Assembly (NCBI RefSeq): GCF_036971445.1
Contig: NC_091480.1
Coordinates: 82,584,001-82,648,000 of the forward strand
Length of the DNA: 64,000 nt
Direction: 5' to 3'
DNA from: Narcine bancroftii
Lineage: Eukaryota
A model generated the notes under the pieces. It was not told the DNA's origin and did not search any database. It saw only the letters and a program-made list of their open reading frames with translations. Shown here piece by piece: positions 1-64,000 of this stretch. The position numbers were made by a program, and so were the translations under genes. The first letter of the stretch is position 1. Every line of letters starts with the position of its first letter.

Positions 1-21
1 ATAGCTGGTGTGAATTATTAC

Positions 22-183
22 CTTTATCTGGTAGTCTCGTTGAGCCATATTTTGCACATCCTCTATCGCACGTTTCATAAGAGCCTCACGGAATTCGTTT
101 ACAAATTCTCGCTGCACTTCCCTTCCTCCCTTTTCTGCAACGACTGAATAAATACTGTTCTCAGCTCTGGCTCGTCCTCTGGC
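22..183 (-). CDS. DHX58: LGP2 coding exon 9 (motif VI and pincer); gene continues left of the window
   Basis: Translated by hand: ARGRARAENSIYSVVAEKGGREVQREFVNEFREALMKRAIEDVQNMAQRDYQIK. 162 nt, AG/GT flanks. Confidence 0.95.
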
Positions 184-1246
184 CTTGGAGAAGTAGATAA
201 AAGCCAGTCAATGATGCAACAGGAAACCACAGTGATGTGTTCAAAAGGGTTACCTTCTGACAAGGCTGAAATACATACAACAACCACGCTGTGCAGGCTG
301 GGGAGTTACATTCAGGGTAAAACGGAAGGCTGATCGTGAGATGATAAACAGGGGCGTAGCCAGGTTAGGGGGAGCGAGCACATGAAAGAGGCACCACGAC
401 ACGTGCCGGATGGCAAGCCAGAGGTTACCAAGGGCTGGACAAACACTGTTTCATCTGGTTTAAATGTACAGTTCCAAAGATAATAAACTTGAATTTGAAG
501 AAGGTTGTATGTGCTGTAGAGTGGATTGATTGGGATCATCAACTCTAGATCAGCTGGAATGACACTGTAGTTTTACCAAAGCCAAAAGTAATTGAAAGGA
601 TAAGGTTCGAGCAAAGGTGCAGTTTGAGGCAGGTGGATGAAATTTAAGATGGGGGGAAAAATGATAACCTCGGTCTTCCACATACTCTGAAAGAGACCTA
701 ACTCACACATGAATGCAGGAGAACTGAGGACACGTGGGACGCGGCAATGATTCTTTGGCTGTGGAAGATGCTGTCAATGGGTGGCTTGATGATGAGAGGA
801 GAGACACAGATACTTGATGAACTTTGGGTGTGGCAAGTTGGAGATCGTCAAGACCAGAACCCAGCAATGCAAATGCTCTCAGTTTCTCTCATTGGAGAAA
901 AATAGCTACAGTCATGTACAATATAGTTTGAAGCTTTAGTTCGAGCTGTTTCAATGCCATGGGGAAGGAAACCAGATTGTTTTTATAGCACCTGGGAGCA
1001 CTGGGAATCACAAATTGACTATCAAAAGATTTTTTATTTTGGTGGGAATAAGATAAAGTTTAATACCAGTTTTGATATCATGTACAGATTCAGTTATAAT
1101 GATGGATCCAAAAGATTAGCTAGCCTGTTCTCAATCCAAAACCTTAATCCAATTTACCTTTTCTTCTTCCTGTCTCAGGTAAAATCAAAAATGGATCCCA
1201 TTCCTTTCAACATGTTTCAACTTAATTTTAATCCACAACACCAGGT

Positions 1247-1960
1247 CAAGTCAAGTTTATTGTCATTAACAACCTGATGAAACAGCGTTCTCTGGTCCTC
1301 GGTGCAAAACATGCAGACACACAACCGGACATAACATGTACAGACAAACAATACATACTGTATGCAGGACAAGTATTTAATCTATATAAATAAATAGATA
1401 CTGTTTCATGAATGCAAGAGTCTCAGATGGTTAGTGTGAACTGTTCCTTTGCTCACTCAGCATTCTCACTGACCAAGCGAAGAAGCTGTTCCTCAGCCTG
1501 GTGGTGCTGGCTCTGAGACTCCTGTATCTCTTCTTTGACAGGAGCAGCTGAAAGATGCTGTATAGAGGGTGGAAGGGGTCTTCAATGATTTTGCGTGCCC
1601 ACTTCAGACAACAATCCTGGTAGATTAAGTCAATGTGGGGGGTGGGGGGGAAAAAAGGGAGACCCCAGTGATCCTCTCTGCCATTCTTATGATCCTGTGG
1701 ATTAACCTCCGATCCATTTCTCTGCAGCAACTGTACCACACTGTGATGTTACTGGCCAGGAAGGTCTTGATAGAGCTATAGAAGATTTAACACAATGGTG
1801 GCCGGTAACCGGTAGCCTTCAGTCTTCTCAGGAAGAGCAGTTGCTATTACGCCTTCCTGACAAGTGAGGAGGAGTTGAGTGTACTGTAGTTAACCGAACT
1901 CCAAGGAATTTGGTGGAACTAGGTGGCAGTGTGGTCCATGTTGATGCGACATGTCTCCAA
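1247..1960 (-). mobile_element. Rex1/Babar-like LINE 3' fragment
   Basis: ORF remnant ARKIIEDPFHPLYSIFQLL..KRYRSLRASTTRLRNSFF is typical of the Rex1 C-terminus. Related fragments at about 2490-2640, 6550-6850 and 55480-55700. Confidence 0.75.
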
Positions 1961-2838
1961 CAGGCAATCACTTCTTGAGGTCATCTCTGTCAATGTTGGT
2001 GACTACTTCCCCAAATGATTTTAAGAACTTGAATTCCAACCCCAATTATCCTCTTTTCGTTAAGTATGTATTTTAATCCATGCCGTTTCTCCATGTTAGT
2101 GATTTACAATTGATTTTCAGGCAGTACTTAACCTATATTTTCACTTGAACCCAGTCTATTCTTCACATGGACATAAATTACATCACAGGTAATACCGAGT
2201 CCACAACATTTTATAGGGCTCTGAAAGTTCTGAAGAAATATTGTTGACCTGAAACAGTAAACTGTTTCTCTTCCCACAGATGTGACCTGTTGAGTATTTG
2301 CCAGCATTTTTATTTTCATCTTCCTGTTCATTATCATCTGATAGTACACATACAACTCTATGAGACTGCATTTCTCCAGACAATGGTGCGCGCGCACACT
2401 CTCTCTCTCTCACACACAGTATAAACAGTATATACACCCATAGACCTTTTTTTTGGGATGATTTACTTGATAACATGATACTGTTCATCTATCCCACAGC
2501 CTGCAGGAAGAAGCTATTTCCTAGCCTGGCAGTCCTGAGTTTGATGCTTCTCTACCTCCTCCTTGATGGTGTAGCTCAAAGATATTGTGTGCCTGATGGA
2601 AAGGGTCCCCGATCATGCTTTGAGCCCTATTTAAGCAATACTTCAGGACTGGTTTCCATCATCCAAAAGCATGAAAGAGGAATTATCCAAAGTGATTTCT
2701 TTGCTTTGTGTACTTTCTCTGGATTTCTGTCTTTGATGAGCAGGTGGTCTTCATTTCACCCGTAATGTAGTGTGAAATGTGGGGTCATGGCTCCCATTTG
2801 GCAAGATATTGAATTCTGAATATAAGTGATCAATTTAC

Positions 2839-2988
2839 CTGCATCATAGCGATTTCATTGGTGATAAGTCCATAGCAGATGATGGTGTTGCATCCTTTTA
2901 TGTCGAGGCCTTCTTCTACAACACTGGTAGCAATAAGGAGGTTGACAACACCATGCCGGAATTCTTTAATAGCTGCCAGCTGCTCTTG
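2839..2988 (-). CDS. DHX58: LGP2 coding exon 8 (motif V)
   Basis: Translated by hand: [50 protein letters not shown]. 150 nt, AG/GT flanks. Confidence 0.96.
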
Positions 2989-3201
2989 CTGAAATAAACA
3001 AAATCACACAAAAAATTAATGTTGATTTGAATAAGATCTCATAGCCTTACTCCCTACTTCTTGTCTGCTGTGAATACAAGGTCAAAAGCCAATCCCAGAT
3101 GATGGTATGATGGTATGGTGTCCGTTGGCAGGCATGGGTGTACTGGGCCGAATGGCCTGTTTCCAAAACACTTCGTCTCACCCAGTGAAGAATTAGCAGT
3201 A

Positions 3202-3797
3202 CCGTTTATACTCATGTAATAGTCAGCCCTTTTTTTCTTTCTTTGGTTTGGCTTCGCGGACGAAGATTTATGGAGGGGTAATGTCCACGTCAGCTGCAGG
3301 CTCGTTTGTGGCTGACAAGTCCGATGTAGGACAGGCAGACACGGTTGCAGCGGTTGCAAGGGAAAATTGGTTGGTTGGGGTTGGGTGTTGGGTTTTTCCT
3401 CCTGTCTTTTGTCAGTGAGGTGAGGTCAGCCCTTTTACTCTGCCCCAAAATTGCGTGTTTTCCAAATCACCGACGTAAAAATTGACCTCCCCCCACCTCT
3501 ATTTTTGGCCCAGACCGCCTGCCCTTCTGAGCTCCCCACGTTCCAACTGCCCGCCCGACCCCCCACCCACCCAAGCTCCTGAAGCCCTGACCACGAATCT
3601 TCATCACGGTTGTCCACCCATCCAAGCTCCAGATGCCCTGAACACAGACTTAACCCCCACAAACCCTGGTCATCCGAGCTCCCTATGCCTTGAACGATGC
3701 AGGAACTTACCACGGTTGAAAGTAGTATCCATGTAAAAGTTGACCACCCTCCCAAAAATAGGTCCAAAAAGCTTGACTATTACATGAATAGATATGG
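3202..3797. mobile_element. Tc1/mariner (pogo-like) non-autonomous element, interrupted by an RTE insertion
   Basis: TIRs CCGTTTATACTCATGTAATAGTC / GACTATTACATGAATAGATATGG flanked by TA on both sides. A similar element lies at about 7800-8265. Confidence 0.75.
3234..3424 (-). mobile_element. RTE-clade LINE 3' end (5'-truncated) with TSD
   Basis: Matches the 3' end of the 22820-23753 copy; GTCAGCCCTTT(T) is duplicated on both sides. Confidence 0.88.
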
Positions 3798-4089
3798 TAG
3801 TTCCTTGCAAGGCGATGACCTCTCCCATTCCCAAATTGCTGTTGGCCCTCACCTGCTTGATGACAACTCTAGAAGTAAAGCAGAAAAAACCCGTACCTTG
3901 ATGCTTCTTAATAGTTAGGGTAAAAAGGGGGTGAATTCCATTTACAGGGAAACAAGTGAATGCTTTACTGGTGGCATTTGAAATGAACCCTAGGTAACCT
4001 CAGCTATTATTCCTTAATTTCAATTCACATCTACCTACAGCCTCTCCAATACAAAAAACATCTCTACCACACTTGCATGCTGCACCCTC

Positions 4090-4800
4090 TCTGACACAAT
4101 AATTTATCACACCACAACTAAGTTTGGTTCAACATGATGAAACGAGAGATTAAATTCTAATTTTTCAGATAATTGCTTCAGATGCAATAAAGAAATAAGT
4201 GCTTTTCTACATTCTACATGGGAATGTTCAAAATTAAGACCCTTCTGGACAGAACTGGGTTTATTTTTATGTAAGTTAAGTTTCCTCAAGATCCAAATAA
4301 TTTTTTTACTTTGAAATATTTTTGACACAGAATTAAATAAATTTCAAAAATAATTTGTTGAAATAGCCCTAGCGATAGCTAGAAAATGTGTGGCAGTAAC
4401 TTGGAAATCAGATGTGTATTTGGGAATGGGTAGATAGCCAGACTGAAATAGGTCATTGTATACCACTTGAAAGAAATTACATATAAATTACCTAACAAAT
4501 TTGAAATTAAAAAAAAATTGGAATCATATTTACAAATTGTAGGAATTGTAATCGCCCAACCTGAACCTTCTGTCTTCTAAAATTAAGAAAATTAAGATAG
4601 GTTAGATTTTATTTGATAGTTTTAGTAAGTTTTTATAAATATTATCCAGATGTTTTCTTTCTTCTTTTTCTATCGGTTTGTTGGGGGGAGGGGGAGAATT
4701 TTCAAAAAATCACTATGTATTAATTTTTCACTATTTTCAAATAAGGAATTTATTGTATGTTTTTTAATGCATATGTGAAATTAAATAAAAATTTCACAAA
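4090..4800 (+). mobile_element. L1-like LINE ORF2 3' end and UTR (degenerate)
   Basis: Remnant CFRC...HSTWEC (CCHC) and IARKCVAVTWKSD motifs; AATAAA and A-rich end. Confidence 0.7.
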
Positions 4801-5324
4801 AAAAATAACACGATGAAACGTCAGTTCTGTTTGAACTGCCATAATGACCCGCTGAGTATTTCCAGCATTTTGATTTTCTTTCATTGCTTTCCTCAGATTA
4901 CTCTCCCTCCCTTCTAAACCATCCGAGTGAATGGCTTTATTGTGGAGTTTAGATGCTCCCTCTTTTCCCATTTAATTATTTTTTCATAAAAAGTGGATCA
5001 GACAAAAAGAGACAAAAGGTGGAAAATCAGCTAAGCTGGTCTGTGTGACCATCTCCATCAAACATACATCTTTCTCCAAGACACATCTGTAGTGGATTGT
5101 CCTTTGCTCTGTCAGCTATTCTATGGAGTTCTCCCATTGGCCTTGTGTTTAGTTTTATATTGATATTAACAGACTATAATTTGTTCTTTGTACATACAGC
5201 AGGAAGTTGCTTGCAATGCAACACCAGTGCTTGATAACCAAGGTCTTTTTTATTTTCCCTCTAATGTATTCAGGAAGTGTTACTTTCTGGAGACGACCAG
5301 TGAGGTAAAAATAAAATAACAGGA

Positions 5325-6301
5325 CAGTACAACTCCGATGATCCAAAATCAGATTTTCCAAAATCCTCATTGATCCAAAATTTTTTGGAGGTGAGCAGAC
5401 GTCACTTCCAGGTCCAAAACAATTTTGGATCAATGAAGATTTTGGAAAACCTGATTTTGGATCATAGAAGTTGTACAGTACTGTGATTTTATTTTTACCT
5501 CACTGGTCATCTTCAGAAAGTAACAAGATATCTGAAACAATCAGAAGTCCTCACTTAACCAAAATTTTTTCGGAGCCGAACTGGCCTCACAGGTTGAAAA
5601 AAATTCACCCAACATGAAATTAGATCAGCGTTTGTCCTCGTTTCAGGTCATTCCCTCCCATCTCTCTTTCCAGTTCTTCTTTATCTTCCCCATTTACTTT
5701 CCTCTCCAACTGTCCCTCTCAAAGTGTGTCCCTGCTATTAGTGGTCGGAAGAATCTCTTGTACCGGCATCATCAAGGAGAGTGGGCTCCCGGGCAGGAGT
5801 GGGACCTCGGGTTCAATGACATTCCCTCCCTCCCTCCTCAGCACACGGGAATTCCTGACGTCGACTCCAAACCCTCCCGCCCCCCCGGCCTAGACCCAGA
5901 TGCCAGACTCCTCGGTGTGCCTGTGCAGCAGCCTAAGAAAGGATTCGGAGTTGGGACTTGGGCGTCAGGAGCTGCGGTGACCAGGGAGACAGGAGCCCAC
6001 AGACTCACCAATAAGTGTTCCACCGGGCCGGGAAGCATCCCCAGGGATCAGCGGCAGCAGTGGGGACAAGTTGGGAATCGGGCGGTGGCAGTTGGGAGGT
6101 CTTGGTGATCGGCGACAGCATTGCGGCCAGCAATTTTTTGCTGAGAATTAAATATTATTTTAATGCTTAAAAAGCCTTCCTTGTTGTTGTTTAAACATTG
6201 ATACAAGTGATTGGCTGTGGCTACTGGGCTTCTTTTAAAATTTGACCAGTTTTCCGGAAAAAAAAAGTTTATCCATTTCGGATAATCAGAATTGTGCTGT
6301 A
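5325..6301. mobile_element. Tigger/pogo-like non-autonomous DNA element with internal inversion
   Basis: Starts CAGTACAACTCCGAT and ends ATCAGAATTGTGCTG|TA. Related copies at about 33690-34040, 41630-41885 and 53339-53760. Confidence 0.65.
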
Positions 6302-7068
6302 CTTCAAATTAATCGCTAAAAGAAAAGTTGAATGGACTAATCACTGAAACTCGATGAGAATGTTATGAATGGTGCCTCGTCATTCTCACCATGAAGAGAG
6401 TCAGTTTGGTCTTAGTTTGAATATTTTCATTATTGCAAGGTTGGTGTCAGAGAGTGAAAGGAAAAATTCGCGATAGCTCCTTGAGAGTAACTAGTAAATT
6501 CTGCAAAGAATCTCCAGCATCGGGCCAACCTAGTTTGATGTGGCTAGGTTCAGGTTCAGATTTATTGTCAGAGACCCCAGTGATCCTCTCTGCCACTTTT
6601 ATGACCTTGTGGATTGAACTCCGATCCGATTCTAAGCAGCAACCGTACCGCACTGTGATGCAGTTGGCCAGGGCGCTCTCGATAGAGCTCCTGCAGTAGG
6701 TTGACATAATAGTGGCCGGTGTCCCTGACTGCTTCAGTCTTCTCAGGAAGTGCAGTTTCTGTCGCGCCTTCCTGACAAGCGAGAAGATGTTGTTTGCCTA
6801 TGATAGGTTACGAGTCAAGTGAACTCCAAGGACCATGGTGCTCTCCAATTCCCAACATTCACCTTATTACCTTTTTTTTTAAAAAAAAAATTGGGTATCC
6901 ATTGTACAAAGGCCTGGGGGTAATGTCGATTTTCTTGAATTCTAGTTCATCACTTCACGTTATCGAATCATTAAGATTAAGGATCGCTACCATCTACACA
7001 CTCCATTACTCGGTCATACTTAGCGCAAGTGAATGAGCTGCCCTGCACAAATGGCATTTCCAACTAAC

Positions 7069-7322
7069 CTGAGTCATGTGCTTTGTCTGGCTACTGGTAC
7101 CAGCCCCCGTTAAAGATTTTGCTTTGATGTCAGTCACTTTCAACCGTTCATTGTTTTTAATCCAGCCAAACAAGGCATGGGTACTCTGCCGTGTTTTAGT
7201 GAAGATAATCCCTTGGAAGTTTGGGACCGCACAACGCTCCAGGAGTATGTTTTCCAACATGTTCAGCTTTGGATTTTCATAGTCTTTGTTCAGTGCTAGT
7301 AAGAGCAGCTGATCTTTATTAT
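7069..7322 (-). CDS. DHX58: LGP2 coding exon 7 (Hel2, motif IV)
   Basis: DNKDQL...YENPKLNMLE...GIIFTKTRQSTHAL...LTGAGTSSQTKHMTQ. 254 nt, AG/GT flanks. Confidence 0.96.
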
Positions 7323-7442
7323 CTGGCGAATGTGGATGGAAAGAACACCACAAGTAAGAGGATATTACAAAGTTATCACCATTCTATTTTCATTATAACA
7401 ATGGAAATAAAATAATGGAGCTTCTTTTGTAAAGTCCTAACC

Positions 7443-7594
7443 CAGTAATTCCTAACCTTTTTCTTTCCCACTCACATACCTCCTAAGCAATCCCTTACTA
7501 ACCACAGAGCTCCTACGCCATAGGTGCTCTGTGGTTAGTAAGGGATTACTTAAGGTGGTATGTGAGTGGGAAGAAAAAATGTTGAGAACCACTG
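7443..7594. mobile_element. hAT (Charlie-type) palindromic MITE
   Basis: Near-complete palindrome ending TTGAGAACCACTG, with an exact 8-bp TSD TCCTAACC (7435-7442, 7595-7602). Partial copies at about 10237-10315, 13960-14035 and 29603-29802. Confidence 0.9.
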
Positions 7595-8693
7595 TCCTAA
7601 CCATTTCTGCTCTAAAAGTCTGAGTATTCCTAACTTATTCCCCTAATGCAGTGACTGTTCTTTAATATGTAAGCTTGACAATGGGTGTAGTGACTGCCAA
7701 AGGATGATAGCGAAATGGACTCTGCTCACTTGATGTCCAGCAGAGGCCATTTGGGCTAGCAACCATGAGAAGAATCTTTGGCTTGAATCAGAATTTTACA
7801 CACTATATATGCTGGCGAATAGGATAATCCCAAAACTTAAAAATGTCTTGTACACCAGGGCTAAATTCTGAACCTTGACATTGCCGTCTGAGCACCACTG
7901 CCAACTTCCTGCTGGCTCCGACGCGATCTCACGCATGACCTATTGGTTATCCAAGAAGTCTCGGTGCTCCCCCGCAGGGTCCATCTGCCCAGTCCGACTG
8001 CTGTCAGCCCTGTACATGCTTTAAAAGGCTTGTGACAGGAGCCGACGACGGTTTATTTTAAAATATGCTCATAAAATTAAAATCTTTACAAGATAATTTG
8101 GTATTAAAATATTGTGATTTGGTTTTAACAGAATCCACTGGTCAGCAGTAAGTGCCAGTTTTTTTTTTTGGGGGGGGGGGTCATCTTATACAAAGGGTAT
8201 AATTCAAAACCTATATTTTAGGTGGAAATTCCTGAGGTCATCCTATACAGAGTCGGCATACACAGTATTTATCATGGACATTCCCCCTGGCATACTTACC
8301 AATAATAAGTATCATGTTGCCATCCCCTCTTTGATCTCCAAGTCCCACTGTTTTCCCAGTGTATTGTTTTGAATTCAAAATTCTTGTCTTTCAAACTACT
8401 GCAGAACTTTTTTTTATCCCCCAAGCTAGTGCATTATCTGGTGAAGCACCTTTCCACTTCTCAAGCACGGGCAATTCCTCAATAACTCATACAGTCAAAT
8501 GCCAAATCCCTCATCCATTTTTCACCTTTTTTGCAAGCATTCTTGTGGAGATGTTTGGACAACTTCCCTACATTAATCCTTCATAAAAAGCTTCAATTCA
8601 TTCAAAGCCACAACACAGATCTTTCGTAAACTTTATTTTGCTTAGTTGTGGTACTTGTCTGCAAATGTCAGAATCATCGTAAGGCATACGTAC

Positions 8694-8885
8694 CACTATA
8701 TAGCTTAAACAGGAATCGATCTGTTTGATCCAAAACAGTTTTCATTTCTTTTTCACTAACATAGAATTCTTCTAGGTAGTGAAATGCGTCAATCATCTGC
8801 ACTGTGTTGTTGATCAGAAGGGAGTCATTGTACTTCCGAAGGTGGAGTGCGCAGACACGCTTTGCTCTGTTGGATTCAATGGCAC
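8694..8885 (-). CDS. DHX58: LGP2 coding exon 6 (Hel2i)
   Basis: [35 protein letters not shown]...FLFKLYS. 192 nt, AG/GT flanks. Confidence 0.95.
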
Positions 8886-10016
8886 CTGGCATTGTCCAAA
8901 CATGAGAAAAAATTCTTACACCCTCAGATTACATGAATCAGACTAGAAATCCAATCATTTACAAGAATAGGTAGACAGTTTACTCGTTAAATATTAATTA
9001 ATGGAGGATCACAGAAATGCCGGTAGATCAGAGAATCATGATGGATCTTTACAGTAGTTTTACAGTACGAGAAGGTTGTAAGTTGCGGTGCAAAAATTGA
9101 CAAAGAACTGGAGGGGCATCTTTTTCACACAGACATGGAATGAGCTGACAGAGGAAAAGGTAGAGACAGCTACAATTACAATACGTAAAGGGTATTTGGA
9201 CAGGTACATAGATAGGCAACGTTTAGAGGAATAGGGGCCAAATGCAGGCAAATGGGACTAGTTCAGATGGGCATCTTAGGGTGAAGAGCCTGTTCTCCAT
9301 TCCATACATCCCCATGACTTGAGCCATCACATCCATGCCAGTCAAGAAAGGCCTATTTATGCTAATGCCACTTCCCAACTTTTAGTTTGGAACTCAGTAA
9401 TCTGCAATATTTCACCTGCTTGACCAGCCCTTTTGAAATATGATGGGACTTTTTGTTTGCATCAAAGAGGCAGAGAGTTCCGAATCCCCAGCTAATTAAA
9501 AGATCAATCCACCTTAAGCCCATTTCCATTAGTTACTTGCCTCTTTTCCACAGAAAATAGATCATTCTGATTTGGACTACATCGCCTTAATTACATTTCT
9601 TCCTCGCCTCTCTTCTCCCAAAGGAAACCATCCCAGCCCACTGCATTTCTCTTCAATGAAATGTATAATGTGTCAGAAACTCGGACTATTGGATTTGGAC
9701 AAAACAACCCTGGGGAGATCAAAAGCAATAAAACACTTTGCTTCTTCCTTTCCTCATTGGGACATTTGATGTTCAAATACTCTGATTAAAATGAAACAGT
9801 CAGGATATAGGGTACAATTTATCTTCCTTATTTTAGAAGCTCGAGCAAATTATTCATGCTCGAAAATAAGAAAGTGAGAGAAACACAAAAGAATGCAAAC
9901 CGTAGTAAAAACATGCAGGAGTGCTGGAAGAACTCAGCCACAGGAGATAAAGATATACTACCAACGTTTTGGGCCTGAGCCCTTCTTCAAGGAAAAACCA
10001 GTAAACATAATCTTAC

Positions 10017-10143
10017 CTGTTTTTTCCAACTCCACCACAGCTTGTTCATAAATCTGTGTCCCGAAATTCCTTTTAATTGAAGAATCATTTAGGTATGAGT
10101 GAATCCTTGCCATTATCATCTTAATTTTGTCTCCAAAAGGGCT
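10017..10143 (-). CDS. DHX58: LGP2 coding exon 5 (Hel2i start)
   Basis: SPFGDKIKMIMARIHSYL...NFGTQIYEQAVVELEKT. 127 nt, AG/GTAAG flanks. Confidence 0.95.
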
Positions 10144-10729
10144 CTGTGATGAGTTGGGAGAGAAAGTGAAAAAGTTGCAAAATACTTTGGAAACAAAAAA
10201 CTTTTTTTTCAAGGAAAAAAATCTTCATTTTAGATGAGTGGTTCTCAACTTTTTTCTTTCCACTCACATGCCAGTTTAAGAGTTCCCTATGCTATCGGGA
10301 TTACTTAAGGTGGTACAGGGTTCGGGGGGGTGCTAGCCGAGACCTATCTGTAGACAGTGGGGGGGGGGGGGGGAGGTGAGTGGAAGTGGGGGTTGGGTGC
10401 TAGCCTATCATTAACATCGTCTTCCCCTCCAATGTGGGACACGAGGGTGATCCTTTTATTGCATCAGAGATCACTAGACGCCACTGACGCTTGACGCACA
10501 CTACTGATGTGGTCGGGGGAGGGCAGAGAGTCGCTAGCATGTGTCAAACTAGATGCTAGTGATGCAGGAGGGAGTGGGGGAAGGCTTGACAGCCAGGGAT
10601 GGCTGCGACTGTATGGGGAGGCATCCCCCCCCACCCCCCCCCAACCCCCGGCACCAACCCTGGCTCTAAGGTAAGAGATTGACATAACTTCAATGTCCAT
10701 GCACCACAAAAAACCACACACTGCCTGCT

Positions 10730-10910
10730 CTCCCTTTTCCAGAATCTGATCAAGGTTCGATCCAGTCTATGGATGGTGAAACCATCTGGTCGGATCACGG
10801 TGTCTGGTGTGTACTCTGTTAGCCAGGTCTCGGTGCAGCAAACTACTGAGGTTTGCCTTACTTGTCTCTGGTAGAGTAGCCTTGCCCTCAGGTCATCAAT
10901 GTCTTCTTTC
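10730..10910 (-). mobile_element. Rex1-like APE endonuclease fragment
   Basis: DLRARLLYQR..VVCCTETWL..TPD..IRPDGFTIHRLDRT. Confidence 0.7.
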
Positions 10911-11399
10911 ATCAATATTTTTTTTGACAGCAATGTCAGAAAAATCTTGGAAAAATTTAAAATAATTAACATAAATACATACCTTATGATTGTTTACACT
11001 GAACACCTTAAGTTCCTGTGTGTGTTAGTCCCAGTGCTTTTACGTGGAGTCATCAGCTGGACGTTGAATTCATGAGGTGAGTTTTACGGTGCGATTTACA
11101 CTGCAGGCTTCCCCCGAAAAGTAGTTGGGGTCCTGCAGGATAAATCGCGGTGCAGGAATTGATTAAAAATTCCTGCACTTTCCGTTTTAGACTGTCCATG
11201 TGACGGCAAATTTTGTTGATTGTGCCGTTACATGCATGCAGTCTAAAAACCATAACTGTCTTTTGTTACCTCTACAAAAAAACTCAGTTAGGTTTGTGAG
11301 GCACGATTTCTCCTCACAAAGCCAGTCTGACTCTCCCTGAGAAGACTGGACTTCTCTAAATGCTCGTAAATCCTGTCCTTAAGAATCCTCTCCAATAGG

Positions 11400-13670
11400 A
11401 GGCGTGACCATGTGAAGGACTCAGACAGACATGTTTTGATTGAGTTCTCCATGAGAGTATAAAAAAAGATGGTTAAAATCTTAAAATTAAGAACTTTTTC
11501 ACCAAAAAATGGACAAAGCAAGTACCAAGAGACCAAAACAGCAGAAAACAAAAGTAGAGGAAATTTCTACTCAGGCAGGAATATCAAGTAAAACCCTGAA
11601 AGGGATTGGTGTAAGAGTGGCCTTGGGACCGGCAGAGCTGGGGAGTTGGGATAAGAATTAAATATTACCCTGGAGAAAATGGAAAACTTGAGCAATCGAT
11701 TTGGAAGCATCAAAACTATAATGAGAGACATGTTTGAAAGGTTGACTGAAATTAAAGAAATTAATGGAAGCAGAAGTAGACTTGGTAAGAACGCAAGATA
11801 AGCTAAAAGCTTTGGAAAAAGTTGTGACGAAATGGGAGTTGGACAGACAAGGTGTGCTAGACAAGATCGACCACATGGAGAATTTTAGCAGACGAAATTA
11901 TGTACGAACTATTGGATTGAAAGAAGGGATTGAGGGAAGAGTCCCTGTGAACTTCTTTGAAACATGGATCCCGCAAGTGCTGGGAGAAGACAAATTCAGA
12001 GAAAAAAATTACATATTGGAAGGGGTCACTGGACCCTGGGAGCCAGAAGAGCTGTGATCAGTGACCACGACCAGTCCTGGTAAGACTTTTGAGTAATCGG
12101 GAACGGGAGACAATTCTGGGAGCAGAATATGAATACTCTAAGCAAAATAATGGCTCAACCATGAGTGACCATGAAAAAAGGCTATTTTTTTCAAGATTTT
12201 AGTTCTACTTTGATTAAGCAAAGGAAGGAGTTTGACCATGTAAAAAGACAACTGCATTCTAAAAATGTGAACTACTCAAATGATATACCACACGACTCTC
12301 AGGGTCAAAGTAGCAGAAGGTTATTGATGATTTTTCAAGACTAAGAACAAGGTAGAAGACTTCCTGTGAGGTTTATGAAAAGAAGATTGTGAAGAATATT
12401 TACAATGGGACTAAGTAAAAGTTATATTATTAAACGTCTTGTATTTATTATTGAAAAGGAAATTTTATTGGAAAGTTCACCGAGAGCTCAGTAAAGAGTG
12501 AAAACTTGGGAAAAGTAGCAGCAAGGTGGAGACTCTGGTCTCAGGAGGAGAATGACAGCTGGAGAGAAGTTTTAAAAAGGGAGGTGTTCTTTTTCCTCGA
12601 GAGAGTCTGCGACTTTTCTCACAGGTTTTCGGGGTTTTCTGCTTATGCCACCATTAGGGCAGGGACATTGTATGTGTTTTTTTTAAAAAGGGAAAAATCA
12701 CTATTATTTAAACAACCAAAAAGGTTTTATTACTAAACAATATTTGTTTAAAAATTAGTATGGACAGAACGTTAAAATTTATCAGTCTTAATGTTAATGG
12801 GTAAAATGGGATGGTGAAAAGGAAGAGGGTCTTGGCATATCTAAAAAAATTAAAGACAGATGTAGTCTATCTACAAGAAACACATCTTACCAAATCGGAA
12901 CATGTTAAATGAAAAAGAGGGTGGGTGGGACAAGTAATATCATCTCTATTTAGCTCAAAAGCAAGAGGAGTAGTGATTTTAATTAATAAAAATATACCAA
13001 TAATAATAGAAGAGACACTGACTGACCAAGCCGGAAGATTGTAATGGAACATTGAAAAATTTATGCAGAATCATGGACTTTTATGAATATCTATGCTCGA
13101 AGTTATGACGATGAAGCCTTTATGAAGGATATCATTTTTAAAATAGCCGAGGGAAGACAAAATATACCTCTGGTCAGAGGAGACTTCAAATTCTGTCTAG
13201 ATCTAATACTGGATATATCAGCCAGAACAGTGACAAGGGCAAAAGCTTCAAAAATGACATTATCATTGATGGAGGGTTTAAATTTGATTGATGTATGGAG
13301 GCAGCTTAACCCCATAGAAAGAGACTATTCGTTCTACTCAAGGGTATATGATTCGCATACAAGGATTGATTTGTTATTAATGTCTACCCAGTTAAAAAGT
13401 AGAGTGGTAAAAAATGGAAAATTTGGTGAGACTTTTATCAGATCATTTGTCATTAACTTTAACTGTTGCGATAACAGAAAAACAAGAAAGTGCGCATAGA
13501 TGGTGTCTCAATGCCACCCTGACAAAAAGGAAAGACTTTTGTGAGTTCATTAAGAGACAGATAGAACTATTTTGTGAAATGAATCTTTCTTCTACTGATA
13601 ATAGCTTTTTCATATTGGATAGGCTTAACACTTACTTAATAGGACAAATGAACTTTTATACAAAAAATTT
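11400..13670 (+). mobile_element. L1-clade LINE 5' half (5' UTR, ORF1, ORF2 endonuclease), degenerate
   Basis: ORF1 remnant IDHMENFSRRNYVRTIGLKEGIEG. ORF2 start near 12760 (KFISLNVNG, YLQETHL, GDF, SDH motifs), with stops and frameshifts. Confidence 0.85.
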
Positions 13671-13711
13671 TGGATATGATGATTACATAGTTTTCATATT
13701 CTTAAGTGTAC

Positions 13712-13828
13712 CTGTCTTCTTTCTTCTGTAAGGTCATATCTTTTTATTGGGTGAGGAACTGTATCTGTCAGTTGTTGTTTAAACTCTATGGAGGACTTAA
13801 TCATCTGAGCATCCATATTAGCGCAGAT
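13712..13828 (-). CDS. DHX58: LGP2 coding exon 4
   Basis: Translated by hand: ICANMDAQMIKSSIEFKQQLTDTVPHPIKRYDLTEERRQ (compare LCANLD of RLRs). 117 nt, AG/GT, phase 0-0. Confidence 0.93.
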
Positions 13829-14350
13829 CTGTGATAAACAGAAAACAAATGCTATGCATTAACAGAAAGCACAGGAGGTTAATAAAGTAGTTAATATTAA
13901 CAGTGACAATGTGCTACTTCCTGCATGTTAAAATTGGTCTTGATCCAGTCACTCTTGTACAGTGGTTCTCAACCTTTATTTTCCCCACTCACCTACCACC
14001 TTAAGTAATCCCTTACTAACCACAGAGGTCCTATCCATTGGTTGTTTGGAATCTCAAATGTCCTGAGCCCATTAACAATACATAAATAACTCAGAAGCTA
14101 CATAATTGGAATGTGGAAGTGTCAAAACCAGATAAATCTGAGTTTTCTATCCATCGTGAATTTGAAAACTCCGACAGGAAGCAAATCATACATTTTATTC
14201 ATTAAGAAGTCGAGTAGACCACGCTTTGGACATTACATCATAGTGCAGGCTCTCTCTATACTTTTCAAAGTGGTCTTTTTTTAATATTTTATTTAATAAT
14301 TTTACAAATACATCCATCTATACATATTCAATAAAGCTACAAGAGAAAAA

Positions 14351-14562
14351 NNNNNNNNNNNNNNNNNNNNNNNNNNNNNNNNNNNNNNNNNNNNNNNNNN
14401 NNNNNNNNNNNNNNNNNNNNNNNNNNNNNNNNNNNNNNNNNNNNNNNNNNNNNNNNNNNNNNNNNNNNNNNNNNNNNNNNNNNNNNNNNNNNNNNNNNNN
14501 NNNNNNNNNNNNNNNNNNNNNNNNNNNNNNNNNNNNNNNNNNNNNNNNNNNNNNNNNNNNNN
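14351..14562. other. Assembly gap
   Basis: Run of N. Confidence 1.
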
Positions 14563-14599
14563 CACTCCCTCCTCCCCCACAAAATATATCAAAGGAAAA

Positions 14600-15730
14600 A
14601 AGAGTTGGGAGAATGTAAAAAAAGTCTCAATATTAATAATAATGAAACTGGGGGCTACCAACAGGATGGGCTTTCAGAGAGTCCTTCAAATTTTCAAATC
14701 AACGTGTTGTAAGTATGGGCTCCATATTTTTGAAAAAAATTGATACTTCTTATGTAAATTATGTTATTTTCTCAAGTGGGATACAAACACGCAATTCAGC
14801 ATACTATCTCTCCATCTCTAAATCTGTATCTGATTTCTAAGTAATGCCTACACTTCCCAGAAACAGCTAAAGCTAGTGGTAAAAGTTCCATTTGATACAT
14901 AGTTAACCTAATTTGGGTCTAACCACTTTAATATCACCCAACAAAAATAACATTGGGTCCTGTGGCAGTTTAACCTCTAATATTTTCTCTAAAAAATTCT
15001 CTACCTCTAACCATAACCAAAAAGGTTTTACTCTACGACACATCCAAATAGAATGCAAAAACTAACCAACTTCCTGACCACATCTAAAACATAAATCTGA
15101 TAATATTGGATTCAATTTTTTAAATTTTTGAGGAGTTAAGTATAATTGATGCAAAAATTATATTGAACCAGTCCATACCTAACATTAATAATTTTTGTCA
15201 TATTTTCTTTACATGATTCCATCCAATTATTTTCATCTATTTGTCTATTAAATCAACCTCCCATCTTAATCTTGATTTATGAATTCCTAATTTAGGAGTT
15301 TCTTTTTGAAGTAATTTATATATCACCAAAGCCACCCTTACATATCAATAATTCTAATTCATTCTGCCTAGGTAATATCAAATTAAGACATAATTTAACA
15401 ACCAAGAAAGCCATAACCTGATAACAACTGAAAAAGTATTATTTGGAACATTAAATTTTTCCTTCATTCATTGAAAAGTAATAAATTTACCAGCTTCAAA
15501 ATAGTCTTCTATTTTCTTAATCCCCACTTGACTCCAAATCCTCAAAAATTGATTATCCACAGAAAAAGGAAGAAATTTACTTTGATGTAAAGGCATTTTT
15601 AGAGAAATCAAACCTTTTCCACTTATTTCATAATCTATTTTATTCCATAATTCAACCAAATGTTTCAAAACAGGTGTATCTCTACTTCCTATTAACAATT
15701 TTGAATTCTGTTTGTAAATAAAGTCCTGCA
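14600..15730 (-). mobile_element. L1-like LINE ORF2 3' part (degenerate)
   Basis: PVLKHLVELW..FLPFSVDNQFLRIW..GIKKIEDYF and an L1 CCHC region on the minus strand. Confidence 0.75.
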
Positions 15731-16249
15731 GGCTGCTAAAGCAGTCCTTTTTAAAGTGCACAGTAATGATGACAAATTGATCAAATCTCTTTTATAAAAA
15801 TAGCACTGGCGGTAGCAAAAAAATGTATCGCGATCACTTGGAAGTCTGAATCCCCTCTATTTATAGCACAACGGACTGCAGACTATGGGGAAAAAAATCA
15901 CATAACTTAAAGAATAAGTATGACATGTTTGTAAAGATTTGGCAGCCGTACCTGACCACATAAGGTAACAGAAAGGAATCTAAATGCTGATATTATACAT
16001 ACCCAAAAGTGATTTCCCCAGTTGTATTCTATATATTTAAAAGGTATGTAAGCTCTGACAGTGTGTGGATCTGTGTGTATGGAAAGGGGGAGGGAGGGAG
16101 GGACAGTTTTTGTTGTTGGTGGTAAGAAAAAGCTTAATATATTGTGATATTGAAGAACTTCTTAAGTATTTTTTAAAATAAAATATTCAAAAAAAAGTGT
16201 GCCATAATACTTCAACCACAGTGTCTGCAGACTTCAGTGTTTTACTTCA

Positions 16250-16700
16250 ATCGAATTGAAAGAGTGCAGAGAAGATTTACTAGGATGTTGCGAGACTTCA
16301 GGAACTGAGTTACAGGGAAAGGTTAAACAAGTGAGGACTTTATTCCATGGAGCATAGACTGGAGATTTGATAGAGGTACATATAATTATGAGGAGTATGG
16401 ATAGAGTAAATGCAAGTAGGCTTTTTCCACTGAGGTTAGTTGAGATACAAACCAGAGGACGTGGGTTAAGAGTGAAAGGGGAAAAGTTTAGGGGGAACAT
16501 TAGGGGAACGTCTTCATACAGAGAGAGGTATGAATGTGGAAGGAGCTGCCAGATGAAGTGGTGAATATATGCTCAATTTTAACATTTAAGAAAAATTTGG
16601 TTAGGTTTGTGGATGGGAGGGCTATAGAGGGATATATACTAGGTGCAGGTTGGTGGGATGAGGCAGAGACCTGCTTTCTGTGCTGTAATGTTCTTTGGTC
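16250..16700 (+). mobile_element. CR1-like LINE 3' fragment
   Basis: DLIEVHIIMRSMDRVNASRLFPL..TRGRGL motif. Confidence 0.8.
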
Positions 16701-16795
16701 CTATGGATGATCGTAGTAGCTCTGACCAAAAACAGGAAAGACTGAAAGAAAACATAAGCCTATTATTGTTTAACTTTGTCAGTTTTAAAGCTGAC

Positions 16796-16986
16796 CTGTA
16801 AGATATGGTCCACTGCCTTATCAAATGTGTTAGCTCCATCTGTTCCAAGTGATGCCGTGAGTCCCAGGACTTGTGGTAAGTTGGCCATCCTCTGATGCTT
16901 CTGTTCTATGTACTGGACCATGATTTTATTATATACTCCGTCCTTATGAGTGTGATGACACTCGTCAATTATCAGCAGAGAGAAAT
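16796..16986 (-). CDS. DHX58: LGP2 coding exon 3 (DECH box, motif III)
   Basis: [23 protein letters not shown]...[13 protein letters not shown]...AVDHILQ. 191 nt, AG/GT flanks. Confidence 0.97.
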
Positions 16987-17384
16987 CTGTATTTCGAATA
17001 AGAATAGTTATTTCTTGAAGAAAATCTGTAAATCCATGTATCATCGTTCCAAATTTCAGTTTAATTTTCATTTTCATGCATTGTTTAACATCAGCCAAAC
17101 AAAATCTGGGCAAAAAGACCAGATCTATTATTAACACAATGAAATCCATCACATCATAACAGGAATGTCAAGAATATCTGTACTGAAAATGAAAATGCAA
17201 GAACCCCATTGTTGAGATTCCCGTTAAAATTTCTTGGGAATTCTATGATGACAGCACAAGGATCCGACGGTGAAGAGATGGCAACCGTGAACCAAACGGG
17301 ACGCGCCTTGCTGAGATGAACATTATAGTTAAACTTAATGAGAAATTGCAATGGCACAACGGCACACATACAACGTTGCTGCCT

Positions 17385-18256
17385 AGTGAAGAAGGGTTTC
17401 AGAGGGATTTAGGTCAGTTTGAAGAGTGGGCTGAAAGATGGCAGATGGTGTTTAATGCAGATAAGTGTGAGGTGTTACATTTTGTAAGGATTAATCAAAA
17501 TAGGACATACAGGGTGAACTGAAGAGTGCAGTAGAACATTAGGGGAACGTCTAACGATCTAGGAATAATGGTAGGCGAAGTCACATGTGGATAGGGTGGT
17601 GAAGAACCTTACGGTATGTGGGCCTTTATAAATCAGAGCATTGAGTATAAGAGCTGGGATGTTATGTTAAAATTGTACAATTCATTGGTGAGGCCAAACT
17701 TGGAGTATTGTGTACAGTTTGGGTCACCAAAGTATAGGAAAGAGATCAACAAATTGGAGCGAGGGCAGAGAAGATTTACTAGAATGTTGCCGGGGTTACA
17801 GGGTCTAAGTTATAGGAAAAGGTTAAATAAGTTAGGTCTTTATTCTTTGGACCGTAGAAGGTTGAGAGGAGATTTGATTGAGGTATTTAAAATTATTAGG
17901 GCTATAGGTAGAGTTGACGTGAAGAGGCTTTTTTTTCCTTTAAGAAAGGGGGAGATGCAAAAGAGAGGACACGAGTTGAAAGCTAAGGGGCAAAAGTTTA
18001 GAGGGAACATGAGGGGGGTGGATTTCTTTATTCAGAGAGTGGTGGGTGTGTGGAACGAGCTTCCAGATGAAGTGGTGGAGGCAGGCTCAATATTAGCATT
18101 TAAGGAGAAGTTGGATATGTATATGGATGGGAAAAGAGTGGAGGGCTACAGGCTGAATGTAGGTCAGTGGGGTTAGGTGGGAGAAAGTGTTCAGCATGGA
18201 CTAGAAGGGCCAAGGTGGCCTGTTTCTGTGCTGTAATTGTTACATGGTTATATGGT
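17385..18256 (+). mobile_element. CR1-like LINE RT C-terminus and 3' tail
   Basis: WQMVFNADKCEVLH; LYNSLVRPNLEYCVQF..RRRLRGDLIEVFKI..FFIQRVVGVWNELP. Confidence 0.9.
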
Positions 18257-18719
18257 CTTAGGTGTATATTACCAACACTGATAGTGTGAACTTCGAAGGA
18301 GCATCTTTTGGGGCCCACACATTTGCTGGAACATTCTAAAGAAATAACCAAATTGGTTGACAAGTGCAATGCACATAGAAAGACAGCCAGCATTTGTACT
18401 GTACCACAGATAAATGTACAAAAGAAATCTGGGCTCAGATGACTATGGGTACGTACATTCATTATATTGAAAATTAACTCTGCAAAAGAAAATAGGTCAA
18501 TAATAAGTGGGTGAGGACTATTTCTTTGTGTATTGTATTATGTTGTTTCCTGGTTTGCTTTTTTTAGTTTGTTGGTAAATGGTACTGAGACAGGAATTTT
18601 TGATTAAAATGTACAACAATAACATTACACTTAATAATTAACATAAAAGGGAACAGAGAGTATCACTTAAAGAGCTGGAACAGACCATATAGCCTCTTAG
18701 AGTTATCCACCACTGTTTT

Positions 18720-19720
18720 ATTGAATATTTTATTTTAAAAGACTCAAGAAAATATATACAAACAATGTCATTTTCTTATCACAATATAATAATAAAGAAT
18801 TATTCCCCTTCCCCAGATATTAAATAAACCATAAAATACAAAGGAAAAAAAGAACCTAAAAATTAAAATGTCATCTGTACCACAACCTTCTTTATTTATC
18901 TGTTTGGACGGTTTGTATCTTAACTTATTTCTTAAGGCTGGGGGGGTGGGGGGGGTATAGATCATATCTGTGCGCCTATGTGCCTTGGGTATGGCTCCCA
19001 CACTTCAATGAACGTGTCATACTTCTTTCTCAAGTTATAAATAATCTTCTCCAGGGGAATGCATTCCCGTTCTCCACCCTGTAATACTGAGTTGAGAGTC
19101 GGACTTCCATGCAACTGCTATACATTTCCTGGCTACGGACAAAGGGATCTTCACAAATTAAATTTCCTCAAGATCCAATGCTCTTTTTTATTAGGCAATA
19201 TATATCAGGGATAATACCAAAATTGAAATTGAATTTGTGTCGAAAGGAATTTGAGAAAATTGCATTAGTGGTAACAAGAAAATACATAGCAGTGACATGG
19301 AAATCAGATTCGCATTTGAGAAGGGATAGATGCTAAAATACATAGCTGAGTACCTCTTGAGAAGATTACATGTAATTTACGGAAAAAAATGATACTTGAA
19401 AAAAAACTGGAGCCAATATTGACATATTGTAGTTATTAATTTATAAATTTCCCTGAATCTCATGGAACCTTATCAACTCCTTGGGATACATATATGATTA
19501 AAGGCAAAAGTTGATTGAACATACTGATGTTTTAGTAACCAGGTGTGTTTTCTTTCTTTCTTTTATTTTATTTTTTTCTCTTTCTGATCTTGGGGTTATT
19601 ATTGTGGGGGAGGGTGGGTTGGATTCTGGGGTTGTGTCATTGATTTGAGATGCATGATTAATATTTTCTGTATTTGGACATTAATACATGCATGGAAATT
19701 TAACTAAAATATTTTTTAAA
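18720..19720. mobile_element. Two L1 3' ends back to back (minus 18720-19139, plus 19140-19720)
   Basis: Both halves encode RKC/YIAVxWKSDS motifs in opposite orientations, and each ends in an A-rich tail. Confidence 0.65.
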
Positions 19721-19899
19721 AGACCTCTCATCAAGATTGAAAAACAACGGGTAAGGCCAGTACGTAGCAAAATGCAGGGAGGTAGAGCAGAGCCTAATAG
19801 GTAATAGGTAGGTGGAACCAGGTTAATTTGTCTGATAGGCATATTTATTTATTGTCATGTGCCTTGAGATATAGTGGGAAAAAATTTTAATTTTTTTTT

Positions 19900-20890
19900 A
19901 AGGAAATAACCAAGAAGGTAGTTGAAGGAAAGGCTGTGGATGCCGTCTACATGGACAAGGTCTCATGTGGGAGGTTAGTTCAGAAGGTTTAGTCACTAGA
20001 AATCCTTGGAGAGGTTGTAAACTGGATTCAAAATTGGCTGAATGGGAGAAGACAGAGAGTGGCAGTGGATGATTGCTTCTCAGACTGGAGACCTATGATG
20101 AGTGGTGTGCCTCAGGGATCGGTGCTGGGACCATCCAATGATCTGGATGATAATGTGGGTAACTGGATCAGAAAGTTTGCTGATGACATTAAGATTGGAT
20201 ACATTGACAAGAGCAAGACAGGCTTTCAAAGTTTCCAGAGGGATCTGGACCAAATGGAAAAATGGGCCAGAAAATGGCAGATGGAATTTAATGCAGACAT
20301 TGTGAGGTGTTGCAGTTTGGAAGGACAACCCAGGGTAGGACAAACATAGTAAATGGTAGGGCACTGAGGAGTGCAAAGGAATTCAGAAACATAATTCCAT
20401 GAAAGTGGCATCACAGGTAGACAGGGTTGTAAAAAAAGCTTATGGCATCTTGGCCTTCATAAATCAAATATGAGTTTGGATGTTATGATGAGATTGTATA
20501 AGACATTGATTAAACAGGTTGGGACTTTATTCCTTAGAGTGTAGAAGAATGAGGGGAGATTTAATAGAGGTTTATAAAATTATGAGGGAACTAGACAGAG
20601 TAAATGTGAGTAGGCTCTTTCCACTTAGATTGGGAGAGGACATGGCTTTAGGGTGAAAGGTTAAATGTTTAGGGGAATATTAGGGGGAACTTCTTCACTC
20701 AGAGAGTGGTGGGAGTTTGGAACGAGCTGCCATCTGATGTGGTAAATGCGGGCTCACTCTTTAGTTTTAAGAATAAATTGGATCGATACATGGGTGGGAG
20801 AGGCGGAGGGATATGGAATGGGTGCAGATCAATGTTTTGGCATAGACTTGAAGGGTCAAATAGCCTATGCTGTAGTTTTTCTATGATTCT
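19900..20890 (+). mobile_element. CR1-like LINE RT fragments
   Basis: SGVPQGSVLGP..KFADDIKIG..WQMEFNAD; VVGVWNELP. Confidence 0.88.
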
Positions 20891-21121
20891 ATGTTCAAAA
20901 TTATACCTAAACCTGAATCCCTTGTCAGAAACAGAAAAATAGATAATCCTTGTTACCAATGCATAATCTGCATTCAAGGTAATCCAAATAAGTCACCTCA
21001 TATGAAGAATCTGGATACTCCTTCTAAGTACAACCCATTTCTCTTTCGCTTTAATGTAATATTATAAAGCCAGTGACTTCTATTTAGAAGGTCATAGAGC
21101 TGGAGGATTAAACTGTATTAC

Positions 21122-21326
21122 CTGTTAACTCTATGTGCCTGTCTTCTTCTGTGCTCTTCAGTGCATTTTGCAGGATCTGTGCTGTGCAGATGATAACATC
21201 ACTCTTCTGTACAACGTTTGCAAATTGCTCCTTAAGTTCGGTGTCACCGCTTATTGGTACTACATTATAGTTAGGCGTTAGGTATGGCTTAAACTCATTT
21301 TCATAATGCTGATTCACCAGAGGCAC
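21122..21326 (-). CDS. DHX58: LGP2 coding exon 2
   Basis: VPLVNQHYENEF...SDVIICTAQILQNALKSTEEDRHIELT (motifs Ia/Ib). 205 nt, AG/GT flanks, phase 0 to 1. Confidence 0.95.
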
Positions 21327-21892
21327 CTGTAAATGAATGCCAATCATGTTTCTATAGGGTCTTGGACATTTTGGAACCGGACATTTTGGCCTCCATAGTT
21401 TGACACTGGACATTTTTCCGTACACAGTTTGGTGCTGGATATTTTGGTGCTAACGGTTAGACTACAACAATTTATTCACTTATTAAACTTATTATGAAGT
21501 AAGGCATGGTGCTTCAGGCTGTCGTGCGAGACCCTGCTCTCGGGACAGTGTCTGTCGCTCTATCACATCAAGCTGACCGACTCGGCAGATTGGAGGCTTG
21601 ACAGCCTTTGGCACCTTTGGTGGGAGGGAACCTGCTGCCAAGCCCTTTTGGGGTAGCAGGGACAGGTTGTCCTGGGGCCGGGGACCGGACACAGATCCCC
21701 TCATGATCCTTGATCACCCTCTACTCTCGGTCGCCCTCTGTCACCCGGCTCCCTCCAATCGATTTCCCCCTGTCCCCCGGCCCTCTCCACCCAACCCTGG
21801 CCCCCAGCCCCCATTCCTTATTGACAAGAAACTATTTTAATCAATAAATTAAATGGCATGTCCATTGCCAAATGCAAGGGCCAAATGTTTGT

Positions 21893-21894
<2 letters not shown>

Positions 21895-21976
<82 letters not shown>
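21895..21976. repeat. (AC)n microsatellite
   Basis: About 41 AC units. Confidence 0.97.
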
Positions 21977-22384
21977 CTTAGGGAATTAATGTTTTCACAG
22001 AAGATTTCACTAAACCTGTGCAACACAGGAATTTTTTAGGTACAACACAAGGAAGAAATAAATAGGAGATGGAAGATGTAAAAGTTCATCACTTCTGCCA
22101 GTCAACGTGACCGTGCCTGAAATTCTGTGTCAAATTAACTTTCTTGTCCCATCCAATATCCCCAAATGTTCCCTATGATCTTAAGTCTAACTGCAGTCCA
22201 AAGCAAAGAGAGGCGCAGGTGTGGGGGGTGGGGGGGGGGGGGGGGGGGGGGGGAAAACCCCAGAACATTCTGAAAATACTCAGCAAGCCAAGCAACATTT
22301 TTGGAGAGAGCAAGACCTTACCTTCATTGGATTTGCCAATGACAACTGCTGAGAAATTGGAGCAGGTTCATGTTCAGTCACTGT

Positions 22385-22815
22385 GTGGAGCCCAACATCA
22401 GGAATGAAAGGGTTAGCATATGTAGAACAATTGTCGGCTCTTGGACTGAACTCAATGGAGTACAGAAAAATGAGGGGTGGGGGCCTCAGGTTGGCATTTC
22501 GAATGCTGAATGGCCTGAACAGAGTAGATGTGGCAGGGATATTTCCTATGGTAGGGGAGTCTAGGACAAGAGGGTACAACTTCAGGATAAGAACAGAGAT
22601 GGGGAAACATTTCTTTAGTCAGAGGGTTGTGAGTCTGTGGAACTTGTTGGCACAGGTAGCTGTAGAAGCGAGGTCGTTGGGTGTATTTAAGACAGTGATT
22701 GACAGGGATTTGATCAGTCAGGACATCAAGGGTTATGGGGAGAAAGCCAGGGAGTGGGGCTGAGTGGGAGTATGGATCAGCTCATTAATAGAATTGCGGG
22801 CTTACTTCTGCTCCT
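22385..22815 (+). mobile_element. CR1-like LINE 3' fragment
   Basis: GLNRVDVAGIFPMVGESRTRGY..FFSQRVVSLWNLL. Confidence 0.85.
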
Positions 22816-22819
22816 AGAA

Positions 22820-23753
22820 GTTTTGTGGAAACTGCCAAAATGTTTGGCCTGGAAGTCAGCCTGAAGAAAACTGAGGTCCTCCATCAGCCAGCTCCCCACC
22901 ATGACCACCAGCCCCCCCACATCTCCATCGGGCACACAGAACTCAAAACGGTCAACCAGTTTACCTACCTCGGCTGCACCATTTCATCTGATGCAAGGAT
23001 CGACAAAGAGATAGACAACAGACTCGCCAAGGCAAATAGCGCCTTTGGAAGACTACACAAAAGAGTGTGGAAAAACAACCACCTGAAGAAACACACAAAG
23101 ATCAGCGTGCACAGAGCCGTTGTCATACCCACGCTCCTGTTCGGCTCCGAATCATGGGTCCTCTACCGGCATCACCTACGGCTCCTAGAACGCTTCCATC
23201 AGCGCTGTCTCCGCTCCATCCTCAACATTCATTGGAATGACTTCATCACCAACATCGAAATACTTGAGCTGGCAGAGTCTGCAAGCATCGAATCCATGCT
23301 GCTGAAGACCCAACTGCGCTGGGTGGGTCACGTCTCCAGAATGAAGGACCATCGCCTTCCCAAGATCGTGTTCTATGGCGAGCTCTCCACTGGCCAACGA
23401 GAAAGAGGTGCACCAAAGAAAGGGTACAAGGACTGTTTAAATAACTCTCTTGGTGCCTGCCCCATTGACTACCGCCAGTGGGCTCATATTGCCTCCAACC
23501 GTGCATCTTGGCGCCTCACAGTTCGGCGGGCAGCAACCTCCTTTGAAGAAGACCGCAGAGCCCACCTCACTGACAAAAGACAAAGGAGGAAAAACCCAAC
23601 ACCCAACCCCAACCAACCAATTTTCCCCTGCAACTGCTGCAACCGTGTCTGCCTGTCCCGCATCGGACCTGTCAGCCACCAACGAGCCTGCAGCAGACGT
23701 GGACATACACTTTCATAAATCTTCATCCGCGAAGCCAAGCCAAAGAAGAAGAA
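22820..23753 (+). mobile_element. RTE-clade LINE (AviRTE/BovB-like), 5'-truncated, uninterrupted 297-codon C-terminal ORF
   Basis: FGLEVSLKKTEVLHQPAP..FTYLG..LRWVGHVSRM..LSRIG..SHQRACS. Tail GCGAAGCCAAGCCAAAGAAGAAGAA. Confidence 0.92.
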
Positions 23754-23950
23754 TTAGGAGCAATTGCTGGAGAAGTTTTTCCAGTAAATTCGGGAATTCC
23801 ATTTTGAGAGATGCCAGTTGTTCCACATGGAACAGCTATGGTCTCCCAGCAACTTTTAACCCAAGAAGTTCATTGGCCAGGAAATAATGTCTCCCTAAAT
23901 ACGACTGACATACTGGTTTACAACATTAAAATAATGACTGTACATTTTAC

Positions 23951-24127
23951 CTTATTTACAAGAACAGCTACTTTGCCTTGACCTCTTCTTGTGTCCAGAT
24001 GGTGCTTGGTAACATACACAACTGCCCTTGTTTTGCCTCCACCTGTTGGTAGCCATATGATGATATTTTTTCCCTCGAGAGCAGGCTGCACAATCTCCCA
24101 CTGATAATCCCGCAGATTAATTTGCAT
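23951..24127 (-). CDS. DHX58: LGP2 (RIG-I-like receptor helicase), coding exon 1
   Basis: [44 protein letters not shown]...VAVLVNK carries the Q-motif and Walker A (PTGGGKT) directly at the N-terminus, with no CARDs. Acceptor AG at 24136-24135, 7 nt upstream of the ATG; donor GT at 23950. Confidence 0.96.
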
Positions 24128-24716
24128 TGTATATCTGAAACAAGACCAAATAAAAATTAATCCTCTCTTTTCTTTTTGGATAGAACTGAAGTAGCCTGCG
24201 GATTTAGTTTTGGGTTGATTTAATCCATTTTTAAATTGCTAAAGTAATCTGTTTTTTTTCCCCCTGTCATTTTCAAGTGGCTTAAAAGGTGTGATTTAGA
24301 TCATTAGTTAAAGGCTTGGAGAAAAGGGAGCGCGAGAGTCAGTAGAGATCAGTAGGATGTCAGAAAAGTACAATTTATAAAGACCATGGGGAAAAGCGAT
24401 GGTGGACCTTCCCTCCCAGAATGCCGTGTGACAGAGAAAGGGATGTATGCAAGGCTGCCTGGAGAGGTTTCTCTGCCGCACGAGAATCTGGGAAGTTAGG
24501 TTTTCCCCATGGACTTTATAAATTCTGTGCTATACACTACCAACTTTCCCACGCTTAAACATTGTCTGCTAATGTTATTTATTTCCCTTCTCTCTCTCAC
24601 TCTCTCTCTCTCTCTCGCTGTGATTTTCCTAGGCAAAAGTTTATAACTTCATTTTAATCTTTTCTTCCTTCACATTCCTGCACTCACGTAAAAACTTGGG
24701 TCATTTCAATGCAATT

Positions 24717-24911
24717 GCTCGTTTCACACTGCATGATTGCAACGCCCGTGTCTGCAGACACCGGGATTGCACTAGGGGTCGAGGCTGTCAATCCCCGGCG
24801 TGAAATGACATCATCTGATGCCAGAGTTGAGCTGATTTTGCTTTCACACAAGGCACTTTAAAGGCCAATTGCCGATGGATTCCTGGGATCACTTGCCAGT
24901 GTGAAAGAGAC
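24717..24911. mobile_element. PIF/Harbinger-like MITE
   Basis: Terminal inverted repeats CTCGTTTCACACTG / CAGTGTGAAAGAG. Confidence 0.5.
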
Positions 24912-25654
24912 TTATAATAGCTCTGCCTTGTATAGGCTAACCAGTGTATGGATGTATTATGTTTTAGTACAAATGTTGTATCGAGTTTCACGTAGAAAGG
25001 TTATAATGTGGCTTATTTTTCCAGAAAAGGATTAAAATTAAATACAGAGATAAAACAATGTATCGTAGTAATTATATAATAAAAAAATTACTGGCCAATT
25101 AGTCTTACCTATACAAAATTATTAACCACACCTGCCAAATGGTTATGGAAAGCCGAGAAGCGAATTAGACAGTGACTGAATTTGGTTACGCAGAAGCTTC
25201 TCTAAAAAAATATGTATCACAGTGTATCCATACATCCTTAGGGGTTAAAATCCCTGTTTAAAAAAATAACCAAATAGCTACCTGCTTTGCTGCTCCAATC
25301 TTGTTCATTTGTGCTTTCAGTACCCATCCTGTTTGACAGCCTATGCAAACAAAAGCAAACCTCATGCTTCTGAATTCAGATTAATCCAAATTCAAATGCA
25401 TGATGTAGAAGATAAACCCATCTTAATTCATAGCCTGGGATCTTTTGGATGGGCCAGAAAACAGATGAATCTTCATTTAATAAAACAGCAGGCACTCCAA
25501 TAGAGTCCGGCTCCTTCAGTACTGCACTAAGTCTAGATTTTTGTCTTCAATACACATAAAGAAAATCTGAATTTGAAAAATATTTTAAAAGAATTTCAGG
25601 GAGCGTTTCATTTTAGGTGGTAACACTGTTTTATAAATTAAAAATCCAACTCAC

Positions 25655-25740
25655 CAGGAACTCTGTCTTGTTCTTCTCTAAACAGCAACCAGCTGGCATC
25701 TAATTCTGTCTTGGTTTTTAAATAAAGCAAGCAAGATTTT
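25655..25740 (-). other. DHX58: Putative 5' non-coding first exon of DHX58 (5' boundary approximate)
   Basis: Strong donor CTG|GTGAGT at 25655/25654, about 100 nt downstream of an ISRE. Coding exon 1 has a splice acceptor, so an upstream exon is expected. Confidence 0.5.
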
Positions 25741-25755
25741 TTTCTCTCGGGTTCA

Positions 25756-25802
25756 GGAACAGAAACTGAAACGACTGATAAATGTGTCATGCAACTGAAA
25801 CT
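25756..25802. promoter_or_regulatory. Proximal ISRE/IRF-E in the DHX58 promoter
   Basis: GGAACAGAAACTGAAAC (core GAAACTGAAAC at 25762-25772), plus a second half-site AACTGAAACT at 25793-25802. Confidence 0.7.
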
Positions 25803-26533
25803 GTAGGGCTCTTAAAAAGGGGTATAGTGACTACCAATATTAAATGTTCAACATTTCAAATTTAATGTTAGTGGAATTTGAATTGAACAAAACCCCAATA
25901 TTTTTCTCACAGATAACACATTTGTTCTACACCAGTGGATTGAAGAGACATTGATCACAATTTAAATTTTCAGGCTGCAGGGGAATGGATTCTGCCATTG
26001 AATTTAACGCTTTGCTTTCTTTTCTACCAATAAATTATATAAATGCATGAACCATTTTCAAAATTGGTGCAATTAAGTGAATTATTTTAGGTTTAAGTAA
26101 GTAGTCAGAAGCTCATGACAAAAATATTCTCATTTTACAGCAGTTGATTATTGTAGCCATAATCTGGAGGGGCTCAGCCGGTCTCGCAGTGCCCGTCGGA
26201 GGTAAAGATACATTACTGACATTTTGGCCCTCAAAGTATGAGCAAAAAAAAAGAGACAGGCGTCTGTGTTAAAGGCTAGGAGTAAAATGTGAGGGGGAGG
26301 AGTACAGATTGTTGCAGGCTTGTTATTTTTTAATGAGTTAATTTGGGGATTGGAACAGTGTGCAACATTTACAAATTTCACAATAACATTTTGAAATAAA
26401 CACAGAGGCATCTATGTTCATAGTTAATGCTCTCAACTAAAGACTATAACAATGGATTGTTTACCTAAGGAAAAGCCTTTTGATGAGAAGAGAAATTATA
26501 ATAAGGTTATATGTTTATGACTCATGCTTTTTG

Positions 26534-26550
26534 GAAATTGAAACTGAAAC
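26534..26550. promoter_or_regulatory. Distal triple-GAAA ISRE/IRF-E
   Basis: GAAATTGAAACTGAAAC has three GAAA cores with 2-nt spacers, about 0.8 kb upstream of the proximal site. Confidence 0.65.
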
Positions 26551-27329
26551 CAGTATTGATCAAGCAAGTCATGTGATTGAGACATTTGAAGAAGCAGCAT
26601 TCAGGATCATGAGCCAGACAGCGGAATAGACAGAAATGAAGTAACTTTGTGTGAGATGATCACTGCTGTTGTTTTCTCCTTGTCAAGGAAGAAATAATGA
26701 TCTTCTCTGACCATTGTAATGGTCATTTTGATTTACCCATGTCTGAGTAAAGGAAACAGGATCATTCCTATATTAGGATCATGATCATTCTAATGGTTAT
26801 TTCACTTAACTCTTGCCTGAGTTTATGGAAGCACAAATTTCTTAACCCCCTATGCAAGGAAGAGATGAGTTGTGATAATCATTTGTATGAAAGAATGTTT
26901 TACTGGAAGCAACTCAATAAGGATTCATGAGCTTTGAGAAGTCTGATGACTTGGTGTCTCACCTACTTTATAATTACTTCTGAAAATTAATTTAAAGGTT
27001 CTGAGTTTCAGCACAGGATTTCTAAAACTGAATTTTGAATTGACTTATCAGAATTGTTACTAAGCTGCAATAGTTTGGGTAATACATATACACATTTGCG
27101 CATAGTTGGGGTTAAGTTTAGATTTAAGTAAGATGCTATATTATTAGTAATTATTAATAAAAATATTGTTTTAAAAATATAATTGTCCTGGTGAATTTCT
27201 ATTGTTCCTGGTCTATGATGTAACAAGAGCAACAGACAAAAAGTGTGAATTGGATATGATAAGAGGACAGGAGAGAGCAAAAGTGAGAATTGATTTTATC
27301 TCTGTGAAAGGAGACAGAGGGAAAGGGGG

Positions 27330-27490
27330 GAGAGAGAGAGAGCTAGAGAAAAGGATACATAGGGAAAGATGGTGAGTGTGGATTTCTAATGAAAACTAGA
27401 GAAGCTGATGTTAATGCCATTTGGTTAGAGGGTGCCCAGAAGAAATACGAGGTATTGTTCCTCCAATTTGCAGGTGGTCTCAGTCTGCCA
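27330..27490 (-). mobile_element. Penelope-like element GIY-YIG C-terminal remnant
   Basis: Minus strand reads KLEEQYLVFLLGTL*PNGINISFS. Confidence 0.7.
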
Positions 27491-27989
27491 AAGAATAGGA
27501 TGATGAATTTAAATGGGTGGTGTTCAAGAATAGTTTCAGTGGGTTCAAAGAGAATCAAGATTGGACACATGTTGTCAAGAAACAGTGGGGTTTATTTATG
27601 CACAGGGGAATTCATAAAAGGGCACACACTCACATAGAATAACCCAGAATAATTCACAAATAACCACATCAGATCACTTTACCTGTAGCCAGGAAATGTA
27701 CAACAGGGACATGGAAATCTGACTCCCATCTTCTCAATGGTAGAAATGAACAGTTGTGTTCCTCTTGAAAAGATCACATGTATTCTTAGAAGGGGATACA
27801 ACACCTTCATGAAAATTTGGCAGCCTTACCTAGAATATATATAGGCACTTCAATGACACCACTATAGGGATGTGATAATTTCTGGTTAGCCAAAAGACCT
27901 TTCCTGGAAGAGAGCCCAATAATCAAGAAACCTCAACCTCTTGCACCACGTCTTTAGTCACGTGTTAAAACTGTATTATCCTCCAATTT

Positions 27990-29040
27990 CTAACCTAACA
28001 CGGGTAACAATCCTGAGATCACAACCATGGAGGTCCTGTCCTTCAATCTCGCACCCATCTCCCTGAACTCTCCTTACAGGACCTCCTCACCTTTCCTACC
28101 CACGTCATTGGTCACTACATGGTCCACGCCATCTGGCTGTTCACCCACCCTTCTGAGAATGCCGTGAAGTTGATCTGAGCTATCTAGAAACCTGGCTCGC
28201 TCCTGAGATAATGAACTGACCTAACTTTCAGGTTAAAAATCCCCCATAATGCTGTCCTTCTGACATGTCTTTTGTATTTTATAATCCACATACCAGCTGC
28301 TGCATGGGGGCCAGTATATAACTGTCACTAGTTTCCTTTCATCAACCCGTAAGGATTCTAATCCTACGTCGGTCATCCTTGGCTGCGTGCTATCTTTGCT
28401 TTCCTGCCATTTCCCCCTTCTTCAGCCCTAGCTCTATTAAACATGCACACCAGGATATTGGTCCCTTTTCGGTTCAGGATGTAACCCATCCTTTTTGTAT
28501 AGGTCGTTCCTTTCCCAAAAAAGATCCCAATGATACAAGAATCCGAAGCCCTGACCCCTGCACCAGTTTCTCGGGCACATTTATCTGCGTGAACTTGCTA
28601 TTTTTGCTCGCACTTGCACGTGGCACAGGCAGCAATGCTGAGACTACCAACCTGGAGCCTCTGGAGGTCCTGCTTCTCAGCTTTCTCCCTACTCTCCAGT
28701 ATTCAGGGCCTCCTTACTTATCTTACCCATGTCATTGGTACCAACATGTACCAAGGGCTGTTTGCCCTCTCCCCTCAGAATATTCTGGTCCTGATTTGAG
28801 ACATCTTGTACCTTGCCACCAGCCACGTAGCACACCATCCGGGTATCTTTATCGGGTCAGTTTTCCTCACACTGGAACCTCCTATCACTGTTAAGTACCT
28901 CTTTTCCCTCTCTGATATAGATATGCTCACTGCCAGAAACCTAGTCCCCACGCTCATTCTCTGTAAAGTCATCCTCCCAAATACTATCCAGAACGCTAAA
29001 CTGGTTGTTCAGGAGAACAGCCACAGAGGCATTCTCTGTG
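27990..29040 (-). mobile_element. CR1 ORF1 (SGNH esterase-like) fragments
   Basis: Minus-strand remnants NWCRGQGFGFLYHWD, VHVGTND and RVVISGLL-like motifs in two pieces (about 27990-28200 and 28440-29040). Confidence 0.65.
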
Positions 29041-29856
29041 ATGTGAAATAATACAGCTGACCATTTATAGGTGGTATGGAAGCTATTCATTTGGACCCTA
29101 ATACTGCAAGAGTCAGACTTGGAATAATCAGAAATGAGTTGATTATTAGGTTACCTAATTTATCACTCTTTTGCAGGCATATAACAATATTACTTTATTG
29201 ACTCTGCAGCAATTTTTAAATGTTATTCTCTTTTATTTGTTGACAGGATGTGGATATCACTGGCAATGACCCAGAATTGAGAGCTATTAAAAATTTAACC
29301 ACTGGCAGGCCTGCAGCCTCATACAGGGGTCACCAACAAAACACAGCAAATTTCTTCCCAATTGTCAAGACCCCAGCAATCTCTTCACTTGCCTATTTCA
29401 AAAATGGGAGATGTATCCTATCTGGTCCATGGGACTTATCCACATTAATACCCCTCAAAGGATATGCCACCTCTTTCCTAATCTCAAAATACCCTGACCC
29501 AAGAATTTCCCACAATGTTTACATCCTTCTCTTTGGTAAATACCAATGCAATTCTTCTCCTTGGTAAATTCCATTTTGTGTATTTTAACTGATTTTAAGA
29601 CTTGTTCTCAACTTGTTTTTAACCCCACTCAGATACCATCTTAAGCAACCCCTTACTAACCACAGAGCACCTATGGCAAAGGGATTACTTAAAGTGGTAT
29701 GTGAGTGGAATGAAAAAGGTTGAGAACCACTGCCATGGGTGCTCTGAGTAAGGGATTAGTTAAGGTGGTATGTGAACGGGGGAGAAAAGTCAAGAACCCC
29801 TGTTTAAATGGGGGCGGGGGAAAAAGATGACAATCTTGAGTGAATTTACTGCTGTA

Positions 29857-29862
29857 TTTATT
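29857..29862 (-). other. KAT2A: Candidate polyadenylation signal of KAT2A
   Basis: AATAAA on the minus strand about 590 nt after the stop codon, at the end of unique UTR-like sequence. Confidence 0.5.
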
Positions 29863-30444
29863 TACAGGAGCAAAATGTTACAGCAAATGTACAAAATGCA
29901 ACTCAGTTTAAAAAAATTACAAAAGCTGAAAGTAGTCAGGCATCTTTGCATCGTGCCTTGTTGTTTACTGACAGGCAATCCTGAAGTCACAGACTCCACG
30001 GAGTAAAAAGTGAGAAGCTCACTGTGGTATACATTTTGGTGAAAGCTTCTGCTTTGTGCAAGTTCCATTATTGATTTCAATAAGTCACAATTGCAACCCC
30101 GTGACTATTTCTGTGATGCGTGTCATCTTTGTGGATACAATCATGTGCTCGATATCCAGGTTGAGCATTTAATGTCTCAATTACTTGTGTACATTTGACA
30201 GTAGAAACTGCATGCAGTGAGATGCAAACTTCAACAGTTAAACATTGGAACACTCTGGATCTTTGTCAAGAAAGCAATGCATTGTGGTATCAATGGCCAG
30301 CCCATGCAATTACCATGATGGCATTCAAACAAATTTCAGTGATCCGTTTAGTGAACAGACTGAATTACAGATTAATAATTTATTCTGCTTTTTTCAGTCT
30401 GCCAGATTTGAGTGTTCAAACCTTCACTCAACTCATTCATGTTT

Positions 30445-30638
30445 TCACTTATCCAAAAGTCCCATTTCCTTGATCTTGAAGTAGAAAAATTTTTCCAGCA
30501 TGTTGGCACATTTGCAGTACTCGCTTTCAGGGGGATTATATTCACGGCAATTTGAGATGATACGCTGAACATCAGCAATAAACAACTTCTTGGAAACATA
30601 GTAACGATTCTTCAGTCGGTCACTCATACTCTTCAAAT
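30445..30638 (-). CDS. KAT2A: Histone acetyltransferase KAT2A/GCN5 exon 18 (bromodomain C-terminus, stop)
   Basis: [64 protein letters not shown]. Acceptor AG at 30640-30639. Confidence 0.97.
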
Positions 30639-31792
30639 CTTAAGCAGCAATGAGAAACAAATTAATCTTTAGCTCATGGAAGGAGATTCTTCTACAATTT
30701 ATTCAAAACAGAGGGGGCAGGAAAATCCAACTGGCTTTTCATTGCAGCACAGAGTTGATGGGCTGAATGGTTGCCTGTGCTGTAATTATACATTCTCCTC
30801 AGGAAGTTTGCATCTTACACAAGATGGCAGCTTTACAATGTTAAATATGTAAACTTATTAATATGTGTTAAATTCACTCATCTACATGGGAGGCCCGTAG
30901 TTATAGACTGTTTTATGATTTAGTACAGTGGTTTCCAAACTTCTGTGGGCTGATGCCCCCTTGCCTCCCAGTCCACATGCCGAGTGCTCCCCTCCATACA
31001 ACGGCGCTGAGTGGAGGGGGTGGCAGCAGTGTGCAGCAGGGGATGGCCGCGGCGCTGAGCAGGGTGTGGTGGTGGCGGCGGTGGCACTGAGCGGGGTGGT
31101 GGGGGAGGGGAGGTAGTGACACCAGTGCAATATGGCGGCCACCGAGATCAGCTCTCGCGAGAACGTCTCGTTGCCGTTTGTTTTGCTTATTACTGCCAGC
31201 CCGACTCTGGCCGCGGCAACTGACAACCCTTCCGGATGCCAGAAAATGACTGCTTCATTAAAACTTTGCGGCAGAATGAATAATAACAAGGATGAAGGTT
31301 CAGACCGCCCCGACTTTTTCCTCACTGTGCCCTGACTGCCCCCTTTATCCTGACCACCCCTTGGATCTTTCCACCGCCCACTTTGGGAAGTTTTCAGAGA
31401 CACTGCTGGAGAATATGATCCCACAACAGTAAATGCATGAAAATCAAACTCAAGTAAAATTCTCTCTTTATAAAAGCAATAAATGAGGCTAATCAAAAGA
31501 TATGTGTTAAAGTGCAATTAACTGCCATGGAATGTAAAATGCAGAATTATATTTTTGAACATATCATGTTAATAAGTCAGTTTTGCCTGGCTGATTAAAG
31601 TTGTGTTAAATTAAGAATCCACTCCAAATCTAAATAATTATTATCAAATATTAAGCTGAATGAATCAAATAGTTAATTAAAAAGCATGATATGTCAAGTT
31701 AATTATCCAAGTAATTACAATCATTTTTTTTTAAATATACACACAAAGGTGTACAAGCTAAAATGAAAATTGAGCAGTTAACACAAACATAC

Positions 31793-31877
31793 CAATTGGA
31801 AATCGAATAATTTCATAGTAGTCTGGAGCCTCAGACTTCTTCACTGGTTCCATGAAAGGCCAAGCACTAGGATGGCT
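31793..31877 (-). CDS. KAT2A: KAT2A exon 17 (bromodomain)
   Basis: SHPSAWPFMEPVKKSEAPDYYEIIRFPI. 85 nt, AG/GT. Confidence 0.97.
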
Positions 31878-32904
31878 CTGTTAAAAAAAAATTAAGTACA
31901 CAAAGTAGTTAATGCAAGAATTAACTGAGGGCATTCTAATTAATAGATACCCTTAATTCAATCCAATGAAGAAGCCGGCAGATGTGACCTTGTAACTCTT
32001 GACATTTTAAGTTTGCGACCATTGCAGAGCTGCTGCTGAGCAATGCCCAAGTAAGCTGGAATTTGCCTGTGGAAAATAAAAGGCTCGCTCCGTATTGCAT
32101 TTTCTGCTCTGGGATTCTGGAAACAGAAAAGCACAGGCAGAGTTGGGGAGAGGAAATACTTTTACATCACATCAACCTGAGTGTGTTGAGTGAAGAGCCA
32201 AGCGATCAGGTGGACTTTGAAGTTTTGACTTCAAAGGTGGTGATGTATTCAAGGTGACGTATTTGCATTTGAGAGTCTGAAAGTCAAAATACCTGAGCTG
32301 ATTTACTTGAACAAAGTTTAACATTATATCAGTGCCAGTTAAAAGCCTGGTTTACTACCACTAATTCAGGATTGAAAGTATTCATTCAATGGATTCAGAG
32401 AATAAAGATGACAATTTTAGCATCATAGAAATGCAACACAGAAAATGCCCCTTTGACCAACCTTCAAGCACCTTTTACACTCAGCCCTTTATTTATGCTT
32501 CACAAATTCTCATCACCTTATGCCAGATGCCTTCATTCACCTAAACGTGAGGGACAATTTACAGTGGCCAACTAACCAATCAATTCACTCATCTTTGGGA
32601 TGTGGGACAAAACCAGAGTACCTGTACCTGGAGGAAGCCTACACAAGGGCAAACCTCAGGCAGAGAGCCTTGGTTAGGATTGAAGCAGAGTCTCTGGCAC
32701 TGAATGGCAGTGGCTCTACCAGTTACATCATCAGGCTGCCAAAATTCACCCTATTCAAGGTTGTGTAGTTTGAATTTTTTTTAAAGTACAAAAAGTGACT
32801 GTATTCAACATTAGAAATTAACCAGAGAGCTATTGCTTTTACACAAGTTAAGATCATTATTTAACCATGTCCCAGGTACACTGCTAGCATGGTGTTCTCA
32901 CAAC

Positions 32905-32968
32905 CTTTATTTGTGCCAGTAGATTTTTCAGTGAATTGTGTAGCTGATCTGGATCCTTCAATTCTTTC
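32905..32968 (-). CDS. KAT2A: KAT2A exon 16
   Basis: KELKDPDQLHNSLKNLLAQIK. 64 nt, AG/GT. Confidence 0.95.
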
Positions 32969-34977
32969 CTGGAATACAAATATGGTAGAAATTGATTAGA
33001 ATGTCCATTAGCATACATTGAATTTCTACAGTTATAATCTGAGTGATGTCTCATTGCTTGGCTGGATTTTGAGTCAAGCATGAAAAGTTGTATCAATTAA
33101 ATATATAGGTGCAGAGAATGAAATGCACGTTATGCTTGCCACATACACAGCATTCATTTCACAATCAACTTTAGACTAGTTGACTGAACAAGAAATCATC
33201 AATTTAAGGTACTAAATGAGCACAAAAGGAAAATAAACTTTCTTTACAAAAGCAAACCATCTGTTCAGCTCTCACTTTCAAATGACAATAAAATCAATAC
33301 GAGTACTTTAGAAAGCAGAAAAGCACTTTGAAAAATAATTCTTAAAGATCCATTTCTTCATTCAATGATGTAACTATCAGGCTAGTATGCACCATACCCC
33401 AAAACATGGTTGGTAACAGTCCATGGTTATGTTTAGATCAAAAAGAATCAAACGGAGTTGATAGGCATATGTGAGGAAAAGTAAATTGCAAGAGTAGAGA
33501 GAAGTAAGAAAGTTCTTAAATTAAGAAAAGAATCATAAATTAAAAGAGGAACACAAGATTGCACCCCTCTGAGCTAGTTCTGATGCAATGGGTCAAATGG
33601 GCAATTTTTGCATCAAATTAAGCACAAATTAGTGCCAAATGCATTGTTCCCTACTGTTGAACTTCAGTTCCGTTAAAAACAATTCATATACAGTTCAACT
33701 CCAATGATCCAAAATTGAATTCTCCAAAATCTTCAATTATCCAATATTTTATTCACATTTTGGATAGATTAGGATATCCTAATCAGAAATCCTCATTTAT
33801 CTAAATTTTTTTTTTTTAAGAGGCCAAATTGACCGGGGACTTCAGACTCCCGTTGCCGGCCAGAATTTTTTTGGTGAGAATTAAATATTATTTTAATGCT
33901 TAAAAAGCCTTTCCTTGTTGTTTGTTGTTGTTTAGACACCGTCACAAGGGATTTGCTGTTACTACTGAGCTGTTTTTAAAAATTGACCAGCTCTCGGAAA
34001 TAACATTTATCCGAACTAGGCCTGGTCCCAACCCTCTGTAGAATCACTGGAAAAAGTAAGGCACAACCACAGCTCCCTTTTAATTAGATTTCTTAAAATG
34101 AATGCAAAAAGATATATTATTTCACATGCATTTGGAATTAGAGAAGACCAAATAAATCAAGCCTTCATTAATGAAAGCACCTCCATTGAAAATGCGATCA
34201 TTCACTGCCCAGAGCAGTGCTAGCCCCCATTCTCAACAGCTGCAATAGTGAAGTGGCAGTTTATAAGAGGCTCTGAATCACATCCAGAAATGCTGTCTGA
34301 TGGCGAGCATTAATTACTACTTTTAAATACCAGGTAATGAACATTCTTTAATTCACTAATAACGACATCAATGTGTGCTGGACCCAAAAATGAAATGCAA
34401 CAATCAAATGTATCATAATGGTTGTAAAAGCAATGAAAAAATTGGTTACAACTTTCATACCCCAAACAAACCTAATATCTGTAAAACTCAAGTGACGAAT
34501 TTATTTACTCAACTGGATAGCTAGATTCAATGCTCAAAATCCAGCACCTCAGGTCAGGTCTGTTACACCTGACACCACATTCATTATTTATCTCCTTAAC
34601 ACCTGATCAATATGGTTAGTGCAGATGTTCCATCAAACTTCCACGACTCGCAAATGCCTCTAAACCGAATCAACTAGTAACATCGGCCAAGGGTAGGAGC
34701 AGCAATACTGAGAATAGCCCACCTTGTTCCCCTGAATGGACATCTCTATTCTTTCAATGTATTTGAGCAAAGATCTGGGAATTTCTTAATTACCAACATA
34801 ACAAGAGCATTATTGGCACAAGCATTCCAGCATATCAAGAAGAATGTTTATCATACTTTGGAGGCGACGATTTTGTCATCATTGCTCACATTTAGTGATA
34901 TTTTTTTAAACATTAACATTTAATTTTTCTACTTGTTATATGGATACAAAATAAAACTCTGGCAAATTGCTCCTTAC

Positions 34978-35014
34978 ACTTTATCTTTGCCACTAGGTTT
35001 CCATCCAGTTTCCT
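34978..35014 (-). CDS. KAT2A: KAT2A exon 15 (37-nt small exon)
   Basis: ETGWKPSGKDK. AG/GTAAG flanks; phases fit both neighbours. Confidence 0.92.
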
Positions 35015-36205
35015 CTGTTGGAGAGAAAAAGGATAATTAATTCTCAATTTAGGTTAACAATTTAAAACAAAACTCTTCTTTGCATCAAGTACATAACAAA
35101 TAATTGGCTTTCGGAGAGATGCTGAACCAACCGAGTAATTTAGCTGCGATTTGCAGCATTGAAAATATAGTATGAAAATATTCAAACATCATTGCACTTA
35201 CTTATGCATTAGGTTTTATTTTAGTGTTACAAGAAGTTTTTAAAAATAGGATTAAAAAGAATTGCTAATGCACAAAGATCTGAAATGCAAATAGAGAATA
35301 TTAAAAAATACTCAGGTCAGACAGAATCAGTGGAGAAAAGCATAGAACATTACAGCATAGAAAACAGGCCCTTCAGCCCTTCTAGTCTTTGCCAAATTAT
35401 TATTCTGCCTAGTCCCTCAGACATACACTCAGCCCACATCCCACCAAATCCCTCCCATCCATGTACTTGACCAAATTTTTCTTAAATGTTAAATTGAGCC
35501 TGCATTCATCACTACATCTGGCAGCTCATTGCATACTCCCACCACAGCATGAAGAATTCCCTAATGTTCCCCCACTTTAGCAATTCTTGAATAATACAGA
35601 GCAATCCAAAATGAATCAAGTTCCAGTCAAGTGATACTCTTGTAGCAACATCATCGGCCTTAATAAGACAGCACTCTCATGTAAATTTGGGTGTCTTTAC
35701 CTAAAATGATATGCACTTTGATCGGAGGCAAGGCAACAAAGATTCATTATAATGGTTCCTGGGATGGCAGGTTTGCTATTTGAAAAGTTAATGAATAAAT
35801 TTAGGACTGTAGTCAGATTTTGGAAGAATGAGGCATTTGCATTGAAATTCACAAAAATATTTATAGGGCTTGAAAGGCACATACAGAGAGAAAGTATTCC
35901 TTCATTGTGTCCGGGGGGGGGGTTTCAGTCTCAAAACAAGGGGAAAGTATTTTACAGTGTTGTCAAGGAGAAATATCATCATTCAGAGGGTGGAGAATTC
36001 TTGCATTTCTTTCTTGCTGCCGCTTCCTACACTCTTAGACTTGAAAATGTTTTCAAACCACTAAGTGATTGGCTACACATCAATAGATAATTCATCTTTG
36101 CATGCTATTCACCGAATACTTCTAGGTAAATATTTACTAAAATTATTACATTCTTATGTTCAAAGTACCTTCAGCATTTCTATTCTTTTGAAATGCAACA
36201 CTTAC

Positions 36206-36320
36206 GAATTCCAGGTATACTCTCAATGGGTATCTGCCGAACTCCTTCCTTGAAGCAGGTGAGGCCTGGGTAAACCTTCCGGATCTGTGCTTGCTTTCTC
36301 TCAATCAGCTTCTTTATGAT
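36206..36320 (-). CDS. KAT2A: KAT2A exon 14
   Basis: [38 protein letters not shown]. 115 nt, AG/GT. Confidence 0.96.
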
Positions 36321-36988
36321 CTGAGTAGAAATTTATTATTTCAATTAGAATAGACAGTAGATATGAATAGCTAGTTCACTTTTGAACATCTGATTTCTGT
36401 GTAACTGCCCAGCGTATGTAGCACTTGACTGGAATTGGATTTATTTTCGACTGCTCGGTATTATTCAAGAGCTCTGGTCTTCAGTGTACTGCATGTTGAA
36501 TTATCGATTTCATGGCTCAACTGAAAGCACTCATCTGAGAGGAAAGAACATCCATTCAAGTCCTGAACTTGGGTACAAAAATCTCTGCTGACAATCCAGT
36601 AAATTATTTTTTTTTTAAATACAGTATAGTAACAGGCTATTTTGGCCCACAAGTCCGTGCCGCCCAATTTGCACCCAATTAACTACACCCCTGGGGAAAA
36701 CGCATGCAGACTTGAGTAAAAGTAGGTTAATGGTCGCCCAATAAGATGTTAAACTGGAGCTACATCTTCTTTCTCAGGTGGACCCAAAAGAACCAAAAGC
36801 TCCATTTTGAAGAGCAGGAAAGATTCATTTCAGTATCCTAGCTAATATTCATCTCCCCTATTCGTCATCATAACTAGAGCAGAGCATTTGGCCCTGATTG
36901 TTCATTCTTCTGTGTGTGAAATTGGCTCAGATTAGTTTCTCCCACCAACCTCACCCTTTACCTTTAGTTTTCCTCTGGAAGAGAAGGA

Positions 36989-37543
36989 CGTCATCTTTTT
37001 GTATATTTTAAAATGTTATACCTCCATTTTTTTTTGGTCGCTTAAATTGTAAATGATCTCCGCTTTTGACCAAAACTATACAAACTTTTCAGTGTGGGAA
37101 CTTGGACAAACGGTCTGCTGGGCTTGTTGTCTTGTTCTGCATTTCACAACTCCTGCTGTCCTTTAACATTCATTTGTGTATGTTCTCACTCTGCAACTGC
37201 TCCCATTTGCTCTTTGACCAGATAATCTTGTTTTCAGTCTTACCCTGTCATCACTTGCTTCCCCTCCTCTGCAAATTAAGAGGCTTTTTTTCCCCCTTCT
37301 TACACGGTTTCAAAAAAGGGTAGTTAATCTGAGATAGTAACTATTTATTTTCCCCACAGATGAAGCCTGACCAATATTTTTACCCTTTCCTCTCTGGAGC
37401 TTGCTCTATGGAAACTGTCTACCGTTTGTCTAAGTTCCCACACTGAAAAGTTTGTATAGTTTTGGTCAAAAGCGGAGATCATTTACAATTTAAGTGAAAA
37501 AAAAATAGAGGTATAACATTTTAAAATATACAAAAAGATGACG
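36989..37543. repeat. Inverted repeat, about 125-bp arms (36989-37114, 37421-37543), about 305-bp spacer
   Basis: CGTCATCTTTTTGTATATTTTAAAATG...GACAAACGGT is the reverse complement of ACCGTTTGTC...CAAAAAGATGACG, with few mismatches. Confidence 0.92.
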
Positions 37544-37680
37544 CATTTCATGTTATAAAATGGGAAGCAAAATAAAAATATTTTAAAAAGTAAAAAATTA
37601 AAATTAAAAACAATGGGAAGCTGGGATTAGTGGGTGCTCACTAGACATCATAATTTGGTAGGCTGCATAACCTGTTTTCA

Positions 37681-38049
<369 letters not shown>

Positions 38050-38087
38050 TCACCAGTATTATATTTGGCCTTTAATTTCTCTCTTTA

Positions 38088-38264
<177 letters not shown>

Positions 38265-39493
38265 TTAAAATATTCATTTTGCTTCATTGTAGGGGCATAG
38301 GGTTCAATGAGAACTGCATTCCAAACTCAGAGATAACCTGATGCAAAAGAGTTTCAACTAACCTTTGTGTATAAAATTCTGACTTGAAGTTAAATAGTTA
38401 CTTAACATTTGAGTTCATCATTTAAAAATAAAAATTCCTGTAATGGAAAGAAAATGGACAAAAATAAATAAAATCCACAGGATCCATCTTCTCGTGATTT
38501 TCTCCAGGATCTCACAAAGACATGAGAAGAAAATGCAACCTGAGCCAAAAGATGCAAAGGGAGGGGTAAGCGAGAAGCTAATCAAAGAGGCAAATCTATA
38601 AGGAGATGAAAGAGGAATGGGAGCTTTCAGTGGCACAGTGCCTTGGGAAAGGTTGCAGCCTGAAATGTTGACCACCTTTTGCCTTCCTTGGATGCTGCCT
38701 GAACCGCTGAGTTCCTCCAGCATGTTGTGTATAGCTAACGGCAAGGTTGAATCAGAATAATGGAAGAGAAGTGAGGTCTCCCAGTCTCAAACTCATCACC
38801 TTTGGGAAGAATCTCAATTTTATCATTTTCCCTACACTTATGCTCTCCAATCTTAACTTTATTCTACCTTTTTGCACTTAACAATTCATATTTGTCAGTA
38901 ATAAATTTAATTTGCCATCCATCTACAAACCCCCATTTCAAACACCCTATTCCACTAGCCTCTAGTAGTCATTGAAATCCATTGATACCATCTTCACAGT
39001 TCAATAAGCTTAAAATATCACGTCAGTACTCAAACCTCTCATGTCTTCAAACCTCTCATGTTTCATACTAATTATCATTTTTATGAAACCAATAAATGTG
39101 CAGTGCACAGTTCCTTGGAGGGAATAAGCCAAAGCCAAAAATGGATAAAGCTTTAAAATATTTACTACAAGTTCCAGCTAGTCAGCTGATAACTTTTTAT
39201 TTTAAACATTGTGCAATAAGACATCAGCCATAAATATTTTATACAAGATGTTATGTATTATGTAATTTTTAAAAAGATTATTTAGTTTTGAATTAATCAC
39301 TGATCATGGACTTTGATAAAGGGAAAAAAGCATATATTTTAGGCCTGGTAGTCATGGACGGACAGCTTGCATTGTTTTTCTAGAGTGATTTTCACCAACT
39401 TATAATAAAGTACTTTACAAAGATCCTCAGTAAATGCTCAGTGGTCTGCCAGATTATGAACATCTTTTACAGACAATCTACTTTAGGGATAGG

Positions 39494-40288
39494 GAATGGA
39501 GAAGAGGTGAATGGAGAAGAGGTGAATGGAGAAGAGGTGAATGGAGAAGAGGTGAATGGAGAAGAGGTGAATGGAGAAGAGGTGAATGGAGAAGAGGTGA
39601 ATGGAGAAGAGGTGAATGGAGAAGAGGTGAATGGAGAAGAGGTGAATGGAGAAGAGGTGAATGGAGAAGAGGTGAATGGAGAAGAGGTGAATGGAGAAGA
39701 GGTGAATGGAGAAGAGGTGAATGGAGAAGAGGTGAATGGAGAAGAGGTGAATGGAGAAGAGGTGAATGGAGAAGAGGTGAATGGAGAAGAGGTGAATGGA
39801 GAAGAGGTGAATGGAGAAGAGGTGAATGGAGAAGAGGTGAATGGAGAAGAGGTGAATGGAGAAGAGGTGAATGGAGAAGAGGTGAATGGAGAAGAGGTGA
39901 ATGGAGAAGAGGTGAATGGAGAAGAGGTGAATGGAGAAGAGGTGAATGGAGAAGAGGTGAATGGAGAAGAGGTGAATGGAGAAGAGGTGAATGGAGAAGA
40001 GGTGAATGGAGAAGAGGTGAATGGAGAAGAGGTGAATGGAGAAGAGGTGAATGGAGAAGAGGTGAATGGAGAAGAGGTGAATGGAGAAGAGGTGAATGGA
40101 GAAGAGGTGAATGGAGAAGAGGTGAATGGAGAAGAGGTGAATGGAGAAGAGGTGAATGGAGAAGAGGTGAATGGAGAAGAGGTGAATGGAGAAGAGGTGA
40201 ATGGAGAAGAGGTGAATGGAGAAGAGGTGAATGGAGAAGAGGTGAATGGAGAAGAGGTGAATGGAGAAGAGGTGAATGGAGAAGAGGT
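39494..40288. repeat. 15-bp minisatellite (GAATGGAGAAGAGGT)x53 in KAT2A intron 11
   Basis: 53 identical units followed by 1-2 degenerate units. Confidence 0.98.
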
Positions 40289-40506
40289 GAATGGGAAAAG
40301 GATGAATCGAAAGTTTAAAATATTAAAACACAAAAATAACAATTGGAAAAAATTCCTCAGGAAGAATTAACTGCTTCATTAAAATGAGCTTCATAAGAAA
40401 TAAATTCAGAAGTAATTAGAATTAGGGCAAATTCTGTCTCAAGTTCTGACTTGAATCTTGATACTGGTAGTTCATTTCTATACATGCTGAATTTTCCATA
40501 CAATTA

Positions 40507-40740
<234 letters not shown>

Positions 40741-42564
40741 CTATAATTTGTAGCTTCAACAATCAGATTTTTAAATTTATGAAATGTACACCAGTAACAG
40801 TGCAATATTCATGAACAACTGTTTAAAGGAATATCACAAATTATATATTTTTAAATGGTAATTAAAATGCATACAGAACAGAAAGTGTCCAACTCTTTTT
40901 GAAGTCAATTTCATATTCCCTTATTTTTAAATGAAGACTGGTATTGGTTAATGGGAACAAGTCCAGGACTTCCATGCAAGCATTTTCAAACATGGGAAGC
41001 CCCAAACTTACCAAGCACTGGTGCTGTATTTTTCAAAATGTTCCACCACTGGACTCCCTGCATCAGAGTTACAAGTTGTTACATTCCCAAATTTTAAACT
41101 GGGAAAATTGGAGGAAGATGTTGCAGTTATAAAAGTTAACTTTTCCAGAAGTAAATCTAAATTTATTAAAATTGCGTTGTCAATAGCCAAGACATGTATA
41201 GTGGTAAAATGGAAATCCGACTTCACATTGATCGTTGAAACATGGAAGTACAAAATTGTATTCCCCTTGAGAAGCTTACTTAAATTTGGCAACCTTATTC
41301 AGATTATTTAAATGTTCAGATTGTATCATTTATTTTGATATTTGTCAATTAGTATATTCATTAGAAATTTAATACTTTTAAAATGATGTGACTGGGATAT
41401 CGAACCTTGCTCCTTTTGCTTTTCTATTTTCTCTCCCTCTATTCTCTGTTGTCTGTCCCTTTTCTTTTGAATCTGGGGAGGGGGCACTGGGAGAAGAGGG
41501 CATCTCCTTTCCTTTTTTTTCTCCAGACCTTATGAATTTTTTTCTATGATTTTATATTTAATGTATTATTGTTATTATATGAGTCCTATATTCTTAAAAC
41601 AAATATTTTTAAAAATAAATGAAGATATTTGAAACAAATCAGAAATCCTCTTAACCAAAATGTTTTTGGAGCTGATCTGACCTCACAGGTTGAAAAAAGA
41701 ATTTCACTCAACATGAAATTAGAATATGATGATTCAAGTAACTCCCTCCCGTCTCTCTTTCCATTTCTTCTTTACCTTCCAACTCTCCCTCTCTGGGCCG
41801 TTTTTAAAAAATGACAAGTTATCCAAAAAGGTTAATCTGACCTAGGCCAGGTCCTAACCATTTCAAATAATCAGATTTGTACTGCATCTTTATCTTTGCT
41901 ATATGAAGTTCGCCCACACTGAATCTGCAGGCTTCTTCGTTTTACTATAGAATTAATGAGCCCATTGGTTTCAATGCATATTATATGACAATGGGAGGAA
42001 GGAGACAAGTTTTTTTTTCAAAGAATTGTTTGTGAACATGTTGGATGATTAAGTGCTTTCAGCTGTTGTTATTTTCTTTAAAAAAGACAGGGACAGCTTC
42101 CCAAGGGAGGGCTTGTTCTGAGCCACACTCATCACCCCATATTTCTCAAGGCCCCATGTCCATCAGATCATCGCTTGATTCTATCATTTGAGGCAGCAAG
42201 ATATGGTTTCCTTACCTATTTTTGGTACATTTCAAATGGTAGCAATTTGGGATAGCCCATGCCATGAAACCCCAAGACAATGGATTAAATTTCTGTGTCC
42301 AAATTACGCTTGCGTTCGAAAAGACTTTCTACTTTTCACAAAAAAATGTTTTCTAAGCAAATACATGTCATTAGAAATAATCTTAACTGTTTCTCCCAGA
42401 TGCAAACAAATTTCAAAGCATCTCAAACAGGTTGAATGTCCATACTGGTAAAAATTATTACGCCAGTGCTGTACATTTTCTCATCATTTTTAAAAGAGCT
42501 CACGTTAAAAAGGTTCACGAGCATATGCCTCTTTACACATGTACTAGTGAGACAGAATGAAAAT

Positions 42565-42830
42565 GGGCGGCACGCAGAGCATACGGGCGTAGGATTAGCA
42601 CAACGCTGTTAAAGTGCCAGCGACCGGGACCAGGGCTTGAATCCTGCACTGTCTGTAAGGAGCTTGTATGTTCCCCACTTGTCTGCACAGATTTCTTCTG
42701 GGAGCTCCGGTTTCCTCCCACCCTTCAAGACAGACCAGGGTTGTAGATTAATTGGGTGTAACTGGGCGGCAGGGGCTCGTGGGGTGAAGGGACCAGTTAA
42801 TCTGCTGTATGTCTAAATTTAAAATTGAAA
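42565..42830 (+). mobile_element. tRNA-derived V-SINE-like element
   Basis: tRNA-like head plus the core GGAGCTTGTATGTTC..GCTCCGGTTTCCTCCCAC. Other copies at about 56665-56910 (+), 32430-32720 (-) and 36620-36710 (-). Confidence 0.75.
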
Positions 42831-42866
42831 TTTAGAGCAAAATAATGAATGTTCTAAATACACTTA

Positions 42867-43118
<252 letters not shown>

Positions 43119-43562
43119 TCAACTTGAATGGTTTCAATTCTCCCTGTGGAATGAATGAGCTCAATACATTGCATGCCAAAGCCTTCTGGAGGAGCTCTAG
43201 AGAAGAGCATAAACAAATAGGCAGCTGTCCTAATACATCCCCATTTAAGAAATTAAATAAATATTTAGTCAACAAGTTATGGTAGCTACAATTTAATTTT
43301 TGCAAAGCAACCTCATAGGAAAAAAAAGTCATACCCAAATTATAATTTCCGACACGTCAAATCCCTCCCCACTGCAAGATCGTGAAACATACAAAAATGA
43401 TTAACAAAAAAGGTTAAGTACCTTGAACCTCTACATTACTAAAGATCTGAAAGTAAGGAACAAAGTTTTGCAAGACATCTCTATTAACACATTCCAATAT
43501 CGGCCCATGAACAAATGGCTTTCAGCATGTATTTTAATTTTTTAACTGAAAAACTAACCTAC

Positions 43563-43699
43563 CTCTGGACCTAACATAGCTGCTGGATCTGTAATTGTCA
43601 GCATTACTTCATTCACCAGTTCCATAGGAATGTCACCCATAACTCGCATTCTCTTTGCATCTTCTAGGGTCATAGTGTCAAGCAGCTTCCTTTTCTCTC
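43563..43699 (-). CDS. KAT2A: KAT2A exon 9
   Basis: GEKRKLLDTMTLEDAKRMRVMGDIPMELVNEVMLTITDPAAMLGPE (LVNEVML is KAT2A-type). 137 nt. Confidence 0.96.
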
Positions 43700-44962
43700 C
43701 TGCAATAGCCAACTAATTTGAAGTACAGCAAAGCAACTACATTTATTCAACATAAATTAATGCGAAATCACAAGTAGACTTGTTTTGCTTAGATAGCTCA
43801 GCACAGCATGGATTCACAATTACTTCCACACCAGATATGGAGTATCAGAAATGATTTATAGTCTTGGAATTATGTAAAGTTTGGATTTGAATCAGACTGT
43901 CAGCAATTATGAAAGATGCTCCAATTATCTGGATACAAGATCTTAAATTGTATCTATTATAGTTTTTCCCTTACTTCACAAATAAAGTGGCTGCAATTGT
44001 CTTTTTGCAAGGTCGACTGACCAAAGCTGTAAAAGACGAGTATCAAACAAACCCCAATCAAAACAAATTTCAAACTGTCAACTTACTCAGAGCAGAAAAG
44101 ATAATGGGAGGAAACACTTAAAACAAAATAACTCTTTTAAAACCCTCATTTATTATTTTCCATCTTTTGGGAGCAAGGATTTTTTTTTAAGCACACAAAT
44201 TTAGGAAAATAAGACAAAACAGGTCTAGGAAAGGGTATGGAATTGAGTCATTCTGACTTCCCCCATTGATAACCATACGGAAACATCACGACACCCAGGG
44301 TTAGGAAAAGAATCTCACCCTGCACACAGTTATAAGTTGTAACAGGTTTTATGGATGCCTTGGATGTTAATCACAGCAAGGAAAATACCCCAAAAGTTCA
44401 TTTATTGCAGACTCGCACTTTTTCTACTGTTAGTATTTAAAATCTTGGCCTCAAAAGATTCTTAATTTAAACATTAAATTTCTGAACCACAGAAATGAGC
44501 CACTGAAAAATATACGATGAAATAGAAAGCTGATTAACATTATGAAATACATAAATGAAAAGGGGGCTGGTGCCATCATGTGTCAAGAATGCATTACTAC
44601 ATTTAAAAAAACAATGCTCAATATTTAAATTAACATGACATCATTTATGACACAATATTTCATATTTATTCCTGTCCATTTGTTAAATTAAAAGCAAATG
44701 CTTACTCAACAAGCAGCAAACATTCCAAACTGGCTCCAATTTCCATCAATTTAAATTAACTTCTGTATCAGAGTCCGGTTTGTCTCAAATATATTGTCCA
44801 ATTGTAATAGAATAAACTTTGAAAAACATACATAGCAGATGCTATTCTATTGAAAGAAATTTACATGAAAAAATGTTAGTTATGCAACCACATTGCAACA
44901 CTCTTCAGTTTTCCAGCTCCAATTTCAGATTTGAAAATACTTTTGCATATCACAGCAATTAC

Positions 44963-45073
44963 CTGGTGCTGGCTCAGAGACTCCCATATCAGCATTGATA
45001 GATGCTGGACTTGAGGTACATTTGATGCTTCTGCTTGATGGAGGATTACTAGGCACTGGTGACTGAGTAACAG
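44963..45073 (-). CDS. KAT2A: KAT2A exon 8 (Ser/Pro-rich linker)
   Basis: AVTQSPVPSNPPSSRSIKCTSSPASINADMGVSEPAP. 111 nt, open frame, AG/GT, phase 1-1. Confidence 0.85.
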
Positions 45074-45940
45074 CTGTAAACAAAATACTGATAGTTTTTT
45101 TTCCCCCTCTAAATACAAAGTTTCATATATCTTGCATTAAAGCACACAAAACAATATAAAATCACCTGATATCCAACCTACTTTAAGAGGTGCACACTCA
45201 AAACACGCAAAAAAAATCAGTGAGCACTTTTGTAGATCTGCAGTGCAGTTCGAGCTTCGAATTAGTATGGAAAAAGTGCTTTAATCCTCTGATGACAGAA
45301 GCAGCATTAAAACATGAATTTATAAGGTATTATTTGAAGCATTGGCAAATATTTATAGATTTTTTTCAAAATAACAGATGCTGAAAAATCTTAAAAAACC
45401 AAATTCTATAAATAGCAGGACAGGCTGCTTCTATGGTAGAGAAACAGAGTTAATATTTCAGTTCAAAAGCAAAGAGACTATGAGTACAGTCGAGAACAGT
45501 CGGGGAGAGAGTAGGAGGGGCATGGAGTAGAAATAGATCACAACAGCAAAATTTTAAAAACGTTCAAAAGCACTGACAAATGTAAACTGAATTGATTTGT
45601 ACTCCAGGCAAGGACTTAACACAGAGGAATAAAACCAAATTTCACATCAGACATACAAAATCAATGCTCTGTTAAAGATCCCTTTAACCTGATTCAAGAT
45701 GTTTCATCACTTCTCTTGAAAGAGTAAGCTCCTTCTATGGTGAGACAGTTTCAATTTCACACACCAGTTATCTCATGACGTTAATGAATGAGATTACTAG
45801 CTAGTGTTGAATGAGGGACAATTTCGTGCTCTAATCTATAAACTGAAACCTCATGATAGCAGGTAGTCTTGTATTGTCTGGCTACTCATAGAACTCAAGA
45901 AAGGAAACCTGCAAGGACTATTGATACAAGAGAAAGCTAC

Positions 45941-46047
45941 CTGGCTGTTGTCCCATTTGCACTCCCTCTGAAGCAGTAAAAGTGAAATCTGAATCCCAGA
46001 TTGGAGAATTCAGTCCATAAATCTCTTCCTCCAGCATAGACAGAAAC
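45941..46047 (-). CDS. KAT2A: KAT2A exon 7
   Basis: FLSMLEEEIYGLNSPIWDSDFTFTASEGVQMGQQP. 107 nt. Confidence 0.95.
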
Positions 46048-46724
46048 CTAGAGAATTGAATTGAAATAAAAGATAAATAATAGAGTCAACACCAGACATA
46101 GTAAAGCTACAACATTGGTAAGATAGTTACTCATTTAAAAATCTATTTTACAACTTCAAATAACTATTTAAAGCCAGTTACAGCAGAGAAATTTAGAAGC
46201 ATCACACAGTCAGATTTACACAGAAATTGGATGGCTTGGAATAGAGTAGAGCAATGAATAATCAAATCATTTACATATTTTGTATGGACAAGGGTGAGGA
46301 ATTGTTACATTTTCCAGAAATAGTATTCTTAATTGAGCTCTGCCTCGCAGGATACGTCAGACTGCAGACACTCTCCACTGAGTGAACTTCATGTAATTAA
46401 AGCAGATTTCTGCTGAAACAGGAATGCATTCAGTGAGCAACATCCAAGTCTCTTGGTTCTGCCATAAAGTTACTTCTGCCAAGAAATGCCTGCACTGTGA
46501 ACCGGAAGCCAGCATACTAATAATTTCCCAAAACACGGCTGTATATGCCAGCTCTTTCCAAATATGTTTTGTTCAAGCATCTTGATAATTGAGAGATTGT
46601 GGGGGGGGGGGGGGGGGTGGAAAATGCATCTGAGGGTTCTCCGGAAAAAACTGTTCTACTGCATCTGCTTCTGTAATTGTGCCAGATATTGCTTCTTTCA
46701 AAGACCAGACTTAAGGCCTCTTAC

Positions 46725-46916
46725 TTTGGAAAGTGGGTGAGAATAAGAGTTCGTTTTTCAGGCATCAGCTTATCTTTCTCCACTCTGAACTTCTCAAGTA
46801 GTTGACGGCGAGTAACTGTGAAAATGGAACGAAGTAGTGTCCGCCCAAAGACTTGGGTGGTTTCGTATCGAGGAAGGCTGTCACAGCTTTGTGGGACATG
46901 ACAGTAACAGAGCCAT
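46725..46916 (-). CDS. KAT2A: KAT2A exon 6 (PCAF_N domain)
   Basis: WLCYCHVPQSCDSLPRYETTQVFGRTLLRSIF...EKRTLILTHFPK. 192 nt. Confidence 0.96.
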
Positions 46917-47429
46917 CTAGAATAAAGAAATTAACAGAAAATATATTTCTCTTTGTTTTTGGAAATATCTGGAAAGCCATTTAGAACAATTTTGCCCTTT
47001 TTACTTTCAGAAATTCACTTAATTTAACCAGTAAGAAAAGTTAAAAAGCCATTACATCATCATCATTAGCTATGTACACAAATAAAATAGTGCAATCATT
47101 AGGTGTATTTAAGGCAGAGATTGATAGTTTCTTGATTAGCCAGACATTCAACATTATGAGAAGAAGGCTAAGCAATGGGGCTGAGTGGGGAAAATGGATC
47201 AGATCACACTCAAGAGGCTGAATCGCTTACTTCTAATGGTCTTAATAATTCCCTTTCTCCTTTTATGACAGAAAATAGCAGGGGTTTGTATGGAACCTGA
47301 TTACCCAATCAAGGCCAATGAGAAGAACTTTGATTGAGATCTAAAATATCATGCCTCCAATGACCATCACCCATTGGGGAAAATATTATCCTGATCTGTT
47401 AAGTGACAGTGATAATCTCAGTTCAATTT

Positions 47430-49950
47430 CTGACATCAATCAGGGGCATCTTCCATCTTCATTTAGACCAATTTCACTATTGAATACGGATTATAAAAGT
47501 TTGTCCAAATTAATAGCTAATAGATCAACTAAATGTTTACCTAAACTGATTAATATGGACCAAACAGGGTTTATTACAAATAGAAGAGCAGCAAATAATA
47601 TTGTTAGATTTTTAAGTTTATCAGATATAGCTTAGAAAAGAAAAATACCATCAGTGGCTTTAGATGCAGAAAGAGCATTTGATAGATCAGAATGGGATTA
47701 TTTATTTAAAGTACTAAAGATTTTTGGAATTCCGACAAATGTTATAAACTGGATAAGAGCATTATATAATCGTCCAAAGGCTAAAGTGATTACAAATAGG
47801 CAAATATCAAAATATTTTTTTGTTGGAAAGAGCATCTAGACAAGGTTATCCATTATCTCTCTTTTTATTTGCATTAGCTATAGAACCTTTAGCTGAGGTG
47901 ATTAGAAGAGATAATGAGATTGAGGGCTTTAAGATAAATGATAAAGAACACAAAATTAGTCTCTTTGCTTGTGATGTAATATTATATCTTACAACCCCTA
48001 AAAGCTCATTAAAAAAAGTAAATGATCGACTGGCAGAGTATGGGTTAGTATCAGGTCACAAAACAAATACTGATAAAAGTGAAGTTATGCCAACAATCGA
48101 GACAGATTATGTTCAAGTCAAGAAAAGGACAAAATTTAAATGGAAGAACGCCACAATTAAATATTTAGGAATTAATGTTGACAAGAATTTAAATAATTTA
48201 TTTAAATTAAATTACATATCTTTATTGAGGAAAATTAAAGAAGATTTAATAAGATGGAAGGATTTGCCAATTTCTTTAATAGGAAGGATTAATTGTGTGA
48301 AGATTATCTTTCCTAGAATATAATATATTTTTCAATCTTTACCAATTTTTGTACCAATAATGTTTTTTCAAGATTTATTTAGTGGGATAAAATGCCTCAG
48401 ACGGCATTGGAAAAATTAACATGGAAATTTGATCAGGGGGGACTTTGATTGCCTAATTTTTAAAATTATTACAAAGCAGCTCAACTTGTTATCATACCGA
48501 TGAAAAGATTGCATGGGTGCAAATTGAAATGAGTAAAATAGGAGAAAGTAATTCCGAATGTATTTTATATAAATGGTATGAGGGATTATTAAAAGGAAAA
48601 CTAGAATCACCAGTTCTGAAGCATATGGTTAAAGTATGGAATGGAGAACATGTAGAAAGAGGAATGAAGAATTATCAGTCGGCTAAAATATTAAATCAAA
48701 ATCTTTTAATTCCTTTTACGTTCAATAATCATTCTTTTGATGTTTGGTATATTTGTGGAATAAAAAGAATAAAAGATTGTTTTTTGGGATCCATTTTTTA
48801 AACTTTTGACCAATTGAAAGACAAGTATAATATACCACTATTTTTTCTTATTATCAACTTAAATCATATTTAAAAGGAAAGTTGGGGAGGAATTTTAAAT
48901 TACCAGAACAAAGTCCATTTGAATATCTAATATCTAATACGTTTATTGAAAGATTCATTACAAGAGACTATTCAGAAAAAGGATTTATTCAAATCTAAAT
49001 CCAGATGGGAAAAAGATTTAAATATACAGATTCAAGAAGATTGGTCAAAACTATGCTATGAAAGAGTAAATAATACAATTAATGTTAGATATCAAATGGT
49101 ACCATTTAATTTTTACATCAATTATATTCTTCTTCTTCTTTGGCTTGGCTTCGCGGATTATATTATACTCCATACAAATTACATGCATTTCATTCAAATT
49201 TTTTCTGATCAATGTTTCAGATGTAAATAAAGATATAGGTACTTTCCAGCATGCAGTTTGGCAATGTGAAAAGGTAGATAAGTTTTGGAAAGATACAAGT
49301 ATCTTATTGGGATGAGTTTTGAAGACACAAATTTTGAAGGATCCCAGAATATTTTTATTGGGAGATATTTCCCAATTGAAATTAGATATTTATAAGAAGT
49401 TTTTAAGCAATAGCAAAGAAAACTATAGCTGTAACATGGAAATCTGGTGATATTTTGGGGTTGAATAGATGGCAAATGAAATTCTTAAATTGTATGCTAT
49501 TAGAGAAAATAACGTACAATTTACAAAATCAACCAGAAAAATTTGGTAAAATTTGGAAACCCTACATGGATTTTATTGCTACGTCTGTGCTGTAAGTGGT
49601 TATATGGTTATATTCAGTGGGACTAGGAGGGTGGGGATTTGTTACGGCATAGTAGGGCCGAACTGGCCTGTTCTGTGCTGTAAGTGGTTATATGGTTAAC
49701 TTTAACTACACCATTCCCCCATCCCTAATCAGTTCATGGTTTAAGATTATTATGTAAATTTGCAGTGAATTAATTAAAAGATACAAATTTATTAGACAGG
49801 CTGTTCTTTTTCTTTTTTTCTCTACTTTTTTGGGGAGGGAAGGGGTGGGTGGGGGAAAGAAAACATTAAAAATTGTATTGTTTTTGTGTCATAGTTCTTG
49901 TTATGGATAAATACTGTATATGCTTTGACGCAAATGAAAAAAAAAAAATC
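47430..49950 (+). mobile_element. L1-clade LINE ORF2 (RT to 3' end), degenerate, with nested insertions
   Basis: SFRPISLLNTDYK, DQTGFI, LDAERAFD, RQGYPLS..LFALAIEPLA, SLFACD, IKYLGI motifs with stops. Confidence 0.9.
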
Positions 49951-50269
49951 AGGGGCAAAGCCAAAGGAGGCTAATTATTCAACAACCCAAATAATATACA
50001 TAAATAAATCCTGCTGATGTCATGTGCAATAACTTTGCATTTCACTCATGTTAAATCAAACTTCTGATCACTTAACAATAGACAATAGGAGCTGGAGTAG
50101 GCCATTTGGCCCGTCGGGCCAGCACCGCCATTTTAGATCATGGCTGATCATTACCATCAGTACCCCTTTCCAGCCTTAACACTTTCTTTGTTCCTCTCTT
50201 TCATGGCAAAAATGAAATGAAAAAATAATAATGGTATCTATTCGCAGACTAACGTGATGCTCCCAATAC

Positions 50270-50451
50270 CTGGTATAATTAACTTTGTATGCATCAACGT
50301 CTTCATTCTGGGACCTCTGCCGGAATTGAGATGGAGTTTCCAGTTTCCAGTAGTTCAAACAAAGCAGAAACATTTTGGAAAGTTCATACATAGTTTGCTT
50401 TTCTTTGGCAGGAATGTGGCTGAATTTGTACTGAACAAAATTTAGAATTCC
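50270..50451 (-). CDS. KAT2A: KAT2A exon 5 (PCAF_N domain)
   Basis: GILNFVQYKFSHIPAKEKQTMYELSKMFLLCLNYWKLETPSQFRQRSQNEDVDAYKVNYTR. 182 nt. Confidence 0.96.
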
Positions 50452-51111
50452 CTAGTAAAAACAGAAGATGAAATATTTAAATTCAGTAAATATGATGCAT
50501 TTGTATTCAATATTCATTCCTACCCTAATAAAACACTTCTCCTTTGTTCCCCTATAATATTGCTTAAGCACATTATCTAGTGAAATTGTTAAGACTCAGT
50601 GGGGCTGATTTTAACTTCTGAAACTCCATGCCGATTTAATAGTTTAACTACCTGCAAAAAAATATAGATCGAGCTACTTTACTCATTTATATTACGACAT
50701 TCATCTGACAGACTCAGGGCTTTCCGATTCAGGCTGATATAATATTGGCTCTTCCAACATCTGCATATACATCAATGAATCAAATACCTGAGCAGTATCA
50801 GATTAAGCAATGAACAATTCTGGGTAATATAGGTAACACAGATTGCATATTAGTCACGAATTCAAGCTCCATTTCAGAGATTCAAGCACAAAAACAAGTG
50901 GGGCATATCCAAATCAGCTGACTTTCAGATAAGAAATTAAACCAAAGCCTGGATGCAGATATCTAAAGATTGTTGGTGTGCCCCTCGGTCTGAGCCAATA
51001 GTTTCCTCAATCAAGGTCATCAAAAACAGATGCAAAGCCTGTCATCTTCCTGGATTTATAAGAGGGCCAGAATACACTGGTTGCCAGTTGCAAAAACCTC
51101 ATCTTTAAATA

Positions 51112-51594
51112 CAGTGACCCCCCCCCCCCGCATTATTTGAGGTTTTGCTTTCTGCAGTTTCAGTTCCCCATGGCCCGAAAATATTAAATGGAAAATTCCA
51201 GAAATAAACTATTTCTAAGTTTTAAGCTGCACACCGCTCTTAGAAGTGCGATGAAATCTCGTGCCATCCCTCCCGGGATGTGAATCATCCATTTGTCCAG
51301 CGTATCCACACTGTATATGCTACCTGGCATCTCGATTATTCTGACTGTCACAGAATTGCAGTGTTGTGTTCAAGTAGCCCTTTTTTTCTATATTTTTCTA
51401 TTTTGTTATTACTGATAATTATTGTTGTTTAATCTCTTATTGAGCCTAATTTATAAATTAAACTTGGTCATAAGTATGTATGTATAGGAAAAAAAAACAT
51501 TGTATACTGTATACAGGGTTTGGTACTATTCACAGTTTCAGGCATCCACTGGGGGTCTTGGAACATATCCCTGAGGATAAGGGGGGAACTAAAG
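51112..51594. mobile_element. MER44/Tigger7-like Tc1-mariner non-autonomous element
   Basis: TA flanks at 51110-51111 and 51595-51596; TIR-like ends CAGTGACCCCC... and GATAAGGGGGGAACT. Internal strings match the mammalian MER44 consensus as I recall it. Confidence 0.8.
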
Positions 51595-52852
51595 TAATAG
51601 TATTTTCTTGTTTTAATGTTTTTAATTAGTTTCAAAAGTCCCTGGTGATGATAAAACAGCAAAACTGCAATTGACAGCTGTCTGACAAATCTCGTCATGT
51701 GGTCCTGTTTCCTGCAGCCCATTATACCAGGCAGAAGACACATGGCGGTAACAATGGACCTGAGGAAACACACAGCCTGGGACAGATGTTGCCAAAGATG
51801 CATGATCAGCAGAATTTCTCCCGCTCCACCCAAATTCCTACTCCTGATACTTAATCAGCTCTGAAAATCTTTTCTTGTACCAAGTTTATGATAATAATCA
51901 CATAACCAACATCTGTATAAAACTGATTTGTTGAATTCTTGAATAAGCCACCTGTATCTGGAAAAGCTTATCTTTCCTCCCCCCCCCCCGACACTCCAGC
52001 ACAGGTAAAGAAAAAGTACTGCAAAATCCAAGTTTCCAAACTGCATCTCTTCTGTAATGCAACCTCCCTTTACTTTTTCTATTGATGACCAAGATAATTG
52101 TACTCCTCTAAAATTTCTCCTTCATTCCTTCTTCACTCCAAGCAGATATGGTTGTTCAGTCTGTGTTGAAATCAAGCATTCATACTGTCCCATTCTATAC
52201 ACACTCTTTCAGAGGTCCAAAACCTTTGAATTCCCTCTCTAATTCAACTTCCTCCTAGAATGTTCATACCTTTAAAACTTATTTATTCTTTTCAATGTGG
52301 TCGCCAGCACCAACATGAAGGAAGAGCCATGGGGAAGATATTCATCATTAGATTGAAGGTGCCCAAATATCAAGAATGGGACAGAATTAGATTCAGAGAT
52401 CCAAAATTACTTAACTGTGAGGCTAGGGTAAGAGCAGGTCCATGGTTGTTCAATAAAAGTCTATGCACATGATTATTTTCAATCTCAAGGAGATGGAAAC
52501 TCCAGTAAATGCTTCAGCAATTTAACACCTTTGCGTACTTGAAATTCACCCATGTGACTAAATATTGAACAAAGCAATCAACATACTTGGAAAAAGCATT
52601 TTCCTCAAACAGAAGAACACAACAATGCCTAGAGGCAAACAAGAAATCTGCAGATGAGGAGACTGTCTTCTTCTACATATAGCTGAAAAATTTGAAAACC
52701 CCAAAATCTGGAGTCATAATTAGATTTTGGTATCATAACCATAGGCCCACCTTTCAATTAAACATTTTTTATGTTGCTGCTTCTCAACAGGATTTTTAGC
52801 AAAAGTGAACATAACATTAATAAGTAATTTCTTCTCCATTTATAAACCTCAC

Positions 52853-52942
52853 CTGCTCTATACTCGGTTTATCAAATGGGGGACTTCCCAACTTTCCTTC
52901 CACGACAGGTCGCGCCATTTGCAAGATGCATTTCCGTAAAAG
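52853..52942 (-). CDS. KAT2A: KAT2A exon 4
   Basis: LLRKCILQMARPVVEGKLGSPPFDKPSIEQ. 90 nt. Confidence 0.96.
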
Positions 52943-54440
52943 CTAACAGGGAAGAAAGAGCATCAGGTATTTAACTTATTTCACCATTTGGAAGAATAAT
53001 AGAATGAGCTACAATTTGAGCTTAAACATGTACATTATGTTGAAATGTTCTGGGTTTAAGTAAATTTACATGAATTCAAAATTCTCTCAAGAAACTGAAT
53101 TCTTGGTACAAATGTTCCAATTGTTTTAAATAGACAAAATACAAATTGTTAATTTTTACAAATAGAGTAACAAGTAAAAATGAAATATTAGATAATAATC
53201 TCAACAGGCCATTGATATATTTATCAAAATTAATTTGCGTTTCAGGTTTGTAAAATCAGATATTCCACGTACAAATTTGTCCAGATTTAAAAAACTTAAC
53301 CAGATACATTTTTTTGTTCATAGTCTTTGTTAATAATACAGTACAGCTTTGATTACCCGAAATCGGATTCTCCAAAATCCTCATTCATCCAAATTTTTTA
53401 AAAAACAATCAGAAATCCTCATTTATACGAATTTTTTTCAGAGCTGAATTCACCTCACAGATTGAAAAAAATGCACTCAACATGAAATTAGAATGGGGGG
53501 AAAAAGGGGAGAAAATGGCACTGTATATATTCAAGAGAAAAACGTCTGTATGTATTTTGGTCATAGTGTGAAAAGTTAAAAAAAAACCATGAAATTAGAA
53601 TGATGATAGTCTTCATTTCAGGTAACTCCCTCCTCTCTCTTTACTTTTCCCGATTGACTTTTTTTTCCCAACTCTCCCTCTCAAACTGCGTGCCACCGTC
53701 TCCCAGCCACAGGCAGTTGGAAGAATCCCTTGTCCTGACTTCATCCAATTTTTCTATTAGTGTGAAAACCTTACTCGATACTCTTAGAGGATAGTATTTC
53801 ATTCTGCCTCCAAGTTACTTAAAATCTTTATCTACCACTAAGAACTCTGCTTTAAGGAGTGGACAAATAATGAACAAAATCAGATTCAAATTCAACATCA
53901 CCTTCTGACTTGAGTTTAGTACAGACCTCAGAAAATCCAAATCTGGTAGCTCAAATACATTATGCTCCTTGCATTTAATTTTACTGCATTTATCTTTTGC
54001 TACATCTCTAAGAAGAATTAGAGAGTTATGAATTAAACTAGAATACAAACCCATTATCGATTCTAGGCTGTAATTTCAATGTATTATTCAACGCTACAAT
54101 CTTTTGAACAAGCTCTCAAATCTACACCTTTTTTTAATCAATAGTAATAATGATTTTATTATACAGTTGAAAATAAATGTTTTCATACAAGCAGTAATTA
54201 CTGAACATAACTTTCTAAAACAAATACAATGAGAATTATTTGACAAATTTTGTTGATTTTTTTCAGTGATTTATTCCTGATGATGGGAACTACATTTCAG
54301 CCATGAGATGAACAACTTATGCAGAGTACTCTACTGAGAAAGTGGCCAGCTCTTAATTTTCTAACATTTTGGCTATCAATCACACTCTGCTGTTTTAGTC
54401 TGAGAAATGTGAGCAGAATCAGGGAAGCTAGCTGATATTT

Positions 54441-54598
54441 AAAGGAGGAAAAACCCAACACCCAACCCCAACCCACCAATTTTCCCCTGCAACCGTGTCT
54501 GCCTGTCCCTCATGGGACTTGTCAGCCACAATCGAGCCTGCAGCTGACGTGGACTTATACCCCCTCCATAATTCTTCGTCCGCGAAGCCAAAGAAGAA
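54441..54598 (+). mobile_element. RTE-clade LINE short 3' copy
   Basis: Same 3' end and GAA tail as the 22820 copy. Confidence 0.85.
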
Positions 54599-55201
54599 TG
54601 ATGGATCTGATAGGAGGGACATTGGAAATGCATTTCTGCATGTTCCAAAATCCATTGTTATTATTTCTATTTTCTATTATATAAAAAAAACCTACACAAA
54701 AATTAAATGTCACACCCAAAAATAAATAATATAGTTCATCTCAAAAAAGGCTACATTTATCCCCAAGAAAAGAGCACATATTTAGTCATTTATTATTTCT
54801 GTTTGGGTCCTTGCTAATGGATCAAATATAAACAAAGGACTTCAAAAAGGAAATTCTAAGTACTTTCCAATATGAAGGTTTTCTGAGCCTTTATTCCCCT
54901 TCTCCTTGAAATAGAAACTAAGAACAAAAGTATGCAAAGCATGTCCACTCAAAGCCATTTAATATTTCAAAAAAAATCATGGATTTATTTTACTACTGGA
55001 ACCTCAATTTATCAATTCATTAGGATTTGTTAAAGTGCCCATAAATCAAACGGTTGTCTTTGCAGGCATCTCATGAATGCAGCAAAGGAAACACTGCAAA
55101 TTTCACCATTCATTGTCCTTTTTTCCCCCCAGTTAACATAGGAAATATAGAACAATTGCCGTGCAAGATAAGCCAGAGTATTTATTTTATTTAAGACTTA
55201 C

Positions 55202-55347
55202 TTTGAAAAGATAAAAATACACTTGTTTAGTATCAGTGTCCTCCTCTTTGTGAACAGACATGAAAAGATTCTCCACATCCACCACCATTCCCAGCAGTCT
55301 GTTAATCTCATCCTCTGAAACGTTATCCAAGTGAGAAACATGGTCCG
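55202..55347 (-). CDS. KAT2A: KAT2A exon 3
   Basis: [48 protein letters not shown]. 146 nt. Confidence 0.97.
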
Positions 55348-55859
55348 CTAGTGGTCAAACAAATCACAAAAATATTACAAAACATTAAAGAAGATAAAAT
55401 TGGTTTTAATCTCTACTATTATTTTAAATCAAACAAGTTTGATTTGGTGGCTCTGTTGGAGCTACTAGAATTCAATCAACCAAGCTCAAGCTCAAATTTA
55501 TTATAATCTGATTGAATATACTGTATATGACCCAATGGAACAGCATCTCTCTGGACCATGGTGCACACACAAAATTACACAGTATACAGTTCACAATGTT
55601 CATATGAATAATTAAAATAAAAATAGATAAATATTTGGGATGAATTACACGGTTACAGAATGGTGTTCCAGCTCCAGGATCTCTTCAGGAGAGCATATTG
55701 GGTTCAACTACTTTCAGCTGCTTCATCCATAAATTTCCTTCCATTATTAGGATAGAAGTGATGGTGATTGCACGATATTCAATCCCATTCAATTTCTATT
55801 TCCTCTGCCTTTTAGACATTGACCACAGAGTGTCATTTCCACCAGAAGTATAACCACTA

Positions 55860-56362
55860 ACGTCGAGGTACTCGAGATGGCAGAGGTCGACAGCATCGAG
55901 TCCACGCTGCTGAAGATCCAGCTGCGCTGGATGGGTCACGTCTCCAGAATGGAGGACCATCGCCTTCCCAAGATCGTATTATATGGCGAGCTCTCCACTG
56001 GCCACCGAGACAGAGGTGCACCAAAGAAAAGGTACAAGGACTGCCTAAAGAAATCTCTTGGTGCCTGCCACATTGACCACCGCCAGTGGGCTGATAACGC
56101 CTCAAACCGTGCATCTTGGCGCCTCACAGTTTGGCGGGCCGCAGCCTCCTTTGAAGAAGACCGCAGAGCCCACCTCACTGACAAAAGGCAAAGGAGGAAA
56201 AACCCAACACCCAACCCCAACCAACCAATTTTCCCTTGCAACCGCTGCAATCGTGTCTGCCTGTCCCGCATCGGACTGGTCAGCCACAAACGAGCCTGCA
56301 GCTGACGTGGACTTTTTACCCCCTCCATAAATCTTCGTCCGCGAAGCCAAGCCAAAGAAAAG
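55860..56362 (+). mobile_element. RTE-clade LINE, 5'-truncated young copy with TSD
   Basis: Open 142-codon C-terminal frame; 10-bp TSD ATAACCACTA (55850-55859, 56363-56372). Confidence 0.92.
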
Positions 56363-57122
56363 ATAACCACTAGCCTTGATATTCCTAGTCAAGACGACCA
56401 TCAATGACCAGAAACTCAACAAGACTAGCTACATAAACACTGTGTCTAAAAACAGAGCAGAGGCTGGTATCCTGACTCAAGTAATCCAAATCTTTCCACT
56501 CACCAGGAATGTGATGGAATGCTCTACACTTTCTTAGAAAAACCCCCATCTTCCTCCAGAACAAAGTAACCCACTTGACTGAAACCTCATCCACAACATT
56601 CATTCCTCCACCTATTGTGGACTATATGTACCACCTGAAAGCAGCACCAGTTACTCAAAAAGGCACTTCCCAGTTGGTGTAGCGGTTAGTTCAACACCTT
56701 TACAGCGTCGCAATTGGAACCGGGGTTTGAATCCCGTGCTGTCCATAAGGAGTTTGTATGTTCTTTCCATGATGGTGTGGATTTTTTCCAGGGGCTCCAG
56801 TTTTCTTCCACCGATCTTAATCGTACTGGGGGCATAGGTCAATCAGGTGTAATTGAGCAGCATGGGCCATAGGCCCAAATGCCCTGTTATTGTGCTGTAT
56901 GTCTAAATTTTTAAAATTTCTACCACAGAAAAGGGTAAGGACTTCAGGTGCACAAGAACACAAAGATCTGCAGCACCCCTTCCCCCAACCTGCTTATCAT
57001 GCCAATTGGAAATGCATCACCATTCCTTCAGCTCCACTATCTAATTTTTGGAACTCACTTCATAACTGCGTTGTAGGAGTACCTTCACCAGTGGCACTTC
57101 ATTATCTACTTAAGGGAATTAA

Positions 57123-57573
57123 TCCTTTGGACTCCATTTTCCGAGACAACCAACAAGTGCATATACTGAGTCCCGGTTTTCCAGGACTACCAACAAGCGC
57201 ACATTTTCTGTATCCGGTTTTGTGGGACTACCAACAAGTGCATATACTCCGTGTCCCGGTTTTACGGGAATGGTTTTATACCCAACCACCAGTTGTTCAA
57301 AATGTAAAGGGTACCTTTGCAAAGCAGCTGGTTCACCAAATTCCACAACAGGAAAAAGTACTGGAAGTAAAGGTAAGAACATTCAAAATTGTTGTTTGAG
57401 TAACTAGGACTATGTCGGGTATGAACAGGACAGTGACTGGCCAGATATAATGTGGTATCAGTGTCTGAACAGATCAACTAACTCCAGTTTACCCATGGAC
57501 CCAGTCCAGAGTATATATTATGTCCTTACATAATATATGCAAGAATATGTAAAAATGGCTGGAGTCCAAAGGG
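57123..57573 (+). mobile_element. piggyBac non-autonomous deletion derivative
   Basis: TTAA on both sides (57119-57122, 57574-57577); TIRs (T/C)CCTTTGGACTCCA; three 40-41-bp subterminal repeats; TTSCSKCKGYLC cysteine-rich remnant. Confidence 0.82.
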
Positions 57574-57915
57574 TTAAGGATGGGCAATAAAATACTGACC
57601 TCACAAGTGTTGCCTACACCAAAAAAAAAATGAAGGAGTTTGAAAATAATTGTATTCGTTCTTGACACAGCAAACACCACAGTCATTCTGAATCTCATTC
57701 AGAGATACTCAGAAAAGAGTATGAATTTTTAAAATATACCTTGAGAGCATTGGAGTGATTTGGGGATTAAATTGTGGAGCAATGAGTTTTTTTATCCCAC
57801 TGTACAGACCTCAAGGGAAACCCTACTGCGAGAATTGACCAAGTTGCTGAATCATCTAATTTCCACAGTGGCATTAAGTGTCAAGGCAAAATCTCTTATC
57901 GACAAAGATAATTAC

Positions 57916-58039
57916 CTAATGTATGTCCACAACTACGACAGGGTTCACTCAGACTGGCAGCTGGTTGCTGAATATCCATTCTTGGAGCTGTAGGAGGATT
58001 TGGATTTTTCCAGCCATTACACTTACAGGTATCATTAGC
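57916..58039 (-). CDS. KAT2A: KAT2A exon 2 (exon 1 not found in window)
   Basis: ANDTCKCNGWKNPNPPTAPRMDIQQPAASLSEPCRSCGHTL. 124 nt; begins at a splice acceptor (AG at 58041-58040). Confidence 0.96.
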
Positions 58040-58899
58040 CTAGAGAAGTGATACAAATTGATTTTTGAAATAAAAGGTTTAAATCAATGATTTAGCTATT
58101 AGAATCAAAATAGTGTCATGAACATGTCACGAAATTCCAAACCTATTGTAATTTTATGTTTTAAAAGGTTGAAAGATGAAGAGTACTCTGGCACTGGAAA
58201 AGTACCCAATACAAATTTGTAGAGCATTAATAATGACATTGTTAATTTACTAATTCCACAAGGTTTCTGAAATTTACAAGTTAAAAACTATTCTTGCAAT
58301 TCAATGTTCTCCTTTTATCCCACTTTTTAATTTTGATAAAAATTTAAACTATTCAAATTTAATACATGTCCTAATTTTCAAGATCACTTTCACTCTTGCC
58401 CTATTGTGACCACCATAAAGATTTCACAAATTTAATTTTCTGTTCTTGTCCCTCCAATAATGTATTTCCATACATATATGCTCCACTTGTTAATTCCTGC
58501 TGGCTTCTAATAACTTACTGTCCCTTCAGGAAATGTCTCCTCAGCTTTTCATTCAGGCATCTGGCTGATTTTGCTTATACCTGATTTAGGGCCCACATCC
58601 AAAAGGTTAGATACCCTTTTACATCCGATGGATGCTGCGTGATCTGCTGAGTTTCTCCAGCACATGTGTGTATTGCACTCAACCCCAGCATCTGCAGACT
58701 TGCTTCTTTTTTCTCCAAAATATCTTTATTGAGCATCAAAAACAACTTTGTACACATTAAATGGATGTACAATGTGCTCGTTTTTTTAAAACTAAAAAAC
58801 CTACACACAGATACACAAACGTTCTCATATACCCTCATCTGGAACCCCCCCCAGCCCATTCACCTTGATACTTTTGCTGACAGCATCATCAGTTTATTA

Positions 58900-59442
58900 C
58901 TGATTGTTGTGGTACAACCGTCTTCACAGATTGTCTATCTGTCGAGTTCCTTGTTTAACTCCAGAAACTACTGCTTTAGTCACTTCTTCAATTCACCAAC
59001 CATTTCAATTCCGAGTCTCCCTCCCGTGCTCATATGTCCGCTCACGGCCTCGTGTAGTCTCCCACCCACAGATTGGAGGTACCACACCTTATTTTCTGCC
59101 CTGGCCCTCTCCAGCCAGATGGCATTAACATCAACATCACTGCTTTCCATTAAATCTGCTCGCCTTTTCTTTCCCGTCCTACCAGTTCTTCCACCCACCC
59201 ACCCATCCCTCCCTCCCTCCCCCCCATCATTGCTGTCCTCTCCCTCCTTTTTCCACCGATCATCTCCTGCCTTTGCCACCCCCTCCCCATACTCTGTTTT
59301 TTTCCATAATTTGATAAACCCGAAACATCAGTTATGTATTTTTTTTAACCTTTGATACAGAAAGGACTTTGTTTGACCTGCTGAGCTTCTCCAGCATTTA
59401 GTGCTTTTACTTCAACCAGTGTCTAGAGATTTTTGTGATTTA
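58900..59442 (+). mobile_element. Penelope-like element 3' region
   Basis: HFFNSP..LEVPHLIFCPGPLQPDGININI remnant followed by the GACCTGCTGAG.TTCTCCAGCA terminal-repeat motif. Confidence 0.7.
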
Positions 59443-59642
59443 NNNNNNNNNNNNNNNNNNNNNNNNNNNNNNNNNNNNNNNNNNNNNNNNNNNNNNNNNN
59501 NNNNNNNNNNNNNNNNNNNNNNNNNNNNNNNNNNNNNNNNNNNNNNNNNNNNNNNNNNNNNNNNNNNNNNNNNNNNNNNNNNNNNNNNNNNNNNNNNNNN
59601 NNNNNNNNNNNNNNNNNNNNNNNNNNNNNNNNNNNNNNNNNN
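59443..59642. other. Assembly gap (exactly 200 N, probably a placeholder size)
   Basis: Run of N. Confidence 1.
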
Positions 59643-59689
59643 TCTATCTGCTCCGTAAACCATCCCTCCATCTTAATCAAACCCCCCCC

Positions 59690-59691
<2 letters not shown>

Positions 59692-59761
<70 letters not shown>
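59692..59761. repeat. (CA)n microsatellite next to a gap
   Basis: About 35 CA units after a C-run. Confidence 0.95.
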
Positions 59762-59765
<4 letters not shown>

Positions 59766-61714
59766 GAGTTTATAGATAAAGCCTTTCTAATGTACTAATA
59801 AATATAAAGACTCTTAAGAGGTGGGGATAAGGAGACACTTTAGAAGAGTCGCCCCAGCTGTGAGCAGCAATGGCCGGCTATAGTGTGTTGCTTCAGAGAA
59901 TATTTACTTTGGCAATTCTAAATTTTTATTTGTTCCAATTATTATTACTTATTTATTTCTTCGTTTTTTATTTTTTCTGGATGCTGGGGATTTTACTATA
60001 CTTGGAATGTGTTTGCAGCTATTCGTGCTGCATTTTATGACAAAGCTTTCGCTGTAAGATTAAGGTTAAAGTATCTGTTTCCCATGGAGTAATTAGTTAT
60101 CTAGTAGCAGTACATTTTTGATAGAGATGTAAACCGCTAAAATAGATACAAATTCCTGATTGGTGGACAATGCTGGAATTAAGTTGAGTTTTGATTACAT
60201 TGAAGAATGTTGTGATAAAGGGATATTTATTTTCTTTTTTTTAATATAAAGCAAAAACTATTTTCCCAGAGACAAAGGTTTTAAGATCATCACTACAGAC
60301 GAATAGCTATTAAAAAAATCTGTTTAAAGATAAAAGTAGTTAGGTCAGTACACTTGTCAAAAGCATTTTCGAAACAATGGGACACGCTGTTAGAGAGGTA
60401 AAGACTCAACAATTTTCAGAGTTGAAATTAGTAAAATTCTGAAATTTCCTGTTCACTTGTATAAATGGTTGTGCATGAAATGTAATATTATACTCCATCC
60501 CTTCTCAGCTTAAATCAGACATTTAAGCATGGACCGTGTTCTGGCTTTGGAATGACGTATTGGGTAAAAAGAATGTTAAACGTAACTGCAGTCTCAAATT
60601 CAACTTGGACTATCTCAAGATGCATCTCTTTTTCTGTTTGAAAAGGTTTCATAAGTTTCTTTTTTTCTTTTATTGAATTTATTTGTTCCAATTCCAACCC
60701 TCATAAAATAATATCATTAAGCTTGCAATTCTTCATGCCTTGCTGAGTTGTTCCAGAATAAGATAGTATTGAGAAGAAAGGGGAAATTCTTTGCACTTAA
60801 ACAAAAAATTTGCAAATGTTATAGATTTTTGTTAAGAGTTCAATTTTGTGACTGTTCGTTTTGGGGTATGTATTTGCTAGCTTTGGATTTATTTTAAATC
60901 TTCTATTCCTGAATAGGCTAAAACGCAAGCGAAGGAAGATGAGGGCGAGGTCAAAGTAAACTCTTGTTAAGAACCAGCTTCAAGGCTTCAATGATTAGCA
61001 ACCGCTTTAAAATTCAACTTCACTAGTTAATGGAGGATTTTCCAGCTTGTGTTTCTTTTAGTATTGGTTACTCAACTTCTATGAATTGTTGATTATTTTG
61101 TATAACACAATAAATTTTTTGAAAGTCTCTAAGAAATGTAAAAGATTTCTGTTACCCATTTCTAGTCATGGTGAAGCTATCTGATTTTTGACATTTTAAT
61201 CTGATTTTTTTTTTCCTTTTGACATCTTGAAATACACTGATCAGGCTATGTTTTGCCATATTACATCATTTGTTGATTTGCGTTTTCTGCCCAGCTTCAA
61301 TCATTTTCTCTGCACAAGGAAGATTAAGAATTGTGAATCTTTGATTTTTCATGAAAGAGGCTGTGGATGCTCACATTGAATTTATACATCACTTTTGATG
61401 GATTTTTGAGTAGTTAAGGAATCAAGATGGGGCTTGGTGGATGAAGTGGAGCTGAGGTACAAGATTGGACATAAATGGGGTGCAGAGTGGAGTCTTAAAT
61501 ATTGATGTCGTCTAAGTATTTACAGAGGGTAATGATACAGAGGCAGAGGAAGATGTGAGCCATATACAACAAGGAACAACCTTTGGTGTTTGTTCTGTGT
61601 GTTAGTGATTTAGATATAAATATAGAGGGAATAATTTTGTAAATTTACAGATGGCATGAAAATTAATACTGATAGAATAGTTATATTGGTGTATTGATCA
61701 GCTACTAAGATCGA

Positions 61715-62277
61715 CATCACCTACGGCTCCTAGAACGCTTCCATCAGCCCTGTCTCTGCTCCATCCTCAACATTCATTGGAATGACTTCATCACCAACAT
61801 CGAAGTACTCGAGCTGGCAGAGTCCGCAAGCATCGAATCCATGCTGCTGAAGACCCAGCTGTGCTGGGTGGGTCACGTCTCCAGAATGGAGGACCATCGC
61901 CTTCCCAAGATCATGTTCTATGGCGAGCTCTCCACTGGCCACTGAGACAGAGGTGCACCAAAGAAGAGGTACAAGGACTGCCTAAAGAAATTTGGTGCCT
62001 GCCACATTGACCACCGCCAGTGGGATGATATCGCCTCCAACTGTGCATCTTGGCGCCTCACAGTTCGGCGGGCAGCAACCTCCTTTGAAGAAGACCTCAC
62101 TGACAATAGACAAAGGAGGAAACACCCAACCCCAACCCACCAATTTTCCCTTGCAACCGTGTCTGCCTGTCCTGCATCGGACTTGTCAGTCACCAACGAG
62201 CCTGCAGCAGACGTGGACATACCCCTCCATTAATCTTCATCCGCGAAGCCAAGCCAAAGAAAGAAGAAGAAAGAAGA
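61715..62277 (+). mobile_element. RTE-clade LINE 3' copy, more decayed
   Basis: Homologous to 23170-23753, with small deletions, a stop codon and a GAA-type tail. Confidence 0.88.
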
Positions 62278-63643
62278 GTTAGGCCATGGCTAGGTGATGT
62301 AAACAGGTCACAGTTCAGAGTGGATGCAGAGGAAGTTCATGAGGATGGCTTCTGGGATAGAGCATTTCTGTTATGAGGAAAAACATAATGTGATGAGTTT
62401 TTAGTGAAGCGGAGAAGATGGTTGACATAGCTAGAAACAGATCCTTGTAGCAGAGGCTACAATATTTTTTAGGATAATGGGTGGGAGGTTTAAAGGCATT
62501 TGGGAAGGACAACTTTTATATGGACTGAGCAGCCATATAAGCAGATAAGATGCCAAAATTCCAATGTCTAATATAGGAATGTGAAATGGCTAGTATTTAA
62601 ATAATGTAATGGCATTGCATGGAGGTGTTGAGGATCTGCTACAACTAAGCAAGATGCTGGTGGGACTACTTTGAAAAATATTGAGCAAATGTAGCTCAGC
62701 TATGGGAAACACGATTAAGCTGGAAATCTTACAGAAAACATTCACATGATTTGAAGATAGAGTGCTACTTTTCTCCCAGGAAGTTAGGATACTTTTGGGG
62801 GGGGGGGGGGTGGAGAGATTCATAAAATGATGAGTGGTATGTAGAAGGCACGTTTCTCTTCCCATTGTAGGGGAATCTAAAAGAAGGAGGGCATCGATTT
62901 GAGGGGAATGGTTTAAAAGGGACCAAAGGGGGATAAAATGAAACGAGCTGGAACAGCTAGAAGCCTGTACAGTTGTGACGTTTAAAATGCATTTACACTG
63001 GTACATATGAATGGTTAAAAGGGATATGGGCTGAAAGCGGGCTTGGTCGGCTTGGACAGGTTGAACCGATGGCTCATTCATACCTTAGCGAAGGGCTCAG
63101 GCCCGAAACGTTGATTGTCTATCGACGATGCGTGAGTTTCTCCAGCACCTCTGCATCCCGCTGCAGTCACAGCGCCGGCAGCCTGTTCTATTCTACTCCG
63201 GAGAGCCTGTTTTCGTGCTCTGAAACTCGTTTGACACCAAGATGTTCGCAACTTCTACAAAAGATCATCTGAACCATTGAGACCATTTATTCTGACATGA
63301 CTAGCGACGGCTCGTTTCTGGCGACCCGTGTCAACCAGATAGCAGGGTAAATGACCGCAGAGAGGAATGAAGCTCCGACGCTGGCGATGTCATGAGAAGG
63401 GAATATTCCAAATTCCAGGAGCTACCACGTGTACATGTCAGCAATCCAGTAAATTCCTGGAGAATTACTACTCGACCCGCAGTCATTTATTGAAGATTTA
63501 ACCATAATCTTGGAGATGGGGTTTGAAAAGTACCTTCAGGTAAAACACCAGCTATTGATTTGTGACGTCGAGTTCAATGCAAGCAAAATTATTTTTGGCC
63601 ATCGATCCTGTTTGATGTCACTGATGCAAAATAGTTTTCAAAC

Positions 63644-63798
63644 CTTCCTGAAAATTCATCGATGAGTCATTCATGTCACTCATTCTTATTTAAAGCAACG
63701 CTGAGATTCCGCTGTTATTTTCTGCTCCCGCGTCCGGAGCCCAGCAATGTTCAGCAGATTCTGGAAGCGCCTGGGTCTCTGCCCCCCGGGATATATAA
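63644..63798 (+). promoter_or_regulatory. Heat-shock promoter: HSE, AP-1, second HSE, TATA
   Basis: Perfect cTTCc-tGAAa-aTTCa at 63644-63658; TGAGTCA at 63663-63669; aGCAg-aTTCt-gGAAg at 63753-63767; TATATAA at 63792-63798, about 100 nt before the ATG. Confidence 0.8.
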
Positions 63799-63892
63799 GG
63801 TGTGCGTCCCGCGGGCTGCGGCAGCTCAGCCACTGAGATCTGCCCGTTCACAAGCAGCCGCTTTCAGAGCAGCGACAGGAGACGCGGAGACG

Positions 63893-64000
63893 ATGCTGAG
63901 CTGCCGGACCTGGTCCCCTTGCCGTCTGTGCCCGCAGCCTGTGCACACCCTGTGGCCCGTTCCACTCGCCGCCTTTGAGCCGCTCGAATGCACCGCGTGG
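63893..64000 (+). CDS. N-terminal 36 codons of an HSPB9/Hsp30-like small heat-shock protein (runs off the window)
   Basis: MLSCRTWSPCRLCPQPVHTLWPVPLAAFEPLECTAW; the VxTLWP motif resembles non-mammalian Hsp30/HSPB9 N-termini. GC-rich, preceded by TATA and HSE, and in the syntenic position of HSPB9. The alpha-crystallin domain is not visible. Confidence 0.72.
   Translation, partial: MLSCRTWSPCRLCPQPVHTLWPVPLAAFEPLECTAW

Follow-up and report, generated by a model that had tools for sequence, protein, structure and literature searches.

A Tigger7-lineage DNA transposon in an intron of an electric ray, probably acquired by horizontal transfer

Introduction

An intron of the KAT2A gene of Narcine bancroftii contains a short element that an initial annotation likened to MER44, a mammalian transposon derived from Tigger7, and proposed as a candidate for horizontal transfer. 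The locus raises the question of whether the element belongs to the Tigger7 lineage, and if so, how the same lineage came to be present in a cartilaginous fish and in mammals. The window referred to below is the whole stretch of ray DNA that was analysed, 64,000 nucleotides in length.

We know of no outside source for most of the human DNA transposon families. The origin of Tigger7/MER44 is of interest because it supplies AP-1 sites in humans and has given rise to an exapted exon (PMC6169893, excerpts). Transfers involving mammals are rare. In the vertebrate screen of Zhang et al. (2020), whose species include elephant shark and whale shark, mammals or birds took part in only 24 of 975 transfer events (PMC7070016, excerpts).

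The element and its host intron

The element occupies positions 51112-51594 (483 bp) and has a TA on both sides, as had been described, and the five motifs quoted in the initial annotation were all found, with their order kept, at 51177, 51250, 51280, 51445 and 51536. It lies between adjacent KAT2A exons, in agreement with the site claimed for it, KAT2A intron 4. This intron number follows mammalian numbering, by which the exon at 52853..52942 is presumably exon 4 and that at 50270..50451 exon 5; KAT2A exon 1 was located neither in the final 6 kb of the window nor in the 8 kb beyond it. The features are as follows.

50270..50451, minus strand: KAT2A exon downstream of the host intron, PCAF_N positions 150-208
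51110..51111, no strand: left TA target-site duplication
51112..51594, plus strand: non-autonomous Tigger7-lineage element (MITE), of the commonest class in the ray, with ends matching the autonomous-type copies L132 and L143
51112..51135, plus strand: left terminal inverted repeat, decayed, C-run expanded
51380..51392, plus strand: internal deletion junction (T/A run), in the place of the autonomous element's missing transposase gene
51575..51594, minus strand: right terminal inverted repeat, outer bases decayed
51595..51596, no strand: right TA target-site duplication
52853..52942, minus strand: KAT2A exon upstream of the host intron, PCAF_N positions 119-148

The element consists of approximately 300 bp from the left and 200 bp from the right of an autonomous element, joined together. 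At the point of joining, L132 and L143 run on into the start of the transposase. The window copy diverges by 12.3% from the majority sequence of its family over 447 aligned bases, and its terminal inverted repeats are decayed and were absent from the list of a repeat finder. This single intronic copy is an ordinary dead, non-coding insertion, with no sign of function.

A DHX58 exon in the window is 100% identical to a Narcine bancroftii entry, and the next named matches are rays and sharks, at 63-73%. The host is thus identified from its DNA as a cartilaginous fish, an electric ray. DHX58 (window 4000-25000, minus strand) adjoins KAT2A, as it does in mammals. Two other features of the region may be mentioned. 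A long tandem array with a 15-bp unit is located inside a KAT2A intron (39434-40367), and an ORF for a small heat-shock protein (HSP20) is present in at least three copies with the same translation, one of them inverted, across window positions 63635-64000 and L165:662-8984. The HSP20 cluster is directly upstream of the located KAT2A exons, and may sit in KAT2A intron 1, because exon 1 was not found before it.

The family in the ray genome

When the window copy was compared with the genome it comes from, 40 of 543 candidates matched at E ≤ 1e-47, and the aligned copies stop sharply at the same two end points. The element is therefore not a chance assembly of letters. The majority sequence of 30 aligned copies is 504 bp long, and in it terminal inverted repeats of about 20 bp are plainly visible, within the range of 8-33 bp expected of Tigger elements. 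TA is present at 19 of 22 located 5' ends and at 42 of 52 located 3' ends (TA background 6.5%), which is the target-site duplication of Tigger elements.

Further loci came from three pattern searches with matches and one search that gave a single match. In all 114 loci were examined, of which 113 matched the family, representing 99 distinct copies. Measured from the majority sequence of the family, the 98 copies with at least 150 aligned bases have a mean p of 0.116, a K2P of 0.129 and a non-CpG K2P of 0.088 in local alignments, with a single peak; full alignment of the first 30 copies gave p 0.136 and non-CpG K2P 0.111. In the same 98 copies, 699 of 2339 CpG sites are kept. The internal junctions are not identical in all the copies: 43 are plain, 16 have 24 extra bases, 18 combine a short left arm with a longer right arm, four retain part of the transposase start, and 18 are unclear. 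In four copies of the short-left class (L113, L114, L124 and L133) the GA run at the junction has grown into long microsatellites.

By hand count, 12 of 43 exact-motif matches were also among the 40 BLAST matches, and this overlap gives about 140 copies as a low estimate. The family is likely to be small, of the order of a few hundred copies. Of 26 copies searched for empty sites, two gave a junction-spanning match and only that for L108 looks clean (72% over 114 bases), for which reason the empty-site result is not used as support. An Rfam search of five loci gave one match, at E 0.49, which is a chance match.

An autonomous partner and its transposase

Patterns aimed at the start codon found short derivatives only, and the ends of the family were absent from the best 30 of 150 DDE_1 loci in the ray genome. 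The autonomous-type copy L132 was recognised from one pattern match lying 600 bases from a DDE_1 match. L132 measures about 1.96 kb, has the ends of the family and encodes a broken transposase. Two domains are above the cut-off, DDE_1 (E 5e-30) and HTH_Tnp_Tc5 (E 2e-8), a combination that defines Tigger elements, with or without CENP-B_N. The catalytic triad, counted in the read-through, is DD32D, within the Tigger range of DD29-36D.

One search with DNA and two with protein turned up no near-complete copy besides L132, and the protein argument below is built on this one ray copy. Its right arm has 87% identity, and its age is taken from the family average together with this arm. Other Tigger matches in the ray are at 50% or less. 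Two further copies, L143 and L144, keep the transposase start, which is 78% identical to the first 40 residues of a donkey protein. These two (G000:C24 and G000:C26) are one insertion that was duplicated with approximately 3 kb of flank and whose copies are now 80% identical; they have an extra piece of about 480 bp before the transposase start, the end of which is also found in L132. The ray genome contains in addition eight stop-free pogo-type frames of 440-686 codons (L031-L035, L038, L039 and L041), which are likely to be domesticated TIGD/JRK-like genes or young elements.

The DDE region of L132, with its five stops read as X, matched 49 proteins among 194 candidates. The best matches are from elephant and dugong (74%), followed by two proteins at 72% and a third at 69%, and then by iguanian lizards (66-67%), opossum (65%) and Trichuris (55-61%). 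With the dugong protein as query, the 120 of 131 matches listed include an arowana protein at 85% (35% of the query covered) and a donkey protein at 84% (41% covered). The mammalian proteins contain the published blocks of human TIGGER7 (PMC9219625, excerpts). A comparison by eye of L132 with the published, trimmed human TIGGER7 row found 102 of 118 residues identical in 14 blocks, a count that excludes one deletion-broken block and unaligned single columns (PMC9219625, excerpts). In the tree described below, L132 falls into a core clade with the mammalian proteins that have the TIGGER7 blocks. The Tigger7 identity proposed for the window element is thus supported, by way of the transposase of an autonomous copy that has the same ends.

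According to these protein searches, which speak for presence only, the lineage is found in Afrotheria, donkey, arowana, iguanian lizards and the ray. No other named shark or ray is among the matches listed, although a protein set is a weak gauge of absence. A search of the Atlas gave generic Tigger clusters only. Mammalian MER44 DNA was met neither in exact-motif scans of contigs from viruses, prokaryote genomes and metagenomes, nor by plasmid BLAST, a full-text motif search or in two paper supplements. The name MER44 for the window copy, and the near-verbatim likeness to the MER44 consensus put forward by the initial annotation, are putative; the link to L132 speaks for the name.

Some of the proteins are of interest in themselves. 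P0016 and P0068 are an intact KRAB-Tigger7 fusion in elephants and manatee, 88% identical and annotated in elephant as ZNF404, likely to be an afrotherian domestication. The arowana protein P0086 consists of two tandem Tigger7 N-terminal units without the DDE middle. P0018, P0019 and P0021 are three intact Tigger7-lineage proteins with a common short deletion after the first catalytic Asp, and are possibly a domesticated gene.

How alike the source elements were

A frameshift-aware alignment of L132 with the manatee protein gave 385 identical codons of 520 (74%), with seven stops and five frameshifts. Among the 135 differences, 118 need a single base change and 17 codons need at least two. Neutral decay of the manatee protein was simulated with uniform rates and without a CpG effect or indels, and left 77%, 75% and 72% identity at p 0.11, 0.12 and 0.14, respectively; at p 0.12-0.14 it produced 7-8 stops and 10-14 codons needing at least two changes. 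The 74% identity between ray and manatee is therefore what neutral decay would be expected to leave, implying that the source elements were nearly identical in protein. Similarly, L132 has 78.3% identity (407/520) to the leave-one-out majority of ten core rows, which fits p 0.10-0.11. The donkey and arowana rows of the comparison were not used, as their missing middle distorts them, and some of the mammalian comparators would have been conserved by selection, because they are apparently domesticated. We infer that the ray and mammalian source elements would have been at most a few percent of residues apart.

As a control, DHX58 is 58% identical between ray and newt and 75% between ray and stingray, as against 74% for a dead transposase between ray and manatee. 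This control is one fast-evolving immune gene; the KAT2A exons appear far more conserved.

A careful tree was built from 16 rows, the ray and 15 of 169 proteins. In this tree the ray, elephant, manatee, donkey, arowana, Sceloporus, Anolis and three more rows form one unresolved fork, with support of 93/91, which is below the star threshold of the tool, and an unsettled bootstrap. The branches linking different classes are only 0.003-0.03 long, and the ray tip is 0.23. By the AU test, monophyly of the mammals (p 2e-5) and of the amniotes (p 4e-4) is rejected, but these groups were named after an earlier tree, and the opossum and Pogona rows may be paralogous families. A quick tree of 44 rows agrees with the core fork, and in it four further Tigger ORFs of the ray lie far from this fork. 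It also puts the ray outside the bony vertebrates, on a branch of 0.007 with support of 81, a grouping that is lost in the careful tree.

Origin of the ray family

The ray and mammalian hosts split more than 400 Mya. A published time tree puts the split at approximately 473 My, and DNA transposons drift neutrally under vertical descent (PMC7070016, excerpts). An age near 90 My, or somewhat more, has been given for human Tigger7 (PMC12212084), which is grouped in time with MER44a-d (PMC1914374, excerpts). Taken together these point to transfer, the transposases being more alike at the protein level than vertical descent allows. On this basis, the window copy is a dead element of a Tigger7 lineage that probably reached the ray horizontally, and not by descent from the common ancestor of mammals and rays. 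The horizontal transfer suggested by the initial annotation is thus supported at the protein level, through the decay simulation, the tree and the DHX58 control. Its suggestion of independent invasions by one Tigger7 lineage is likewise likely, and would extend beyond ray and mammal to arowana and iguanian lizards.

The family has a cut-and-paste anatomy and common ends. Its copies fall into three or more internal-deletion classes, form one divergence peak and have decayed. We propose that an active Tigger7-lineage element would have entered the germ line of the ray lineage, where its transposase may have set short deletion derivatives moving in trans during a single burst, after which all the ray copies would have gone extinct as movers and decayed neutrally. 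Nearly the same source element is likely to have separately invaded placental mammals, arowana and iguanian lizards, and a common outside donor would be the simplest guess.

Four other explanations were weighed. That mammalian DNA got into the assembly, by contamination or misassembly, is barely credible. It would account for the likeness to a mammalian repeat; against this, all 14 large contigs carry copies with different flanks, several deletion classes have the ends of the family in common, and the window copy is flanked by ray KAT2A exons. Furthermore, a young ray LINE has landed inside copy L075: the 624 bp that interrupt it share 97% identity with a LINE of the window. Contamination, which the initial annotation had named among the outcomes that would refute its reading, is thus excluded by these checks. 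It is also very improbable that the likeness of the proteins reflects a domesticated transposase gene kept since the common ancestor. There is an intact KRAB-transposase fusion in elephant and manatee, and purifying selection acts on a Tigger7 exon in primates (PMC6169893, excerpts), but ray L132 has transposon ends, seven stops, five frameshifts and non-coding derivatives, and the DDE middle is missing from the proteins of donkey and arowana.

Vertical inheritance would require Tigger7 in the ancestor of jawed vertebrates, with an early burst in a slow-evolving ray lineage and a much later one in mammals. The presence of the lineage in several vertebrate classes, the quick tree with the ray outside bony vertebrates, and the very low mutation rate of sharks (PMC10587355, excerpts) all fit such a history. 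We nevertheless consider it improbable. An active source would have to remain nearly unchanged for more than 300 My along the mammalian, lizard and arowana lineages, the inner branches are near zero, the decay of the ray copy leaves no room for extra divergence, the bony-vertebrate grouping is not kept in the careful tree, and the electric ray is not unusually slow, to judge from its 75% DHX58 identity to stingray. Less easily set aside, though still unlikely, are transfers from related donors at widely separate times, with the ray family a sister of MER44 and purifying selection during transfer keeping the proteins alike. This is a sub-case of the horizontal explanation, with other timing and the same mechanism. 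Transfer does conserve the transposase protein (PMC7070016, excerpts), the ray burst could be of another age, and the ray deletion junctions differ among classes and look locally made. Against it are the protein identity, which allows at most a few percent between source elements, and the putative likeness in the non-coding arms.

Horizontal transfer thus remains the preferred explanation, and the question becomes one of timing. A pedigree of the epaulette shark gave a rate of 7e-10 per generation (CI 1.4-14.1e-10; PMC10587355, excerpts). At this rate a divergence of 9% corresponds to about 1.3e8 generations, so the ray burst may be much older than the mammalian one; an age of hundreds of My would weaken the case for simultaneous invasions and not that for horizontal ones. 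We put forward tentatively, as a possibility that we rate somewhat below an even chance, that human MER44/Tigger7 goes back to one outbreak about 100 million years ago. Carried by a shared parasite, it would have reached an electric ray, arowana, iguanian lizards and placental mammals nearly simultaneously, in marine, freshwater and terrestrial hosts alike. If so, the mammalian burst, being dated, could be used to calibrate the neutral clock in rays, at approximately 0.9e-9 per site per year outside CpG. In general, with a matching family in ray, bony fish and lizards, the timing and path of the mammalian invasion would become open to testing, and the substitution rate of cartilaginous fish, which is disputed, would gain a common time marker.

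Comparison with known systems

Invasions of tetrapods of several classes are known from SPIN, a hAT element, and similar transposons. As in those cases, the ray family probably represents one DNA transposon that is near-identical across distant vertebrates and was separately amplified in them, although SPIN belongs to another superfamily and is younger. Compared with human Tigger7 and MER44A-D, the ray family is alike in its TA target site and in having short derivatives moved by one transposase (PMC5753468, PMC1914374, excerpts), and differs in its cartilaginous-fish host, its few hundred copies and its own deletion classes.

Diaby et al. (2022) claimed Tigger transfers between Eutheria and Chondrichthyes, which matches the ray case in transposon family and in both host classes. 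Their cases concern other Tigger clades, at distances of 0.65-0.70, and their five chondrichthyan elements have terminal repeats unlike those of the ray family (PMC9219625, excerpts). Transfer of Tigger elements among vertebrates is thus known in general, and the ray Tigger7 case would be a further instance. We found no report in the literature of Tigger7/MER44 outside mammals or of Tigger7 in rays, nor any on Narcine and transposons; subscription papers, Dfam, Repbase Reports and most supplements may hold one. The excerpts seen of PMC7386202 and PMC6887750 do not cover the ray case, and those of PMC11195612 deal with primate copies only.

In the tree of Diaby et al., as excerpted, TIGGER7 stands beside nematode elements of Strongyloides papillosus and Trichuris, with no shark or ray (PMC9219625). 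The nematode Tigger-B elements of Trichuris suis, T. muris and S. papillosus are the nearest named invertebrate relatives of the ray family, and the terminal repeat of S. papillosus is nearly that of the ray. Their proteins are 55-61% identical and lie outside the core clade, and they are therefore too distant to be the donor.
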